In this document: positions 1-64,000 of the stretch, one piece after another
Position numbering within the stretch: the stretch's first letter is position 1
Layout of the letters: every line of letters starts with the position of its first letter
DNA from: Oikopleura dioica
Lineage: Eukaryota; Animalia; Chordata
Assembly (NCBI GenBank): GCA_907165135.1
Contig: OU015568.1
Span: forward strand, 7,068,001 to 7,132,000
Direction of reading: 5' to 3'
DNA length: 64,000 nucleotides
Notes under the pieces: generated by a model
What the model saw: only the letters and a program-made list of their open reading frames with translations
What the model was told of the DNA's origin: nothing
Database searches by the model: none
Made by a program: the position numbers and the translations under genes

Positions 1-541
1 TGGCCGCCCAGGATACCGCTTCATCCTCGTTTTCCTCTACTCCCCAGTCATCATCACCGTCATCGCCGAAAACTGCATCTTGGGCGATTACTTGTGCCGG
101 TTCTTCAGTCCTCAGCTGTCTGATCACTTTCCAACCAGATGCACACTTGTGGTGAGTAGGACAAACTGCGATGAAGATCTTTCGATGCTGACTGCTCGGC
201 GCGCCTGGAAACGGGCAGTAGACTGAAATAAGTCTGTGTTTCTGTGAATCATAATCTAGAGACACTGGTCTTTTTCCAGGGCGTAAGAAAAGCTTTCACG
301 AAAAGCTCGCTGAGAGAAACGGATTTCCTTTGACGCCCTGGATAAGCCATGAATCGTGAATTGATTTCTTACTTTGCACTAGAAGAGAACACACCTCCCC
401 ACACTCTCTACACTTCAACTGATCCTTGCTCGGCGACTCAGCGAGCCACATAGTTTTCCCGAAGCAAACATTGTCATAAACGCCCTGCTGCTGCTGTACT
501 TCAACGTCGAGGACACCGAACAGAACCGGATTGATGTCCAT
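1..541 (-). CDS. PDCD2L: PDCD2-like protein, 5' part; runs off the window edge
   Basis: Exon 541-373 (MDINPVLFGVLD...CRECGEVCSLLVQ), GT-AG intron 372-223, then exon 222-1 (IYCPFPG...HRKIFIAVC...DDWG). The PV(L)LG...C..C...LLVQIYCP and acidic DDWG pattern matches PDCD2/PDCD2L. Confidence 0.75.
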
Positions 542-763
542 CTTCTGCTCAGAACCCTCTCTCAATCAAACACTCAATAACACAATCTTAAAAACATGGA
601 ATTTCATTTATTTTCATTAACAGAGAGCTTTCGAGCGCAATTAGCGACGTAAAGTTTTTATTCTGGGAAAAGTTGGGAATCAGGGGGCCACGCGTAGGCA
701 CCGAATTGAACGAGTTGTACCACGGGGCGAATAAATACTTGAATGAAGAGGGGATAGTACAAT

Positions 764-1663
764 TTAGATACGTCCAGCGTCCTTCAATTTGGAGATGAGC
801 GTGTCGACGTCTTCGACGATTTCTCCAGCAGCTCGGACTGGTGGCTCCGCGACTTTGATCACGTTCAAAGTTGGGGCAACGTCCACGCCAAGGTCAGCTA
901 AAGAAAATTATAGAAAGACAGTTAAAACATTCTTCTGGCTTACCAGGCTTGACGGCCTTGACCTTCTTCTTCTTAGCCTTCATAATGTTGGGAAGAGTAG
1001 CATATCTGGGTTGGTTGATTCGGAGATCAACGGAAAGAACAGCTGGTGTCTTGATCTCATTGGTTTCAAGGCCACCGTCGATCTCTCGCTCGACTGTAGC
1101 GCTATCGCCATTGTGCTGGAGCTAGAAATGGGAATTGAAAGAGAGGATGATCATTTCACGTCTTACAGAGTAAAGGTTGGTAGCTTGGGGCCAGTCGAGA
1201 ATGGCAGCGGTCATAGCGGCGGTCTGACCGTAATCACCGTCGATGGCGAGTTTGCCCATGAGAAGAAGGTCCGCTGCTTCGGTTTCAGCGATCTTGGCAG
1301 CCATTTTGGAGATCTGGAGAGGAGTAAGAGCATCCAGCTGAGCTTGATCAACCTGAAAACGCATCTGTGAGGACGCAACAACGAATCGAATAAAATTACA
1401 TTGACGTGGACGCCTCGATCGCAGCCCATGGCGAGCGCAGTTCGAAGAGTCTCGGCAGACTGCTTTGGGCCGATGGTGAAGGCGACGATCTCCTTGGCGA
1501 TCTTCTTCTCCTTGAGTCGGACGGCCTCCTCGACGGCGATTTCGCAGAAAGGATTCATCGAGTGCTTGACTGAATCCTTGACGACGCCGGAGCCGTCAGG
1601 CTTGACTCGGATCTTGACAGCGTAGTCAATGACTCGCTTAACACCGACAGCAACTCGAACCAT
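764..1663 (-). CDS. ETFB: Electron transfer flavoprotein beta subunit, 4 exons
   Basis: Motifs [45 protein letters not shown] and [15 protein letters not shown], ending KLKDAGRI*. Three canonical GT-AG introns restore the frame. Confidence 0.97.
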
Positions 1664-1904
1664 TCTATTTCCCGAAACAAATAATTAAAGAAACTAACGA
1701 TTTTCGAATTTAAATCCTATGGACCATAGGCTATGGTTGGAAAGATAAAGCCCGTTTTTATTCTAAAGACTTTTAATAAATAAGTTTGCAAACTTGGATG
1801 CAGAGGGAGAGATCAAGAGAGTGGTTTAGAAAAAGATAAACCAGAATATATATTTGACAGTAGCTTTTCTTTTTAACTCTAACAGAAAGAGGGAAGAGAA
1901 GAAG

Positions 1905-2529
1905 TTACTTGAGGTGGTTGAAAATATGGTGGGCGACGCAGTGGTCTCGGTGGCCGAGGAAATCGAATTGCTCCTAAAAATAGGTTGGAGGAGAGTTAGC
2001 ATTGATTAGCTACCTGTTGGCAGGTTTCCTCGGTCATGTTTCGCGACTCAACTCGATCAGTGCAGGCCTGGAGCTCAGCGAGAAGAGCTAAAAATGAGAT
2101 GTTAAGAGTGCTGGCAAACATGGATTTTAATATTTACCCTTGGATTCGGCGTCTCGAGAGCACTGTTCTCGGATGGTATCGATGGGGTCGACGAGTTCTT
2201 CTTCGTCTTCCTCGTCGTCGTCATCATCAGCGACAATGTCGGGGACTAAGAAAGTGATCTTATATAAGTTTCTTTATGAAAGTCAAGGAAGAACGTCTCC
2301 GAGACGAGATATTTAAGGCACTGATTGGAAAAAGCATTAACGCCAAGAGTTATAATAAGATCCCCCAGATGTGTGACTTTCATTTTCCGTGAGCTTAAAA
2401 TAATCTATCTTTGCTAAAATTTTCTCCTCCCAAAATAAAACATCGCGTGATTCTGAGTTTCTTACCGACAACCTTCTCCTCGATTTCTTCCTTGGGAGCG
2501 AAGGTTTGCTTTTCCTCGACCTTGTTCAT
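1905..2529 (-). CDS. UQCRH: Cytochrome b-c1 complex subunit 6 (hinge protein), 4 exons; not visible in the ORF track
   Basis: Spliced translation has an acidic N-terminus, then EEELVDPIDTIREQC...LQACTDRVESRNMTEETCQQEQFDFLGHRDHCVAHHIFNHLK*. The first exon (ATG 2529, donor at 2465) is less certain. Confidence 0.9.
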
Positions 2530-2884
2530 TCTAAATCATCCCCGATTTTTAAACCTTTCAAAACAAAGTTTTTACAAACTAAATTTTACACGAGAATATA
2601 TGAACGAAAATGTGCAGGATGTCTTCAGTAGCAAGCTCACGCAGCAATTGTTGTTATTTATCTAAAAAGAAGGATTAGATTGATATCTAGAAACATGGGA
2701 TGATTCTCAGATGATTGCGATATCACTCAGATCTTCTCAGTATATTGCCATCAAGTATCACCTCAAAAGAAGCATAATTTTTCTACAAAATGCGACTTCT
2801 GAGGACTCGAATTCAGGTTTCGCTTCACTGATTCATCACTGTGATCAGAATTATCAACAATCTCTTCTTTTCTTTCTTACCTTT

Positions 2885-3900
2885 CTATTTCTCCGCTGTT
2901 GTGATGCCGTAGTGCTGGAGCAGCTGTTGAAAAATGTCGACATCGTCAAGAAACTCGATTCTTTCAATGTTTTCTCGATTTTCGAGGGCAAGATAGATTT
3001 CGTACATGTCCTTACAATCTACATGTCTGAAGCCAACTCTTTCAAATCGCTGGATCTGTGTTGCTTTCGACAAACAAGCGTCGATTCCGTCCAAGCCACA
3101 TCCTCTTTGGACCAAGTTCTCAAGCATCACTGTTCCGAATCGATCATTTAAATTCAGCTAGAGACCGTTTTAGATTCATTTTGAAAACGGAAGGCTCCAC
3201 ACCTGTTCATAAGAAATGACCTTCAAGTTTTCGAAATCGTCCGCTGCAGCTTTGAGGAAACGCCCAGACGTTTCCGTCGGCATATAAACTAGCACACATT
3301 CGAATATGAGACAGACGTCTGTCTGGTCGTCGATTTGGTACTCTTCCTTGATTTCTTCAATCAATTTCGCACTTTCTTCCGAACGCTTCATGTCGAGGAC
3401 TCGTATTTGATAGGCGTCCGAGGCGAGTTTACTGTCAGTTATCTTCAGATTTTGCAACGAACTGACAAGTGATTTAGCAGCTGGCATTCTTAGTCGTCGA
3501 ATTCGCTGGCGAACGACCGCTTCCATGTCCAGATCAAACCACAGATCCTCTCCATCCTTGAATAGCCCTTCGCTCTTGGCCCACCAAAAGGTCGTATCAA
3601 AACCAGCGCCGCAATTGATCACAACTTTTCTTCTTGACGCATTTTTCTCGTAAAAGCGACGCAATTCCTGACGCGTTCCTTGAACACGTGCCCATGTTCC
3701 ACGCGCAATTTCTGGGCTCTTCCTTTCTGTATCTGTTCCTCGAGAGAGAAGCTTCAGAAGTGCGTCATCTTCGTAGTAGCCATGTTTGACTGAAGGAACA
3801 ACGCGTCAGAACAGTTTTTTCCAGGATCTCTTTTTGAACCTGCGTAAATTTTGCACGAAATGGCGTCCACAGCCGTCGCCTGAATGGCTTCCTCGCTCAT
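2885..3900 (-). CDS. LCMT1: Leucine carboxyl methyltransferase 1 (PP2A methyltransferase)
   Basis: MSEEAIQATAVDAISCK...KSPEIARGTWARV, VINCGAGFDTTFW, LIFECVLVYM, SYEQV, IEFLDDVDIFQQLLQHY. Confidence 0.92.
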
Positions 3901-4022
3901 TCGATGATTCCGAGTTTCGATTTCTGAAGAAAATCAACGATTAGACGACGAGTAAGGGGGTGAGTGAAGAGTGAAGTGGCAATGTGAAGCTGTGAGCGTG
4001 ACAATAATAGGGGGTGTGATGT

Positions 4023-5597
4023 TCAGGGCAGTTTTAAGTTCAGATTCTTGAGCGATAGATCGTCGGCGTTTGCTTCTGGCTCTTTGATTTGGATATTTTC
4101 GAGGCTGTGATGCATGTTTTCGAGGTTCTTTTTCTGCTGCGCGGCGCAGAGAATCTAAAAAGGGGTTCAAAAGAAGGAGCAAGGCTGAGAATCTACCATT
4201 TCAAGACTGGCGATAGTCTCGTTGTTCTTGATGCGCTTTGGGATCTTGTCGACCATGGCGATGGGAATACGGCCCTGTTTGTCTTCTCGCGTCGGGTCGG
4301 CTCCGTGGTTCAGCAAGATCCTCACTAAAAATAGCGATTGCTCTTGAACCGCACGGTGCAGAGGAGTCAGCCCAAATCGAAAAGTCTAAAAATAAAAAAA
4401 TAACATCAATTTTCCAAAAATAACGCAACAATAATAGAATAAACAAGATAACACTTTTTGACTTACTAAATTAGGATTGGCGCCTTTCTCAAGCAAAAGC
4501 TCTGTGTAGTAATTTCGTTCGGAAGTTCTTGCGCACTGCATGGCTATTTCAAGGAGGGAGAAGCCCCTGTCGTTGACGAAATTGGGGTCGCCAGTTTCCA
4601 AATATCTGTAATCGGATTAATCCTGCTTCGTAGAATGACCTTTACCTGTCGAGCATGAGCGGGTTATTTTTGACGATCGCCATGCCCGGATTTTCAAAAC
4701 TATCGTCATTTCGACTTTCCCCGAGTTCTTTCTCTATTCGAACTTCTTTCCTCAAATCCGCAATCATCCTGTTCACCGCTCCTTTCATCGCTGCTTCTTC
4801 CCACGCTGCTGCAGCCGGGTTAAAAGGCCTCGCAGTTCGGTTGAATCTATTTCCTTTCAGTGCCTTGACGATCTTTTCCGCCGTTTTCTTTACTTCCGCG
4901 CTCTTCGATTCCTTGTACATTCTCATCGCAATATCCACCGGCTTCAGTCCGTGCTTGTCTTTGGTCACCATGCTCGCGCCGGAGGCAAGAAGAGAGGTAA
5001 CCGTGGCGAGTTGAAGACTTCGCACAGCGCGGTGGAGAGCTGTTTCCCGTTCTTTTCCGTTCTTTGTGTTCAGAGTCTTCGGCCGCTTTTTCAAAAGATA
5101 TTCGACGACTTCTTGGCGGTTCGAACTGACGGCAAGATAGAGCAACGAGCATTGCTGGTACTTGCCAAGACGAGCGACGTAGTCAACTTCTGAAATGATG
5201 ATTTAAGATAATTCTAAGAAGAAAAAACCCGAGTACCTTTTGGATTTTCTTCGAAATGAGCTTCTATTTCTCCGATTTCTCCTTTTTGAATCAATTTCGG
5301 AAGACTCTGCTGCTCCTCGATGATTTCGTCGACGGTGATTTTCTCCGCGTTTGGAAGCTTCTCGAAGACCTTCAGCATCATCGGTTGGTTAACAGGATCA
5401 ACTACACAGGAGAAGCCCTTTAATTTTCTTTACACTTTCCAAAATCTGGCGGAAAGCCGGGAAACTGCTTCTTTACCTGAAAAAACTTCGCCTTCAAATC
5501 GGAAAAAATGAACTTCCGCTTCGTCTTTTCGGTCGAATTTCAAAAACTTCATGTTCATTTGTCCACACTGGGCAATGAAGATTCTGTCGTTCGGCAT
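4023..5597 (-). CDS. Ankyrin-repeat protein, about 6 exons
   Basis: Repeated ankyrin motifs: LLYLAVSSNRQEVVEYLL, ETALHRAVRSLQLATVTSLLASGA, GFSLLEIAM...LLLEKGANPN, GLTPLHRAVQEQSLFLVRILLNHGADP. Canonical introns join them in frame. Confidence 0.8.
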
Positions 5598-5671
5598 CTT
5601 CTTTTGTCTATTCTGATTTCTCTTTCCCTTCTTTTTTGGTTATTTTTTGACCCTGAGAAGAAAGCGGAGCG

Positions 5672-5681
5672 CTGATTGGCT
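5672..5681 (-). promoter_or_regulatory. CCAAT box about 80 bp upstream of the ankyrin gene ATG
   Basis: GCTGATTGGC on +, which reads GCCAATCAGC on the coding strand. Confidence 0.4.
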
Positions 5682-5893
5682 GGAGCGCCTACGAAGCTAA
5701 AGCCGCTCAGATTTTTGTCATTTCTAGAATTTTTGACTCGAAATCAGACTTGCAGAGAAAGTCGATTTGTAGACCACGTTTTATTTTCTGATTGGATACA
5801 TTTTATTGAACAATATCATACTAGCGAATCAGCAGTTTTAGGCTAAAACTTTTAGCAACAGTTGGAAAGAAAGGTTGAAAGTCAGACTCATGC

Positions 5894-6800
5894 TTAATGT
5901 TCAGTGGAATCACTGACAAACTCGAAGACTCTCTTCGCTGTTATGTTGTCCAAATCCGGCAGCGTCGTTTTCATAACGATTCTCCCCTGCTCATCGAAGT
6001 AAAGCCAAGTTAGGAGAGGTCCATTCCTTCCTCCCTCGGCGACGATGGAAATTTGGTCGCCTTCGTCTCTTGCCCTGGCTATGCATTTTGTGTCTTCGTG
6101 ATTGATGAAGGAGATCTTTGTGCCGTCCAGATTGAAGGGGAACTCGTGGTAGTAGCTTGCCAGTTTCATTTGGAACGCCTGGACGAACTTTCTAGAGCAA
6201 GATTTTAGAATTGGAATCAAGGAGGATTACCCGGCTCCGTACACAGTGTAGAAAACCTGAGTCAGTGTCTGAATTCGTTCTTTCAGGCCCTGACTCAGGT
6301 TTTCTTCACAGGATACGGAGCCCAATATGAATAAACATACCCAGGTTCATTTTCGAAAAAAATCATCGTCGGCGGGAAGAACTTTGCAAGTTTCTGGTAA
6401 ACGATGTTAGCCCCTTCTTTTTCCAAGTAAGCCTCCATGTTAACCAGCTTTACTTGCTTCCATGTTCCGATCATTTTTCGAACGATCGAGTTTTTCAACT
6501 CGAACTCGTCAAAATCCTCATCGTCTGTTATTTCCACTTCGCCTGACCCCTCCTCATCGTAGTAATAGTCGACGTTTATGTTAATATCGCTGCGCAAATA
6601 GGCCTCCTTTGATTCCAGCTCGGCGACTCGTGATTCAAGCATTTTTATTTGCTCTTCTATCTTAGGATTTCCTACAAGTCCAGAATTAGAAAATCAAATT
6701 CAGCTATTTTTCACTGCTTACTGTTCGTTACGAGAATGACCATCGTTATGAGCACCATCAGAGCTAGTACTTTCAGAAGCTTTTTAATCGTCCCACGAGT
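5894..6800 (-). CDS. FABP/calycin-like protein with N-terminal signal-anchor, paralog 1; start codon unresolved
   Basis: Exons 6800-6722 (KKLLKVLALMVLITMVILVTN), 6671-6341 (coiled coil, EEGSGE, MIGTWKQVKLVNMEAYLEKEG) and 6191-5894 (...GRIVMKTTLPDLDNITAKRVFE). GTWK...N.E.YL...G and the C-terminal KRVF are FABP-family hallmarks. Confidence 0.75.
6230..6325. mobile_element. Internally deleted MITE family A copy (TIRs only) inside an FABP intron
   Basis: CCCGGCTCCG...TGTAGAAAACCTGAGTCAG...CCTGACTCAGGTTTTC...CGGAGCCCAA matches the TIRs of the copies at 19863, 24883 and 54475. Confidence 0.75.
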
Positions 6801-6887
6801 CTGAAAATATATATATAAGAAATCACTCATCCATGATGGCAAATTGGAGATCTTGGGTAAAGAAGCAAGGATGAAGAGATTTTATTT

Positions 6888-6966
6888 TAACGTTTTCTTC
6901 AAGGGAGTCTTCATTTTAACGGATATTAAGACCGTCTTGATGAATGTTAAATCCGTTAAAATAGGG
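6888..6966. repeat. Short inverted-repeat element (TTTTAACGGA...TCCGTTAAAAT); a related copy lies near 52195-52355
   Basis: Inverted ATTTTAACGG/CCGTTAAAAT motifs recur at both loci. Confidence 0.4.
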
Positions 6967-7556
6967 ATATCCTTGTTAATTTCAATCTACCTTTGAATGA
7001 TTCCCAGAATCGATCTTCTCCTTCACCATTTCCGGGTCTTTTGCGAGAACAGGAACCAAAGGATCAGCGCAATCTCTCTCGTTAGTAGAATTCATTTTTA
7101 CTTGTTTCTGGATAGTGAAACTCCTTTGTCTATAATTGTTTCTGCGCACGCTGAGCCCGTTTTTTATATTAGTAAAAAAGAGGCAGTAGTAGTAGAGTCC
7201 GTCGAGTGTGAAGCCAGTATAATTGGCTCGCCGCCGTTATGAGAGACTGGACATTTGCTCGCTTATTAAAATAAAATTTTTATGCCGCGGAGACCTGATA
7301 GGATTGCAAACAGAGCCAAATAGGGCCACTCATTTCCGCAGCAGAGTAAAAAGAAATGAGATGGTAACTAGACAACAACCGCACTAATAATCATTTTACG
7401 CACTGAGCAACTTCTCCTTCACAACAACCGCTGAACTCAAACAGCAAACAAAAACGACAACGTAGATGTAGAAAAAAGCTCGTCAAGCTGGTTGTATATT
7501 TGTGTGTTTAGTTTGTTACAGTGTAGACTCTTATACTTTGCACAGAAGGTTCCTTC

Positions 7557-8878
7557 TTAGTTCTGTGGCTTGCCGGCGATAAGTAGCCAGTGGTTATTCC
7601 ATTTTTCATGTTTCTGGTTTCTGTGCCATTGTTTAATTGTTGCTGCATTGACTTCCTTTTCCACTCCAAATGGCGTGCGCACGATTTTTTCTGCCGCACA
7701 AAGGGCCTAAAATATCATCAGAAGGCGAAGAACTGTGAGTGACTGTACCTGACCGGTAAGACAATGCTTGATAATGAGTGACGTTCCATGGGGTACTGGA
7801 GTGTCTTCATGCTCGAGTCGTAGACTGGGATCGAATGATTCTATTACCCAGAGATTTTTAGATGACTGCTCCGTGGAGAGGAACACAATCTGACTGGCTG
7901 AGCTTCTGCTTGATGCCACAATACGGATATGTTCTGAAATAAAGGCATGAATTGAGCTATCTTAGACCCAACGGGTTAAAAACTAACCTGAATTAAGACA
8001 ATGTTTCGGTGAGATGACGGACTCGATTCGGAAGCGTTGACCATATCGTAGAGGTTTACCGTTCAAAGATTCATCTTGAGGTCGAATGACGAACGTATTC
8101 CTGGAAAAAAGGGATGAGTCTCTAGAACACCCGCTGTGCATTTTGTTTACCTGGCTACTGGCGTCAACTTATCGCTGGCGGAGAGGGTTCCGTATTCTTT
8201 ATCCTCTGCATACACTGATAAGACTTTTTCTTGGTTCGGGGCAGCGCCTGTGTTCATAATCATTACTGTGTCTCCGAAGTGGATATGTCCGTCTTTGCTC
8301 TCGCTCAGCGCTACTGGCGCTTGATAAACGTCCGCCAGTTTCGCTCGTGTCTGGATGAGAAGCTGGCCGTTAGCTTTTCTCTCCAAAAAATCTGAATAAA
8401 AGCATTGGCAAAAAAGAAGAAGCTAATAACTTAATAACTCAATCTCTGCCTTCATTCGAAATTGTCCACTCTAGGTGAGAGACTGTTTTTTCCTGTTTTT
8501 GAACTTTCATTTAAAATCTGTACTTAGGGCTGACGAAGGTCCACTGAGACCGAAACGCGTCCCAAAAATAAATTTCAATCATCATTCATGAGAGGTCAAC
8601 ACCGACAATCTAATAACTTAAGTCAAAATTATGAGCATTATTCTGAATTTTTTATTCATCAATTTCGCTCTTTTCTAAAATTAAACCCTTGAAACTTACC
8701 GTTGAGCAGGTCTTCTTCGAGGCAAATGTCTTCATTCCAATTGCCGACTCGAACTTGTGGGTTGTAGGTTCTACAGCCCGGTTCGGGCGCCCCAGATGCC
8801 AATCCACTCATATTCAATCGACTAGACGAAAAATTAAAACTGACGATTTTTTCAAAATCATCCCTGACAACAGCCCAT
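7557..8878 (-). CDS. CFAP161: Cilia- and flagella-associated protein 161; first exon tentative
   Basis: RTYNPQVRVGNWNEDICLEEDLLNDFLERKANGQLLIQ, DGHIHFGDTVM, ARNTFVI, LRYGQ, FDPSLRLEHEDTPVP, IIKHCLTG, RTPFGVEKEV, NHWLLIAG*. Confidence 0.9.
8435..8609 (+). mobile_element. 175-bp non-autonomous insertion with a 12-bp TSD, carrying a hammerhead ribozyme (Penelope pLTR/retrozyme-like)
   Basis: Direct repeat CTAATAACTTAA at 8423-8434 and 8610-8621. It lies in a 308-nt CFAP161 intron, much longer than neighbouring introns. Confidence 0.7.
8525..8566 (+). ncRNA. Minimal type I hammerhead ribozyme motif
   Basis: CTGACGA (8530-8536), stem II GGTC/CACTGA/GACC, GAAA (8552-8555), palindromic helix III ACGCGT, and cleavage triplet GTC (8559-8561). 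Stem I is weak (GG/CC, mismatches, then TT/AA). Confidence 0.7.
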
Positions 8879-8994
8879 GTTCTAGAAAAACTGAATTTTC
8901 GATCACGTGATTTTCAAAAACAACCTACTAAATCACCCTCTAAAATCGCTAAAAAACGCGGTTTCCGGTTGATTTTCTTGTTTTTTCTTTGTAT

Positions 8995-10465
8995 TTATTG
9001 ATCAGGAAGATCTGTACAGTTAGAACCAAGTGCTTGTCTTAAATCTCGCAAGTTGGTAACTCCGATCAAATGAGAAACGACCCCGCCGACGACGAAAATG
9101 TGGAAAATGTTGTGAGAGCATCCTGAAAGAATATCGTTAGACCGAGGTGACCCGTGGAAGAATGTGATTTCAAAGCTAAACTCGTGAGTTTCTTTACCAA
9201 AAAGATCGAATTTTCCGGGGAAATCCGCTTCCGGCTTTTGAGTTGCGTACAGATATGTTCCGAACAAGTATGAGGCCGCCATGATCACGATCCATTTCAG
9301 CTGACATTCCTCCCAGGCGTTTACTACACCAACTCTGAAAGTCGAAATTTGGAAAGTTTCTTCTTCTGGAACATATGTTTACCTGGCACAAGCGTGGAAG
9401 ATCGGAATCATGCTAGACATGGCCAGAGCAATAAAAAGACATGCGCGCACAACGCGGTATTCTGGTGTACTGAATCGTTGCCACTGGGTAAAGACCATCG
9501 TGAATAGTCCAAGGACGGAGAGGCACGAAATGTAGCTGAGCTGGGACTGAGGCATGCAGTAGAAGTTGTAGTAGATCCAGGGAATGAAGCTACCTGAAAA
9601 CTGCTTACATAACTGGCCGTCTTTGACAGATTTACCCATAATGAGAAGAGTGATTCCACAAAAATCGAGCCTTCCAAAAATCGACGAAATCTTCCTTGAA
9701 TGAGCAAGAAAAGTATGAAACAATGCCGAAAGAAATAAACATAACCAGGCGAAGAAAACTGTCGATGAAATGAAAAAAGTATTCAAAATATATATTTTCG
9801 TCATTTTCTCTTGCATTTCAGACCTGACCAAAAAGTCCGATAATCTGTTTTTCTTCGATTTGATTCACGAAGTTTTCTGAAGACAAGGAAGAGTGCGTCA
9901 CGATGAAAACAGCGAAGAAGACCGAGGGCAAGAAGTGCGTCTGAAAATCAGCTTTATTTAACCCAACAGCTCATTTTCTTACCCAAATGTTGATCGTTTC
10001 GTTATGCCATCGGAAACACGAAAGCAAGGAATATTTGAAAGAATGCATCGGCGCTCGGTACCATTTTTGAATGAATTCGTTGTCTTTTTGCCACTCTTCG
10101 AGCTCATCATATTTCACTGGAGAAGAATGAGGAAGGACGTAGCACGGAATTAAAACTTACGTAAACGTAGCCAATCTGTTGGTGCTTCCTCTCGGCTGAA
10201 AAGAGTTAGAATTTCCAGCAGTTAATGCTGTAAGTTCATCTGATTATCCACTAAGGGAAAAAATATCTACGGAAGATCTTACATGTCTATATTTGAGGAT
10301 TCCTCCTGCTCAGCTGACCCAGTCGATTCTTCTATTTCCGGTGAACCATCTCAAGTTGGTTGAATATTTGTCAAAAACTAAAGGTTAATCGGCTTAAAAT
10401 GAATATGCGACCATAATATTCAACCAAACTTCTTCCATCGACGGTGGGCTCCGTTCGCGCAACAT
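8995..10465 (-). CDS. ADIPOR: Adiponectin receptor / PAQR family 7-TM protein
   Basis: EEWQKDNEFI..WYR, SCFRWHNETINIWTH, SALFHT, RLDFCGITLLIMGSFIPWIYYNFYC, PE..FPGKFDLFGCSHNIFHIFVV. Start codon tentative. Confidence 0.9.
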
Positions 10466-10987
10466 CGATAGAGGAAACTAGCCGAGTTACATAACAAATA
10501 AAATGTCATTCTAGAGATTTGAGGATTTCCATTCCAAGAAACATCCTTCTTTCACATTTTTTTTTCTCCACTAGAAAAAAGAGAGTCTGGGATGCGAGGC
10601 GACGATGACACCTCATCGCGGCCGGGGCTGTTACTTCCCAACTTTGAGGAGACAACTCTGGGCAGTGCCTAATATTAAGCGCATTTTAAGCACTTGATCT
10701 GCGTGTAAATGCGGAGATCCAAGCACAGAGATCACTGTAACGCAGCCTTGGATTACTGTTAAAGCCCTCTCGAGATTAAAACTAAAGCCGATGGATTAGA
10801 TTCTGACCAGCCAGTTGCACTTTATGAACCCATCTAATGCCAATTACAATCTCCTAATTACAGTCAAACTTACAGTCGTTCCTAAACGACCGATTCGATT
10901 TCGAGCTCATGCTCATCAATTAATAATCGTAGAAATTTGTTATGAAACAAAGAAAATTCAGAAAAGAAAGAAAGAACTTCGAAAAAA

Positions 10988-11770
10988 ATGGACAGTGACA
11001 AAACATCCTCCGACAACGAAGAATCCGCCCTTATTCAAGGTACAGAGGCGAATTTTCACGACACTTTGACGCCAGTTTTTGTAAATTTTTATTCAGAGAA
11101 TTCAGCTTTAATAAATAACTCAGTAGCAAAATTAGTGAATTAGACAAAATGATACAATCATTGAACAGAATTGAGCACCTGCTTTCTTTGAGTTTTTTTA
11201 GTCTTTTGAATTGATGAATAATTTTGAATTTTATCAGGTGTCGAAGACGGCGAGTTCACAACTTATATTTCGACCCGGGACGTGATCACAGTGCCAACGT
11301 CGGTGTACAGCGTGACTCCGCTGACAACAGCTGATGTTCCGTTGGATCACGCCGCCGTCGCGGGCGACCAGGGCCAGGAAATGACCGTCAAGCACGAGCT
11401 CAACCCCCAAGGAAGCGGCTTGAAATTCATTCTTTCCTGGAAGAAAACATGGATTGTATTTTAATTCTTGAGTATGTTAGTTGTCATTTTCTAACTCTCT
11501 AGTTGTCAGAAAGGGTTTCACAGTCGTTCGTAGAATATGTCAGCAATGTGTATGTTAAAGATGAGCGCGATTACGACGATTTAGAGGAAAAATGTCAAGC
11601 AGCCATTCCGGTAAGATCCTTTTCAAGCTCCTCTCCCTCTTTCTATTTTCTCTTTTTTCAGATAAAAATTCTTTACACGATGCCTTCGACCAGCAGTTCT
11701 CTCAATGCTCTTCGCGAGCCATCGCCTTCCAGTCATCACGTGATCGAGACTGTTCCCATCGACAATGAAG
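10988..11770 (+). CDS. Four coding exons (10988-11039, 11238-11411, 11510-11610, 11662-11770), probably a long N-terminus of Pitx
   Basis: Open spliced frame MDSDKTSS...IETVPIDNE, using one GA-AG intron (11412-11509). It ends at a phase-1 GT donor that is in frame with the Pitx acceptor at 14930. Confidence 0.55.
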
Positions 11771-14700
11771 GTATATTAAAATTTTCGAATTTTTTGTCTT
11801 TTTTTCTCAATTTTTTTACTTCTGGGCAAGGCAGTATGAAGGAAAGGGGGGCACTTATAACCTCGTAGGGTCTTAGCTGAAACCATGTGAAGGATTGTCG
11901 GGATATCCACCTTAAAGCCATCATTATAACGCTCGCAAGTCGCAACTCGAGTGAATTAGCGTCTTTGCCAAAATTTACTTTGAGATAAAACGAAGGTCCC
12001 TTCTTCAAACTAGCAATAGAAAGTACCCATTAGGCGTTAACAAAATGTCAAAACACATCTGGGTGACGGTGACAGCTTCTATCCCGCCATAATCCTCTGG
12101 CATATTGAGAAAGGCCAAGCTCCTCCTCGCCAACTGGGAAAAGACGGAAAAAACGATCGTAAAACTTTCGCTTTTTACAGATCTGCTAAGAGTACCTGTC
12201 GGCGGAGTAAGCGCACGGTTCAAGAGCAAGATTTTTTTAACAGATTTGCCGGTCAGAAGTTGATCCCCTCCCCCCAGCAGCTTTGTTTCGTGTTATTCTG
12301 AATTGAATCCGCCCAGAATGGAATGTAAAAGAACCGAATTCAAGTTCAAGGAAGCTTTTTAATTTGAGAAAAATGCTCGTAATTACATGCATATCAAATT
12401 TACACTTGAAAAATTGGATATCAGACTTGATCCTGAAATCCCAAAATGGCCAAGTCGAAGCTCAAATGACTCTACTTTTCTCTCGATACTCTACTCCTCG
12501 GTCAAGTTGGTGGTATCCACCAAAGTGCTAGGAGATTAACTGCAAGACGCGAAAAATAGGAACAATAATCGGAGCTACTTATTGTTGAGCTTGTCTGTTG
12601 GTAGGGAACACGCCTTCTGAGCCGGTTTTAAGCCAGAAAGAGATTTACTACTTTTGTTGGCTGGGGGTATTTAGGAAGAAAATTATCGATTCTGAAATTA
12701 TTTTTTTCTATTTTGAGCTGAGGGCTTTGCGCCCTAGATTTTTTGCCTGGCAAAATTATTTTTTTCACAAATCGGTAAATTTTACGTTTGAGTGAGTGCT
12801 AAAATTAGACACGTTCGGGGGCGCACCAAAAAATAAAAAAAACTGGCGCTTTTTGAAAAAGCAAGTTTAGATTGGGGATTACTCCAAAGCCCCCCGGATT
12901 TTTACCCTCATTGTCGCGGCTGGTAGAGTCAATAGCAAAGGAGAACCAGCCTGTTCCTCTCTTGGTGCTCTTTCACGTAATTCATTTGCCAGAAAGTAGA
13001 AAAAAAAACCGGGCAATGCTTCTTTTTCCAGCGATTAAATTCAGGATTTTACGAAATGTATGAATCTCTCGGAATCGAAAAAGAACTTTTTCTCCAAGCT
13101 GAATCGGATTAATAATGATTCAGGCGAAAAACTGACCTTCCGGAAAAACTCTTGAGAATCCTCGTTGTTTTCAATATTCATTCCGTAAAAATTTGAGTTC
13201 ATCGGAAGCCCCTTAATCTTATATAACAAAACGTATTTATGATAAAAGCGTTCTTTGACGCCAGAAAGTTTTAGTAGCTAAGAAAAGTGTCTATTCTTTT
13301 GGTAAATCAGAAAATCTGCTCTGAAATCCGTCGGATTCGCTTCCTATTCTTTTTTGAAACCTGGTAATGCCCTTTCATGAAAGTTAAATTGAATGGCAGA
13401 CTAAAGACGTATGACTTTTGATATAAATACTTAATGAGCGTTTCCTTTATCCTGTTTATCCTGAAGGAATAATCTATACGCAAAGTAGCCTGAACTAGGA
13501 AGATAGTAAAAGAGGAGGAGGACCTGCTGGGCCGTATGTGGAGCGGAGTCCCGCTGGGAGGTCAACACAATAGTTAGGATTACCAGTGAAAGACATGAAA
13601 ACGCACTTTTGATCTTTTTTCGATTTTCCGAATCCGAAAAAACAACGCTACTGATTCACTCTTTTTTCGTTTCTGATGATTTGTGGCTTATCCTTTGGCC
13701 AAACTTACTCCTCTCCTGATTGACTCGTGAGTGGGGTCAAAAAAGGTACCTTCAAAGAAAAAGAAGAAGGGTGAAAATCAAAACTGGCAGGGATCTAGTT
13801 GTTTGGCAGTAAACGGCGAAATAATTAAGACGGGGATCAGTCCGGGATCAAATTTGATGCGTTGATATCGGCCAGGATTCTGCTAAATCTGAAGGATCTA
13901 TTTCAAGCCCGCAAACTATTATTTCAACACCCCTCTGATTTATGGTAAGGCTGACAATGGTGAACAGTTAATCCAGATGTCTCCGGTGCACCGTGGCCTT
14001 GAGACTTTAACTCATCGAATCCGTCCTCAGCCAAAGAAATCGGTCCTTTTACCATTTATAAGCCTCATTTTTGCCGATAAAATGATGATTTCTCTGAGAA
14101 AAGAGTCTTGCAGAAGAGACTTTTTTTCCCTGTGAAAATGACTCTTTTGTCTCTTTTCGCTAAAACGCGAATTACCAATTTTGGGAAGAGAAAAGAAGTA
14201 GAACTCTGACATTGTCAACTTCTTCTGACAATGGTAGTGAGGCACACTTACTCGAATTGTTCAAGTAATTACACCACTTGTTCCAAGCTTTGCAATAATT
14301 GAGATATTTTATGGGCTTAATTAGGTTTCATAATGGGTCAGTCCTTCTCCGCTTCCTCGGGGCGTTCTGAAGGTCATAAATTCAGCGATCATTTGGAGAA
14401 GGGGATAGCTCCCGTGGAACACTGTGATTAGGCCTGGTATTTAGCCCCGGGCGTGTGGCGTGTCTTCGGTGGGAGAGAAATTAATTTAGGAAACCTCGAA
14501 TTAATTCGATTTGCACACGATTTTTATATCCCCTTCGATAGTAATTGAATTCGCAGGTGCACCCAAGGATCATCCACAGATAACTACAGTGCAAGTGCAG
14601 TGCCTAGCAGGAGACGCCTTCCGGTGAGCATTGTAACCCGCCACGATCCTTTGAAGCCGCCGAGAAGGGCGGCCAGTGGCGCTTGCTTGAAATGCACAAA

Positions 14701-14930
14701 AAATGGCGACAGCGCCGCCACCAAAGTGGGCGCGCTGGAGCCACGGTCTCGGCGCTAAAGAATCTTTATTAGAATCACTCAGGCCAATTGTCGACCTCCT
14801 GAAATAGAGGATCGCAGATAAAAATCCCTCAAATCCAACTTTATCCAAGCTACAAGCAACAACTTAACTCGCCACTGTTAGAGCACAAAACAGAAACTTC
14901 CAAAAAGAGAGCCCAATTTCCCCGCATCAG

Positions 14931-17035
<2,105 letters not shown>

Positions 17036-17524
17036 AACTCACGAACGAAATTTCATCCGAGAACATTATCAGAATAGCGAATAAGCAGTGATTCCCATTT
17101 TTTGTTTATTATTATTCCTCCGTTATCTTTTTTCATGAAGAAAGACTGTTAAATCTGCTTTAAAAAATCCATCCGAAAAACCCGGGAAAATTGAAAAATA
17201 GCCACGACTTTACCTGCAACACTGACTCAAATCTCACACATCAAAACAGTCAAAAAAACAGTATTTATTTCGGTCTTTTCCAATCCTTTTACAACTTCTA
17301 CCCCGGCAGAAACTGCACAAAGAAAACAAACCTGCTCCTTCTTGTACATACCTTCAAAAGAACAATAAAATTAAAGCAAAAAATTAACAAAAAAAAAGTG
17401 AATCTTGTATTTTTTGCAAAGAAAAATTCCGTAATCCACGGGTTAACTTGTAGCAATAGTTGAGACATTATGGCTCCTGAGGATTAGAGACGGGCTTTGT
17501 TAAAAAATAAAATATTGATCAGCC

Positions 17525-17547
17525 CCTCTCTCTCTCTCTCTCTCTCT
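17525..17547. repeat. (CT)n microsatellite; another at about 23405-23423
   Basis: Visible CT dinucleotide run. Confidence 0.85.
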
Positions 17548-19033
17548 GCCTCGCTTCTCGGGCTTTGTAAAAGCGAGGGGAGACAGTGTTTCCTTAGCTA
17601 GGCTAGGTGGGAGTGGCCGAAGGAGCTAGCTATACTTCGCGATTAAACTAGAAGCCCTGGTAAAGATGGAAAAGTAAAATAGTTTAGCAAATTATTTATA
17701 ATAGACAATTTTACTTTTCCGTCGAAATAAAACTTCTTTACTCTATGAAAATATTTTCGAAATTTCTTCAAAGTATGATTTCCTATCTATAAATAAATTT
17801 TATTTATACGAAAGACTTTTGCTAAAGAGAAGGTACATGCTGTCTTCTGATAAGGGTTCTGAGTTGCGTAATGAAAGTACTGATAATTGAAAGATACGTG
17901 AACTGGCTAATACTTTAATCCCTTCAAGTTCCATATTAGTTTTTATAGAGACCGCGAGAGACACGCTCGAACTCACGTGATCACATCGTGAGGTAAAAGA
18001 GGACAGGGCGTAGGGTCAGATGGACACGCGTGAGATCAAAAACGGAAGGTGCCAGCAAGATGCGAGGCTGGAGCGAGACGATGATCGGGAAGGAGGACCA
18101 CAAGACTCTCGCCCCCGTTTGATAACATTTTTTTGAGAGTACTTTTACGAGAGCCCTTTGTGAACTAGAACGTTTCGTCGCTAGGAAGTCATTCATTTGA
18201 TTGACACCAAATCGATTTCGTAAAGGAAGAACTCGTTTTTTAGCAGAAAGGTGGTTTTTACGGCTTCAAGGCTTCTCACTTTTATAAAAATAAACAGTCT
18301 TTTTCATGACCAAAATCTGGGTGTAGATTCAAACAACTACTTTCCGGAAGCAATTTTCGCTAGTGTCTCAGCAAACACGCCGCTCCAAATCTTGACCCTT
18401 CTTTTTTTCTTTCTCAAGATTTAGCCAGCCAAACTTGCAAACAAGGAGTCCCGCATTATACAAAGATGGTGTGCTCGATTTACGAAGGCGCAGATAGAAT
18501 CAACACTTCCGGAAATTCGCATAATCCCGTGACGGATTAAACACTTTCCCGGGACAAATTTTTGTAAGCCGAGGAAAGTATAAATTAACACTCTTACGAG
18601 GGTACTATTTGGTGAAACTAATTCTATGTCACAATTGAAAATTGAAAAAGGCTCTTTTCAACGACTATGTTCCAGTAGTCTGGACGGCTGTTGTTCGTAC
18701 TGGCTTGCTTGTAGCCTTCATTACCAGGAGCGAGGTCATTTCATGATTGTTTTTGTCAATCGAGGAGCGAAGACCAGTCCCATAGTTCTTTATTAATTTC
18801 TCCGTAGGTCAGATAAGCCTTTATTAGTCTCCTAATTGTTACCAGGGGATTTTCGGCGAATCGGTGTCTAAAGCCATTTTCTTTCCACCAGACGATTTTT
18901 TCCTTTGATCGGCTCGTTCCTCGATTCCGTGGAACGTGCCTTCGCGAATCTTACTTTATCGATCATGATTTTTTGATTGCCAAATTAGTCTTTATATATT
19001 GATAAGGAGTTTCAAAGTAAAACACATTCAATA

Positions 19034-19267
19034 CGAGGCTCGAAAATCTGTGTACAAAACCTGAGTCAGGGTTATATTTCAGGTCGTTTCAACCCTGACT
19101 CAGGTTTTTCTTACCCTGACTCAGGTTTTTCTGACCCTGACTCAGGTTTTTCTGACCCTGACTCAGGTTTTTCTGACCCTGACTCAGGTTTTTCAAACCC
19201 TGACTCAGGTCTTTCCTGACTCAGGTCTTTCCTGACTCAGGTTTTCTACACAGATTCCCGAGCGCAG
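19034..19267. mobile_element. MITE family A derivative with a tandem expansion of the subterminal CCTGACTCAGG unit
   Basis: Degenerate TIRs; flanks ATTCAATA and ATTCACTA (7/8 TSD); 8 tandem units of 16-21 bp. Confidence 0.85.
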
Positions 19268-19862
19268 ATTCACTAATCAGTATTGTCTCCCAAAATCCAT
19301 GAAAACAGCTGTTAAAAAAATTCGCCCGAAATTCTAGCTGGCGTAAAATTCGCCTCAACCTCTAATTAATTTTCTTTCCACAAAGTAATTTCTTTTTTCT
19401 TGCTGCGGCGGCGTTTTCAAAGCGGCTCGCCTGGCACTTCTGCGTTTTGTTTTCATAAGAATATTGTTCAAAAGTTTGTCAAGGGTGAAAAGTAAACACA
19501 GTTTAACACGAAAGAGGACGGAGTACCCCGCCCTTCGAAATCGAAGCTGAGCCTAATTGCCAGCATCGTTATCGCTCCTCCAAAGGCAGATATATATTTC
19601 AAAGTCGGCTGCGCACAACGCTTTCAATTCAAACCTAGAAGGAGAAAAACAAGAGCGCACAAACAGATTTGCTCAAACCGCGCAAGGGCGTGAAGAACGG
19701 ATTTAACACATCAAAGCGTGTCGGATAGTGCTCGAACAAGCAAGAACCAAAATCCACGGTCAAAGCGAGCTCTAATTGAAAGGGAAGGAAGCCCCGACAA
19801 AGAAAAGGGATTTCGCCTTCTTAGAACTAACGCTTTCGTTGATTTCCAGTAACAATCCTTCC

Positions 19863-20222
19863 CTGGGCTCGGCAACCTGTGTAGAAAACCTGAGTCAGGG
19901 TCTGAAGGATCTTTTATACGTAGCGGCTTTTTAAAAATATAAGCCGCATAGCGGCTACGCTAGCATATTTAATTGGTTGAAATTCAAGGTCTTTCCGACC
20001 CTGACTCAGGTCTTTTCGTCCCTGACTCAGGTCTTTCCAACCTGTGTAGAAAACCTGAGTCAGGGTCTGAAGGATTTTTAATGCGTAGCGGCTTTTTAAA
20101 AATAAAAGCCGCATAGCGGCTACGCTAGCATATTTAATTGGTTGAAATGGTAACGTTTGCGAAGCCGCTTTGCGGCTTCGTTTTTAGAAAAAGCCGCCAC
20201 GCGGCTTTTCATTGAAGCCTTT
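19863..20222. mobile_element. Rearranged MITE family A copy (left arm duplicated, right end missing)
   Basis: CTGGGCTCGGCAACCTGTGTAGAAAACCTGAGTCAGGGTCTGAAGG at 19863 is repeated from AACCTGTG at 20039, with two right-arm CCTGACTCAGG units between them. Confidence 0.85.
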
Positions 20223-20933
20223 TCAATAAATTATGACGTTCTGATTTGTCCTTTCCTATTTCTTTAAATAACCGATCTAAAAAAAACTTAACTTTATTGA
20301 GATAATCTCATCTTTGATGTCTGCTGCCCACTTCATTCTTTCCTCAACGTCATTACCGATTTAACAAGGCAGATATGAAACTTTATTTATGCCTGGCTTT
20401 TCAAAGGTCTCCTGACTTAAATTTACTAGAGCTGTCACTCTTCGAAGCAATAAACGTGCTGAAAGTCGTCTTTTCTCCAAAAACGCGAAAAAATCAATCG
20501 AAATGCCAGCAGCTTTGGACATAAGTAGCAAAGCTCCTTTGACTTTTCTCTGAAGCGTCGAACACATATATTTTGTTTTTCTCGCTGCAGATGTCGGGGC
20601 TGCTTCCGTCTGTCATCCTTTAACTTACGACTTCCTTTTCTTCTTATTCAATCATTCGAATTCCGATGATTGAAGCAATCGAAAGCAATTTGGAGTTCTG
20701 CGGGGTCGCAGTGTCTAACAAGAAGCGTGTATGCAGACCGACGGGCATGAGATCTCAGATAGCCCGATACTGCTGTTGTCTGACTAAACGAAAAAAGAGC
20801 CAAACCGGAGCGTATCAATCCGAAAAACAAGTGTAAATTGCAATGATCCCGCTTTCCTATGAACTCGAAACAGAAGCAGTTGAGCAAATAACTCTTCTAG
20901 TTTTAGTACTGCTTTGACTTTCCGTCAATTTGC

Positions 20934-21169
20934 CGGCAACCTGTGTAAAAAAACTGAGTCAGGGTCTAGAAGAGCATAAATCAAAAGCCGCGTAGCGGCT
21001 TCTTAAAAACGAAGCCGCGAAGCGGCTTCGCAAATATTACCATTTCAAGTTATGATAACATTCTTGCGAAGCCGCTTTGCGGCTTCGTTCACAAAAGCCG
21101 CTCCGCGGCTTTAGATTTAAGCTTTTTCAGACCCTGATACCGGTTTTCTACACAGTTTTCGGAGCCCAG
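20934..21169. mobile_element. MITE family A copy, left end eroded
   Basis: CGGCAACCTGTGTAAAAAAACTGAGTCAGGGTCT...AGACCCTGATACCGGTTTTCTACACAG...GGAGCCCAG with four internal AAGCCGC/GCGGCTT hairpins. Confidence 0.85.
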
Positions 21170-24100
21170 ACTGTAATAACTTTATGATTATTTTCCTTTA
21201 TGATCGATTCTTTCTACGATCGTTGAAATAGCCATTCAGTCAATTAGGAAGAATTAAGGTTGAAAGAAATAATGCTCGTCGAAAATCATTTTCCGGCCAA
21301 AGAAAATTTTTGGATCCTGTTCCTTTTGAAAAGTGTGCTAATATGGAGATTACGAGATCAATTACGAACCAAACAAGTTACGGTCTGGCTGGTTGTATAT
21401 CCCGTGGGTCGGTACCCAAACGAGGCGAAATGATCGATTCGAGGCTCAGAAAACACAAACTGGAAGAACGCGCGCCGACGGCGGCAAAATCAAAGGCAGG
21501 CCCAATTCATTAAATTTGGAATGAGCCGGTGGAGGAGAAAAGGATGAAACGCGACGCTCTGCAGGTACTACAAATCAGGTGGCGAAAAACTTCCGTTTGA
21601 GTTTGTTAATTCCACCTCGGTGGGAGTCAAAAGACAACGACGATTTTCAATTTTCAATTTTGGATTTTGATTTTGGAATTTTTGATTAGCGCGAATTTTG
21701 ATGCGCAAGTTATCCTCCAAGTTTTTCCAAAAGCTCAGTTTTGGCAAACATTGCGCTGTTTTGATGTTTGCGCATGTCTTGTATCACTCAGAGTCGATCA
21801 CTCGAGTTCCCAGCGTTTTCTTCATCCAGCTCAAAAGCTCTGAATTCGTAATAACTAACTATCAGTGGACATATCTGTCGTGGGCACACAGAAGAAAACG
21901 CAGAACTTGGGCACATGCACAAACAACAAATAAAGATCGTTCTTCCTGACGGCGAACAAGACAGGTGCCAAAGTTGAGGCGCAGATTCTGGCGTGCCCAA
22001 GCCGAGGCAAAAAGCAATCCCCGTGCTAGTTGTATCGTAACTAGCCAAACAAAATCGCGAGTTGCGCGATCCCACGAGCAGCGAAAAGTTTTTCAGCTCT
22101 CGATAAGACTGTTGACAGTACCCAAACACGGCGCAATGTAATAGTGACAGTTGAACATGATGGGGCGTTGTGCCCCCGGGCGCGTGTGTACCACAACAAC
22201 GCAGATGGCCGAGAAAGTACCAAGGTCAGCAGTTAACCGTCTTGAGCTGTTAATGTTTCCATCTGGGCTGTTAATGATATTATGCGATTTCATTTTTACG
22301 AGTTCAAACATATTTCATTTTCGTATAAAACTTCGTATCATTGTCCGGCAGACAATCTACTAGTAGCATCCCTTCTCCCTACTAGAGAAGAATTCTCACA
22401 AGAGGATTACTTTGGGCAGCGATTGGCTGCCTGGCTAATCCGCTAATTAATCTTTTTCCTCGCTGAGCGGCGCAAAAGAGAAGAAACGACCAACGGGCGT
22501 GAAATATGTTGCCACGGCCTCCTAACCACCTCTGCGAATAGACACCTGCTCTCGCTTCTAAAGTTTTTAACAATCTTCGTTGCTCCGACGTTCCGATGAC
22601 GTAAAGCACTTCCTGGATGGCTCTGGGTATTGAATGAACTAGAACTTAATTCTCCTCTTTGTTCCCACCCTGATTGCAGTAGTCTTTTCCTCATGAGATT
22701 CAAGAGACTCTCATAAAAGCGCTACAAAAGAGAGAGCCATTGTGAGCTTTGTTATCTTAGGGCTTATCGATGATTGAGGCAAGAAATAGCTGTCTCAGTT
22801 CTTTTTTTCAGAAGTTGCTTTACCAAGAGCTTCTCCAAGCTCGCGGCCCAAATGATTGACCTTGAAGTATTTAGCTAAGTTTGCCCGGATATGAAGCGAT
22901 GAAGAACTTTCCCACAGGGACAAAAAGCAAACCACTGATAAGGATGTTTTGAATGCAATTAGAAAGCCCCAGCGGAGAATTTACCGAGCAATTGTTGACA
23001 GACAAGCGATCGAAGATGCGAAATCCATTTGCGAAATTTTTAGAGGCGCAATTTTGTTGAGTCTGATGAGAGGTTGAATAGTACGTAACATAATCTTCCT
23101 ACTTAGCGTCCTGGCCTTGCTCAGGGGTGGCAGGGGCCCCAGCTAATACCAGGGTCACTCAGCTTTCGACGAAGGCTTCTAGTCAACTGATACTTTGCCG
23201 AAATACGCCGTGGCTTATCTGGATCAAGCCCAGCGAAATCGAAATCATCCGCGCCGGATTTGCGCGCAGTACCTGCTTCAGCCTAAGCACCACCGCCACA
23301 CCTAACCACCATAAAACAAATTCGGTCACAGCAAAGAACGAGAACGAGAAAGAAACTTTTTTTTTACCACACCCGCCGTTCGAATCGTGGAGGAAGGAGG
23401 CGACTCTCTCTCTCTCTCTCTCAATTGTCGCTCAACAACCACCGGTGAGGATTTAGCAGACCTGCCACTTGAGCCAGATTGAGTCGGGCAAAAGTGTCTT
23501 CAAAGCAACTTCGCAAGAATCTACAATTTCCGCGCTCCCCGATTCAATTCATTACGGCTTGAATTATGAACTGCGAAAATAATCCACTTGCTTGCTGGAA
23601 ACTCAAGAGTACACTCTACTTTGCCCAAGCGCTATTTCCAGATCCGGTAAGAAATAATCCCCACGATTAAGACGGGATTGGGTTCCTAATGCTTCCATCT
23701 GGCTTTGGCACACGCTCGGGATCTTCTTTCAACGAGGAAAACGAGGAATCGACGATTGTATTTTTATTGCGAAAAAAAAGATAGAGCCTTCTTTTTTCGA
23801 TTTTCGACAAAATGGGTGTCTCGAACAAGACGATGATAATCCTGTTTGTCGCAACTTCCCTTCATATATCACCGGATCTTGTCAATCTTCATAGAGAGGC
23901 TTAAAACGCTCTAAGATCCCGCGGAACTTGAAGGTCGCCTAGTTAGATGTGCGGACATGTTTACGAACAGTGTATAAATCAAACCTGTCCCAAGGAAGTT
24001 GGCCCATTTTTACTGCCAAAGAAGCCCGTTTTTCATTCCATACCAAGTTTCTTCTCTCGCCATTTCACAATTTTAAAATAGTGGTTTATGTTATTTACGC

Positions 24101-24239
24101 TTTTCGGAAAGAATCTGACACAATTTTAATCTTTATAAATCGTAAATTTCGTGTAAATGACAGGATTTTCCTATTACTTCCGGATAAAAAGCACTTTCGA
24201 AGAAATAAAATGTTCAACTTCAGTACTTTATTTCAAAGA

Positions 24240-24457
24240 AACCAAAAATTATATTATATAATATTAAATAATTATTAAATATAATAATATTAAATATTAA
24301 ACAATAATATTGAATATTATTAATATTATATATTAATATTATTAATTAATTTATTAAAATATTAAATATTATTTTATTATATTTCGATATTAAATAAACA
24401 TAATTTATAAAATATATTAGATATTATATTATATAAAAATATATAATATATATAAAA
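24240..24457. repeat. Almost pure A/T low-complexity tract
   Basis: About 220 bp of AATATT/TATTA-type units with only a few G or C. Confidence 0.85.
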
Positions 24458-24882
24458 TTGATTCCATCAATTTCGCGAGGCCAAGCTCTGTTCCACACGA
24501 TATTTTCGCCGTGTCATCGCAACCTTGTCCGTTGCTTCAAGTAGTCGCCTTCCATAATGCCCAGCAGCGAGCTCGCTGCAAATGCTGGGCAGCTTGTGTT
24601 ACCCGTGAGCAGCGAGCTCTGAGGAGATCTAAACAAGGCGCAGACGGCTTCGGATACATCACCGCTAAGTCGCCCAAATGCCGTTTTTAGATTTTAATTC
24701 GTCGCTCGACTCTAAAAGCTCAAGACTTTTAGCAGACTTGAAAAATTAATGCCCAAGAAGGCCGGCGTGAGCCCTGCAGACTCACCAGCCTAAAACCGAG
24801 ATCAGCAAACATAATGCTTAAGAATAATGCTCATAAGAAAGGTTCAACCTTCCTACCGTTTTTCTTCCTTCTCTGTTCATTA

Positions 24883-25111
24883 CTGGACTCGGCAACCTGT
24901 GTAGAAAGCCTGAGTCAGGGTCTGAATGAACTGAAATGAAAAGCCGCGCAGCGGCTTATTTTGAAGCGAAGCCGCGGAGCGGCTTCGATAATCTTACCTT
25001 TTCAATCAATCAAAAATTCCGGCTTCGTTTAAAAAAAAGCCGCTGCGCGGCTTTTCACTTCAGTTCTTTCAGACCCTGACTCAGGCTTTCTACACAGGTT
25101 GCCGAGCCCAG
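24883..25111. mobile_element. Intact MITE family A copy, 229 bp, about 45-bp TIR, 8-bp TSD
   Basis: Near-perfect TIRs CTGGACTCGGCAACCTGTGTAGAAAGCCTGAGTCAGGGTCTGAA and its reverse complement; perfect TSD GTTCATTA at 24875-24882 and 25112-25119. Confidence 0.93.
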
Positions 25112-26040
25112 GTTCATTAAGATTGAAAGGCTCTTTTATCAAATAACCAGGATTTAATCCGTGTCCTTGGTCTTTTTAAAGGCCTAGTTTTACGAGCAGT
25201 AAAAGATAACTTGTCCGGTTTCCGATTCCTGATTTTTTAATGAGGATGAGCGTTGTTGGTATAAAAGCCAAATATCCTGTTTATATCATTTGAAAATGTG
25301 CTCGATTTGGATTTCCGATGAGTCGGAAGGAAAATGAAGAAACGAGCTATAGAATGCTTTTGAATGTAGAACTCGGCGCTCGCCTGGTCCGCGCCAGGTG
25401 TAGAGGGTCCGCTACGACAACCAGCTGAGCTCTTGGCAACTTGCTGCTTCATGCGAAAACTCGTCTTGCTTAGCGCTGAACATGACGATTTTTGGCAGAT
25501 ATCTGTACACTTTTCTTGAGCCGCTTTGAGCCCCCTACTACTCACTATCTATATTTCTAGGTGAGTTGCTTTCTTTCTCCATTCTTTGGCGATGATCTCA
25601 ACAGAGCCAGTATGAGCTCGAGCCATATCCAGCGGGATCAGGCTAAGCGCACCAGTTGGTAGCTTATATCAGTGGCGCCCGGGTTAGACAAATCCGCAAT
25701 GATTTTTCTAAAGCCAGAGCGAATTTTCGCCCAATCTGGGTGGCTCAAAAAGTGACGGAAAAGTTTTATGTAGGATTTAGATGAGCTTTCTTTAAATACA
25801 CACGCTTCCAGTCTGAGCTTTTTTCATTCCAATTAAAAGCTCAAACGGGCTTCCTTTTATTATGATCGGCAAATTTACCATTCAAGAGGAGGACTGTGCA
25901 GTCTGCAGATAGAGGAGCTGTTTCATTAAGCCTGATTAGCTCGTGCAACGAGGGCGGGATTTAATTATAGATCAGGAGAGTGCAATTTTATTAAATTAAG
26001 TCCCGAGCAAAGAATATTCAATACAGTCTCTTCCAGGATT

Positions 26041-29000
26041 TCAGCCGACATTGCCGCGCTCAAGGTCCAGCATCAGCGCTGCTATCGACGTTATTCCTGC
26101 GTTGTAATCTCAAAAAAGCATTATTGGGCAGTTCAAGGGATGAATGTACCTAATGCAACTTCGTTCCTCACGAAGTCTGTTCGGTTATTGACAAAGATAT
26201 CGTTCTCATCAGGACCTCCGACGAGCGCGCCGAGGAGAACTTGTGGATTAGGTCGATCGTTCTGAAAGAAATGTATTTTGAACTTTGGAAAGAATATTTT
26301 CCTACCCTGTATGCTTCCCAGCTGCATGGTCCTATAAGAGAGCAGCTTGCAGCCCGATGGTGTGGACGGTCAGGAAAGTTTTTTCCATAGCCGACCAAGA
26401 AACTTCTTCCTTGTCCGCCCAATATGTAGTCAAGCTGAATTAGAACATATAGACACTATTTATAGACGCTTTCTTCACAGCTGAGTCTAGGACTCCCCTC
26501 GGCCGCTCGGAATCAGCGGTTATATTGCGGCATTTCCAAGCCTATCGGAGAATGACTCGTCTGCAGATGACCGGCAGACCGACAGACTCAGCTGGCGAGG
26601 ATAGTCTCAGTGATTCCACTTTACCTGCGACATGGCAAATTTTCTATAATTCGACTGACGTATCGAGTCCATTCCCATCAGCGTCCCAGCTCGGAGACAG
26701 ATGTATGCGATGTTCAGCGCATGGCGTAGAACACCCCACTTTTCGATGAACAACAGTCCTCCAGGAGTGTACTTTGCACCTCCAGTTGGCATGTTATAAT
26801 CGCAGAATGTACTGATATCCGCTTTATACTTTGCATTGTCGGGATTCAGCTCTGCCATCAAAAGTTGGACTCCAGCATGTTTTTGGTCCCAGTTAAAGGA
26901 GTCGACTCTTTTATCGAGTTGGAATACAGAGTATGCGGATTTCGCTCTTTCAGGAGATAGAAAGTCAAATATGGAAATAGGGTTCTTTTTTCATTTTCTA
27001 TCCTTTCCTGTTCATGTACTTTATTTTGTCGATTTCAGTCTTGAAATATTTTAGAATCGACCTCGTCAAATGCCTTTATTAGTCAAAATACCTTTGAGGC
27101 CTTGTAAAGCCACAATGCTCCCCAAGCCAGCTCATCAGTGTAATCGTTAGATGGGTAGTAATCTGATGAAGTTTGAAGAAAATGAAATTGTTCAAGAATG
27201 TTATTTTGAAATTTACAAAGAGATTATCAAACTCTAATCTTTGACCTCGCGAACTACATCGGAGTACTTGCCCCTGTGTTTATCGCCATAATCGTAAATT
27301 TCTTTAGCCTTAAACCAACACTTGGAAGCCAGGGTCTCATCCGACACGACCATGGAAGCTGCAGCCAGCGCACCAGCTACTTCAGCAGCAAGGTCCGTTC
27401 CGTGAGTCCACTGCGTCACTTTCAGGCATGGGCGAACACTGTTTTGGTCCTGTCCGGCGGTTTTCTCAGTGCTCTATCTCATGGAAAACTTGCGCTAGTA
27501 TAAAGTAAGAACCTCAGATGACGCAGATGATGATTTTAAGCTCCAGCTTCCGGGATTTGTGTCGTCTTTACTGACAAAAGTAGATCGCGGAAAATTATAT
27601 TCTGAAGAAGCACTGACTGGGAAACCTATCAGATCTGTCATAAATTGAAACGGAAAAGTTATGTCAGGTCAGCACAGAAAAAGAAAGAATCATCATTAGG
27701 CCATGATCATTAGGCAATGGAAATCATAGAAGTTCCTTATAAATGATAGGCGAAGCACTGAGTAGAAAACCTTTCCTGGGGCCGTCCCCAGTATTGATGA
27801 TCAATTTCAGGATCTCCTACGATGGCATAGACCTCTCTAGGGGACGGATTTGTTTTGAGCAAATATTCTGCTCCATGCGTTATGATTTTCGACAGGTCTG
27901 CCCAACGCCCAACACTCTCAAGTGTTGATCTTTGAGAGGCTGTTAGAATTGATATTAATGTCGCTTTCAATCAGTAAGTTGTAGCCTTTCCTATGTTCAA
28001 TTGCGCCCCAGGAGAGCATCGTCATCGTCCACGCCAACGGGAAGGTGTATTTCATAAAGTCGCCAGCTTAAGAAATTGTTATTGAAAGGCTATTGATAAT
28101 GGTTTTACAGTCGTAAAAGCCTCCACTAAGATCCACCCCACATGGTCGACCATCGTTTTCGTGTGCGCTCAGCCGCCAACGGACAGGATGATCGATAGGC
28201 AACTTGACGGCGGCTTCAGATTAGTGTTTTGTTTTTAATATTAATCAAACTCTTTTAAAACATTTGCTTTTACAGCCGATTCCCTTTCCAGACATTTGAG
28301 AAAAGTAAAAGAGTGAAGAAAGTTTGATAATGGACGTCCAATCATGACAAGAGTACCGTTCAAACTTGACAGTAGGACGAGGCGTAGGAGCTTCAGTTAC
28401 TCTTTTTGGATAGAAATTATGTTTGATCAGCAAAATGTAGGTTCTGCTATGTAACTACCTTTCCTTGAACTTGGGTGTCAGATGATGTCTCCGAGACGAC
28501 ATGAGAAGGAGTGGGATGTTCTGGAGAGCCATGCGCATCATAACTCTTGTAATAGCCTTCTGAAGAAAGCACTGACTGCGCCCTGGAACTGCCAATTCCA
28601 GTGGGGTCATACGTCAATTGACAACTAGACGAGTCGAATTTGAACATCCTTCTGATAGTCGTCGATAACTTCAGCCCGTCTATTGTCACACACCAACATA
28701 GGTTCATCTTTGGCCAGCACTGACTCGGGCTGAAATCCCCATTTTCAAGGCACGCGTGTCGAAAACAGCTTGGCTTGAATCATTCTTAGTTACGGAGATG
28801 AATCAAGTTACTGAATACCGTTTTGCATCGCATTTTCTCCGCAATGCTGCGTTTTTCGCACTTTGTAAAGGTCCTCTTTGTTGTTGGCACGGTAGTCGTT
28901 GTTGTTGTCGGTCGCGTTGTTCTTTTACGGGGCCATATCTTTTTCATTCTCTCCATGAATTGAGAAAAAAAATCAATAAAATTTTGCTGTTGAGACTAAG

Positions 29001-31260
29001 CTGAAATATTCAGATTCTCCATTGGCCCCTTTCCTTACTTCACCAAAGGAATTCATGATAATTTCTGTCTGGGTGCTTTCTTCGAGTAGCTTCAGTCGCT
29101 GATTGATTTCATTTAGCGTTTGTTGCGCTCGTGAATTGAAAACTCCAGATACACCGGCAAGATTTCCACTGAAGTTGATGTTGTTGCCTCCTTCAGACAT
29201 TCCCTTGATCAGGTTTGAGCTCAAGTTTGCGTACGGATCAGCAGTTGTTTTCGGCTGTGGAGCCTCTGTCGGGTCACGCCCAAATAAAGATGAGTCGAGC
29301 CAGGATAATTGGGATCTGTAATTATCTTTAAACATAGCTGCATTGTTCCATTTGATACTTTCGGCTTGAGAATCAGCTTGTTGCTTTCTGTCATTGACTG
29401 GATCTGTATACGACTTTACAGATGAGGCCCCTTCTGGCTTGGGCAAATTTGAGAAGCCCTCGTTGTAACTGACTATATTTCGGGAAATGCCCTCGTCGTA
29501 GTTAGCGTTTGATCCGTCGGGATACCAAATTGTCCCCAAAAGAGCTACGGCCGGTTGAGGAATCATTCCAGGAGGCATCCCAGGAGTTCGATCGAACTCG
29601 ACCATGATTCGCATTCGCATCATTGTTCCCTGAAGTCGCACGCCGTTCCAGTGGTTGTTGTGCAGCATGGCTGTTACTCCATCGGACGGGCTTTGGACTG
29701 TCGGCTCGTATTCCCAATTTTCTAGTTTCGAGATCGGCATTGAAAACTTCAGCGTCATTGACCAGCCATCAACATCTCGAGTGACAGGGACGTAAAGAAT
29801 GCCAATGTATCCGCCGTCTGTATCTGACTCCCATCTCGTCTCTGTAAAAAATTTGTAGTTGGGATAGTCTGGCATGTCAGGGTCAAATTCAAGCACGCCG
29901 TCGCCGTCCAAGTCTACGTATTTGTCAGGATTTTTATTTTTGAACTCCTGTCTGTCTTTTTCTCCCATGGCATGGAATAGTGCTCCTTCTGTCTCTCCTT
30001 CCCACTGGTCGGAAACTTCAGCGTTGAACGGATTTCCTGTCGTTCGAACTTCTGGCGGCTTTTCGATTCGGACCTCTCCTCGTGACTGTGAGACCATTCC
30101 ACTTCGAACATCATCCGAACGGTAGGAATTCTTAATCATGGTTTCCTAAATAAATAACGTCAAAATCATTTCTTCTGAAGGTAACTCTGCTGATTATTAC
30201 GCTTTTTTTATAGGAAACCACGATCCTGATAGTTTAGCAAGCTGCGTTCTCCGTTTCCATTCGAAGAAAAGCCAGCGGTTTGCTGCGGGCCAGAAGAATA
30301 TCGCTCAAGGAATGTATCGGAGTTTCGCGCCTCTGCCATTCGTTCGTTTTGCTGACTTTGCTGGAGCAATTGTCTTCTAGCACTTTCCAAGCGCGACGAA
30401 GAATCGAATTGAAACTTCTGCGTTTGAAAAAAGATAGGAGCTCTAGTTGTTGGTGCGTAAATCTTCGTACTTTGAGTTGTCGGCGGGATGGTGGGCCGAG
30501 TCGTCCTCCAAGATGGTCCTGTGGGCGCTGGTGTTCCTCCTTGATCCCAGAGATTGGCTCCGTTCCATTCTGGAAGACCCTGCGGTTCACGAGCTGAGGG
30601 AGCATTGACCGTATTCGAGCTTCGAATATTCTCTTGCGGAATGAATCTATCTAGTCGGTCGAATGATGATGCAGTTGGTTGAGTTTGAGATACCCCTTTC
30701 CATCCGTTTGCTTCTGATACAGAGGAAGTGTAGCTGAAAGAACTTGATTCTTGGCTGGAAAAACTGGAAGTTTGTCTAGAAGCTGATGATCTGGCTGGAT
30801 CGATTCCTCCTCCAAGTTTTCCAAGCTCTTTGAAAGACGGTCCATGATGAGGACTCGACGGTTTTCTTGCAGAAGACCAACTTGAAGGCTGCCAACCACC
30901 ACCTGATGATGGCTTCGATACTTTTGAAACGAGAGAACTTGATGAGGGCCCTGAAGATCGTTGAAAACTCGGTCCGCTGCTTGAAGGGGCCTGATTCTGC
31001 GAATTAAAACTTCGTGAAGGGAACGACCTAGAGCTCTGAGCTGGAGGCGGAGCAGCAGCGTTCGGTGCTTTTGTTGGAGGCCTTTCGATAATGAGTGGTT
31101 TCTTGATTCCGAATTCCCTCTTTACATCCGCTCTCACAGGCTTAAATGGCCGCGTTTCGACTTCTCTGGAATTCGAGCGTCCTCCTGCTCCATAAATTGT
31201 AAAACCGCCATGAGTTGGATGTATAAAAATGAAGATTAAAAGGTTTAATAAACACTTCAT
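26041..31260 (-). CDS. Secreted modular GH9 endoglucanase: signal peptide, S/P/T-rich region, DxDxDG loop, CBM2-like module, thyroglobulin type-1 domain, GH9 domain; about 15 exons
   Basis: GH9 motifs SGKLP, DLSGGFYDSGDFMKYTFP, GTDLAAEVAGALAAAS, YTDELAWGALWLYKA, RSFLVGYG..PDRPHHRAASC and LLGALVGGPD...NEVALDYNAG. TY motif CLENGDFSPSQCWPKMNLCWCVTIDG. Signal peptide MKCLLNLLIFIFIHPTHG. The GH9 call is firm; linking the upstream exons needs non-canonical donors. Confidence 0.85.
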
Positions 31261-32876
31261 GTAACGGAAAAAGGAATGGGCCAATTGTAAATATATTGTG
31301 TCATAAAAAAAGGGATTATTTACTCGGAAGGAGCATTGGCCTTCCCCCAAGGCGGTAGCTGAATCAGTAAATGGTCATTTCGAGAGCATTCTAAGCTATT
31401 TCGTTTTATGAAATTTATGTGGGCACATTTTCATTATTTGGCTTTTTCCTATCTCAGGGTAAGGACCTTTTAGGGGCTTCAGGGAGCGCTTTGTGATTCA
31501 CCAGATTCATCAATTGGTATGCTAATGGCGCGGTGAGAATATGGCCGTGCTCATTTGACAAACTTGAGTAATTTTGAATAAATTTACATTGTAGTACGGC
31601 CCAGCGCTTTAGTCATTTGATGGGCTCTTGTGATGCTCTAATCAGAATCTTTTTATTTGTCGATTTATGATTTTCAAACAGCCATTCGTAAATTTATTAC
31701 TCAAGAAATTCCTACTACTCTTTTGCACATCATTTTCCATGATTAACTTTCTGGTTGAGTTTGAAAAAGATTGTTTTTGAGGATGATTTATTTCCGGTTG
31801 CTGTGTTTTCAAATGAAAGAAATGGGGCTTGGCTTGGCCCATTTTTTATGACATAAATTGATCAAAATCTGGATAACGATGAACAGATTTTCTATCATAA
31901 GACTTCCTAGAAAAGAAGCTTTCTAAGAATTTCCCCGGGCAAAATACCGAACCGTCTCGAGTTTTGTCTGCCTTTTTTTCGGGACATTTACTAATCACCA
32001 ATTTTACGTAGCTTTCTTCCTTATTTTCCCTTGTGATGTCTGAATTAGTTTTTAATTTGTGATCCTTGATGTCTTTTTCTTTTTCAATAAGGTAGCGTCA
32101 TTGTTTATCCAATAGCTTGTTGAACTTGAAAGAAAAGAAAGAAAGTCTGACAAGTTCACATCAGCAACAAGGAAAATAATAAAGAGAAGGCTAAAAACGA
32201 CAATCAGGAATAACACTTCCGCGTGGCCTAATCATAAACCAAATAGGTGCACCACGAGCAGCGTCCTCCATAAAGCAAGGAAACATGCTTTTTGCGCCCT
32301 CCCGCCAGCGCCGTTAAAAAGACTCAAAGGCGCACAATCAAGATCAGAGATTTTTTGAGGCAGCTTAAAAAAACGACAAAACCCAAGTCCAAAAAGCGAG
32401 AGAACCGCTGAATAAATAAATTTTCAAAACAAAGCAAAAAATATGAAATTGAAAATAACAGAAAACGACAACGAGACGCAGTCCTTTACAAACGCAGACA
32501 TAGAGGTTGGGAATAAATACGACTTCATCATGAAAAACGTAAGTAACAATACTACTGTAGCTTCTAAGTAAGGTTCCTTCCTCTCCTTGACCTTTTAATT
32601 CAACACAGGCTGATCTACAGTGACCTGCTGGCAAAATTGAAGGTGATACTGGGGGCTATTTTTATTTGTAAAATCAAAAACAATAACATTACTAATTTGC
32701 ATTTAATTAAGCCTCCCCTAAATTACCTACGCTTGGGAGCGCGCGTTTATTAAAAATGCGTCAACTTTGAGTCTACGCTCCCTTTGAAAATCCTTCATCA
32801 GTAGAGTTCGTTTTTGTAGACTCAATCGAGTCTAATCCCTCGTGCTAATTAGCCTATTTACTGACTGAATTTACTT

Positions 32877-33268
32877 GAGTAGGCTTCACTTGGACAAGAG
32901 CTTCATTTCGACAGAGCTTCACTTTGACAAAAGCTTCACTTGGACAACCTTTAGGCGAATATGAAAAACGATTATTTATAAATAACGTAATAAATAATAA
33001 CTAATTATTGCGAAATTTTAAGGATAATAGACACTATCAGATGTTTTTCTTGATTTAAAAATAAACAAATACAGTTTTTTCACCGATAAATTTATTTTAT
33101 CGGATATTAATGTAAGTTACTTGCCAATTTTATGAAAACTGTTACTTTCGCTTTGGGTATCGTTTATCAAATTCATAAAAAGGACCTTCTTAAAATGTTG
33201 TCAAAGTGAAGCTTTTGTCCAAGTGAAGCTCTGTCGAAACGAAGCTCTTGTCGAAGTGAAGCCTACTC
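32877..33268. mobile_element. Foldback/Mutator-like MITE with tandemly repeated TIRs and a 9-bp TSD
   Basis: About 72-bp TIRs built from about 18-bp units (GCTTCACTTGGACAAGA); ends GAGTAGG...CCTACTC; flanks AATTTACTT and AATTTACTC. Confidence 0.85.
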
Positions 33269-34160
33269 AATTTACTCGACTCGCCAGATCTCAAGAGAAG
33301 CTTCAACTTGCCTTCAATTGAATGGCTTTCATTTTCTAGAAAGTTTTTTCAAGAACAACTGAATGGGGTCAGCTCAGAATCCATAGCAGGGTTTCTAAGA
33401 AAGAGAAAACAAAAAATGAAGGAGGACAATTTTGAATCCATCAAGGTCAATGACTTTGAGTTGAGTTTTACGACGTCTCGTAAGGTAAATTACTGATTGT
33501 AATGACAATTAAGACTCATTGAAGTCTAAATTGCCCAAGTCTGGCCGTCTTTTTTCGGGTTTTTTTTCCTGGGAATGTTTTTCCGAAGGAAAATTAGCAG
33601 GTCTACTCTTGTAGATCCGGTCTATAAAAGGTAGCTTTGCGATTCCGTGGCCATAACTACTGCCCTTCAAAATCTGCAAATTACTTCTTTTATAGTTTGA
33701 GTTTAATTAGTATGAGTTCGTCACACGAACCCACTCTTTCTTCTGACCAGGACCACTCCCACCGGGGCCCGGTCACGTGCCGGTTCACTTCTGAACAGAT
33801 AAGAGTTTACGTCAGAAATAAACCCAACTCAGCAGTTTTGCTTTTATCAAGCTCGTCGAGCATTTTATCAATTAGCAGAGCTGTGAGAGGCACAACAAAG
33901 GCGTTGACCGTGATGAGAGTGCGAGATGCTCAGAAGGAGGTCCCCTTTGTGTGGCTCTCTTTCCAGAGATCACAGTGCTTTTCAAATTTGAAACCTCCCC
34001 TGATCAAAACTCGTGACAGCAAAAAGCTTCAATAGCTTCAAAATTTTTCTGAACCAAAAAATGGCAGGAGAGGAAAATGAGGAGAACTCCAGTCTTCTCG
34101 AAAATGAGAGGGTTGGGAAGAAAGAGGGTTGAAAAACGTCTAACTCTGTTCTTTCAGAAA

Positions 34161-35064
34161 ATGGCCTCCTCTTCGCTCAAGAAGAAGTTCAAATTCTGCA
34201 CGAGTTCATTCTGCGCCGCTGGACTTGCAGTCACGTGTACCATCGTCATTACGATTTTGATACTCATGACTAAAATGAATGGTATGTATTGGTTGAGTCG
34301 GCCTATTCTGAGAATCATGAGATAGTCTTTTCAAAATCGTCTATTTTACGATTTGTCAGACGACTATTAAATCGCGCTCTTTTTCTTAATTATAGGATCC
34401 CAATTAACACATCTTTCAGGACCACCGGCGTTGGAACTCGCGGAGGCTAAAATTTCGCAACTGGAAAACGAACTGTACCACTGTCAAAACGTCGCGGAAG
34501 GATCTGGCGAAGAATCGTATCTTCTCAGCGATGATGAGGACGTGAATCTCCGAGCTCCTGCTCTGGCGAAGAATGAACGATTGATGGACTCCCTCGTCGG
34601 AAAATGGAAACAAGTTCGGACTGAAAACATGGAAGAGTACATGACGCTCGAAGGAAACACGCAAATGCATATCAACATGGCGCACAAGTTCAATCCCAAC
34701 ATGGAAATTACCAAAACGAGCGAAGGGTAAGTTTAAACTCATCCTTTCTGCCGATTAACTCTTTGTTTCTAGGGAGTATTCTCAACGGATTTATGTCACC
34801 TCTTTCGGCTTTCAAGTTTACAACGAACAGTGGCCGTGGAACTTGAACGGCAAAATGATGCAGTACAAGAACTTCTTCGAAGACACAGTCAACGCCGTCG
34901 CCTACGATGACGGGAAGAAAGTTACGTCTACCAACATGGGTAGCACAAAAGGACCGCAAATCACGACGATGGAGCTGATCAACGGCGAGCTCCATTTGAC
35001 TTTAATTCTGACCGAGCAGAACTACGTCCGCACTGTTAAAATCTTCCAGCGCGTAGACTACTAG
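34161..35064 (+). CDS. FABP/calycin-like protein with N-terminal signal-anchor, paralog 2 (exons 34161-34281, 34420-34726, 34773-35064)
   Basis: MASSSLKKKFKF...GLAVTCTIVITILILM, coiled coil, AEGSGEE, LVGKWKQVRTENMEEYMTLEG, GPQITTMELINGELHLTL...VKIFQRV. Confidence 0.85.
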
Positions 35065-35883
35065 ACTTTTTTCATTCAACACTTCACTCGTTTAATTTAT
35101 TCTTATTTCTACTTTTTCCTCACACAATGACGGTTAACCGAGTAAAGCTCGACTCACTCTTTTAAAACCTGAAAAACTGAAGCCAAAGAATTATCACTTT
35201 TTTCTGAAGAAACCCTGCTGTACATATTATTTTATAAATAATGTATTTTTTCTTTCGCTCAAAGCTAAATATATTATCCGCACATTTTAATAATTTCTTA
35301 TTCGTTTGCTCAAGATCGGGAAATATTCTGTTTCCAGTCCTCGTGACTGATCCTCGTGATCAGTCGTTTAAAAAACTAGCAGTGCCTTAATTTGGAATTG
35401 GCGGCTAATCTTCAAGTATTAAAATTTGTCTGGGACTTGGATGCAGGGGTGGATATTTTGATTTCAAAAAGTTTTTCCATTTTTCTAAAAGGCGGGATTC
35501 CAGTTTTTCCATTTTTCCGAAATCGGAATGAAGACGAATCCCATTTTGGAATCCAATTTTTTCAAATGGAAAAAAGAAATAATTTTTCATTCCGAATTCC
35601 GAATTTGATAGGGCAACGAAAAAATCAAGATTTGAAAAATGGAATAAGGAATGATTCCATTTTCCGTTTTTCATTTGAAACTTATTCATTGCGAATACTT
35701 AGCGCTCGAGGACCCCTTACCTCGGCAGAACTCAAATAAATAAAAATAAGAAGGATCTAAAAAAATAAACCATAAGAATTGTTCAACAAGAACTAATTTC
35801 ATTTTTATAAAGAAGAGGTGAGGGCGGGGTTGGGGAAAGAACCCATTTTTCCGAACATATAAGGTGAACGTTCGCTACCTTTA

Positions 35884-36100
35884 TCAAGCCCATTTAAAAT
35901 TTAAAGCCAGGGAAGGGGGGAAACGGCCCTTCGGGCCGTCAAGCCCATTTAAAATTTAAAGCCAGGGAAGGGGGGAAACGGCCCTTCGGGCCGTCAAGCC
36001 AATTTAAAATTTAAAGCCAGGGAAGGGGGGAAACGGCCCTTCGGGCCGTCAAGCTCATTTAAAATTTAAAGACGGAGAAGGGGGAGGAACGGCCCTTCAG
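35884..36100. repeat. 55-bp tandem repeat, about 3.9 copies
   Basis: Unit starts at 35884, 35939, 35994 and 36049: TCAAGCCCATTTAAAATTTAAAGCCAGGGAAGGGGGGAAACGGCCCTTCGGGCCG. Confidence 0.92.
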
Positions 36101-36142
36101 TACTTGAAAATCCCATGTTTCGCCAATTTTGCAGATCAGAGT

Positions 36143-36676
36143 CTGGCCTCGGAATCCTGTAAACAGGAACAGGGACAGGAACAGGGATTTTATTTTTTGG
36201 CCCATTTGCAAGACAGGAAACAGGACAGGATAAAAAACACAGGAACAGGTCCTGTTTTACAGGTTTCGCAGGCTTTGCAGGCCTGTAAACTCAAATTTCA
36301 GGGTTTTAATTTTTTCTTGAAGAATCAAAATTAAGAATTTTTTTCTCGTTATTATCATGTCTATAGACAGTTTCAACTATAAAAGGTTCTTTATAACATA
36401 TTTGAGAGAAATTCCAAGAAAATTTTTACGAAAAATACCTGATCTTCCCCATTTCTCGCCTGTTTTCCTGCAATTTTTTAACAGGCCTGTTTCACTTTTA
36501 CAGGGCTGTTCCTGTATACAGGCGTGTTTTCCTGTATTTCCTGTATTTCCTGTTAACAGGCCTGTTTACAGGTTTATTTTGGTCTCGAAATGCAAGACAG
36601 GAAACAGGACAGGGTCCAAAAAACAGGAAACAGGACCTGTTTCAGGTTTTTAGACAGGTCAGAATTCCGAGGCCAG
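36143..36676. mobile_element. MITE family D, 534 bp, CTGG...CCAG ends, 8-bp TSD
   Basis: TIR CTGGCCTCGGAAT/ATTCCGAGGCCAG; perfect TSD ATCAGAGT at 36135-36142 and 36677-36684; many internal ACAGG/CCTGT units. Confidence 0.9.
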
Positions 36677-37379
36677 ATCAGAGTTCTAAAATGAAATAAC
36701 TGGAATTAAAAAATGGAATAACTGGAATCCCATTTTCCAAAAATACATATTTCTCACTTTGGAATAACTGGAATCCCAAAAAAATGGAAATCCCATATTC
36801 CGAAATTGAGCTGACTTTTTTTGGGAAAAGTTGAAAATGGAATGATTTCTCATTCCAAAATGGAAAAAATGGAAAAACTGGAATTCCATCCCTCCGAAAA
36901 ATGGAAAAACATTTTGAAATCAAATTATCCATCCCTGCTTGGATGATTGAAAAATTATTCCATTTGAGCAGCTCGATAAAAGCCGGATATGATCTATCAC
37001 GAGTTGATCCTCAGACATGCCCAGTCCTACGGAAATAGTTCGAAGCAAACTTAGTTTGACTAGCTGGCTTAGCTTGGCTTTAGATAGAAGCACCGGAGTT
37101 CCACAAGAAAATGGAAAGTTGGTCGTCTTTTACTTTTCATTTATTATATTGGTATGTGTAGCAGCATTTTGAACGAGCAGGTATTCAATTATATTTATAA
37201 ACAAAATCAAGCTTGAAAGTTTGAATTCACAAAACTGAATCAACAAAAGTGGACATAGTTTTAGCTCTTTCCACGAAAACTATTTACTACTTTATACTTT
37301 ACTGTAAACAAGAAGACATTCATTGAGATACATGCACAGTTGAAAATTCTCCTTCTCAAATTTTCAACCGAAAGTTGAT

Positions 37380-40300
37380 TCAGCGTGCAATATTCCGAGC
37401 GCCCGAGCAGCTCAGTTGGCGATAACGGTGTGTAGTACGCTTCGACTTTTTCATAAAGTAAAATAACGCGAAAGTGAAGAATGAAGAAATAATAATGATA
37501 ACAACCAGCTTGTCAAGCTTGGGCTCTGCAAAGTCGAACCCAGGAAGGGGTACGATGTCGTAAGGCTCGGCTGGAGAAGAGGTTTTCTATTTTTTAATAG
37601 AAATCGTCCATTTTTCATTTAAAAAATGGAAGATCATTATGATCAATCGAGATTCTCTAAGAGTCTTTACATGCACGAAATTAGTTCAGTATCAATAAGT
37701 GCTGGAAATAGTCGTTTAAAAAGCATGCAATGGGCTCTGTGATCGCGAAATCGGGAAAGTCTCATGCTCCTAAAGCTTTTACGGAACGAGCTCGAATTCA
37801 AGGTTGATTCGACAAACTCAAGGCCTGGAAAATGGTTCATTAGAATTTTCTACAACACTGAGAGTTGGACATAAATTGAACCGTAACTGAGGACGAAATA
37901 AGCTTTCGCGATGCTAGTTTTCGACCAAAAGCGAGCAAATACTTCAGCACTTGGAGCTCGGTTAACAACTAAAAACGAACAACACCAAAACATAACACGA
38001 AAAGAACGAAGAAAACCGCTCCTGGGTTGCGTAATGGGCGTGAACTGGAGCGGGAACTTTTGGAGATGCACTCTTCTTCGGCGGATCCAGTGCAAATGAG
38101 GCAGTTTGGGTTGCATGGCTTGCAAATGTTGAGCGCGGCGGTGGGGGAGGCTTGCTCCTGGGTTAGGTTCGTGTCTGAGCGGTAGGTTCCGAGGGGACAG
38201 TCGGAGAAGCAGGCTTGTTGGGTTGGGTCGAAGACTTGCGCTTTTTCGGACTAAAAATTAATTGAAAAATTCGTAAAATCGAAGAAGAGAATCTCCATAC
38301 CTCGCAGAGAAGCTCGTACTGATCTTTTCCAGTTCCATGGACGATCAGTTCAAATTTATCAATCGTTCCACCAAGGTTTCCTCCGACTAAATTTTCAATC
38401 CTAATCAGCCAAGGTTTCTCCGGCGCTAGGTAAGGCCGCTCATCCCACATGTGAACGGTGAGAAAGTGAAATCCGGTAAAGCCATTCATCGACTTATCGT
38501 GCGGTCTCCTGTCGAGAATGTTGGAAACTGTGCCACTAGGAGAGACGAGCGTGATTCGCAGACTACCACGATTTGGGTAAGACAACGAAATCTTAGCCAG
38601 GACGTGCTCGGTGTAGTGGATCGCCTTGATACACTCCGAGTTGATCTGAAACTCTTCTTCGAACACGCTCGAGCTGAAGAGCATTTGCTTTCTTTTCGTA
38701 ATAACTGGAGTCGAACACTTTCTTTGTTCAGGAACAGTGGTCCAATTTGCGGCTAACGAGACTAGAGCCCCAGCGTCCATCAGACCGTACCCATAATGAT
38801 GCGAGTAATCTCTGAAAAAATGACTTGGATTCGAAGTCGAAAGTTACTGAATTTACCTGCCAGCGCCGTTGACAGCCCAGTCCGTCGTCTTCAGCAAGCG
38901 TTTCTTGGAAGTATGAACGATGAGATGTTGAACATCTCGCCAAGTTAGATTCGGGTTAGCTTCCAAAACAAGCGCTAGAATTGCTGCAGCGATCGGAGCG
39001 GATGCTGACGTACCAGTGTGACTGAAAATATTGCAAATTAAGAGTGGTATGAGTGCTTACTTTTTGGTGCAGATCTTTCTCAAGTCTGTGGTAACGATTT
39101 GTCGCTCCCCCATTCCTCCGGAAGAATAAGTGGATGCGAGAGTAGATGCGCACGCTTCAGAGTACCAGGGCACGTTTTCTTTCTCCGAGGTCGATGAAAT
39201 GCTGACGGTGTAGATTGAATTCGTATATCCGTCACAGTTGCAGTTGTCCTAGGTAAGAAAAATACGTCAAATAAACATCGTTTACAGATGTGGACTTGGC
39301 TGGGCAGCCCAGGTAGCCCGCAGCTAGCTGGAAAGAGCGGCAAACTATATCTACGTTTGTGGAAAAAATCATCTGGCAATCATCTTTGTATATAAATTGT
39401 AACACACCTGGTATCGGCCTCCGTTGCCAGATGCCCAGACAAAGATGCTTCCTTTTCCTTTACGTCCGTCCATTGCGCCTGTGTGAAAGGCTGTGCGCGC
39501 TGCTCGATCTGGTCCATCGACCTAAGGGAATCATAAAATATCATTTAACGCCCGGATTACTGTTTCGCCGTCATCATCAGGCCCCCAGCTTGCGGAATAA
39601 ATGTCCACGTACTGCGGATTATGACCAATCGACTGCCCTTCAACCAAATCGGTTACATCTCCGTCCAGCATTCTGATCCCCCCAATTTTCGCGTTATAAG
39701 CAATTCCAGGGATGCAAACTCCATTGCCAAACTCACCGGCAACTTCTCCAGCGCATCGAGTCCCGTGACGATTACTTTCCTTCTTGTAGCCAATAACTTG
39801 CTCTGTCAGACGATAACGAGTTTCCGTCGGATTTCGGTAGGAATTTACGTCGGTGAAGTTGATACGCGAGTTTTCACTGTTGTACTGAGGCATTGGGTCA
39901 TCGTCTCCGCCGTTGATATCACGTGAGGCTTTTGCATCATAATTTTTGATCAAGTCCGGATGGTCCCGTTCGATCCCATCATCCAGGAGAGTGACTACTA
40001 CTCCTTGACCAGTGTATCCTTTTCCGACGGTTTTGAATCTAAATGATTAGTCGCCAAACTCGTGATGGAAGAAAGAATTAACGGATTCCTTTCATTTACT
40101 GAAAAATGACCGTTTTAAACCGTTTCCTAGGGCCCACGCTCCGGTGACATTCATATGTCGGATATCGCTGTCTACATTCGTAACTGCGTTTTCGTTTCTG
40201 TCCTCAAAGTCCGGGTTCATGTACCACATGTATTCGTACAGCGGATCATTGGGAGAAAAGTCAGTGTCGAGGAGGTCCCGCTTCACGCGTTTTTTCACTC

Positions 40301-40771
40301 GTTGCTGATCGATTCCAAGCACATTTGGCTCCTTGCCGATTGGGGATGTGGATAAATCAACTGCGATAGGATTTTTAAAAGCATAGAAGAAAAACTCCTT
40401 TTTTAGTTTGAAATCCGAAGCTTGAGAAAATTCGCCAGTTGCGGATCGCTTTAACCGTCGCTTACGCAGATGAAAAATATTTCCAACGACATGTCCGAGA
40501 TAATCGAATCCATGTTTCTCGGCCAAGTTCTTTGCGATTTCTTCAGCCGCTTCAGCTCCGTTTTCCGGGTTGATTTCGATGGCGAACGAGTTTGTTAGCT
40601 TCCCGTGAAGGAGGCTTATGTTGAGTTGAAACAGAAAAACCTGAAATTGAATAAATCGAAATTGCCAATATATCGTGTTAAAGATTGAAATCTATGTAAT
40701 CAGCAAAATCAATTATAAACTTGGTCTCATGAACATGTTTTTAACATCGAAAATGACCGGACTTGAGGCAT
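37380..40771 (-). CDS. FURIN: Furin-like proprotein convertase (prodomain, subtilase, P domain, Cys-rich region, TM, YRQL tail); 5' end tentative
   Basis: RVKR maturation site; catalytic motifs [14 protein letters not shown] and GTSASAP; oxyanion WASGNGG; YGYGLMDAG; [11 protein letters not shown]; [19 protein letters not shown] followed by YRQL. Confidence 0.9.
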
Positions 40772-41583
40772 GTTTCGAGTGATAACTTCCAAGTTCGAGA
40801 AGGATTAATCGAATTTATTATCCTGTAGTGGGGTTTTCGACTTACCCATTTCATAATAATTCTGTGTTTACGTCTCTGGTCTTGAATTTGTCATTTGGCG
40901 GTCCGATCCCAGTCACTAATCTGAACGAGTATTTGCTTGCTATTTGTTTACTCGCGAAGAAATTTATCCAGAGGGAGAATTTTTCAATTCCATTTGTCTA
41001 TGACCTTTTGAATGAGAATGAGAGCGGTTGGATTTCCGTGGGTAAATGAGAGACTTTATCTTATCTCCAAAAAAGATACTGCTTTTACGGGTTGGTCGTT
41101 CTAGGGTTATTTTCAAGAGGGATAAGATTCCGACGGAATTTAACCTGAATTATGTAAGGGAGATAAAGGAGAAGGCAAAGTTAATTATTGATAGACTGAA
41201 TAGAATATTAGATATTTGAGTTTTAAATTTACTGTTGTTTAAGTTTGATCATTTTTTAATAAGAAACATGCAATAACGAGCAATTAGCAGGAACTGACGA
41301 AAATAATGAACAGGCAATGTGGCTAATTTCGTCAAAAACGATCAAATAAGGGCCAAAAATCGCTAAAAATAGCAAAATCACAGGAAAATAATGGTGAAAG
41401 GAATGTTTTTCTACAATCCTATTCTGTATTATGAAGAAGATTAATTGAAGATTTTCTTCGAATAAATCATTTTCTTATTAAAATTCTCTCAAGGAAGTTC
41501 TCTTTTTTAGAAATCCAGGACTAGAACTGAGAAAATTGTAGTTAAAATTTGGCGGTTGGCGGTGAAATTTAGTGCATGAAATC

Positions 41584-41712
41584 GATTGGCGCGCGAAAAG
41601 TGAATAATTTTAGGGGATTTTGGAGGCGGAGGAGAAAAGTGGAACTGGAGCGAGGGCGCAGCGCCAAAAGGATCGATCCAGCCAGATTGGCCACGGACCC
41701 ACGCAGCCAATA
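41584..41712 (+). promoter_or_regulatory. Geminin promoter: E2F-type site overlapping a CCAAT box, plus two more CCAAT boxes
   Basis: GATTGGCGCGCGAAAA at 41584-41599; further ATTGG/CCAAT near 41686 and 41708. Typical of G1/S promoters. Confidence 0.6.
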
Positions 41713-41788
41713 GAAATTCCCAAAACTGGAAAAACGCGAAGAAAGAATTATTCACCAAGTTTTATTATATTTACTCGAGGGCGGGGAG

Positions 41789-42451
41789 ATGAATAAGCAG
41801 AAGAGAATCACAGGTGAGAAGAAAAATGGAAAATTATTTTTTTGAGAAAAATAACTAGAGAAAGATTTTAGCGTCATTTTCTTCAAAGAAAGTTTCAGTA
41901 ATAGCCAAATTTTCGATTTTTCTTGAATTTTCTTTTCGATTTTCGGCCTGATTTGGCTTTTTGAGCAAAAAAAAACGCGAATTTAACCAATTTTGATCAA
42001 ATTTGGGCAAAATTGATTGAATTTGGTCTTTTATTTGGCTCAAAAAGCCATATACGACCGAAAATCGCAAAGAAAACTCGAGAGATAAATTTTCTTTATT
42101 GAAAATTACGATTTATCTTCGTTCTTCATTATTTTTTTGAATTTTGATAAATTCTCATTTCCCTTTTTAGATTTCGCGATAAAGAAGCCAAAGCCTTCCA
42201 CTCCCGATCTGACTTCTACTGAAGCAAATGAAGCCTACTGGAAAGAACTGGCAAGCGAGCGGGAAAAAGCGCTGAACGAAACTTTGGAAGAAAACGAAGA
42301 TCTGAAAGAGCTGCTGGAAACAATCAACGACGACGTTTCCGGTCTTGAGAAAGAAAACGACACGCTAAAGGAAGAGAATGAAATAATGCTCGAAAAGGCG
42401 AATCGTTTGGAGAGCCTTACAGAGACGCTCAACGAAATTATCAACGAGTGA
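41789..42451 (+). CDS. GMNN: Geminin, 101 aa (exons 41789-41813 and 42171-42451)
   Basis: DLTSTEANEAYWKELASEREKALNETLEENEDL matches the geminin coiled coil. No C-terminal TIRT domain, so not GEMC1 or MCIDAS. Confidence 0.85.
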
Positions 42452-42618
42452 AAAATAGAAGAAAAGAAGAAGACTTTCTTGATTCCAAAATAGCCCAGTT
42501 TTGTTTTGTTTTTGCACTGCCAACAGTGGAGTTCTTGTTTTATAGAGAAAAAGTTGTGAATAATTTCTTCCGTTTTTAGACTGCGTCGACTGACCATAGT
42601 CCGTAGTTACCAACAACC

Positions 42619-44005
42619 ATGGCTGCCACTGCTCTTCAATCCCAATTCAGTAAGTTCTCCCCTTCATCTCATTTTTCTATTCTCTTCGTTCTTTAGGCAC
42701 TCGCCCAATTTCCTGCTTTTCCTTCAACGCCGATCGTTCAAAAGTTGCACTGTCGCTGAATGATCCTGTCATCTACATTTTCAAACATACTGGTGCCGGA
42801 AAATGGGCGAAGGTAAAACTCTTTTCTCAAAAAATAATAGCTTCTTATTGTAATTTTAGACCGATGAGCTGCGAGAACATACTGGCAAAGTTACAGGAGT
42901 CAGCTGGGCGCCCAAATCCAACCAGATCGTTTCTTGCGGCGCTGATCGAAACGCTTATGTTTGGAAGCAAAATAACGGTAATTCACTTTGATGGAAAGAG
43001 ATTGAAAGAAAGCCGTGCTGTTTCCGCAGCATCTTGAGCATCCTTGTTCCTTCTTTAACTTCCTCGTTATTACGTAAACACGTAAATAATACGTTCACGT
43101 GCTGATCAGAGCCTTACTCGTGACATTCAGAAGGAGTATGGAAACAAGTGATGGTTCTGATCCGAGTCCAGCGAGGCGCCATTACCGTAAAATGGTCGCC
43201 CCAAGAAAACAAGTTCGCGATCGGAACGGCCGCCCGTCTCATTTCTATCTGCTACTACGAAGCGAGCAACGACTGGTGGGTCTGCAAACACATCAAAAAG
43301 CCGATCCGGTAAGTCATTTCACATATCTCCTCTTCTACAATCATCAGATCATCTGTTCTCTCACTCTCCTGGCATCCAAACAACATTCTCCTGGCCGCAG
43401 GAACGTCGGATTTCAAATGCCGCGTCTTCTCAACTTATCTCAAAGAGATCGAAGAAAAGCCAGCGGCAACGAGCTGGGGAAAGAAAATGTCCTTCGCGAA
43501 TCTGATGGGCGAGTTCGGCACTGGCGTCGGCGGCTGGATTCATGGCTGTTCTTTCAGCGACGATGGTGAGCGACTCGCATTTATTGGCCACGATTCTACC
43601 GTGTCCTTCGTCCAAGGAGGGATGGAATCGTCGATCGCCACGAAGACCCAGTTCTTACCCTTTACCGACTGCACTTGGATCTCGCCAAATGCTGTGGTCG
43701 CCGTTGGATTTGACTGCAATCCGATGGTTTTCAACTTGCAAGGACCTGGATTCTTCTTCTCCAACAAGTGCGACGACTCGGACAAGAAAAGCGGCGGCTC
43801 AGTTCTTTCAGGCCGCGCCATGTTCCAAGCAATGGACCGAATGGCCTCTTCTACCAGCTCCGAAACGATCAAGACGAAGCACAAGAACACCATTCTCTCC
43901 GTCTCCCGAACCGCCGACGGTTTCGCTACTGGCGGCGCTGATGGCCAAATCATTCAGTGGAATGTCAACGCCCTCGCTTCGAAATTCTCGTCTATGAAGC
44001 TCTAA
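42619..44005 (+). CDS. ARPC1: Arp2/3 complex subunit 1 (p41-Arc), WD40
   Basis: [86 protein letters not shown]. Confidence 0.95.
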
Positions 44006-44184
44006 TTTCTTCCCTCCTTCTTCTCTCATTCCCGAAATCAAAATTCTGCAATCAAGAAGAAAAAACATCCTGTTTTCAACATGTTTTCTCCAAAAATAAA
44101 TTGACCTAAAATAAACGTATGAAAACCCAAAACATTTATAATCGTGGCCGCGGCTATTTCTGTCGCTGGCCACGATGGTCTCTC

Positions 44185-44240
44185 ACCGAGCGCAGCTGTG
44201 ACTCAGGCAAGCAAGAAAAGGTGGCAAGCAGTTGACTAGG
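44185..44240 (+). promoter_or_regulatory. Paired E-boxes upstream of the myomesin-like gene
   Basis: GCAGCTG near 44192 and GCAGTTG near 44228, 60-110 bp before the ATG; these are MRF-type E-boxes. Confidence 0.4.
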
Positions 44241-44297
44241 TAGGAGGCAGCGACCTGTAGGATGATAACGTTGGGTTAAGTTAGTCCCTCAGAGATC

Positions 44298-47200
44298 ATG
44301 CCACGACAGTTTGGGTAAGTTTTTTCCGTTAGAATTTGATTTGAGAGCAAAAAATAGCCCGACATTGATAAAAAAATAAATTATTAGTTCTCTGACCCCG
44401 GCTAAGGGAGGGGTCATCGACTATAAAAAGAGGGATCACTCGTCCCGAGCAGCAGCTCAGGACAGGAGATTCGGGGAAACAACTATCGCAGGCGCCGGCG
44501 CATTCGATTCCAAAGCACCAATGTCCATTGTTTCTCTTCCTCTGAATCTTCGAGGCTCCGCTGCTAGGTAAACTTCTTCCCAATATTCCTCATCGCAATT
44601 TTCAGGGCTGTCCCCGTCGAGGGCACTGCCGATATCGGCAGCGATGGCGTCGTCGACATCCGCCTCAAGGGATCTCTTGGAGCTTTCCAGAGCCAGGATC
44701 GAGCCGCTTCTCGCGCTGCTGAGGCTCTTGAGCCAGTTGTGCCACACTACTTGAACATCACTCAACAGTACAACCGACCCAAATCATCCGAGCCTGGACA
44801 GAAATTCTACACCTGGGCCGGCAAAGGGAAGACCCCTGAGCCGACTCGACTGGGTCGATACGACATCCCAACTGGCAACTCAAACGTTATTCCAGATCTT
44901 GCTGAACACCAGGGAGATATCAAGGATGTTGCTTCTTACATTGCTAATCGAAAGGCTTACCCAAGCTACGATGAAGAAGACACCAAGCCTACTCAGTACA
45001 AGATGCGAACTCGACGACGAAAAGCTGAGGGCGCTGGTTCTGAGGGCCCTCTTGCGAAGGATCAGCCAGCTGCGGAACCGAAAGAAGATGCTCTTTACGA
45101 GCCAGTTACAATCAAATATCTTGCTCCAAAACCACCAGTGTTCGAACACGGTATTCGATCGCACACCATTTGGGAGAATATGACTGTGAAGTTTACTTGC
45201 CGTGTTGATGGTAGACCTACCCCATCTGTCACCTGGTACCACAACATGATCCCAATTCAGCCAGAGCTTCATGCTGCTGGAAAGTATAAGATCACTGAGC
45301 GAAATGGCGTCAATACTCTTGAAGTTTCTCGATGCCAGATTGCTGATGCTGGAACTTATCGAGTTTCTGTTCAGAACTTCAAGGGTGAACTTTCTAGCTA
45401 TGCTACTCTTGTTGTCAAACGATACGATGGTGGTCGATATGGCTACTACGACATCAAGTCTGGTTACAACATCAAAAAGCCTACAGACTACCCAGATGTT
45501 CAAGAACTCAATGTTCCTGGATACCCACGATTTGCTACCAAACTTTACAATCAATCTGTCTGGGAAGGCGATGCGATTACCTTTGCTTGCCATGTCGAAG
45601 GAAAACCCCCACCAAATGTCTTCTGGACTTTGAACGGGAAGTCGATCGAAACTGAACCCGAGCGTGTCCGAGTCTCTTTTGATGGCATCAAAGCCACCGT
45701 CTCGATTCTCCGAGCTTTCACTGACTACGAGGGTGAATGGTGCTGCCGAGCTTACAATAGCTGCGGTGCTGCTGTTTCCAAGATGTTCCTCTACGTCAGA
45801 GGCCGACATGGTCCGCCATCTGCACCAACCAATCTCGATGTTGTCGAAACTACTCGAGACCATATCATGCTTACCTGGAAACGACCTGGCTACATTGGTC
45901 ACTTTGGCGGTGCTGAAGTCGATGGCTACATCATTGAGTACGCAGCTGCTGGTTCTGCTTTGTGGACTCAGCTCTCTACCAAGCTCATCTCTCTTATGCG
46001 ATACCCAGTCACTGGCCTCGAAGAAGGAACTGCATATTTTTTCCGAGTAAGATCCGTCAACCGATGGGGTAAGTCTCAGTGGTGCAAAGCCATCGGGCCA
46101 GTCGCCTGTCGAGACACCGGTGCTGCCAGATGCGCTGCTGAAATCGCTGAGGATAAATTTTCCTTGATGCCTCCAGAGGCTGGAGATATTCAAGTTTATG
46201 AGGAAGAAGAGCCAGCTGTACCGGAAATTCCTGAAAACGTTCGGGTTCACTCCACTACTCTCGATGGAACCATCTGCGTTGCCTTTGACGCTGTCGAGGG
46301 CGATGTTGACGGCTACTTTGTCGAATATGCTCTTGCTAAGAAGAATGAATGGAGCACCTTCAATTCTGCTCCAATCAAGGTTGCTGGAGAGCCTTACCCT
46401 ATTTCCGGATTGGAACTCGGAAAGCAATTCCAGTTCCGAGTTCGAGCAAAGAATCACTACGGATTTTCTGAGTCCTCCTTGCCCACGGAAATTGTCTGGT
46501 GCGGTGAGCCACAGGAAGTGGAAGACGAAGAACAGGATGAAGAGCGAGAGGATTCTGGTTCTGATGAGGCTCAGGTTATCTCTGCCGATGCTCCAAAGTG
46601 CTATTCCGTTTGCACAGATGGTACTGACTTTGAAGGTCGATACCGAGGTCCTCCTACTCCTCCTAGATCCGTCAACTGGGCTAAAGCTACTCGAGAGTAT
46701 GTTGAAGTCACATGGGCTCCACCAGGGAAATCTGGAGGTGAACAAGTCGCCTACTACTTGGAGAAGCAAAAGCTCGGTTCTGGTGTCTGGGAATTCTGCA
46801 ACGAGAAGGCGATCGCCATGAACCACTACATCGTGAACGAGCTTGATATGGGCGAGAAATACATTTTCCGAGTCCGAGCTGTGAACTCCAAGGGTTCGTC
46901 TGGATTTTCCGAGCCATCTGAGCCAGTGATTGCTTATGATGGAATTCGTCCCCCAGCTTGGTACGGAAACGCCTTGTCTTTCTTCCGTGTCTCGCGATTT
47001 GATGGAAAACCTGATGTTACCAAAACCTCCGTCAAAGTTTCCTGGGACGAGCCTCAGAGAGATGGCGGCGCGCCAATCATCGGATACTATCTCGAAGTTC
47101 GAGAATACGGTGGCAAGTGGAAGCAAGTCAACAACAAAGCATTTACTCAGCGACACTTCACCGTTGACGGTCTTACTCCTCAGCGATACTACCAGTTCCG

Positions 47201-49515
47201 AGTCAAGGCTGCCAACATTGTCGGTTGTGGTGCTTACATTAACCTTCCAGGCCGAGTTTGGACTGATGATCCAGCTGCTCCTGGACCCGCTGATTGGCTC
47301 GAATTCACTGGCATCGGTGAAGATTGGGTTGAACTCAAGTGGGAAGCCTCCAAGGATCTCGGCGACGGCGATTTCAAAGGATACGTTGTTGAAAAATGCA
47401 AAGAAGGCACTGATCTCTGGATTCCAGTCAATTCTCCTGAAATGGCTGCTGACTGCAAGTACAAGGTCAATGGCCTTGTGCCTGGTCAAACTTACTTCTT
47501 CCGCGTTCGAGGAGTCTCTACTGTCGGCGAAGGTGTTCCAAGCAACCCATCTTGCTACGCTACTCCCGGTGTTGACACTCTTCAGGACCTGATCGACCGA
47601 CAGAATGCCATGTACGCCGAGCGACGACGACTTGAGGAGCTTGAAAGACAGCGACTTCGGGATCTTGAAGAGCTCGAGCGACAGATGCCATTCCTTCGAG
47701 AAATCCAGGACCAATGGATGAACACCGGCGACCGAGCTTTCTTCCTCTGCGAAGTCAAGGATCAGACCACCGAAGTTGATTGGTATCTCGGAAACTGGAA
47801 GGAGACTAAGATCGAGCCAACTGGCAAGTTCCACATCATCTCTGCTGGTCGAATTCGAATGCTCATCATCGACAAGGTCACAAACGAAGATCCTTGCATC
47901 GTCCACTGCGTCTGCCGATACAATGGATTCTGCTCGACTGCCGATCTTTGCGTTGATGGAATTGCTCCCGTCCGTTTCGTCAAGTACTTCGGCGACACCT
48001 TTGCCAACAAGGGCGATACCGTCGTTCTCCACTGCAACTTGTCCAAGCACTGCGCTGTTGTCAAGTGGAAGAAGATCACTGCTCAAGGTGAAATCGAAAT
48101 CACCGAGGAAGACATCAAGGATGGCAAATACGAAGTTGTCAGCCAAGGTGGCGCTCGATCCCTCATCATCCACGATATTCAGTACGAGGATATCGCTCAG
48201 GTAAAAACATTCAATTTAATTAAATCTTACAGGTTTGTAGTACTACTGCGGCGGTTTCGGTGGAGAAATCACTGCTAACGTCTGCGTTGACGGCATGGTC
48301 CCCATTTTCTTCGACAAGTACATCGAAGACGAGATCGATGTTCCATACACCGCCGAATACGTCGAATTCCGATGTGTTGTCAAGCTCAATCCCGTCAATA
48401 TGTGGGCTCAGCCTCACTTCCAGGTCTTTTTGAAAATGTGTTCTAGTAGACTAAACCTTTTTTAGTGGTTCCTCAACGGCGAAGAACTCGACCCCGACAA
48501 CGAACGAGTCGAAATCGTCTCTGTTGGCTGCGTTCGATCCCTCCGACTCTACTGCCCACGATACCAAGATTCTGGAGAGGTACAATTAATAATCTCCTTG
48601 TTTCTTTCATCCATATTTTCAGGTCACTGCCTACAATCCTGGTGGACAATGTACTGCCAAACTGGAAGTCCAGCCTCCTCCACCACCTCCACCACCACCA
48701 ATGCCACCAATGGAGGTAATCAAAGTCCTCCTTGTCTCACTCCTAACACTCTTTTAAAGGATATGGTCCTCAACTTCCGACAGCCTGTTATTCCCGAACA
48801 GCTCGTCGGTGGCTGCCGACTCTTCTGTGTCATCTCCAACCTCTCGGAAGATACCAGCGTGTCGTGGCTCAAGAACGCCAAGCCCCTCAAACAGGCCGAC
48901 AAATACGAAGTCGAGATCACGTAAGAATTGATTTTACAAACATCAAACAAGCATGAAATTCAGCCCCTCGACTGGTGTCGTCGCTCTTACCATCAACCCT
49001 CTCACCGAAATGGACATGGGCCGATACACCGCTTCCTTCACCACTCCACTCGGAATGTTTGACACCAAGGTCCACTACGACTTCACTGGCTCTTGTAAGA
49101 CTCTTTATCAGGGACAAAATGATAGTCATAAATTTTAGCATTCGATTCCATCTTCTACGCTTCGCAGAAATTGAAGGAAGAAGAAGAGAACCGAGAGGCT
49201 CTTCTCGATGCTGCCCGGGTAAGATCAAGCCTAATCACATGAAGCTAAAATAATTGATAGCAACGAGAACTCGCCGAACAGCAGGCCGCCCTCCAAGCCG
49301 AAATCGATGCTGCCAACACTGAGGCTGATGCCGAGGCCGAAGGCGAATCTGGCGAGGTCCCCGGCATTGAAGAAGCTGAAGCCGCCCCTGCTGAAGAAGC
49401 TTCCCCCGCTGAAGAGGCCGCTCCCGCTGAGGATGCTGCCCCTGTCGAGGAAGCTGCTCCCGCTGCTGAGGAAGTTGCCCAAGAAGAAGCTGCTGTCGAG
49501 CAAGCTGCTGAGTAA
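44298..49515 (+). CDS. MYOM: Myomesin-like M-band protein: head, 2 Ig, 5 Fn3, helix, 4 Ig, helix, Ala/Glu/Pro-rich tail
   Basis: The first Ig (PVFEHGIRSHTIWE...SSYATLVVKRY) matches myomesin My2. Five Fn3 domains follow two Ig domains, as in myomesin. The last Ig plus helix resembles My12-H12. Confidence 0.8.
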
Positions 49516-52426
49516 AATTCCATTGGGCTGCTTCAGCTGACCCTAAGCAATCCTACGTTTACCTAGTAGAATAATTTTCATAAACTATCCTTTTCATATC
49601 ACCAAAAGAATGTTCACCTGTTACTTTGCCTGTAAATTCGTGCGCTGATTGTACATTTGCAACAAACTGAGTTCTCTCCTGCATATTATAAAATCAACAA
49701 ATCAATAATTTACTATCTATGTCTGTATGTACAAAGAGAGAGCAGGAGCTTGATAGAATCTATCTCGCAGATTTAGGGTTGGCCAAAAAAAAGGGATGGT
49801 CCTTTGATTTCCTTAAAACTTTCCTTGATTGTAAATTTGGGTCTATAAAATAATATTTTTCAAAAAATTTGGAAAAAAAATTTTTGGGTACCCATTTTTG
49901 GAGGCTTGAAAGTAGCCGAAAAGTGGTTTTTTCTCGATAACTTTTTTCTAGTACCATTTTTCAGAAGTTTTTCTTTTAGATTTAGATAGAGCTCATCAAG
50001 GCGGTCTTTTTGAGCCGTCGGATGAGTCTCTAGCGGTATCGGAAGACACTTTTTTTTTCGTGGAAGGTGTGAGGAAGATTATCTGCGGCAGATTATGGCA
50101 AAACAAATCCATGACGACAAAAGAAAGCAAAGGCAAAGGCAGAAATGGGGATAAGCTGAAATGCATAAATGTATTGATTTGCCTTTATAGAATTAAATAT
50201 TAATCCATCAGGACCTCGTTCGTACAAATGGAGCATTTCTTCTTGCGAGGCTTTTATTGTTCACGGAAAAAAAACGAAAAACGAGAATTCAACACATTTC
50301 TCGCTCATAGCAAATTGAAGACAACAAAGAAAATTGAGAAAGAGAGCGGCAAGTAGAGGAGCAAGAGTTAACAAAACAAGAGTTAGAAGTAAGTGTTTGA
50401 AGATGAAAAGAATTGTTTTTGCATCAGTCAGTTCAAATCTAAGAAATATTTTCAGAGAATCAGAGAATGATTATTTTCTAATTGCGTTTATTTGATCGAA
50501 TCCAATTCATAAAAATCCTAATCATTCACGGGCCATAAATCCAAGCTCTTATCCGTCTTTGATTGTGTGTATTTTTGTATTTCCCTACGAGAATTACAGT
50601 CATTCTACAGAATCAAGTGCTTATTTTTATCCATTTTTTTTATTCATCAGTTCAAATAACACATTTTTAGGAGCCAGCAATTTACGCATCTGCATAAATT
50701 CTACTCCGATTCGAGTAGTAGCATGCGTTAATCACGCTTGCTCACAATTCATGCGCCAAATTCGCCGCCCGCGGTAGTGGCACCAGGCAGCACCACCAAC
50801 GCGCGCGACCGTTTTTTCGAAAATCGTTTCTAGCGGCGCTCGACCAGCCGGTTTTTTTGTTATGAAACAACACACAAAGAGAGAGTATCTTGAAAACTCC
50901 TTCTGAAGAGAATAAAATAAGAGATCTTTTGATGAAAATTTACAGAAGAAAATCTTTTTGATGATAAAATAGAATATTAAATACCCCTAATAATATACAG
51001 TAGTACAGTCAGGTCGATAACAGTATCATTTATAATAAATAAAATTATCAATGTTTTATCCCCTTAATTTTCCTCGGAACAAATAAAAAAGGACCTTTTA
51101 ACATGAAAATAATCCTGTAAATCGACTGTAACCCGCTCTCATAAACACTAAGCAAGAACAGTAACCCCCTGCCCCAAATAACTTACCAGCGTTCGCCCCC
51201 TTTCCATCTGCCATTTGATCTGCGCAAATCTTCAAATTCCTGGCTAATATTATTCTGACCCGGAGCCTTATCTTTACTACGTCTGCCGTTCAATGCAGAC
51301 GAGTGCAAATTCTCCACTCATTACTACTACGCCCTCCCTCCCAATTCTCGTCTCAGAATCAAAACCTAAATTAGAGATCTATTTTAGCTGAGCATTACTG
51401 ATAGACACAGAGCAATTCTGAAAAAACCAGGGTGGCAGGACAGGCCCCCCAGTAATCTGATTGTAGTAAAATGAATGAATCAGAGAGAATCAGCGATTTG
51501 GCTTTAGATATCCGAATATTTCAATTTCAAGAGGAAAAAAGTGCTTTTCATTTTGAAAACTATCGATGGCGGGTGTATTTTTAGCTGGCAGCGGCTCGTG
51601 AAATTTTTTTTCAAACACCATTGATCTTGTCAGCGGGAGACAGTAAGCAGAAAATCGCCCAGCCCAGCCCCGCCAAAACGAACCTGAAAATCGAAAACGG
51701 AAATTCAAATTCTAACATTGAAATGAAAAAAGAGAGAGAAAAACGGCTTTGAGAGAATTGAAAAGGAGAAGAAACCGAAAATTTTTTCATCAAATTTATT
51801 TTTTTTTTTGTTATTTTTTATAATTTTCAAAAGAAATTTCTTCACTAGAATTTTCCTTTTAATTTTTTTATTTTACCTAAAATTGAATATTTAACGGTTT
51901 TTGAAGGGAGATAACTTTGTTAACTTCATTTTTAAAAAAATTCAAGAGCTCGTGAAGGGATGAAGTGTTCATTCCTGGCCTCTGTCCAAAAATATTTTCG
52001 GACTTTTTTCGACTCTGCTGACCGATAAATTGCGCCGTGAATGCATTCAGGTCGTGATGGGCGATTAAAGAAAAGGTCATTTTCTCAATCACGGCGGAGC
52101 GAATAAGTTCAGATTTAATGGACTCTGTCTGATTTTTATTTTGACAAATTGGGTTTACTCTATTTTAACAGAAATATATTAAAATACGCGGTCCGCATTT
52201 TAACGGGCAAATACCTCTGAGACGCTGCCATTTTAACGGATTTCGTATTCCTCAAAAGGATCCTAGTTTAACGGATTTTCTAGCCAAAAGCTTGGGAAGC
52301 CGTTATAATGGGAACATTTTCGAGGAATATTCAATCCGTTAAAATGGCGACCTCCCATTAAAATGATCACCCCTCTATTTTAAATTTACGAATCAAATAG
52401 AAAATTACTAGTATTAATAGTGATTA

Positions 52427-52602
52427 AATCACTATTGCCTATTTTCGCCTGAATTCCGATCCGAATGCAAAAATTCGAATGAATATACTTCCCAGTAGTT
52501 AATTTTGAGCCTGATTCTGAATCAAAATTAAAGACTGGGAAATAAATTCATTCGAATTTTTGTATTCGGATCGGAATTCAGGCGAAAAAGGCAATAGTGA
52601 TT
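52427..52602. mobile_element. 176-bp near-perfect palindromic MITE
   Basis: AATCACTATTGCCT...CGCCTGAATTCCGATCCGAAT mirrors ATTCGGATCGGAATTCAGGCG...GGCAATAGTGATT. Confidence 0.85.
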
Positions 52603-53678
52603 CATCAAATTCAATCCGCCTCAAAATTTATTAAAATCAAACAAAACTGCTATTGAAAAATCACCCTCAAAAATGGAATTTCATTCGTCAATGTCATTCA
52701 TTGTGGAATTCGGAATTTGGCTTCGATAAAAAAAAGGGTTGAAAAATTGAACGATAAATTGAATTAAGAGAATCGGGCGGGCGTCTTTTCAATCCAAAAA
52801 GAGCAACCCTGCTGGAGGTATTTTTTCCGGCCTCGAGTCGACAATGTTTTCCAAACGCGGGCGGCTCCTTTTAGCTTCTTTTTTCATTATTTTTTCGATT
52901 CTTGGAGACAGAGAATACCCCTATCAGTTTATCAGTTATCGCAGAACGAAAGAGAGAGAAAGAGACAGGAGCAGACGATGAGCCGTACTTATCAGGAGAC
53001 GCCACCAACCGATCGCTAAAGCAAAACGATCGACATACCAGTCGTGTCGCTCCCACGCATATTTTTCTTAATCAGCATCACAAGGCACACTAATTGAAAA
53101 TTGCAATTTGCAAAAGAAAATAACTGAACTGTGGAAATAATTTTACGAAATTCAAATTATTCATTTCCAATTTCTCCCAATTCTTCTATCCTTTTCAGAA
53201 TTTTTCGGCAGCTTTTTTATTAAAATTCTAAAAGAATCAATCAAAAAGCCGCCTTTTTGAATGTTCCGCCGAGCGCATAAATTTGAAATTACCGCCTAAT
53301 CCGTCAACTCATGAGTCATCCCTTTTTCGCCCGTAACAGAATAATTCCTGATGAAAATTATTGATTTTCTTTTTTGACTGATTGACCCGATTCATTTTTC
53401 GACTCATTTTTTCAGTTCAATGATAAAATAATTTAACTAATTTTCTCATTCGAAAGAAGGAAGTCTGTTACTCACAGGCTTCTGATAGTAAAACATTGAT
53501 TTGATAAGAAACTTACTCCCACCCTTATTCTTTCTCCTTGCTTATTCTTGCTGTTATCACTCACTCAAGAAGAGACTCGTTTTTAAATAGTCTCAAGCAC
53601 CTTGCGCTCCTCTTCTCGACTAACCGATTTCTTTATTTTTAGACTTGCCAAGGCGAAACCAACAACCCTAGTGCGAAT

Positions 53679-56600
53679 ATGGGAAACGCCGTTTCGACAA
53701 CCAAGGTACGACTGGGAAGAACTTATTAACCCGCCATAATAGGGGCTAAGCTAGAGGGATCAAATCAGGGCTTTATCCGGGTCACCGAATTTTCTCGGTA
53801 AAGGCCGCCTTTTGTGATATTTATCCAGCTAATCAAGCAGAAAAAATAGGTTTACTGAAGTTTTACTCGTTTTAAATTAACTTGTTTGCGTGGAAAAGCC
53901 ATTTCGAGACCCGTTTTGGATAAAAAGAAGTCCTTGTTGATTTCAAGTAGGCCCGAAATTGAACATATGGCGATAAAAAATACTATCAATGGCGGCTAAT
54001 TTCGGAAGTGTGGCAATTTTCATCTAGCAAAATTAAAATTAAAATCGCGCCGCTGGCCATCTGGATTTTGGCCTCAGGCGTGATTATTGTCCTCGGAGGC
54101 CGTCTACGTAGCGTGTGATTACTGAAACTGTGCTACTGCTACTGAACTTGTGCTAAATGAACTTTAGGGGTACACCCCTGGGGACGCGCAGCTCGGCGAG
54201 CCTGGTCTCCAAGGAAAAATTAAAAAACTGGTAAGTTGTCTAATCAAAAAAAGGAAGAAGGAAAAAAGCTAATCAAGGGGAACGCAGGTATAATAATAAT
54301 CCGTCGAAGGGATGAAAGCTTCAGATGAGCTGCTATTTTTTCTAAGGCGATTATCTCGACTCGTCCTGTTTTGGGAATAGCCACCTTTGTAATGATAAGT
54401 TTTGATAAGAAGCAGCTCAAAATTTTCAGTCTTCAATTCTGAATTTTTGAACTAGCTACATTTATTCGCAAAATCTGGGCTCCGCAACCTGTGAAGAGAG
54501 CCTGACTCAGGGTCTGAAAGATTTCTAATGAAAAGCCGCAAAGCGGCTATATTTTAAAAAGAAGCCGCAAAGTGGCTTCGCCAGAATTTAGAAATATATG
54601 CGGCTTTTCATTACAGATCTCTCAGACCCTGAGTCAGGTCTTCTACACAGGTTGCCGAGCTCAGATTGACCTTAGCGCGCAGAAGGGTTAATTTAACGCC
54701 CTTTTTGTTTTGAATACATTTGGGTGTTTATTTTCAGTTCTGGATCAATTCAAAAACTCATTCAAGCTCGGTTAGGTTTCCACTTTTTTCTTACTTTCTT
54801 TCTTTTTCACTCTTTTTGGCACAATAATGAGTTCCGCCTTATAAATTTCAATAGTGTTGGCTAGTGATATTTGTTTTTCTTAGGCACGAGTCTGTATGAG
54901 AATACAGGGGAGCTCTGAGTATTCAAGTACTCGGGTAGTAATCTATCCCCATTCTTGGGCTATTTGTTCTGCTATCTTCTACTATTCAACAACTACTACG
55001 ACGAGTAGTAGGTCGAGTTATTTTTATTTTCGAGGAGAGAGACAAATTCCTCCGCGCCAACGTCATCCGCGGCAGTGTGATCCCTCGCCGTGGTTCAGTA
55101 TCGATAAGCGATAAATTCGAGCTTCTGATCTTTTTCTTTTGCTTCCTCAGATCACAAACCACAGAGACACACACCAGAGCCCACTAAGCACGGAATAAAA
55201 GATTTATAATGAAGCTTTGTCGCAAAACTGTAAGTCCAGCTTATTTTCTTTGAACCTTATTCTGAATTGAACTGTCAAAAGAACTGGCTCTTCCCTTGAA
55301 AATTTACGGGTCAAAATTTTAATTCCAAAAAGGACAATATTTTAGCGATTAATAATCAACCCTAATATTTGATTTTAAAAAATCGAGGAGCCGCCTGCGG
55401 CTTCGATCAGATGAAAAATTTTAGCCGCGCTTAGCGCGGCTTTTTCGTCTTTTGCCTCGAAGCCGCAAGAGGCTTCTCGATTTTAATTCAAATATTATGG
55501 CGGATTTCTAATTGCAAAAAATTGTCCTTTTTTGGATTAAAATTTTGACCCCTAAGATTTCATGGAATTAGTTTCCCACTAATTTCTGGGAGAGGCGAGT
55601 AATCTAAGCCTATTTTTGGAATGGGTGTCATAAAAAGAGATCTTCGCAGGGGATTTTTTTCGCTTGGAGGACCCCTGAGAAGAAAATTTAATCTCGGGGA
55701 CTAATTTGCTGAATGCGGATCACAGCGGGGTTTTGCCAATCACCTACCACTCCTTTATTCTTTATTCAAGATTAAAATTTGAAAAGGACTTAGCGATGAA
55801 ATTTCAGTTGTAAAAAATACTCAGGCTTTTATCGCTTTAGTTCGTTTGAATGAAGTCAGTTGAAATTGACGTCTTTTTCGACGGGTTATTGAACGTTTAT
55901 TGAAACTGAATACGTCAATAGGCAACGAACTTCATTACTGACGGCTAATTACTGTATTCCAAATTGAACTTCTATTCTCAACTAGGAATTGAAAATGCTC
56001 TTTTGCTAAAAATGAATTCAAGATTGAGAATAGAAGTTCAGCCTTGAATACAGTAATTACAATGTATGTAGTAATTACTAATTAGCCGTCAATAATGAGG
56101 ATTGACGTATTCATTTTCCATAACCCGTTGAAAATCGTCAATTTCAAATTGACTGACCTTCTTTTTCTTTGATGATTTTCAAAAGAAAATTCTTGCTGAC
56201 TCAGTGAAATTAGCATAAATTTCGCATCATCAGCAAGGCGCCAAATTCAAAGCAAAAATCTTGGCGCGCATCAAAAATATTGAAATTTTCGCTGTATCGT
56301 TATTTTTTCGCTCGCTCTCGCGCCACCCAAGATTTTTTCGCGATCGGGCGCCCCCGCGATTTAATTTTTTGCAGCGAAAAATCCCGTTGTTCCTCGCAGG
56401 ACGCAACCTGTCGGACAAAACGCGCATTTTTCATTATTTTCATTTTCGAACTAAAGAAGTAAATAAGTCCTTTTCAAAGAGAGGTTGATTGAATCATAAA
56501 TAGAGAGAAATACTATTACAGTAAACAGCGGATTTAAAATTTTACACAAATATGGTTTCTGAATCTGTTCCCGCTGTGACCCCATTGGTAAGTTTTTCAA

Positions 56601-59600
56601 ATTTAGCTTTTTAATTCATGGATTTCAAAACATTTAATCAAGGTTTTCTTCATAATTGACGATTTGATGAGCATAATTTTGATTTTACATGCGTTAGGGT
56701 TTGTCAATCAGTAATTCTCGTAATCGCTAGCCAGTAACTCGTCTCCCCAGGGAATAGTTCTCAGCCGTTGGAAGCTCGCATTTAAATTTTTGATGCGATT
56801 TCCGTGATAAGCAGCGCGCCGCATCGAGCGATAGTTGGCGCGCGCCCAAGCCACCACCAGGTCACCTGATCGCTGGCTTCTCAGATTTTGACGGTCGTCG
56901 GCGCCGGCCACGTCATCGGCGAGTTGCCCCGCGGCGCGTTCCGAAGAATTGTCCTCGTGGGGGCGGGCCAGCGCGCTCGCTCTCCTGCGATTCATCCCTT
57001 TGGCGGCGGCGCGCGTTCTGCCCTCCGGCGCGTGATCTTCCCCGACCGTACTACAAGCCCTACACATTCATACTCATACAGATTTGCACCGAATAACATT
57101 TTCAATTACAGGAAGAATCAGAAGTCGTCAACGCAACTAAGGCTGACATGGCTGCCGAAGCAGACAAAGAGAATGCACCAAACGGGACCACTCCCAAGGC
57201 GGCCGAGGCCCCGACCAAGCCGCTCGAGCCTGCTACTTCAGAGGAGAACGGAAAAGAGAACCAGGTAAGCTTGATCACTTCAAAAGAGAAAGAGCGGGGG
57301 AGGGGTTGATTGATCCCTGTCCAGCTTCGTACTTTTTCGGGCGATCCAGATTAATAAATTAATGTCAAAGAGGTCAATCAGTATCTTCCCGAAGATCCGC
57401 GATTGTCAAAGTTGAGAATCGATGGGTTTTAAAAGAAATTAGAAACATTTGAAAAGCTAAAAGAAAAATTCTTCGTTGAAATCAAGGAAGACTAATTTTC
57501 AATTTTCCAAATTTGATTTTTTTGTTACTGAATTATATCAACTGCGAATACTGAATATTTTAAATTGTGTACGTGCTGTCAACAATGGCGGCGTTTTTTC
57601 TATGTTAGACATCGGTTGACGGCTAATTATTCAAAAAATCAATGCTTGCGCCCTTTTGTTGCGGCCGTGCCGCCATATGCTGCTGCTTTTTTACAGTTGA
57701 CTTATGGGAAGAAGGCTGTCTTTCTTTTCAAATTTGTAACATTCAAAATCAGGAACCGACTACGAGCGACAGCGTAGAAACCGACGAGAACAAGTCTCCG
57801 TCGAAGAAGGGCAAGGGCAAGAAGAAAAACTTCAAACAGCTGATGCCCAGCTTCTCTTTCAACAAGCAAAAGAAGACTGAAAAGAAAACCAACGAGGCGA
57901 AGAAAACCGAGGAGGCTTCTTCCGAAAAAGCAGCGGAGAAGGAAGCAGAAGGCGAAAAGAAAACTGAAGACACTCCTAAAAACTCCGAGGAAGAAAAAGC
58001 GACCGAAGAGGCTGCGGAAAAGACTGAAGCTGACGAAGAAAAGACCAAAGCGGAAGTCGAAGCCGAGGCGAAAGAAAGCACCACCGAAGCTACTCCAGAA
58101 GCTGATGTTGCCGAAAAGAAAGACGATGCTCCAGCTACTAAGGAAGATGCTGAGGAGGTGAAGCCAGACGTTGCTGCTGCTACTGAAGAAACTGCTACCG
58201 AGGAGGAAGGCACCACTTCAGAAGCACCAGCGGTAATAAATTAAATAAATTATTGATTGATTAGCTGACCATAAATTAGGCGGACGAGCAAAAGGCCGAT
58301 AAAAAGAAGAAAAAGGAAAAGACTCCGGATGACGCGGGCAAGCGAAACACTTGGTTCGACAACATCAAAGGCTACTTCGTCAGCCCCGAAAAGAAGGATA
58401 CCAAAAAGGCCGCTTCCGAGGACGGCAAGAAGTCGGAAACCGAAGCGAAGGCTGAGGAAGATGCTTCGGCAGCTGCTGCTCCTGACGCGGAAAACACCGA
58501 TGCGCAGAAACCAGAAGCTGCTGAAGCTACTGAAGAAGCCACTACCGACTCCGCCGCTGCTAAAACGGAAGAAACTCCTGCTGCTGAGCCAGCCACAGTC
58601 GAGTCAACTGCTGATACGACCGAGGGCGAGGCAAAGGACAAGCCAACGGAAGAAAAGGTAACAGAAACAAACAAACTTATCCGATAAGACAGGCCTTTTT
58701 TGATTCTTGATAAGGTTCAGTTTCCACTCACGAGCATGTATCTCTACTCGTTGCTCGAGGTAACAAAGAAAAACAACGGAAATCAACTTTCCCTTGATCT
58801 GCTTTTTGAACTAGAAAAGCTGATTTGAATATTTGAAATCTTGATTCAATTAGTCAATGTATTATTTAAATGACGATGTTTCATCTTGTTCAGTTTTCGA
58901 GATTGTTAACCTTTCTTTTTTAGGAAAAGGAACAGACCAAGAAAGCAAAGGAGGGCAAAAAAGAAGGTTCACTTTCGAAGCTCGTCAGCGGCCTGAAACG
59001 ACGCAAGAGCGGCAAGAAGGGTGCTGCAGAAAAGAAAGCCGGCGCTCAGTCTGAAGATGAAAAGGTAAGAAAAAGTGAAGATATTTTTTCGAACTCCCAA
59101 AAGGTCAATATATCATCCCTAATCCGCGCGAATCTGTCACGGGCGAGCGCGCCGCTGTGTATTCGGACTATCCTTTTTTCCTTGAGTGGCGTAACTCACT
59201 GTGAAATGTGATTAGAGCCCTGCCAGCAGGATGCGTTTGAACTGAATTCAAAATTTAGGAGGAGGCGACGACCACCGATTCACTTGACACCCCCGCTGAG
59301 GCAAAGACCGGAGACCAAACTGACGACGAGGCGATCGAACAACCCGCCCAAACCGCTGACGATGCCGTTGCCAGTGCAACCGATGCTAACGCTGCTGAGC
59401 CATCGGAGGAAGCGGAATCCACGGAAGGTGAATGACTACTCTTTCTATCTTGCTCTTCATCATTTTTTAGCAAAACCAGAGGGCAAAAAACGAGCTAATA
59501 CTTTGAAACGCATCTTTGGAAACATCACTGGTCCCTTCCAATCTAAGGACAAGAAAGAAAAGGTAAGAAAAACCCGCAATCAAAAAGAACATCTAAGAAA

Positions 59601-62600
59601 TCTGCATCATATTTGATCATCGCATCATCCTGCTTGTTTAGAAAGAACCAGCAAGTTCTGACGAAGCTGAAAAGACCGACGATGTGACGGAGAAATCCGA
59701 GGAAACGCCGGCGGCTGAGGTCGAAGAAAAGAAGTCTGAGACTGCCGAGCCCGTCGAGAAAGAAGAGGCCAAGGAGGAAGCGAAGGAAACTAGCGAAGAG
59801 AAGACCGACGCAGCCACCGACGAAACCAAAGCCGAGGATAAGCCAGCTAAGACCGTCAGTGAGCCAGGTAAAGATACACGCAAAAATGTTTGTTTCAAAG
59901 TTCAATAGTTGTAGAAAAGAGCGAGGAGAAAGTTGAGGAAGAGAAGGTCGAAGAAACTCAAGCTACTCCCGAGGAAACGACGCCGAGCGAGGTAATTATC
60001 ATTCACCTGGCAGTTATTCGCTATGTACAGTAATAACTGTCTATATATGCACATATTTAAAGAGACCAGGGCAAGTATGTTTGAGTCTGATTATTCCGCA
60101 ATCAGCAAATCTTCAAATCTTCATACTTGCCTCTTATTTGCGCATATATTCATATATTGATCTGACTGTACATTTTCAGGCGACGACTGTACAAGCAGTA
60201 GTGGAATCGGCGCCGGTCGCGGAGGAGTCAGGTAAACCGGCCTGAAAATTGCACGAATTTACCGTGTTGTCAATGAATGTATTCCAATCAAGCCCGTTTT
60301 TTTACCAAAAACTTTAAAGCCAAATACGCAAATCGTGTTCATAATCGAGCGTGATTTGGCATTCGCCTACTTTTTCGGACAAAGAACTGCACAACTTAAT
60401 CCTCCACCCACTTCCATCTATTGAATATCTTATGTCAGGCATAAAATACTATTTGATGGATTTTGCCAAGTTGAAATTGATGTTGATGTCGAGCTGTCGT
60501 TGGTTGAAGTTGCACCCCTCTTTCCAGGAAAGAAGTTTGTTTGGTTTGAATTTTTAACCGGTCAGTCCGCTCAGTCCACAATCAAAATCCACCTAACCCA
60601 CCTATCTCGCTACTGGACGGACTACTGATGTAACTCTATTTGTCTCTTTTCAATTGCGAGTTCAACCGCGCTCAACTTTGGACAATACTAGGAATCAGTG
60701 GTTCTTCCGTGCATACCTTCACCAAGATTTCCGTCGGCTCTCAAACCGACCTCGAAGCGTTGCTAGCCTACGTCAAGTCCCTCCAAGCTAAATTGGAAGA
60801 GTCCGTCGTCGAGGAGGAAGAAACTCCTCTTGCCCTCTCGGGGAGCATGAGAAGCGAGAGCCAAGAAACACAGACGTTTCAAGCCGAACAGGTGGCAGAA
60901 TCGTCACAAGTCACGGCGTCGCTGTCGGATCTCCTCGTTGACTCCGGTAATTCAACACCGACTAACAATCCTCGCCACTTCCAAGTTCGTGAAAGGGATC
61001 GAGATTTATAACTAAGACCCGTGTTTCTCATCTCGGATCAACTAATATCAGATCAACACTAGTACAACTAATACACTAGTTCACTACTCCACACAGGCAG
61101 CTTCCCAAAAAGAATCATTGATTATCGCATTATGCAAATTAAATGCACTCGTTTTGGGGCCTGTCCCTTCTGACTGTAAATATTCGATATATTTCGCCAT
61201 CTTTCGATCCCTGACTAAGCTCGCCGTCGGAGATGACTGTGCCCGAAAAGGTGCAGCTGTTCGAGTCCCTGTCCGTACCGGATCTGTCGAATGCGGCGTG
61301 TGGCTTCGATCAGGCGCCGCCCATGGCGATGCCCGTGTTGAGGTTTAACTCGAACGGGTCAATCTACAGCGCGGACGATCGCGATGAGGAGCGCGAAGAA
61401 AAGCTCTTTATCCCATCAACCCCTGCTCACGTAGCGGGTGCCTGTGACATCGAGGAGCTGATCGAACAAAGGAAAAGGGTCGAGGATCACCAGCCTCGCG
61501 CTACAGGAGGCCTACTTTCATTGCCCCCTGATTTTCAAGCCTGTACTGTAGAAATAGCCGAATTTCAAGGTCAAATTAACAATCCCAATCGGAATTGACC
61601 TTTCAAGTGTGTTTGACGGTTGAAACTCAAAGTTGGGTATTTTGATATTTGAATCAAGCACAAACGGAAGTTTGCTTGTTTGGGAACTGCTAAAATTGTG
61701 GGTTTCGAATTATTTATAGGATTACACTTTAATCCTGTTTGTGTTTGATGTGAAAATTTCAAGGGGCTCGCCATTTTTTTCATGGTAGATATTTCATACA
61801 CACTTCAAAAGGGCCAGTGCTCTTCAACTGTCAAAGACGAAGGGTTAATTTAGTTATCGCGGTTTCGATATTTTTCTTCAATAAAAATATTGGCTTTCGT
61901 ATTTTATATTTTGAATTTTGAATGGTTTTGAAAAGGGGATTGCTTGAAAATTACAGTAAAAAAGTGGGAAAGTAGCTCATTAGTGAGGTTGATAATCATG
62001 TCCATTTGATTCTGCGGCTAGCGCTGGCTGATCCTGGATTAAGCATTGAAAACGCGATCAGCGGGCTGTCATCTGAGGCTACTCAGTCGGCTCAGATTTG
62101 CTGCTCCGCTGACTCCTGCTCGACGGTGGAATCGATCTGCTCCAAAACTTCGACCACAGTTGACTGTAAATACCCCCAGACGCATCGTAAAGCCGCCTGG
62201 TAGCGTTAGTGCATTATTTACAAGCACTCCTGCTGTCGCGCCGATCGATTATTTTTCCTCCTTTTTTTCGTCGCTTATTATTACTTTTATAGCTGGGCGG
62301 CCGTTGAGACTCCACCCGCGTCCGAGTATATTGTATATTGACGGTAAAGACCGCCGGCGTATATTCTTTGGGCACGCTGCCAGTTTGTCTCTTTTTCACC
62401 ATTTTGGGCACGCGCGAAGGAACACGCATTCATTGACACACGCTTTTTCTTCTCTAAAAATGATACTTATAACTACCAGAGCTTTCTCACAGTAAAAATA
62501 CCGCACTGGAAAAACTTGCTTAGGCCATATTTTTCAACAACTAAAACTAAAACTAAAATTTCAAGGCGAAATTCCCGCTCAGGAAAAAGAAGAAAAGACA

Positions 62601-62763
62601 GAATCGACGGAGGAAGTCACGACTCCCGCCCCCGTTGCCGAATAAATGGTAAATCAACTTTCCTAGAACTGTAGCTGACTGTTCGCCTTCAGATTCGCCT
62701 TCCATGAATCCGAATCGTCGTCCAGGCAAGTTCAAACGATCTTCCCTCAAACTCGCCGCTTGA
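53679..62763 (+). CDS. Large acidic disordered MARCKS/AKAP12-like protein with alternative first exons (53679, 55209, 56552) and alternative last exons
   Basis: Shared E/A/K/T-rich exons at 57112-57264, 57753-58232, 58280-58657, 58924-59064, 59259-59428, 59471-59562, 59643-59866, 59915-59991 and 60180-60231, with canonical GT-AG junctions in frame; interspersed basic-aromatic motifs. The 3' exon chain is less certain. Confidence 0.7.
54475..54664. mobile_element. MITE family A copy, intronic; no TSD recognisable
   Basis: CTGGGCTCCGCAACCTGTG...CCTGACTCAGGGTCTGA and TCAGACCCTGAGTCAGG...ACACAGGTTGCCGAGCTCAG. Confidence 0.88.
55296..55562. mobile_element. MITE family B with different TIRs but family-A-type internal hairpins
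   Basis: TIR GGGTCAAAATTTTAATTCCAAAAAGGACAAT/ATTGTCCTTTTTTGGATTAAAATTTTGACCC; internal AGCCGC...GCGGCT stems. Confidence 0.8.
55856..56156. mobile_element. About 300-bp palindromic MITE
   Basis: GTCAGTTGAAATTGACG...CGGGTTATTG mirrors CATAACCCG...CGTCAATTTCAAATTGAC; internal arms TTGAACTTCTATTCTCAA/TTGAGAATAGAAGTTCA. Confidence 0.8.
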
Positions 62764-64000
62764 GTCTCGTAAAAAATCTCTTCCTTGTTTTCAAAAACGA
62801 GAACGACTATTACTATCTATCCTCCCCTGTATAAAAATCAACATTTCCCCGCTCCCTCCCCTTATTTTAAAAACCGCAAAAAACGCTCACACGCAAACCC
62901 GGATAAATTCCAATTTCCCAAAAGTACAAAATCCCAAAACGCGATAGATCTAACAGTGCAGCCTCTGTCAAAAGAGGAAAAGACCAGTTCTACACTGCCA
63001 GTTCTAGTTCTAGTTCGACTCCACAACCACAACTTTTCCTTCACAAAAGCAAAAGACCAACAATTATAATTAATTAACTTTTTATCTATTTTATTATTTT
63101 CTATCGTGCCATTTTTTAAGCTGTCAACTCATCCCATTCTAGACCAAAAAAACTCCTAAATCTGAACTTTCAAAACTCAAGCTATTCAAAATTCCAAAAA
63201 ATGAACATATTCCGCCCTTTTTTCTAAGTATAAATATTTGGCTAAACTACTGTACAACGGACTGTAGTCGACCTATCAATCTACTATTTTTCATTACACA
63301 GAAACTTTGTTGAGGGTATCTAACTTCTGACTGCATTCGACTAAACTCTAGTTTTCACTCGCCTGAGGGCAGAACGCGAGAATAGCCGCGGGCAGTCGAA
63401 ACTTTGAAAAGTTCCAATTTAGTAGCCCAAAATTTGAACAAATTTACAAAGTTTCGGGTACGCCAATTTTCAATTCTTTCGAATTCTAGAGTTTTAAAGA
63501 AAATACAGTTTCCAGCAGGCTTTTTCCCGGGTTAAAAAATACTTCTATAAATCTCAAAATCTTCAGTCCTAAAAATTTCCCGGGAAAAATCAGCTGTGTT
63601 TTCTTATCAAAACTCTTTGAAAGAAATTTTTATTGATAAAAAATTTTCATGCTTGTTTATTAATAATAAATAGCTTGTTTAAAGTTTAAAATTTAACTGT
63701 TTCTTCATCATCATCAAAAACCATCGCCAAACATTCTGTACATTCATTTTTTTTTCGCTGGCACAATTTTTAATTCAACAATTTTGTTTTTAACAACATC
63801 AAAAACGAAAGAAAGTGAAGAGAAATTTTTATTTTTGCTCGATCCTCAAAATCGTACTAATTTATACTTTTTGCGCGTTGCTAACATTCCCTACCCGTCT
63901 TTTTTATTTTTCTAGGCTTTTTGAATAACGAAAAAAGCGCCTGTCTTCATCAAGTTCGCCTCAAACAAACACGTGACAAATAGACCATGCGTTCCATTTT

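Follow-up and report, generated by a model that had tools for sequence, protein, structure and literature searches.

A minimal hammerhead motif in a probable 5'-truncated Penelope-like element copy within a CFAP161 intron of Oikopleura dioica

Introduction

Penelope-like elements (PLEs) of the EN+ type are defined by a reverse transcriptase (RT) followed by a C-terminal GIY-YIG nuclease (PMC8557442, PMC11167929). In their genomic copies an inverted, 5'-truncated copy adjoins the 5' end, a tail of 30-40 bp is found on one side only, and hammerhead motifs are located in the pseudo-LTRs, or pLTRs (PMC8557442). The tail has been attributed to two adjacent internal start sites for reverse transcription, the targets are AT-rich, and the element's protein both cuts and extends the two DNA strands; the hammerhead is assisted by that protein and is dispensable for insertion in vitro (PMC11167929). 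Metazoan PLE hammerheads have an extra nucleotide after position 9, a G10.1-C11.1 pair and a palindromic helix III, with a helix I of 2 bp in D. virilis (PMC4209133). Minimal hammerheads of the PLE type are a kind of motif that has been well described since 2014. PLEs are on record in O. dioica (PMC5240408); our literature search found no report of PLE hammerheads in larvacean tunicates.

Here we analyze a 175-bp insert in an O. dioica intron. It lies in a stretch of 64 kb, which was analyzed as a whole and is referred to as the window. The insert is very probably a severely 5'-truncated and recently inserted copy of an EN+ PLE, that is, of an element encoding an RT and then a C-terminal GIY-YIG nuclease. 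The window copy itself is a dead-on-arrival fragment, an ordinary feature of a well-described kind.

Results

The insert and its host intron

The features of the locus are as follows (positions are those of the window).

8392-8699, minus strand: predicted CFAP161 intron harboring the insert (flanking exon pieces matched by Pfam, GT/AG ends, reading frame)
8423-8434, no strand: left copy of the target-site duplication (TSD), CTAATAACTTAA; the empty-site joints skip the insert and one repeat
8435-8438, plus strand: filler TAAC, four bases at the 5' junction without counterpart in the parent element
8439-8609, plus strand, which is the sense strand: 5'-truncated copy of the PLE 3' UTR, 171 nt (identity to the L031 arm)
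8527-8565, plus strand: minimal type I hammerhead motif (full core, covariation, covariance-model matches)
8528-8529 with 8562-8563, plus strand: helix I, two G-C pairs, with GGG at 8527-8529
8530-8536, plus strand: core CUGACGA, followed by an extra A at 8537
8538-8541 with 8548-8551, plus strand: helix II GGUC/GACC with loop CACUGA and the G10.1-C11.1 pair
8552-8555, plus strand: GAAA of the hammerhead core
8555-8560, plus strand: palindromic helix III ACGCGU, which could pair between two copies
8561, plus strand: C17, with predicted cleavage between 8561 and 8562 (core alignment)
8567-8572, plus strand: AATAAA poly(A) signal, kept in nearly all subfamilies, 12 nt 5' of the short 3' end
8585-8609, plus strand: tail of 25-27 nt between the proximal and distal element 3' ends (at one end only in composites)
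8610-8621, no strand: right copy of the TSD, CTAATAACTTAA (sequence and empty-site joints)

The sequence-only reading of this locus had described a full hammerhead core with the palindrome ACGCGT, a T-rich tract upstream of it, and an AATAAA after C8561; the letters are as it described them. It had also placed the insert antisense in a CFAP161 intron, and this assignment holds. The host gene runs on the minus strand, where three ORF pieces (8147-8386, 7983-8141 and 7707-7919) are collinear with Pfam PF24569. On that strand an exon is predicted to end at 8700, followed by the donor GTAAGT (GT at 8699-8698), and the predicted acceptor TTCAG (AG at 8393-8392) leads into the next exon from 8391; the frame is preserved across the splice. 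The intron measures 308 nt with the insert and 121 nt in the empty allele. One raw-read RNA run (X24) gave zero reads over 7900-9000, a result that bears neither on expression nor on splicing or cleavage.

The element-derived part of the insert spans 8439-8609, or extends to 8611 (173 nt), since the CT at 8610-8611 is common to the element end and the duplication; for this reason the TSD is given as 10-12 bp. In the genome search, matches to other copies begin at base 5 of the 175-bp query, and in full-length copies the letters ...ATGTTT precede TCAATCTC where the window copy has TAAC.

Empty sites were found in contigs of two other public DNA runs, with joints at 8422->8610 (X4) and 8425->8613 (X3); the species label of run X3 is that of the run which best matches the window, and X4 bears another label. 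Both joints skip exactly 187 bp, corresponding to the 175-bp insert and 12 bp of repeat. This exact skip shows that the insertion is recent and polymorphic and that the duplication is a true TSD; the 12-bp direct repeat claimed around the insert, and the empty alleles proposed as a check on it, are thus both present. In each of the three DNA runs, positions 8455-8602 are covered roughly 10 to 75 times as deeply as the flanks. This value is summed contig depth rather than copy number, and it is consistent with a multi-copy family in the genomes of these three runs too. Two further alleles of the intron were seen, one with a joint at 8400->8646 (X4) and one with a joint at 8431->8655 and 24 other letters in between (X3); these extra joints indicate that the CFAP161 intron is structurally polymorphic.

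Conservation and covariation of the hammerhead motif

Positions 8530-8561 contain C3 U4 G5 A6 N7 G8 A9, G12 A13 A14, the A15.1-U16.1 pair and H17, as found in type I hammerheads. Among 20 distinct copies, the core varies only at the free positions N7 (C/U) and H17 (C/A), and the ACGCGU palindrome is unchanged in all copies. A search of the genome with the pattern CTGANGA-N(10-26)-GAAACGCGT returned 46 occurrences, against two for the reversed control, and a covariance model built from the 20 distinct copies gave 56 genome matches. The copies with a hammerhead, at least 56 in the genome, fall into four subfamilies, and across these the specified helices I and II are paired in 84-86% of cells (86% for helix II). 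Four base pairs in helices I and II show changes on both sides among the 20 distinct copies: in helix II these include U-A to C-G and C-G to A-U, and in helix I the first pair changes from G-C to A-U. The covariation score exceeds those of all 500 shuffles and of every slid control; as the copies are mutually related, this is support rather than proof. With the core, the covariation and the 56 model matches, the earlier call of a minimal type I hammerhead with a palindromic helix III is borne out. Helix I comprises 2 bp in the window subfamily, the weak stem I that had been pointed out before, against 3-5 bp in the sister subfamilies. The window subfamily has 19 identical motifs in copies that are 99-100% identical, and is the youngest of the four.

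Rfam cmscan over the whole window gave no hammerhead match at the gathering score. An Infernal search with the Rfam hammerhead models, which had been suggested along with the first description of the motif, also failed to produce a match at E<=10, either in 8380-8680 or at five sister loci that include better-stemmed copies. Such a result is expected, since helix III is not closed in minimal PLE motifs; the D. virilis variant is missed even by a relaxed minimal descriptor (PMC4209133). The Rfam scans returned only chance matches of snoRNA, lncRNA and miRNA-like type. C/D-box snoRNA-like matches (Afu_191 and TtnuCD28, E=1.4-4.6) lie far under their gathering scores at 8577-8667 on the minus strand, across the element end and the intron, and are most likely due to chance, driven by the words TGATGA and CTGA. 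Folded on its own, the motif takes an alternative hairpin rather than the hammerhead as its minimum-energy structure. A two-strand fold pairs the whole motifs together; the double hammerhead is a crossing structure and lies beyond folding of this type.

A parent element with RT and GIY-YIG coding capacity

At 2.86 kb, L031 is the longest element in the subfamily of the window copy, and window positions 8439-8609 show 100% identity to the final 171-173 nt of its tail-bearing arm. L031 has an ORF of 614 aa with an RT domain (Pfam RVT_1); among its homologues, RVT_1 occurs together with PF28514 and PF26215. Just downstream of the RT, in another frame, is a GIY-YIG signature (GVVY...YQGET...R..EH). 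The Pfam GIY-YIG model did not score this L031 frame directly, and the nuclease was therefore linked through homologues: the frame aligns to the Pfam-positive GIY-YIG domains of the RT homologues P0011 (E=6e-6) and P0007 (E=1e-7), and is 75% identical to residues 524-680 of P0001, a relative (63-75% identical) in which RT and GIY-YIG are joined in a single ORF of 680 aa. L031 itself has a frame break at 1666-1701 (minus strand) that separates the RT ORF from the GIY-YIG frame, in what is otherwise a young copy with 100% identical arms.

A search of solved structures with the RT gave only insignificant matches to retron and group II intron RTs (E>0.2). Atlas neighbors of the RT are animal RT clusters, some of them with GIY-YIG. 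Assignment to the PLEs is made here on the combination of an RT with a C-terminal GIY-YIG nuclease, together with the architecture of the copies.

Copies and architecture of the family

The genome in which copies were sought (G000, O. dioica) comprises 64.3 Mb in 19 pieces, and our census covered 40 loci. The 175-bp query found at least 43 related stretches, many of them in inverted, outward-facing pairs 0.5-3 kb apart; the copy-number search that had been proposed for this insert thus leads to a multi-copy family and to L031 with its RT and GIY-YIG frames. Inverted partner arms lie inside one TSD at no fewer than 15 loci, and in four composite copies the arms measure 157-220 nt and are 96-100% complementary. 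Coding arms end at variable truncation points, single fragments retain 77-350 nt, and across all copies the retained length lies between 77 nt and the complete 2.86 kb. The TSDs are 10-14 bp long and AT-rich.

Two discrete 3' ends recur in the family. The short one, ...CAATCATCA, corresponds to window position 8584, and the long one, 25-27 nt further on, to 8609-8611. Composites bear this extra tail of 25-27 nt at one end only, usually on the short arm. An anole-like arrangement, in which the tail would be the permuted 5' end of a coding copy, was considered and rejected for L031, as the 97 nt upstream of its ORF are unlike the tail.

The inner start of the short inverted arm is discrete as well: in 13 of 15 composites it falls 7-15 nt past the nuclease stop, within a window of 9 nt, and this applies across four subfamilies that are 74-100% identical, including some with no more than 74-80% identity to each other. 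The boundary was observed at L031 (1002-1221 and 3625-3844) and also at L004, L005, L006, L026-L030, L037 and L046, and it is flanked by two hairpins (TGTAATGGAGC/GCTCCATTACA and AATTCGCTTTC/GAAAGCGAATT). The module of about 240 nt delimited in this way stands alone at two loci, L027 and L022. The arrangement suggests either that a discrete 3'-UTR RNA exists, or that RT stops or switches template at the flanking hairpins, and it would also fit a scheme in which both nicked strands prime synthesis, each on a template 3' region of its own. At L044 (389-604), two inverted hammerhead modules in back-to-back position make up a perfect hairpin some 200 nt long, which also attracts a spurious weak match to the plant miRNA precursor model MIR2670 (E=0.68).

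Head-to-tail arrays and direct tandem pLTRs are both missing among the 46 pattern occurrences, and close pairs are all inverted and outward-facing. The insert is therefore not a retrozyme, a kind of element named in the sequence-only reading and for which head-to-tail monomers were looked for; the window, over its 64 kb, holds a single copy.

Discussion

Origin of the insert

The 100% identity to an arm of L031, the coding capacity of that element, the one-sided tail and the exact empty site make a truncated EN+ PLE copy the reading that we hold with high confidence. The priming steps that we infer for its insertion would run as follows. The element's nuclease would nick the AT-rich intron target with a stagger of 10-12 bp, and reverse transcription would use the nicked DNA as primer and begin at the more distal of the two internal start sites, as the presence of the 25-27-nt tail suggests. 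It would halt after about 171 nt; the cDNA end would then be joined through the four filler bases, and gap repair would yield the direct repeat. The varied start points among single copies fit 5' truncation during target-primed reverse transcription.

The Penelope-like link drawn in the sequence-only reading has therefore stood up, through a 100% identical parent with RT and GIY-YIG, but the solo pLTR that it suggested has not, since the copy starts at an arbitrary internal point of the 3' UTR and retains 171 of its roughly 240 nt. It is extremely improbable that the insert is a solo pLTR produced when terminal repeats recombined, or half of a MITE or foldback DNA transposon. Composites with perfect terminal inverted repeats of 216-220 bp do give a superficial resemblance to a DNA transposon, but the parent codes for RT and GIY-YIG and for no transposase, the ends are asymmetric with a tail on one side, the TSDs differ in length (10-14 bp) and the coding arms are variably truncated. 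As for the solo pLTR, recombination of inverted repeats cannot leave a solo repeat, and the window copy begins inside the repeat rather than at its boundary; the start lies 65-70 nt into this repeat, whose length is about 240 nt (the start is at R2 position 125 and the boundary at 56). A less remote alternative, though still an unlikely one, is that the insert is a truncated copy not of the full-length coding RNA but of a discrete non-coding mini-element, whose RNA of about 235-245 nt would consist of the PLE 3' UTR only and would be mobilized in trans by the PLE protein, in the manner of a SINE or of an animal retrozyme precursor. The "tiny ribozyme-bearing retroelement" of the sequence-only reading keeps some life in this form, because a discrete 3'-UTR module of about 235-245 nt is seen repeatedly as the inverted arm and in two cases by itself (L027 and L022), with the short-arm start of 13 of the 15 composites, from four subfamilies, confined to 9 nt; in addition, a 2026 preprint derives animal retrozymes from PLE pLTRs (10.64898/2026.07.22.740005). 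The window copy, however, falls short of this module by some 65 nt at its start, which makes it a truncated copy on both readings. Some of the other single copies reach into the nuclease ORF (L011, with 346 nt, L038 and L042), tandem arrays are not found among the 46 pattern occurrences, and a strong RT stop or a template switch at the boundary hairpins would give the same pattern.

A bolder proposal concerns the inverted arm, which might be a discrete 3'-UTR module of about 240 nt brought in by a dimeric RNP; this would hold a full-length RNA and a short 3'-UTR RNA together through the palindromic helix III and prime both at staggered nicks. We consider this improbable. Were it true, the hammerhead would be mainly a site of RNA dimerization, the inverted insertions of PLEs would be accounted for, and the window copy would represent an abortive product with a single arm.

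Activity and role of the hammerhead

On the preferred reading of a truncated PLE copy, the hammerhead is a passenger in the window insert. The 3' UTR of the parent element contains the cleavage site at a distance of 23 nt from the short 3' end and 48-50 nt from the long one. Since sequence past this site is kept in every genomic copy, the RNA which was reverse-transcribed must have been uncleaved at C17. An uncleaved template agrees with the finding that cleavage needs the element's protein and can be dispensed with for insertion in vitro (PMC11167929). Helix III of a monomer would be limited to a single A-U pair closing a 4-nt loop, against a possible 6 bp between two copies. By analogy with the described PLE motifs, the hammerhead probably works only as a dimer or with the help of the element's protein. 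There is no second copy within the 64-kb window, and the nearest of the related stretches (at least 43) lies on the same piece at a distance of about 0.9 Mb. Self-cleavage at the locus appears unlikely given the 2-bp helix I, the lack of a nearby partner copy and the antisense orientation of the motif relative to the host transcript, and the solitary intronic copy is most likely silent.

It is also conceivable, if rather doubtful, that the motif has been kept for a role other than cleavage, such as binding of protein or pairing of template RNAs through the palindrome, with cleavage being vestigial. The subfamily that is both youngest and most successful, with 19 identical motifs and copies of 99-100% identity, makes do with a helix I of only 2 bp, the 23-50 nt past the cleavage site are kept in all copies, implying that the copied RNA is uncleaved, insertion in vitro proceeds independently of cleavage (PMC11167929), and activity in vitro is low (PMC4209133). 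Against this, no catalytic core nucleotide varies among the 20 distinct copies, the covariation of helices I and II is of the kind that a hammerhead demands, and the anole PLE motif does cleave when protein is present (PMC11167929).

Significance

As a single locus the insert is of little weight, and the growth of the intron from 121 to 308 nt does not show an effect on CFAP161. The family is of wider use: a larvacean tunicate is added to the hosts of PLE-type minimal hammerheads, and the copies that are 99-100% identical, together with the presence/absence polymorphism, show that this PLE family was active very recently. PLEs are described as almost absent from the 64.3-Mb Okinawa O. dioica assembly, in which 44% of repeats are unclassified (PMC8008620). 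The genome studied here, likewise of 64.3 Mb, holds at least 56 PLE hammerhead arms, with some copies 99-100% identical; the PLE hammerhead family may sit among the unclassified repeats of that assembly. Being small and clean (some 50-60 arms, with exact ends, tails and duplications), the family is a convenient natural data set for studies of the mechanism of PLE insertion.

Comparison with known systems

The motif resembles the minimal hammerheads of metazoan PLEs (PMC4209133), especially that of D. virilis Penelope, in its type I topology, its full core and the extra nucleotide between A9 and G10.1, and also in the G10.1-C11.1 pair, the short palindromic helix III, the 2-bp helix I (as in D. 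virilis) and the location in a terminal repeat. Helix II differs, with 4 bp here and 5 bp, or 5 bp with a bulge, in the sister subfamilies, against 6-8 bp in the metazoan sets (PMC4209133), and the host is a larvacean tunicate.

The element shares with canonical EN+ PLEs (Penelope/Poseidon, Neptune, Nematis) the RT with C-terminal GIY-YIG, the 5' truncation and inverted truncated partner, the one-sided tail between two 3' end points, the AT-rich targets and the hammerhead in the repeat. It departs from them in having no direct tandem pLTRs among 46 occurrences, a tail of 25-27 nt instead of 30-40, and an inverted arm whose discrete inner boundary lies just past the stop codon; the hammerhead is in the 3' UTR, whereas in the anole element it is at the junction of pLTR and ORF. 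L1 twin priming, reportedly described by Ostertag and Kazazian in 2001, is said to give inverted structures within one TSD through priming from both nicked strands. Here, in contrast, both arms carry the element's 3' end, which calls for two template 3' regions and not one internally primed RNA. Animal non-LTR retrozymes (PMC7229834; 10.64898/2026.07.22.740005) are similar in being short, non-coding hammerhead sequences related to PLE repeats; they form head-to-tail arrays that give circular RNAs, whereas the window holds one truncated, TSD-flanked copy and the pairs found in the genome are inverted.

What the first reader, a model, noticed from the sequence alone, without database searches (positions are those of the whole stretch)
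26041..31260. Giant modular secreted cellulase: GH9 fused to CBM2-like and thyroglobulin type-1 modules
Seen, N- to C-terminal: signal peptide; about 330 aa of S/P/T-rich sequence; a DLDGDGVLE loop (29882-29914); a Trp-spaced module RWESDTDGGYIG...DGWSMTLKF...NWE...HNNHWNG (29585-29857); a helical segment; a poly-Thr linker; a six-Cys module ending QCWPKMNLCWCVTIDG (28615-28865); then a full GH9 domain keeping DSGD, HHR and NEVALDYNAG. Known: GH9 catalysis uses the two Asp of DxGD and the Glu of NEVA; CBM2 binds crystalline cellulose through surface Trp; thyroglobulin-1 (CWCV) domains can inhibit cathepsins or bind glycosaminoglycans; larvaceans secrete and inflate a cellulose house. Inference: an extracellular cellulose-remodelling enzyme with a built-in protease-inhibitor or matrix-binding module, possibly for house expansion or release. 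I know of no described GH9 plus thyroglobulin-1 fusion.
Basis: partly seen in the sequence, partly recalled or inferred. Interest (0 to 1): 0.85.

Follow-up and report, generated by a model that had tools for sequence, protein, structure and literature searches.

The report
Tunicate cellulase with CBM2 and thyroglobulin-1 modules
This is a real 14-exon Oikopleura gene (the counterpart of the catalogued cellulase GH9-15) encoding a probably secreted cellulose-cutting enzyme with a cellulose-binding module and a thyroglobulin-type module, a layout also found in sea squirts, so it is not unique to larvaceans.

Summary
On the minus strand, 31260..26041 assembles into one 14-exon, 1327-aa protein. 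From N to C terminus it has a signal-like N-terminus, about 330 aa of S/P-rich low-complexity sequence, a CBM2-like beta-sandwich, a linker with one helix and a poly-Thr run, an 8-Cys thyroglobulin type-1 (TY-1) domain, and a complete GH9 domain. The GH9 domain keeps DSGD, DH, HHR and NEV.

Pfam supports TY-1 and GH9. It gives no CBM2 hit. CBM2 kinship is instead shown by profile-profile comparison with Pfam-verified animal CBM2 (98.9%, E 3e-17), and by an AlphaFold model (pLDDT 96) whose best PDB matches are CBM2 domains.

The gene is the ortholog of O. dioica GH9-15 (GSOIDG00017254001). A 2026 preprint lists it as a cellulase expressed with the anterior Fol programme.

The CBM2-like/TY-1/GH9 layout is not larvacean-specific. 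It occurs in Ciona "endoglucanase 13-like", in a Styela clava protein and in other tunicate-like sequences. The window's GH9 domain is sister to those in a tree (98/92). I found no paper that describes the TY-1 module.

The ascidian members have lost one catalytic Asp and the catalytic Glu. The window gene keeps both.

Most likely function: a secreted, cellulose-anchored endoglucanase that processes house-filter cellulose. The role of TY-1 is unknown. Interest is moderate.

The parts
26041..31260 (-). Whole coding region: 14 exons, 1327 codons plus a TGA stop at 26043-26041. Exons are 31260-30226, 30130-29039, 28995-28819, 28773-28459, 28364-28284, 28202-28109, 28066-27986, 27939-27771, 27438-27239, 27162-27092, 26984-26625, 26434-26306, 26261-26150 and 26108-26041.
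   Evidence: Spliced model with a single open frame. Junctions were guided by tblastn of homologs and by the Bergen GH9-15 sequence. The boundaries of exons 7/8, 9/10 and 10/11 are uncertain by a few codons.
31207..31260 (-). Signal-peptide-like N-terminus, residues 1-18 (MK, then an 11-residue hydrophobic core, then HPTHG).
   Evidence: Hydropathy up to 3.0 over residues 3-13. Relatives P0043 and the ascidian proteins also start with a hydrophobic stretch. No signal-peptide predictor was available. The Bergen model's N-terminus is less hydrophobic.
30226..31206 (-). S/P/G/R/Q-rich low-complexity region, residues 19-345, without Cys. Probably a disordered, mucin-like extension.
   Evidence: Composition. 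No Pfam family at E <= 1. Conserved with Bergen GH9-15. A relative has a comparable 330-aa K/S/P/T-rich region in the same ORF (P0043).
30131..30225 (-). Intron 1, 95 nt, GA...AG, phase 0. It joins ...LLNYQ to NSYRSDD...
   Evidence: The Bergen model reads ...LLNYQ|NSFRAEDVRSG. The P0048 ORF reads ...GAV-NSYRQDD with no interruption. No in-phase GT-AG alternative exists.
29888..29914 (-). DLDGDGVLE motif (residues 418-426) in an acidic stretch that precedes the CBM2-like module.
   Evidence: Identical in the 68-69% identical relatives P0001 and P0048. In more distant relatives a C-x5-C loop takes its place. No Pfam hit. Low to moderate pLDDT in the exon-2 model. Calcium binding is only a guess.
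29531..29875 (-).
   Evidence: phmmer hits fall on Pfam CBM_2 regions of other animal proteins. hhalign against animal CBM2 gives 98.9%, E 3.3e-17. AlphaFold pLDDT is 96. The top Foldseek hits are 6qfs, 1exg and 3ndy_E, all CBM2.
29042..29149 (-). Predicted long helix (residues about 673-708) at the end of an otherwise low-confidence linker (546-745).
   Evidence: AlphaFold model of the whole exon-2 product: helix at residues 328-363 of the exon, pLDDT up to 89, with the rest of the linker below 50.
28876..28920 (-). Thr/Pro-rich linker (TTRPTTTTTTVPTTK, residues 735-749).
   Evidence: Translation. The ascidian homologs have comparable poly-Thr runs before their TY domain.
28621..28860 (-). 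Thyroglobulin type-1 domain, C755 to C819, with eight Cys. It is interrupted by intron 3 (28818-28774).
   Evidence: Pfam PF00086 at E 5.4e-09 on the second half alone. The family profile hits thyroglobulin, saxiphilin, IGFBP C-domains, the p41 fragment and Trop2/EpCAM in the PDB.
26044..28364 (-). GH9 catalytic domain, residues 874-1327, in ten exons.
   Evidence: PF00759 on eight exon pieces covering profile positions 20-434/444. tblastn against animal GH9s. Tree.
28059..28112 (-). DSGD motif: D931 (28112-28110), S932 split by intron 6 (28108-28067), then G933 and D934 (28061-28059). This is the catalytic Asp pair.
   Evidence: The role of the pair is established knowledge for GH9 (Asp54/Asp57 in Nasutitermes NtEgl, Asp55/Asp58 in T. 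fusca Cel9A).
26160..26162 (-). Codon of Glu1302 in NEVAL, the predicted catalytic acid.
   Evidence: The exon piece aligns to 1ks8 residues 381-414, which places this Glu on residue 412. Glu412 as the acid is established knowledge.

Best explanation
The locus is the Oikopleura ortholog of GH9-15. It belongs to a tunicate-wide family of secreted modular GH9 proteins with the order signal peptide, (in larvacean-type members) a long mucin-like S/P-rich extension, a divergent CBM2, a Thr-rich linker, a TY-1 domain, and GH9.

Proposed mechanism:
1. The protein is secreted by oikoplastic cells of the anterior Fol field.
2. The CBM2-like module docks it on crystalline cellulose microfibrils of the nascent house, in the food-concentrating filter rudiment.
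3. The intact inverting GH9 site (Asp931/Asp934 as base, Glu1302 as acid) cleaves beta-1,4-glucan chains endo-wise. This trims or releases microfibrils and so controls their length and order. It would be analogous to KORRIGAN in plants or BcsZ in bacteria.
4. The disordered N-terminal region and the TY-1 domain tether or protect the enzyme in the protein matrix.

Shown here: gene structure, domain identities, an intact catalytic set, and orthology with the ascidian TY-GH9 proteins. Taken from a preprint: anterior Fol expression. Inferred: secretion, cellulose binding, endoglucanase activity, and the role in filter cellulose. Open: what TY-1 does.
For: - One open 1327-aa spliced frame.
- Exon 1/exon 2 continuity is supported by the Bergen model and by uninterrupted ORFs in relatives.
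- GH9 and TY-1 are supported by Pfam.
- CBM2 is supported by profile-profile comparison, AlphaFold and Foldseek.
- DSGD, DH, HHR and NEV are all retained, as in active animal, plant and bacterial GH9s. The Glu aligns with residue 412 of 1ks8.
- The GH9 domain is sister to the ascidian TY-GH9 proteins at 98/92 support.
- The preprint names GH9-15 among markers of the mature anterior Fol pattern, together with oikosin5. It also states that GH9 genes are expanded in O. dioica and are presumed to control cellulose polymer length.
- The Fol region makes the food-concentrating filter, where oikosins coat cellulose microfibrils.
Against: - There is no biochemical evidence for activity, secretion or cellulose binding.
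- Pfam does not call CBM2 on this sequence.
- Only two of the three Cex CBM2a face tryptophans align. W54 and W72 are matched, but Thr sits at the W17 position.
- The ascidian orthologs lack one catalytic Asp and the Glu, so the family's conserved role may not need catalysis.
- The gene ID and the domain names were not found in the held text of the 2012 house-proteome paper or its supplements.
- The expression statement comes from one scRNA-seq preprint and concerns the Bergen ortholog.
- The Bergen model's N-terminus is not obviously a signal peptide.
Confidence: 0.6

Rival explanations
1. One reading: the enzyme remodels cellulose for house inflation or release, and the TY-1 domain acts as a built-in cysteine-protease inhibitor or as a glycosaminoglycan or matrix binder.
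For: The TY-1 domain is genuine. Its family profile matches thyropin-type domains of saxiphilin and the p41 fragment. Heparan sulfate proteoglycans are needed for house inflation. The catalytic set is intact.
Against: Reported expression is in the anterior Fol field (filter production), not in a field tied to inflation or escape. TY-1 domains also occur in non-inhibitory proteins that the same profile hits, such as IGFBPs, Trop2/EpCAM and thyroglobulin. Nothing in the sequence tells inhibition from binding. The extra disulfide in loop 1 departs from the classical six-Cys thyropins.
Confidence: 0.15
2. It is mainly a non-catalytic, cellulose-binding matrix protein. On this view the conserved job of the tunicate CBM2-TY-GH9 family is to bind or cross-link cellulose, and hydrolysis is dispensable.
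For: All four ascidian-type members (Ciona, Styela, P0026, P0028) have replaced the first Asp of DxGD, the His of DH and the Glu of NEV. A further relative on contig L003 has ADGT and EE at those sites and no detectable C-terminal GH9 half. Even so, the family is conserved.
Against: The window gene keeps every canonical catalytic residue despite a long branch of 1.2 substitutions per site. That argues for selection on catalysis in this lineage.
Confidence: 0.15
3. It is a digestive cellulase secreted into the gut to break down algal cell walls, as usually assumed for animal GH9 enzymes.
For: Animal GH9s are generally regarded as digestive. CBM2-GH9 enzymes occur in many non-cellulose-making invertebrates.
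Against: The preprint assigns GH9-15 to the anterior Fol signature. The TY-1-bearing clade was seen only in tunicates, the only animals that make cellulose.
Confidence: 0.07
4. Exon 1 is a separate upstream gene, for example the first cistron of a trans-spliced operon. The cellulase would then start at the ATG at 30139.
For: Exon 1's frame ends at a TAA (30210-30208) only 68 nt before an in-frame ATG (30139). No in-phase GT-AG intron exists there.
Against: The Bergen model joins the two exons at LLNYQ|NS. The relative P0048 has one uninterrupted ORF across the junction, and P0043 carries signal peptide, low-complexity region, CBM2 and TY-1 in a single ORF. A protein starting at 30139 would have no signal peptide despite its disulfide-rich TY-1 domain. 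GA-AG introns are a known Oikopleura feature (own knowledge).
Confidence: 0.03

Closest known systems
Oikopleura dioica GH9-15 (GSOIDG00017254001), listed in bioRxiv 10.64898/2026.03.31.715263, SI2
   Same: The first ~400 residues shown in SI2 align colinearly. They share the S/P-rich N-terminal region, the same exon 1/exon 2 junction, and the EDVRSG...VRIEKPPEVRTTGNPF...DQWEGETEG stretch. The gene is annotated as GH9 and reported in the anterior Fol signature.
   Different: There are many substitutions and a different N-terminus (MTKIQAYYY... versus MKCLLNLL...). The window therefore comes from a different lineage or assembly than the Bergen reference. The preprint does not mention a thyroglobulin or CBM2 module: 'thyroglobulin' occurs 0 times in its text.
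Ascidian TY-GH9 proteins: Ciona intestinalis 'endoglucanase 13-like' XP_026695442.1 (P0070) and Styela clava LOC120327569 (P0069)
   Same: The module order is the same: divergent CBM2, Thr-rich linker, 8-Cys TY-1, GH9. The GH9 domains form a clade with the window at 98/92 support. Shared signatures include WRxxAHxxDG, SGD, RPQ, RPC and YRKF.
   Different: The ascidian proteins are 790-850 aa and lack the ~430-aa N-terminal extension. They have lost the first catalytic Asp, the DH histidine and the catalytic Glu. The window protein retains all of these.
Invertebrate CBM2-GH9 endoglucanases, e.g. Ptychodera flava XP_070574808.1 (P0023), Diadema XP_071510732.1 (P0029) and Biomphalaria endoglucanase 4 (P0088)
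   Same: N-terminal CBM2 module(s) followed by a catalytically intact GH9. The window module is homologous to their CBM2.
   Different: They have no TY-1 domain and no long low-complexity extension. Pfam recognises their CBM2 directly. Their GH9 domains fall in another part of the tree.
Plant KORRIGAN (membrane GH9) and bacterial BcsZ (GH8): cellulases that act within cellulose production
   Same: A functional analogy only. Each is an endoglucanase made by a cellulose-producing cell and is thought to edit nascent glucan chains (own knowledge).
   Different: KORRIGAN is a type II membrane protein without CBM2 or TY-1, and plant GH9s are a separate clade. BcsZ belongs to another GH family.
Thyropins (TY-1 protease inhibitors: p41 invariant-chain fragment, equistatin, saxiphilin Thy1 domains)
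   Same: QC...CWCV core and overall TY-1 profile match.
   Different: The tunicate GH9 TY-1 has an extra Cys pair in the first loop. Inhibition has not been tested. No other TY-1 protein found here is fused to a glycoside hydrolase.

Membership tests
Glycoside hydrolase family 9 (PF00759) | Sequence match to the GH9 profile along its whole length | tested here: met
   Eight exon pieces hit PF00759 (E 5.6e-04 to 1.2e-14) and cover profile positions 20-434 of 444. The best identity to another GH9 is 46%.
Glycoside hydrolase family 9 (PF00759) | Catalytic Asp pair (DxxD) and catalytic Glu (NEV motif) | tested here: met
   D931/D934 and E1302 are present. The Glu aligns with residue 412 of 1ks8.
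Glycoside hydrolase family 9 (PF00759) | (alpha/alpha)6 barrel fold | not tested
   The domain is spread over ten exons. A spliced sequence could not be handed to the structure tool.
Glycoside hydrolase family 9 (PF00759) | Inverting endo-beta-1,4-glucanase activity | not testable with these tools
   Needs an enzyme assay.
CBM2 (PF00553) | Direct match to the Pfam CBM_2 profile | tested here: not met
   No hit at E <= 10 on the module or on exon 2. The Styela ortholog's module gets a sub-threshold hit (E 0.017, 15.9 bits against a cut-off of 24).
CBM2 (PF00553) | Homology to bona fide CBM2 domains through intermediates | tested here: met
   phmmer hits (whole-library E from 6.7e-10 to 7.3e-04) overlap or adjoin Pfam CBM_2 regions in P0016, P0020, P0023, P0024 and P0029. 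hhalign gives 98.9%, E 3.3e-17. The best PDB sequence hits are 1exg and 6qfs, in register but not significant (E 0.4-0.5).
CBM2 (PF00553) | CBM2 beta-sandwich fold | tested here: met
   The AlphaFold model has pLDDT 96. The top five Foldseek hits are all CBM2 (6qfs, 1exg, 3ndy_E), with E from 1e-05 to 4e-04 and TM 0.55-0.65.
CBM2 (PF00553) | Planar strip of three exposed aromatic residues (W17, W54, W72 in C. fimi Cex) | tested here: inconclusive
   In the profile alignment to 1exg, the W54 and W72 positions carry Trp (ENW, HWNG). The W17 position is Thr. The model coordinates could not be inspected.
Thyroglobulin type-1 (PF00086) | Profile match with the QC...CWCV core and the conserved cysteines | tested here: met
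   PF00086 at E 5.4e-09, 35.8 bits against a cut-off of 20.6, on the 3' half alone. The six canonical Cys plus one extra pair are conserved across the tunicate family. PDB hits include thyroglobulin, saxiphilin, IGFBPs and p41.
Thyropin (protease-inhibiting TY-1) | Inhibition of cysteine, aspartic or metallo-proteases | not testable with these tools
   Sequence does not separate inhibitory TY-1 domains from merely binding ones.
Oikosin / house structural proteome | Detected in the house by proteomics | tested here: inconclusive
   Neither the gene ID nor the terms cellulase, hydrolase or thyroglobulin occur in the main text or held supplements of PMC3390340. Absence from a text search is weak evidence.

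The most novel reading that the evidence does not exclude
Tunicates, the only cellulose-making animals, may possess a lineage-specific CBM2/TY-1/GH9 family that arose in their common ancestor. On this reading, Oikopleura keeps it as an active, matrix-tethered cellulase that sculpts the cellulose scaffold of the food-concentrating filter. Ascidians would have turned it into a catalytically dead cellulose-binding protein. The TY-1 domain would couple cellulose processing to control of extracellular proteolysis.
Probability: 0.2. Interest if true: 0.7.

Novelty: new variant of a known kind. Interest (0 to 1): 0.4.

Why it matters
How animals that make cellulose control microfibril length and order is essentially unexplored. 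[quoted passage not shown]

This locus is a concrete, testable candidate. It is an apparently active, cellulose-anchored GH9 expressed in a filter-making cell field, and its ascidian orthologs look like natural catalytic-dead variants. The TY-1 insertion is, as far as my searches go, an undescribed accessory module for a glycoside hydrolase.

The gene is already catalogued as GH9-15, and the architecture is visible in public annotations of Ciona and Styela.

Tried and rejected
- Pfam on exon 1, on exon 2 and on sub-pieces of exon 2 returned nothing, including no CBM_2, EF-hand or expansin.
- The DLDGDGVLE stretch as a folded calcium-binding loop is not supported. It has no family hit and low to moderate pLDDT. 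It is conserved only in the closest relatives, and a Cys loop replaces it in more distant ones.
- An AlphaFold model of the whole exon-2 product showed only the CBM2-like sandwich and one C-terminal helix as confident. I found no further domain.
- Literature searches for 'thyroglobulin type-1' + GH9 and for oikosin + thyroglobulin found nothing relevant.
- A text search of the house-proteome supplements found neither the gene nor its domains.
- Rfam returned no RNA family anywhere in the window.
- Tandem repeat search found nothing in the S/P-rich exon.
- I searched for the C-terminal GH9 half of the relative on contig L003 and found none.
- The idea that exon 1 is a separate gene was rejected.
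- The full O. dioica proteome appears to be absent from the protein libraries searched. Other O. dioica GH9 paralogs therefore could not be put in the tree. SI2 gives only the first ~400 residues of each, and I did not type them in.
- The organisms behind the Logan transcripts P0026 (SRR32906214) and P0028 (ERR6338309) could not be looked up.

Full report
**What is in the sequence**

The window is animal genomic DNA with very short introns. ORF listing and three-frame translation of the minus strand between 31500 and 25800 show a chain of open segments. I read the DNA and joined the segments with the help of tblastn alignments of homologs. The result is a 14-exon model with one open frame of 1327 codons, from the ATG at 31260 to the TGA at 26043-26041.

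Nine introns are GT-AG and 41-332 nt long. For four junctions no in-phase GT-AG solution exists. The homology-supported solutions there are GA-AG (intron 1), GG-AG (intron 5), GC-AG (intron 7) and an uncertain AT-AG (intron 9). G-start non-canonical introns are a known peculiarity of Oikopleura (own knowledge). The exact boundaries at introns 7, 9 and 10 remain uncertain by a few codons, but this does not affect the domain architecture.

**Is it one gene?**

Exon 1 ends in frame at a TAA only 68 nt before an in-frame ATG (30139), so a two-gene reading had to be excluded. Three observations exclude it.

- The Bergen O. dioica model GSOIDG00017254001 ('GH9-15' in SI2 of bioRxiv 10.64898/2026.03.31.715263) reads ...LLNYQ|NSFRAEDVRSG... 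This is exactly the junction obtained with the GA-AG intron.
- A 68-69% identical relative (P0048, P0001) has an uninterrupted ORF across the same point.
- A more distant relative on a 29-kb metagenomic contig (P0043 on L003) carries a signal-like start, about 330 aa of low-complexity sequence, the Trp module and the TY-1 domain in one ORF. GH9-bearing ORFs follow directly.

**Domain identities**

*GH9 and TY-1 by Pfam.* Pfam on stop-free exon pieces gives Thyroglobulin_1 (E 5.4e-09). It gives Glyco_hydro_9 on eight pieces that together cover profile positions 20-434 of 444. Nothing is found for exon 1 or exon 2, and there is no CBM_2 hit even at E <= 10.

*The Trp module.* A HMMER search of 1.84 billion representatives with exon 2 found 35 proteins. 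The distant hits match only residues ~90-210 of the exon. In several of them that region is one Pfam calls CBM_2: a Ptychodera flava and a Diadema GH9 protein, plus multi-CBM2 proteins.

Further tests point the same way:
- A profile of the tunicate modules against a profile of those Pfam-verified animal CBM2 domains gives hhalign probability 98.9%, E 3.3e-17.
- The best PDB sequence hits of the tunicate profile are the C. fimi Cex CBM2 entries 1exg and 6qfs. They are in register but not significant on their own.
- An AlphaFold model of the module has mean pLDDT 96.
- Its five best Foldseek matches in the PDB are all CBM2 domains, with E from 1e-05 to 4e-04 and TM 0.55-0.65.

The module is therefore a divergent CBM2. 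Two of the three binding-face tryptophans of Cex (W54, W72) align with Trp, and the W17 position is Thr. Cellulose binding is thus plausible but not assured.

*The rest of exon 2.* A model of the whole exon-2 product shows no other confident fold apart from a long helix at residues ~673-708. The DLDGDGVLE stretch gets no support as a structured calcium site.

*The TY-1 domain.* It runs from C755 to C819 and has eight cysteines: the six canonical ones and an extra pair in the first loop. This pattern is conserved across the family. The family profile hits thyroglobulin, saxiphilin, IGFBP C-domains, the p41 fragment and Trop2/EpCAM.

**Catalytic competence**

In an alignment of 32 GH9 domains the window protein keeps GGFYDSGD, DH, HHR and NEV, like the animal, plant and bacterial enzymes. 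The exon carrying NEVAL aligns to residues 381-414 of the termite enzyme 1ks8. That puts Glu1302 on residue 412, the known catalytic acid (the role is from established knowledge).

**Relatives and architecture**

Two word-indexed searches, one seeded with the N-terminal 380 residues of P0026 and one with a four-sequence family profile, found PF00086 + PF00759 together in three proteins: Ciona intestinalis 'endoglucanase 13-like' XP_026695442.1 (811 aa), Styela clava LOC120327569 (847 aa) and the transcript-like Logan contig P0026. The representative search had already found a second Logan transcript with the same layout, P0028. My own Pfam scans confirm the order as N-terminal module, TY-1, GH9. 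The Styela module gets a sub-threshold CBM_2 hit.

Among the best 120 GH9 proteins listed, no non-tunicate protein combined the two families. Hemichordate, echinoderm, mollusc and crustacean relatives have CBM2 + GH9 without TY-1.

In a maximum-likelihood tree the window's GH9 domain is sister to the four ascidian-type TY-GH9 domains, with support 98/92. Two caveats apply. The window branch is long (1.2), and no other O. dioica paralog could be included.

The simplest reading is that the CBM2/TY-1/GH9 fusion predates the larvacean/ascidian split. The long S/P-rich N-terminal extension is seen only in the larvacean-type sequences.

**An unexpected contrast**

All four ascidian-type members have replaced the first Asp of DxGD (by Q, V, H or V), the His of DH (by E or N) and the catalytic Glu (by S, G or A). 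The L003 relative has ADGT and EE at the first two sites and no detectable C-terminal GH9 half. These look like pseudo-enzymes. The window gene, despite its fast evolution, keeps the full set.

**Function**

The preprint states that GH9 genes are expanded in O. dioica and are presumed to control cellulose polymer length. [quoted passage not shown] The Fol region produces the food-concentrating filter, where oikosins coat cellulose microfibrils.

I therefore favour a secreted, CBM2-anchored endoglucanase that trims or releases cellulose microfibrils of the filter rudiment, with confidence about 0.6. The alternatives are:
- a mainly non-catalytic cellulose-binding matrix role, suggested by the dead ascidian orthologs (0.15);
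- digestion (0.07);
- a two-gene artefact (0.03).

The gene ID and its domain terms were not found in the text or held supplements of the 2012 house-proteome paper. That is weak evidence against a structural role.

**Novelty**

The gene is catalogued (GH9-15). The architecture is visible in public annotation of ascidian proteins. CBM2-GH9 is a common invertebrate layout. I found no paper that mentions a thyroglobulin type-1 module in a GH9 or in any cellulase. The active-versus-dead split between larvacean and ascidian orthologs appears unreported.

Noticed in passing
P0069, P0070, P0026, P0028 (ascidian-type TY-GH9 proteins); L001, L002: All four have lost the first catalytic Asp, the DH histidine and the catalytic Glu of GH9. 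They look like conserved pseudo-cellulases, in contrast to the window gene.
   Followed up: partly
L003:10001-13099: A metagenomic contig from a compact eukaryotic genome carries a relative with signal peptide, low-complexity region, CBM2-like module and TY-1 in one ORF. The N-terminal half of a GH9 domain follows (ADGT in place of DxGD, EE in place of DH). No C-terminal half is detectable before the next gene on the opposite strand.
   Followed up: partly
window 30131-30225, 28203-28283, 27940-27985, 27163-27238: Four of the 13 introns have no in-phase GT donor (GA-AG, GG-AG, GC-AG and a doubtful AT-AG). The AT-AG solution at intron 9 keeps homolog spacing exactly. GC-AG or GA-AG alternatives there would delete 4-7 conserved residues.
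   Followed up: partly
window 31207-31260 versus the Bergen model in SI2: The window's predicted N-terminus is strongly hydrophobic. The Bergen GH9-15 model starts MTKIQAYYYLIDPSYG, which does not look like a signal peptide. One of the two start annotations may be wrong, or the N-terminus has diverged.
   Followed up: no
window 44739-48278 (+): An uninterrupted 1179-aa ORF encodes Ig I-set and five fibronectin-III domains (DSCAM-like). A 1097-aa antisense ORF with no family hit overlaps it on the minus strand (44880-48173). The antisense ORF is probably a by-product of codon composition.
   Followed up: partly
window 38166-38780 (-), 9382-9831 (-), 3179-3664 (-), 4645-5145 (-): Neighbouring exons encode a proprotein-convertase P-domain, a PAQR/HlyIII-type receptor fragment, a leucine carboxyl methyltransferase fragment and ankyrin repeats. 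These are ordinary metazoan genes, and there is no second GH9 among the long ORFs scanned.
   Followed up: partly
window 27688-27719: A 14-nt unit repeated 2.3 times lies inside the one long intron (intron 8, 332 nt) of the gene.
   Followed up: no
P0071, P0072 (Ciona LOC100176349): Tunicate proteins with two tandem GH9 domains. Several of these domains also carry substitutions in the catalytic motifs.
   Followed up: no

What the first reader, a model, noticed from the sequence alone, without database searches (positions are those of the whole stretch)
41789..42451. Minimal geminin with no D-box but a Cdt1-like PIP/TD motif at the N-terminus
Seen: the 101-aa protein begins MNKQKRITDFAIKKPK and contains no RxxL. 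QKRITDFA fits Q-x-x-I-T-D-F. It lacks the second aromatic, and the +4 residue is Pro, with Lys at +2, +3 and +5. Known: canonical geminin is destroyed by APC/C through an N-terminal D-box and is stable in S phase, while TD-type PIP degrons (Cdt1 QRRVTDFF, p21, Set8) trigger PCNA-coupled CRL4-Cdt2 destruction in S phase; Oikopleura grows largely by endocycles. Inference: licensing control may be rewired, with geminin tethered to PCNA or cleared in S phase.
Basis: partly seen in the sequence, partly recalled or inferred. Interest (0 to 1): 0.8.

Follow-up and report, generated by a model that had tools for sequence, protein, structure and literature searches.

The report
D-box-less larvacean geminin, PIP-like tail
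This is a real, expressed 101-residue geminin (DNA-replication licensing inhibitor) of Oikopleura dioica that has lost the usual destruction signal and carries a strictly conserved N-terminal peptide, QKRITDF, which resembles but does not fully match the PCNA-docking "PIP degron" of Cdt1, so a replication-coupled control of geminin is a testable but unproven idea.

Summary
Window 41789-42451 encodes a two-exon, 101-aa protein that starts MNKQKRITDFAIKKPK. It has no RxxL and scores above Pfam's Geminin cut-off. Capped cDNA contigs from sibling lineages and species show this is the true first exon, with no D-box exon upstream. QKRITDF is invariant in five species-level lineages whose coiled-coil cores are only 47-65% identical. 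Within the O. dioica complex the tail shows synonymous changes almost exclusively.

- In every ortholog PIP position 8 is A, T or I rather than aromatic, and +4 is P or E, never basic. The canonical CRL4-Cdt2 degron rule is therefore failed.
- The flanking lysines are lost in one species.
- This gene is one of at least three larvacean geminin paralogs. The others keep an ABBA-like APC/C-type motif, and one relative keeps a D-box-like motif, so this is not the organism's only geminin.
- Canonical invertebrate geminins carry the ABBA-like motif at the equivalent place. Here its key aromatic has decayed.

Q1, I4 and F7, the PCNA-contact positions, are the residues conserved across two paralog families. 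The pattern psi-x-x-F-A/I has structural precedent in Pol delta. My best reading is a non-canonical PCNA-docking motif, more likely a tether than a degron (confidence about 0.4).

The parts
41574..41628 (+). Conserved promoter block. It holds an E2F-like site (TTTCGCGCGC, 41589-41598, minus strand) next to ATCGAT palindromes.
   Evidence: The block is nearly invariant among the window, the Bergen reference and a metagenome lineage, while the flanks diverge. It is the only TTTSSCGCGC in the 64 kb window, but one such match is not significant by itself (43 of 100 shuffles have at least one).
41706..41788 (+). Inferred transcription start (at GCCAATAG) and 5' UTR. There is no upstream ATG, and an in-frame stop lies at 41711-41713.
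   Evidence: The transcript-derived protein P0003 begins with adaptor-derived MG and then translates GCCAATAGAAATTTC... of the sibling lineage. The frame and stop were read.
41789..41813 (+). Coding exon 1: MNKQKRIT plus the first base of Asp9.
   Evidence: Across three O. dioica lineages only synonymous changes occur here.
41798..41813 (+). First part of the QKRITDF motif (Q4 to T8, plus the G of D9).
41814..42170 (+). GT..AG intron of 357 bp, phase 1, splitting T8|D9.
   Evidence: The splice junction is confirmed at protein level by the transcript-derived P0003.
41921..42083 (.). Inverted repeat inside the intron (64-nt arms, 80% complementary), hairpin- or MITE-like.
42171..42451 (+). Coding exon 2 (the rest of D9 to E101, then TGA).
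42171..42193 (+). Second part of the motif and its basic flank: (D)FAIKKPK.
42230..42445 (+). Geminin core (residues 29-100): Cdt1-binding and dimerisation coiled coil, including the YWKE..REKALNETLEEN signature.
   Evidence: Pfam PF07412. Alignment to solved geminin 2zxx, 1uii and 2wvr. AlphaFold2 predicts a single helix 29-100 with pLDDT above 94.
42452..42618 (+). Intergenic spacer of 167 bp to the next gene (ARPC1, ATG at 42619), with a conserved element just before that ATG. The arrangement looks like an operon.
   Evidence: The bicistronic cDNA contigs L003 and L004 carry geminin followed by ARPC1.

Best explanation
Shown: the locus is a functional, E2F-type-promoted, two-exon gene for a minimal geminin. 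It is one of at least three geminin paralogs of the Oikopleura dioica lineage. The protein has a 28-residue disordered tail followed by the Cdt1-binding and dimerising coiled coil.

Shown: the whole D-box-bearing N-terminal region of canonical geminin is absent. The ABBA-like motif that canonical invertebrate geminins carry between D-box and coil has lost its key aromatic here.

Shown: what is kept, invariantly, is the short linear motif Q-K-R-I-T-D-F-x-[I/V].

Inferred: this motif is a non-canonical PIP-type PCNA-docking peptide. Gln would sit in the Q-pocket, Ile4 and Phe7 would form a two-pronged hydrophobic plug, and the TD pair would raise affinity. It would bring this geminin to PCNA on replicating DNA.

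Inferred: the basic residue at +4, which Cdt2 recruitment requires, is absent in every ortholog. The more likely outcome is therefore replication-coupled tethering or competition at PCNA, not canonical CRL4-Cdt2 destruction. Neither outcome has been shown.
For: - The gene model is confirmed, and the splice junction is seen in a transcript-derived protein.
- Geminin membership is supported by Pfam and by alignment to solved structures.
- The cDNA contigs L003 and L004 begin with what I read as a template-switch adaptor remnant followed by about 30 nt of UTR. That indicates true 5' ends with no further coding exon.
- QKRITDF is identical in the O. dioica complex (three lineages) and in L003, L004, L007 and L010, whose cores are 47-65% identical to each other and whose tails are otherwise unalignable.
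- In residues 1-22 there are 0-2 non-synonymous against 6-9 synonymous differences at dS of about 0.7-1.5.
- The tail is predicted disordered, as a linear motif requires.
- Across paralogs 1 and 3, Ile4 and Phe7 are invariant and Gln1 is nearly so (displaced by one residue in P0022), while positions 5-6 vary in paralog 3 (TQ, KD, TS). These are exactly the PCNA-contact positions.
- Structural precedents exist for psi-x-x-F-A/I two-fork plugs: human Pol delta p125 GLLAFA and yeast Pol3 GLMSFI. The one-aromatic degron of p12 is KRLITDSY (PMC10087552).
- TD is rare outside CRL4-Cdt2 substrates and confers high PCNA affinity. Cdt1 R+4A still binds PCNA but is stable (PMC3973308).
Against:
- The second aromatic of the PIP consensus is missing in all five lineages (A, T, T, T, I).
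- K2 and R3 are invariant although these positions are normally free in PIP boxes. This hints at a different or additional partner.
- The residues after F7 align with a decayed ABBA-like motif: FTIFKD in paralog 3 against FTIRKE, FTVTKE and FAIKKP here. The motif could therefore be a remnant of an APC/C-related element.
- The presence of Cdt1, Cdt2 and a standard PCNA pocket in O. dioica was not checked.
Confidence: 0.4

Rival explanations
1. The motif is a true CRL4-Cdt2 PIP degron. This geminin would be destroyed on chromatin-bound PCNA in S phase, replacing APC/C control. That could let endocycling cells relicense without APC/C activity.
For: - The TD dipeptide is invariant, and TD is reported to be nearly specific to CRL4-Cdt2 substrates.
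- No D-box is found in any ortholog.
- Lysines at +3 and +5 are kept in four of five lineages.
- CRL4-Cdt2 is known to drive Drosophila endocycles (PMC8155957).
- The p12 degron shows that one aromatic can suffice.
Against: - B+4 is P or E in all orthologs, and acidic in four of them.
- In L010, +3 and +5 are N and Q.
- The +4 basic residue is described as essential: Cdt1 R+4A is stable.
- Destroying the Cdt1 inhibitor during S phase is functionally paradoxical unless other paralogs cover S and G2.
Confidence: 0.15
2. The motif is the lineage-specific descendant of a geminin-family N-terminal element (the ABBA-like psi-x-psi-[FY]-x-[DE] motif plus its upstream extension). It would bind a non-PCNA partner, for example an APC/C co-activator or an unknown larvacean protein. 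The PIP resemblance would then be coincidental.
For: - 15 of 23 canonical geminins carry an ABBA-like motif downstream of the D-box, against 0.44 expected by shuffling. The consensus Fx[ILV][FY]x[DE] is from PMC5717348.
- Paralogs 2 and 3 keep it (VEIFKD, FTIFKD, FIKIYRE).
- Paralog 3 QQSIKD-FTIFKD aligns residue for residue with paralog 1 QKRITD-FTIRKE.
- K2 and R3 are invariant, which is unusual for a PIP box.
Against: - The ABBA position-4 aromatic, one of three anchor residues, is lost in every paralog-1 ortholog, and position 6 is Pro in O. dioica.
- The invariant block lies mostly upstream of the ABBA register.
- No known motif other than PIP fits Q..ITDF. RVxF, Cy/RxL, LxxIxE, LIR and SIM patterns were compared by eye from memory, and none fits.
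Confidence: 0.25
3. The tail is essentially a nuclear localisation signal (basic cluster KQKR..KKPK) with no specific docking function.
For: - KKPK fits the monopartite K-[KR]-x-[KR] pattern (my own knowledge).
- Every ortholog has a basic cluster somewhere in the tail.
Against: The basic clusters shift in position and sequence between species (KKPK, RKEKPRK, TKEKARK, and PLKKNAKK much further downstream in L010). In contrast I, T, D and F, which are irrelevant to importin binding, are invariant.
Confidence: 0.1

Closest known systems
Canonical metazoan geminin (GMNN; Pfam PF07412)
   Same: The YWKE..ERRKAL..EN coiled-coil and Cdt1-binding core is shared. It aligns to human residues 93-145 and to mouse tGeminin. 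It is also probably an E2F-type cell-cycle gene.
   Different: - It is half the usual length.
- It has no D-box, whereas all 23 canonical geminins examined have R..L..[LIVM][QRE].
- It has no acidic C-terminal tail.
- Its ABBA-like motif is decayed.
- It belongs to a divergent larvacean clade with three paralogs (100/99 support).
PIP degron of Cdt1, p21 and Set8 (Q/N-x-x-psi-T-D-theta-theta-x-x-x-R/K)
   Same: It shares Q1, psi4, T5, D6 and an aromatic at 7, an extreme N-terminal position in a disordered tail, and nearby basic residues. From memory, the human Cdt1 N-terminus QRRVTDFFARRRP is strikingly similar.
   Different: Position 8 is A, T or I. The +4 residue is P or E and never basic. 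The basic flank is not conserved in L010.
Non-canonical two-fork-plug PIP motifs (Pol delta p125 GLLAFA, yeast Pol3 GLMSFI, p12 KRLITDSY)
   Same: The pattern psi-x-x-F followed by A or I matches ITDFA and ITDFI. A single aromatic is sufficient for PCNA binding in solved complexes (PMC10087552).
   Different: Those motifs lack the Gln and, except for p12, the TD. The p125 contact is helped by other surfaces of the polymerase. Reported affinities are modest, with Kd in the tens of micromolar.
ABBA motif of APC/C substrates and regulators (Fx[ILV][FY]x[DE])
   Same: F10 and I/V12 occupy ABBA positions 1 and 3. Four of five lineages have E at position 6. The motif sits where canonical geminins and paralogs 2 and 3 carry a full match.
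   Different: The position-4 aromatic is missing in all paralog-1 orthologs. O. dioica has Pro at position 6.

Membership tests
Geminin family (PF07412) | Profile match above the curated cut-off | tested here: met
   45.4 bits against a cut-off of 22.2, E=1e-11, for exon 2 alone.
Geminin family (PF07412) | Long parallel coiled-coil helix homologous to the Cdt1-binding and dimerisation segment | tested here: met
   Residues 21-78 align to 2zxx, 1uii and 2wvr geminin, better than to multicilin. AlphaFold2 predicts helix 29-100 with pLDDT above 94.
Geminin family (PF07412) | N-terminal APC/C destruction box (RxxLxxLQP type) | tested here: not met
   There is no RxxL in the window protein or in any of the other six orthologous sequences. 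It is present in 23 of 23 canonical geminins.
Geminin family (PF07412) | Binds and inhibits Cdt1 | not testable with these tools
   Only sequence conservation of the binding segment can be shown.
Canonical PIP box (Q-x-x-psi-x-x-theta-theta) | Gln at 1, aliphatic at 4, aromatic at 7 | tested here: met
   Q4, I7 and F10 are invariant in five lineages. I and F are also invariant in paralog 3, and Q is nearly so.
Canonical PIP box (Q-x-x-psi-x-x-theta-theta) | Aromatic at position 8 | tested here: not met
   Position 8 is A (O. dioica), T (L003, L004, L007) and I (L010). Only the unplaced relative P0022 has FF, and its Gln is displaced by one residue.
PIP degron (CRL4-Cdt2 substrate) | TD at positions 5-6 | tested here: met
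   T8 and D9 are invariant in all paralog-1 orthologs.
PIP degron (CRL4-Cdt2 substrate) | Basic residue at +4 (B+4) | tested here: not met
   The +4 residue is P in O. dioica and E in L003, L004, L007 and L010. The rule is taken from PMC3973308 and PMC8871960.
PIP degron (CRL4-Cdt2 substrate) | Binds chromatin-bound PCNA, recruits Cdt2 and is degraded in S phase | not testable with these tools
   No complex prediction or experiment was available. O. dioica Cdt2, Cdt1 and PCNA were not retrieved.
ABBA motif (Fx[ILV][FY]x[DE]) | Three non-polar anchors at positions 1, 3 and 4 and an acidic residue at position 6 | tested here: not met
   Positions 1 (F) and 3 (I/V) are present. Position 4 is K, T, R, P or S. 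Position 6 is P in O. dioica and E elsewhere.
KEN box degron | KEN in an accessible, disordered region, and conserved | tested here: not met
   The KEN at residue 69 lies inside the high-confidence helix. It is homologous to the human coil KEN and is replaced by AEN and DEN in L007 and L010.

The most novel reading that the evidence does not exclude
Larvaceans have evolved a geminin paralog whose activity or abundance is coupled to DNA synthesis through PCNA instead of to mitotic exit through APC/C. That would be a replication-coupled Cdt1 inhibitor, either tethered at forks or removed by CRL4-Cdt2. Together with two APC/C-motif-bearing paralogs, it would partition licensing control between mitotic cycles and endocycles.
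Probability: 0.3. Interest if true: 0.8.

Novelty: new variant of a known kind. Interest (0 to 1): 0.58.

Why it matters
Geminin is the textbook APC/C-controlled brake on origin licensing. A conserved geminin that has dropped the D-box and instead carries a TD-type PCNA-docking-like peptide would show that the same inhibitor can be rewired to the replication fork. It occurs in an animal that grows almost entirely by endocycles. The three-paralog set (PIP-like only, PIP-like plus ABBA-like, and ABBA-like with or without a D-box-like motif) offers a natural dissection of degron logic. The hypothesis can be tested directly with a 20-residue peptide and a tail-GFP reporter. Separately, the ABBA-like motif seen in most invertebrate geminins may be a general co-degron. 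I found no description of it.

Tried and rejected
- Literature: no paper in the library links Oikopleura with geminin in substance, and none mentions Oikopleura with Cdt1.
- P0003 carries 23 extra N-terminal residues with a D-box-like RKLLESIIQP. I rejected this as coding. The 'MG' start matches what I read as the cDNA adaptor remnant seen on L003 and L004, the rest is the 5' UTR, the Bergen genome has a TAG in that frame, and the window's UTR does not conserve it.
- Mytilus QKPITIFVD looked like an ancestral PIP-like box. I rejected it because its I and F are ABBA positions 1 and 4, so it sits in a different register from the larvacean motif.
- The KEN in the coil was rejected as a degron.
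- Patterns for PP1 RVxF, cyclin RxL, B56 LxxIxE, LIR and SIM were compared by eye from memory. None fits QKRITDF.
- The metagenome scan gave only five loci. Four were new contigs, none of them a new paralog-1 lineage.
- No multimer prediction tool was available.
- The species identity of L003, L004, L007 and L010 is inferred, not established by marker genes. The inference rests on the geminin-ARPC1 arrangement, a shared intergenic element and the tree.

Full report
**1. Observation**

The sequence at 41789-42451 is as described. Exon 1 (41789-41813) reads ATG AAT AAG CAG AAG AGA ATC ACA G, followed by GTGAGA. The intron ends ...TTTTTAG at 42170. Exon 2 runs from 42171 to the TGA at 42449-42451. 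The 101-aa product begins MNKQKRITDFAIKKPKPS and contains no RxxL. A KEN tripeptide does exist at residue 69. It lies inside the coiled coil, aligns with the KEN of the human and mouse geminin coil, sits in a helix predicted with pLDDT above 94, and is AEN or DEN in two orthologs. I therefore do not count it as a degron.

**2. Organism and family**

Exon 2 alone scores 45.4 bits against Pfam Geminin, whose cut-off is 22.2. The nearest database protein is the 101-aa 'unnamed protein product', called Geminin by UniRef, of Oikopleura dioica (Bergen reference). It is 91% identical. The window is collinear with that reference over 38590-45347. The gene order is a furin-like convertase on the minus strand, then geminin, ARPC1 and an Ig/fn3 gene. 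dS against Bergen is about 1.2, so the window comes from a deeply diverged member of the O. dioica complex. Residues 21-78 align to solved geminin coiled coils (2zxx, 1uii, 2wvr) better than to multicilin. AlphaFold2 gives a disordered tail (residues 1-28, pLDDT about 50) and one helix spanning 29-100.

**3. Is exon 1 the real start?**

Yes, on present evidence.
- A transcript-derived protein from a sibling lineage (P0003) contains ...MNKQKRITDFAIKK..., which confirms the splice.
- Two metatranscriptome contigs from more distant species (L003, L004) begin with ACATGGGGG. From my own knowledge I read this as the 3' end of a template-switch cDNA adaptor, which marks a capped 5' end. About 30 nt of UTR and the start codon of MGK...QKRITDF follow.
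- P0003's extra 23 residues, which include a D-box-like RKLLESIIQP, are that adaptor ATG plus the 5' UTR. The Bergen genome has a TAG in that frame, the window's UTR does not conserve it, and no ATG lies between the inferred start (about 41706) and 41789.

**4. Conservation**
- Within the O. dioica complex (window, Bergen, metagenome contig L002), codons 4, 6, 7, 8, 14, 15, 16, 17, 18 and 20 differ only synonymously. The only replacement in residues 1-22 is T19N in one lineage, giving 0-2 non-synonymous against 6-9 synonymous differences.
- Four further species-level lineages were recovered: L003 and L004 (cDNA), L007 and L010 (genomic, with exon 1 found upstream of the called ORFs).
- Their cores are 47-65% identical to O. 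dioica and to each other, and their tails are otherwise unalignable. All nevertheless read QKRITDF.
- Position 8 is A, T, T, T or I. Position +1 is I or V. Position +4 is P, E, E, E or E. Lysines at +3 and +5 are present except in L010, which has N and Q.
- These contigs are not taxonomically identified. I infer that they are larvaceans from three observations. L003 and L004 carry the same geminin-ARPC1 bicistronic arrangement. They share a non-coding element before the ARPC1 start. All four fall in a 100/99-supported clade with O. dioica.

**5. Family context changes the picture**

O. dioica has at least three geminins:
- Paralog 1 is this gene.
- Paralog 2 is a 143-aa protein (P0027, ...KAKVEIFKDSPKKRR...).
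- Paralog 3 is annotated on the Okinawa X-specific region (P0012). A fuller form, P0140, reads ...SRQQSIKDFTIFKDKK....

A larvacean relative of paralog 2 (P0014) keeps a D-box-like RKKLSMR[IN]KN together with FIKIYRE.

All 23 canonical geminins I examined have the D-box. They come from molluscs, a brachiopod, echinoderms, hemichordates, a priapulid, cnidarians and vertebrates. Fifteen of them also have, further downstream, a motif matching psi-x-psi-[FY]-x-[DE] (VKVFED, ITIFVD, FTIFED, LKIFQD and others). Shuffling predicts 0.44 such sequences. This fits the ABBA motif Fx[ILV][FY]x[DE], which binds APC/C co-activators (PMC5717348).

Paralog 3 QQSIKD-FTIFKD aligns residue for residue with paralog 1 QKRITD-FTIRKE (L004), -FTVTKE (L003) and -FAIKKP (O. 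dioica). The F7 of the PIP-like reading is therefore ABBA position 1, and paralog 1 has lost the ABBA position-4 aromatic. The PIP-like look of Mytilus QKPITIFVD is in a different register, and I discount it.

**6. Testing the PIP-degron reading against published rules**

The degron signature is Q/N-x-x-psi-T-D-theta-theta-x-x-x-R/K. TD is rare outside CRL4-Cdt2 substrates and raises PCNA affinity. [quoted passage not shown]

The larvacean motif meets Q1, psi4, T5, D6 and theta7. It fails theta8 and B+4 in every ortholog, so it cannot be filed as a canonical PIP degron.

PCNA docking remains plausible for three reasons:
- Solved complexes show two-fork plugs with one aromatic. Human Pol delta p125 GLLAFA and yeast Pol3 GLMSFI have exactly the psi-x-x-F-A/I pattern, and the p12 degron is KRLITDSY (PMC10087552).
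- Across paralogs 1 and 3, I4 and F7 are invariant and Q1 nearly so, while positions 5-6 drift in paralog 3 (TQ, KD, TS).
- The motif lies in a disordered N-terminal tail, the usual setting for PIP boxes.

One observation counts against this reading: K2 and R3 are invariant, which PCNA binding does not require.

**7. Mechanism**

My best reading (about 0.4) is that QKRITDF-x-[I/V] is a non-canonical PCNA-docking peptide that brings this D-box-less geminin to replicating DNA. By the R+4A precedent, this would happen without Cdt2-mediated destruction.

The rivals are:
- a genuine but rule-bending CRL4-Cdt2 degron (0.15);
- a derivative of the geminin ABBA-type element that binds another partner, with a coincidental PIP resemblance (0.25);
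- a mere nuclear localisation signal (0.1), which explains the mobile basic clusters but not the invariant I, T, D and F.

What is shown is the gene, its expression, the loss of the D-box, the invariance and disorder of the motif, and the paralog set. What is inferred is the partner and the consequence.

**8. Novelty and limits**

I found no publication on larvacean geminin, nor a description of a PIP-like or ABBA-like motif in geminin among the papers I opened. I classify the finding as a new variant of a known kind. I could not obtain O. dioica Cdt1, Cdt2 or PCNA, could not run a complex prediction, and could not name the species behind the metagenomic orthologs.

Noticed in passing
window 42452-42625; L003 408-566; L004 408-552: Geminin and ARPC1 lie 167 bp apart. 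In two other species they occur on single cDNA contigs (bicistronic), which suggests a conserved operon. An element of about 24 nt (GCGTYGACTGA.CAGAGTCCGT) is conserved just before the ARPC1 ATG in all three.
   Followed up: partly
P0027, P0012/P0140, P0014; L011, L014, L016: O. dioica-type genomes hold at least three geminin paralogs. Paralog 3 combines a Q..I..F box with a full ABBA-like FTIFKD. Paralog 2 has VEIFKD, and in another species a D-box-like RKKLSMR[IN]KN. The Okinawa annotation of paralog 3 (112 aa, starting MAFKRD) looks N-terminally truncated when compared with P0140.
   Followed up: partly
Proteins P0074, P0083, P0084, P0087, P0093, P0095, P0097, P0098, P0104-P0106, P0109, P0039, P0111, P0116: Most invertebrate geminins carry an ABBA-like motif (psi-x-psi-[FY]-x-[DE]) about 30-70 residues after the D-box: 15 of 23 against 0.44 expected. 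Hemichordates have the variant MIYEDP or VIYEDP. The vertebrate sequences seen here lack it. I did not find it described in the papers I checked.
   Followed up: partly
window 41921-41984 / 42020-42083: A 64-nt inverted repeat (80% complementary) sits inside the geminin intron. The Bergen and metagenome lineages appear, by eye in the alignment, to have different inverted repeats (GCGAAGCGAAG.../...CTTCGCTTCGC) at the same place. That would suggest independent hairpin or MITE insertions.
   Followed up: no
window 41574-41628 and 41706-41715: A promoter block of about 50 bp is nearly invariant across three lineages. It holds an E2F-like TTTCGCGCGC flanked by ATCGAT palindromes (DRE-like). The inferred transcription start coincides with a conserved GCCAATAG.
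   Followed up: partly
window 41813/42171 versus L007 3423/3995 and L010 2409: The intron position differs between species. O. dioica splits Thr8|Asp9 (phase 1). L007 and L010 have a phase-0 intron after residue 24. This points to intron turnover within the tail.
   Followed up: no
P0004, P0005 (JGI metagenome gene calls): Prokaryote-style gene calls on Oikopleura DNA in marine metagenomes read from the intron into geminin exon 2. They are labelled 'predicted RNase H-like nuclease (RuvC/YqgF family)', which is a mis-annotation.
   Followed up: no
P0032 (fish-like), P0039 (Priapulus caudatus): Upstream of their D-boxes these geminins carry SVSIKNFF and AKITKFF. These are PIP-like psi-x-x-[FY]F peptides that resemble paralog 3 QSIKDF. 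Whether this is an old geminin feature or a coincidence is open.
   Followed up: no
P0087, P0095, P0099, P0100, P0120, P0115: Crinoid, hemichordate and coral geminins share a further motif upstream of the D-box, N[KR]MF[TS]P[AR]RK, which looks like a CDK-type [ST]P site. Its function is unknown to me.
   Followed up: no

Follow-up and report, generated by a model that had tools for sequence, protein, structure and literature searches.

A probable two-start gene of Oikopleura dioica that places a myristoyl-motif or a plain N-terminus on one shared body

The window analyzed here is a stretch of 64,000 nucleotides of Oikopleura dioica DNA, and a gene of over 10 kb lies on its + strand, beginning near 53.6 kb and reaching past the window end. 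The original prediction described three short exons that begin with ATG (here e1a, e1b and e1c) and end at phase-0 GT donors fitting a shared acceptor at 57112, and all three mini-exons, with their donors and the acceptor, were found in the window sequence. The features of the locus, in window positions, are as follows.

53679..53705, + strand: e1a, coding part of the first exon, encoding MGNAVSTTK and followed by donor GTACGA at 53706
54168..54230, + strand: 63-nt phase-0 exon encoding GYTPGDAQLGEPGLQGKIKKL, with an AG acceptor and a GTAAGT donor
55209..55229, + strand: e1b, an unsupported candidate first exon encoding MKLCRKT, followed by donor GTAAGT
56361..56587, + strand: e1c, alternative first exon with coding sequence 56552-56587 encoding MVSESVPAVTPL, donor GTAAGT
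56748..56877, no strand: conserved non-coding block between e1c and exon 2 (alignment to the sister lineage, sliding identity)
57112..57264, + strand: shared exon 2, acidic, 51 codons in 153 nt, phase 0 to 0, acceptor cag followed by G
57753..58232, + strand: shared exon 3 (frame and splice sites)
57804-57887, + strand: polybasic effector-like patch KKGKGKKKNFKQLMPSFSFNKQKKTEKK in exon 3 (charge scan, conservation)
58280-58657, 58924-59064 and 59259-59427, + strand: shared exons 4-6 (three-frame reading, collinear blastn with the mRNA contig L002)
59471-59562, 59642-59867, 59909-59991 and 60180-60231, + strand: shared exons 7-10 (same evidence as exons 4-6)
62566..62645, + strand: last coding exon, stop TAA at 62643-62645 (blastn of L002 against the window)
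62649-62691, + strand: 43-nt intron in the 3'UTR (blastn of L002 against the window, sequence)

The 3'UTR continues to the window end. Two ORFs in the intron before the last coding exon (60692-61009 and 61233-61598) are candidate alternative exons. The coding sequences sum to 1944 nt for the form beginning with e1a and 1890 nt for the form beginning with e1c, each divisible by 3, and the predicted proteins are about 647 or 629 aa long. An Rfam search of 50000-64000 gave no match. The gene fits a two-promoter, multi-exon model; its Oikopleura product, predicted to be disordered, is lineage-restricted and looks unannotated.

Transcript structure was read from three poly(A) RNA runs (X5, X6 and X7) of a sister lineage that is 90-95% identical to the window, with splice joints counted at a threshold of 3 reads, and from the poly(A) mRNA contig L002, which is 3229 nt long and has a 599-aa ORF. 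Single window exons served as homology queries, together with the L002 product in place of joined window exons. A bacterial contig (P0007/L007, grouped with P0004) was irrelevant and was dropped, and the P0005 contigs were too short to help. The joint from exon 2 to exon 3 (57264>57753) was covered by 129, 393 and 329 reads in X5, X6 and X7, respectively; exon 2 also aligned to L002, and its differences between lineages fall mostly at third codon positions.

Junction reads into 57112 had been named as the check on the three first exons, and they came from e1a, mainly by way of the 63-nt exon, and from e1c, with none from e1b at the threshold of 3 reads. Reads joined e1a to the 63-nt exon (53705>54168; 66, 143 and 106 in X5, X6 and X7) and the 63-nt exon to exon 2 (54230>57112; 73, 215 and 143), while the direct joint that skips it (53705>57112) was found with 4 reads, in X7 only. 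The stretch 54168-54230, previously regarded as a possible cassette, is therefore a real exon by its joints in three runs but not a cassette; it is near-constitutive in e1a transcripts, present in nearly all of them and missing from e1c transcripts, which assigns it to the myristoyl form. The PROSITE PS00008-type consensus for N-myristoyltransferase substrates is G-{EDRKHPFYW}-x(2)-[STAGCN]-{P}, with Gly at position 2, an allowed residue at 3, a small one at 6 and no Pro at 7. As had been claimed, MGNAVSTTK fits this consensus (Gly2, Asn3, Ser6 and Thr7). The sister lineage encodes an identical peptide, its sole difference in e1a being synonymous (53693 T>G), and the three differences in the 63-nt exon are all at synonymous third positions.

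The contig L002 opens with about 190 nt of unspliced leader before the e1c ATG and joins e1c to exon 2, and therefore e1c has its own start site, separate from that of e1a and located inside a 2.9-kb intron. The L002 leader is collinear with L003, a genomic contig of the sister lineage; the e1c 5'UTR reaches back to about 56361 or further, and no other ATG occurs in the 380 nt before the e1c start codon. In X7, a diverged version of e1c immediately preceded 57112 in 59 loose-end reads, and their agreement was 1.0. The e1c start was clearly seen in this one of the three samples; none of the loose ends listed for X5 and X6 was e1c, and its use there is known only to lie below the listed ones. 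L003 retains the e1c ATG and a GTAAG donor, the differences from the sister lineage within e1c are four synonymous and one conservative (Val>Leu), and a more distant relative, P0006, keeps an e1c-type N-terminus starting MVNESVMSVKPL. Both N-termini are thus under coding constraint. The genome is very compact, yet the gene keeps the 2.9-kb intron, whose non-coding blocks are better conserved than the exons; the block at 56748..56877, which matches the sister lineage at 90% identity or more and so exceeds most coding sequence, is probably regulatory.

Downstream of either start, the shared body is very acidic (net charge about -69) and predicted to be disordered, and a charge scan found two patches of +9 per 25 aa. 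The segment KKGKGKKKNFKQLMPSFSFNKQKK at 57804-57887 is polybasic, with Ser flanked by Phe and +9 per 25 aa inside an acidic, Ala/Glu-rich protein. The exon 3 patch is conserved in L002, P0001, P0002 and P0006, and exons 4-10 carry further conserved basic/hydrophobic patches (NTWFDNIKGYFVSPEKK, SLSKLVSGLKRRKSGKK and NTLKRIFGNITGPFQSK), so that the shared body has four or more conserved basic patches; several are polybasic and contain Phe and Ser. Pfam searches at E up to 10 returned no family for the exons, the 599-aa L002 protein, P0001 or P0006, and phmmer against 1.84 billion representatives returned 5 matches, all Oikopleura-like fragments, with no MARCKS, AKAP12 or Akap200 among them. A PDB sequence search and the ESM Atlas gave no usable lead. 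A word search with exon 3 found three fragments only; neither the whole L002 protein nor its residues 13-108 had any match in such a search, a result that says little in view of low-complexity words and length limits.

One alternative is the three-state switch originally proposed: MKLCRKT would be a genuine third first exon, active in rare cell types or stages, and would give a palmitoylated, GAP-43-like N-terminus. Consistent with this, e1b ends in phase 0 at a GTAAGT donor that is perfect and belongs to a set of just three GTRAGT donors in 52700-57111 (54231, 55230 and 56588), the other two being real exon ends. Its leader is ATG-free for 313 nt, a length that a single other ATG-free gap in 50000-57111 exceeds, the bin 55061-55257 holds one or two sister-lineage reads aligned at 90% or more, and three- or four-way variation of N-terminal anchors is known in KChIPs (PMC3973911). 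The sequence is single copy in its own genome, and the sister-lineage genomic contigs L001 and L003 end about 500 nt or more short of it. The RNA points the other way: despite 70-215 junction reads into 57112, not one joint from 55229 reached the 3-read threshold in X5-X7, none of the listed loose ends lay at 55229, and the X7 loose ends at 57111 were uniformly e1c. With no such joint or listed loose end, we take the two first exons and the 63-nt exon as real and the third first exon as unsupported. The strong donor with an in-frame ATG is also close to chance expectation, since mononucleotide shuffles of 52700-57111 gave 2.2 GTRAGT donors and 0.46 with an in-frame ATG per shuffle, and an ATG followed by a phase-0 GT is common in this interval (23 of 166 GT sites). 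A degenerate codon pattern for e1b had 0 matches in metagenome contigs, a weak negative because one amino-acid change would defeat it, and one Cys among seven residues predicts palmitoylation only weakly. Because the e1b signal is near chance, with neither transcript support in the three runs nor evidence of conservation, a three-way switch is unsupported. Most likely, MKLCRKT is an ORF that abuts a strong donor by chance, and we regard a three-state switch as improbable.

Other explanations accept the exons and dispute what they encode or do. Upstream of the e1a ATG, an acceptor-like tag followed by ACTTGCC lies at 53643, and an upstream exon spliced into it could supply an earlier start codon, so that the Met-Gly of e1a would be internal and no isoform would be myristoylated. 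The 36 nt from 53643 to the ATG form an open frame, in which the sister lineage shows a 9-nt difference, a multiple of three. The median length of the loose ends before 53679 is 70-85 nt, which exceeds the 27-nt leader after 53643 plus a 40-nt spliced leader (SL). The loose end at 53643 reads CAG joined to ACTTG, and the SL sequence ends in AACAG (PMC6883708); SL trans-splicing at this position was rejected as the sole explanation of the loose ends because they are longer than SL plus leader. On the other side, an unspliced leader would hold an in-frame TAG at 53640-53642, SL trans-splicing adds no ATG and yields an in-frame TAA (SL sequence from PMC6883708), the leader is ATG-free for 259 nt, back to 53423, and the MGNAVS consensus is kept with a synonymous change only. 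An internal Met-Gly is considered very unlikely. It is somewhat less unlikely, if still doubtful, that both N-termini are real but their difference has little functional effect, the polybasic patches localizing the protein and the promoters varying only its expression. The conserved basic patches of the shared body would suit this explanation, as would the variation of e1c use among samples and the conserved non-coding blocks in the introns, which suggest elaborate transcriptional control. Coding constraint on both short peptides across lineages argues against it, and so do two precedents. In MARCKS, myristate and basic domain act together. The same is indicated for Drosophila Akap200, which combines myristoylation with a MARCKS-like domain and in which G2A abolished the overexpression phenotype (PMC5831198).

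We therefore favor, as the likely reading, a gene with two transcription starts that place a myristoyl-motif N-terminus or one without such a motif on one shared body. The proposed promoter choice is supported, by junctions and the full-length L002, for a start exon with the myristoyl motif versus one with none, and is unsupported for the palmitoyl third state, for which the RNA gave no support; with e1b set aside on that ground, what is left is a two-state switch of an ordinary, known type, analogous to AKAP12 alpha/beta. In this model, the upstream start would give the major form, in which e1a and the 63-nt exon encode MGNAVSTTK-GYTPGDAQLGEPGLQGKIKKL-, and the internal start would give the e1c form, opening with the e1c peptide, which has no lipidation motif. 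By analogy with the myristoyl-electrostatic switch of the MARCKS type, the e1a form may be held on membranes by a predicted myristate together with the basic patches. The e1c form would contact membranes by basic patches alone, and for this reason is expected to have higher solubility or to be more dynamic. What we infer from these sequences is myristoylation, a difference between the forms in membrane binding, and any regulation by phosphorylation or calmodulin.

Because Pfam, PDB and distant sequence searches yielded no relatives, the likeness of the protein to MARCKS, Akap200 and AKAP12 is one of layout only, and no family relationship was detected. AKAP12 (gravin/SSeCKS) is known to be myristoylated in its alpha isoform alone. 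Its alpha, beta and gamma isoforms each have their own promoter and are alike except at the N-terminus (PMC8851525, citing Streb et al. 2004). The original prediction compared the gene with these promoter isoforms, and as an analogy this is apt, but there is no detectable sequence similarity. The WSK-type calmodulin-binding motif of AKAP12 (Pfam PF03832) had no match in the exons, L002, P0001 or P0006. Motifs such as NTWFDNIKGYFVSPEKK resemble the WSK type only by eye. The pattern of the RII-binding amphipathic helix was unmatched in the L002 protein and window exons, and there was no RII_binding Pfam match; an alternative exon might still carry such a helix. Like AKAP12, the Oikopleura protein is a long acidic disordered scaffold with several polybasic patches, which in AKAP12 bind membranes, and with promoter-specific N-termini; unlike AKAP12, it is about 630-650 aa rather than roughly 1700, and two forms only are supported. 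It seems most unlikely that this is a fast-evolving larvacean counterpart of AKAP12/Akap200 whose homology was erased by disorder, with a myristoyl/plain promoter split that is ancient in chordates and MKLCRKT as a rare, cell-type-restricted palmitoyl form; if true, a three-way membrane-anchor code would lie in one compact-genome gene, flanked by conserved intronic regulatory blocks.

The MARCKS family profile (Pfam PF02063) gave no match. The layout shared with Akap200 and MARCKS is a myristoylation consensus followed, about 100 residues on, by a polybasic Phe/Ser patch in an acidic, Ala/Glu/Lys-rich disordered protein (PMC5831198), but both Akap200 forms are myristoylated and differ by an internal RII-binding exon, not at the N-terminus. 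MKLCRKT superficially recalls the palmitoylated N-terminus of GAP-43 and Drosophila igloo, a resemblance of one Cys, whereas e1b had no joint or listed loose end in X5-X7 and Pfam, the IQ motif included, gave no match. KChIPs, an unrelated EF-hand family whose N-terminal variants give cytoplasmic, N-myristoylated, S-palmitoylated or transmembrane forms (PMC3973911), are the precedent for the three-state idea, while here the myristoyl-type and plain forms alone are supported. Since AKAP12 and KChIPs are well-known examples of alternative promoters that turn an N-terminal lipid anchor on or off, the principle is not new; with the two short N-terminal peptides of the Oikopleura gene, the myristoyl-electrostatic model could be tested simply in a tunicate.

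The original prediction placed three alternative ATG first exons before a shared exon, e2, and its exon coordinates agree exactly with the window text on direct reading of the sequence:

Candidate first exons
53679, + strand: ATG of e1a, nine codons (MGNAVSTTK), then GTACGA
55209, + strand: ATG of e1b, seven codons (MKLCRKT), then GTAAGT
56552, + strand: ATG of e1c, twelve codons (MVSESVPAVTPL), then GTAAGT

The acceptor ...ttacag/G at 57112 opens a 153-nt phase-0 exon ending at 57264, and 54168-54230 forms 63 nt in phase 0, flanked by AG and GTAAGT. Within 52700-57111, an in-frame ATG with no intervening stop precedes 23 of the 166 GT dinucleotides, and only three GTRAGT donors occur (54231, 55230, 56588); shuffling this interval yields 2.2 such donors, 0.46 of them with an in-frame ATG. 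The ATG-to-donor pattern by itself is weak evidence for first exons.

Poly(A) RNA-seq reads from three runs, X5-X7, were aligned to 52500-58400 (5901 letters). They are only 90-95% identical to the window, and therefore come from a sister lineage.

Joints with GT..AG borders (reads in X5/X6/X7)
53705 to 54168: 66/143/106
54230 to 57112: 73/215/143
53705 to 57112: 0/0/4
57264 to 57753: 129/393/329

These counts show that the 63-nt exon is real and nearly always included after e1a. It had been proposed as a possible cassette, but rather than being a free one it belongs to the e1a form, and is skipped in four X7 reads. Differences between the lineages, one in e1a and three in the 63-nt exon, are all at synonymous third positions; in e2, 8 of 11 fall at third codon positions.

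In X7, 59 reads carried, directly before 57112, a sequence absent from the window as such (consensus agreement 1.0), which proved to be a version of e1c that differs from the window's by four synonymous substitutions and a single Val>Leu. This read-derived sequence matched two marine contigs of the sister lineage, L002 (mRNA) and L003 (genomic DNA). On the window, L002 (3229 nt, poly(A) at its end, 599-aa ORF) aligns collinearly from ~56361 until the window ends; its opening 190 nt match, in collinear order, the genomic sequence that precedes the e1c ATG, and it joins e1c directly to e2. L003 retains the ATG, the peptide and a GTAAG donor. The unspliced leader, the e1c-e2 joint and the genomic match establish e1c as a genuine first exon, whose own start site lies 190 nt or more before its ATG. 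In a more distant relative, the metatranscriptome fragment P0006 starts MVNESVMSVKPL and runs on into the conserved basic patch with 43% identity. Junctions into e2 are ~28% e1c in X7, and e1c is not among the loose ends listed for X5 and X6, where it may still be used at a low level; this difference between samples suggests that promoter use is regulated. The data demonstrate that there are two start exons, how they are spliced, and that both are under coding constraint.

The third predicted exon, e1b, found no support in these RNA reads, unlike e1a and e1c. It has a perfect donor (GTAAGT), a leader without ATG for 313 nt, and a single copy in its own genome. At 55229, neither a joint nor a loose end was among those listed for the X5-X7 poly(A) reads, and no more than one or two reads fell in the e1b bin. 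The sequence signal of e1b does not exceed the chance level of shuffles, and a codon-degenerate scan of metagenome contigs gave no match. The available sister-lineage genomic contigs end ~500 nt short of e1b and do not cover it. We consider it very improbable that e1b is a genuine first exon.

Loose ends before 53679 read ...CAG/ACTTGTC..., with medians of 70-85 nt (X5-X7). The Oikopleura spliced leader (SL) terminates in ...AACAG (PMC6883708), and the window carries tag/ACTTGCC at 53643; the SL (40 nt) and a 27-nt leader together fall short of these medians. The e1a leader, free of ATG over 259 nt, and an in-frame stop before Met-Gly whether the leader is unspliced or SL-spliced, favour the Met-Gly of e1a as the probable true start.

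Exons were modelled from frame and splice-site reading and L002 alignment; searches were run exon by exon, with L002 as the natural spliced form.

Gene model (+ strand)
53679-53705: e1a, coding part
54168-54230: 63-nt exon, only after e1a
56552-56587: e1c, coding part, alternative to e1a plus 63-nt exon
57112-57264: e2
57753-58232: e3
58280-58657: e4
58924-59064: e5
59259-59427: e6
59471-59562: e7
59642-59867: e8
59909-59991: e9
60180-60231: e10
62566-62645: last coding exon, stop TAA at 62643

The coding length is 1944 nt (647 aa) in the e1a form and 1890 nt (629 aa) in the e1c form. Just after the stop codon, a 43-nt GT..AG intron in the 3'UTR (62649-62691) is spliced out in L002. Two open frames of 100-120 codons, 60692-61009 and 61233-61598 (+), lie within the 2.3-kb last intron, are missing from L002, and are candidates for alternative exons or a nested gene. 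The former holds an amphipathic-looking stretch, TDLEALLAYVKSLQAKLEE.

Blocks with at least 90% identity to the sister lineage over at least 40 nt
Intronic: 56748-56877, 57007-57058, 57338-57382, 57460-57508, 57588-57680, 58704-58765, 59066-59128, 59180-59258, 60232-60309
Promoter, upstream of e1c: 56292-56344

These blocks exceed most of the gene's coding sequence in conservation, and look like regulatory non-coding elements since their indels are not multiples of three, which is unusual for so compact a genome. The long first intron also holds three palindromic, MITE-like inverted-repeat elements (54472-54667, 55294-55565, 55946-56059). The third is missing from L003, and contigs of another run, X1, match in this intron only the first and the adjoining 54625-54907. 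A CGTCATC core is common to 55060-55075 and 56905-56920 (ACGTCATCCGCGG and ACGTCATCGGCGAG in the window; CGTCATCGTCC in L003), one copy preceding the e1b ATG by ~140 nt and another near a conserved intron block, and may be a common transcription-factor site.

The protein is 21% Glu, 16% Lys, 13% Ala and 11% Thr, with a net charge of ~-69, and its conserved basic patches contain Phe and Ser (KKGKGKKKNFKQLMPSFSFNKQKK, NTWFDNIKGYFVSPEKK, SLSKLVSGLKRRKSGKK, NTLKRIFGNITGPFQSK). The sister lineage carries an in-frame 12-nt insertion in e2 (window 57207/57232), and its e3 has undergone heavy rearrangement. In this e2/e3 comparison the basic patches alone remain fixed, indicating that the acidic spacers evolve rapidly by indels. 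Among 1.84 billion representatives only five matched, all Oikopleura-like fragments. One 55-aa fragment, P0004, shares a 90% cluster with P0007 (479 aa, Por_Secre_tail Pfam match), encoded on a bacterial-looking Logan contig (L007, 7292 nt); this shared cluster looks like a clustering artefact.

MARCKS is held on the membrane by myristate and basic patches, and released by phosphorylation or calmodulin. The MGNAVS of e1a fits the N-myristoyltransferase consensus, and in this major form predicted myristate and basic patches would provide membrane retention, with release possibly triggered when the patches are phosphorylated or bound by calmodulin. The e1c form, without a lipid motif, would be expected to bind membranes more weakly. 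This proposal draws on established MARCKS knowledge and the Akap200 result (PMC5831198). Likeness to MARCKS, Akap200 and AKAP12 is in layout only, without distant sequence match: the protein matched no Pfam family, had no sequence relative in the PDB, gave no lead in the ESM Atlas, and did not match an AKAP RII-helix pattern.

A literature search found no paper linking Oikopleura with MARCKS. AKAP12 alpha, beta and gamma arise from separate promoters and differ solely in their N-termini (PMC8851525), and N-terminal exons make KChIP variants cytoplasmic, myristoylated, palmitoylated or transmembrane (PMC3973911). Because of these precedents, N-terminal anchor choice is already known in principle, and the two-start Oikopleura gene is a new, lineage-restricted example of it.
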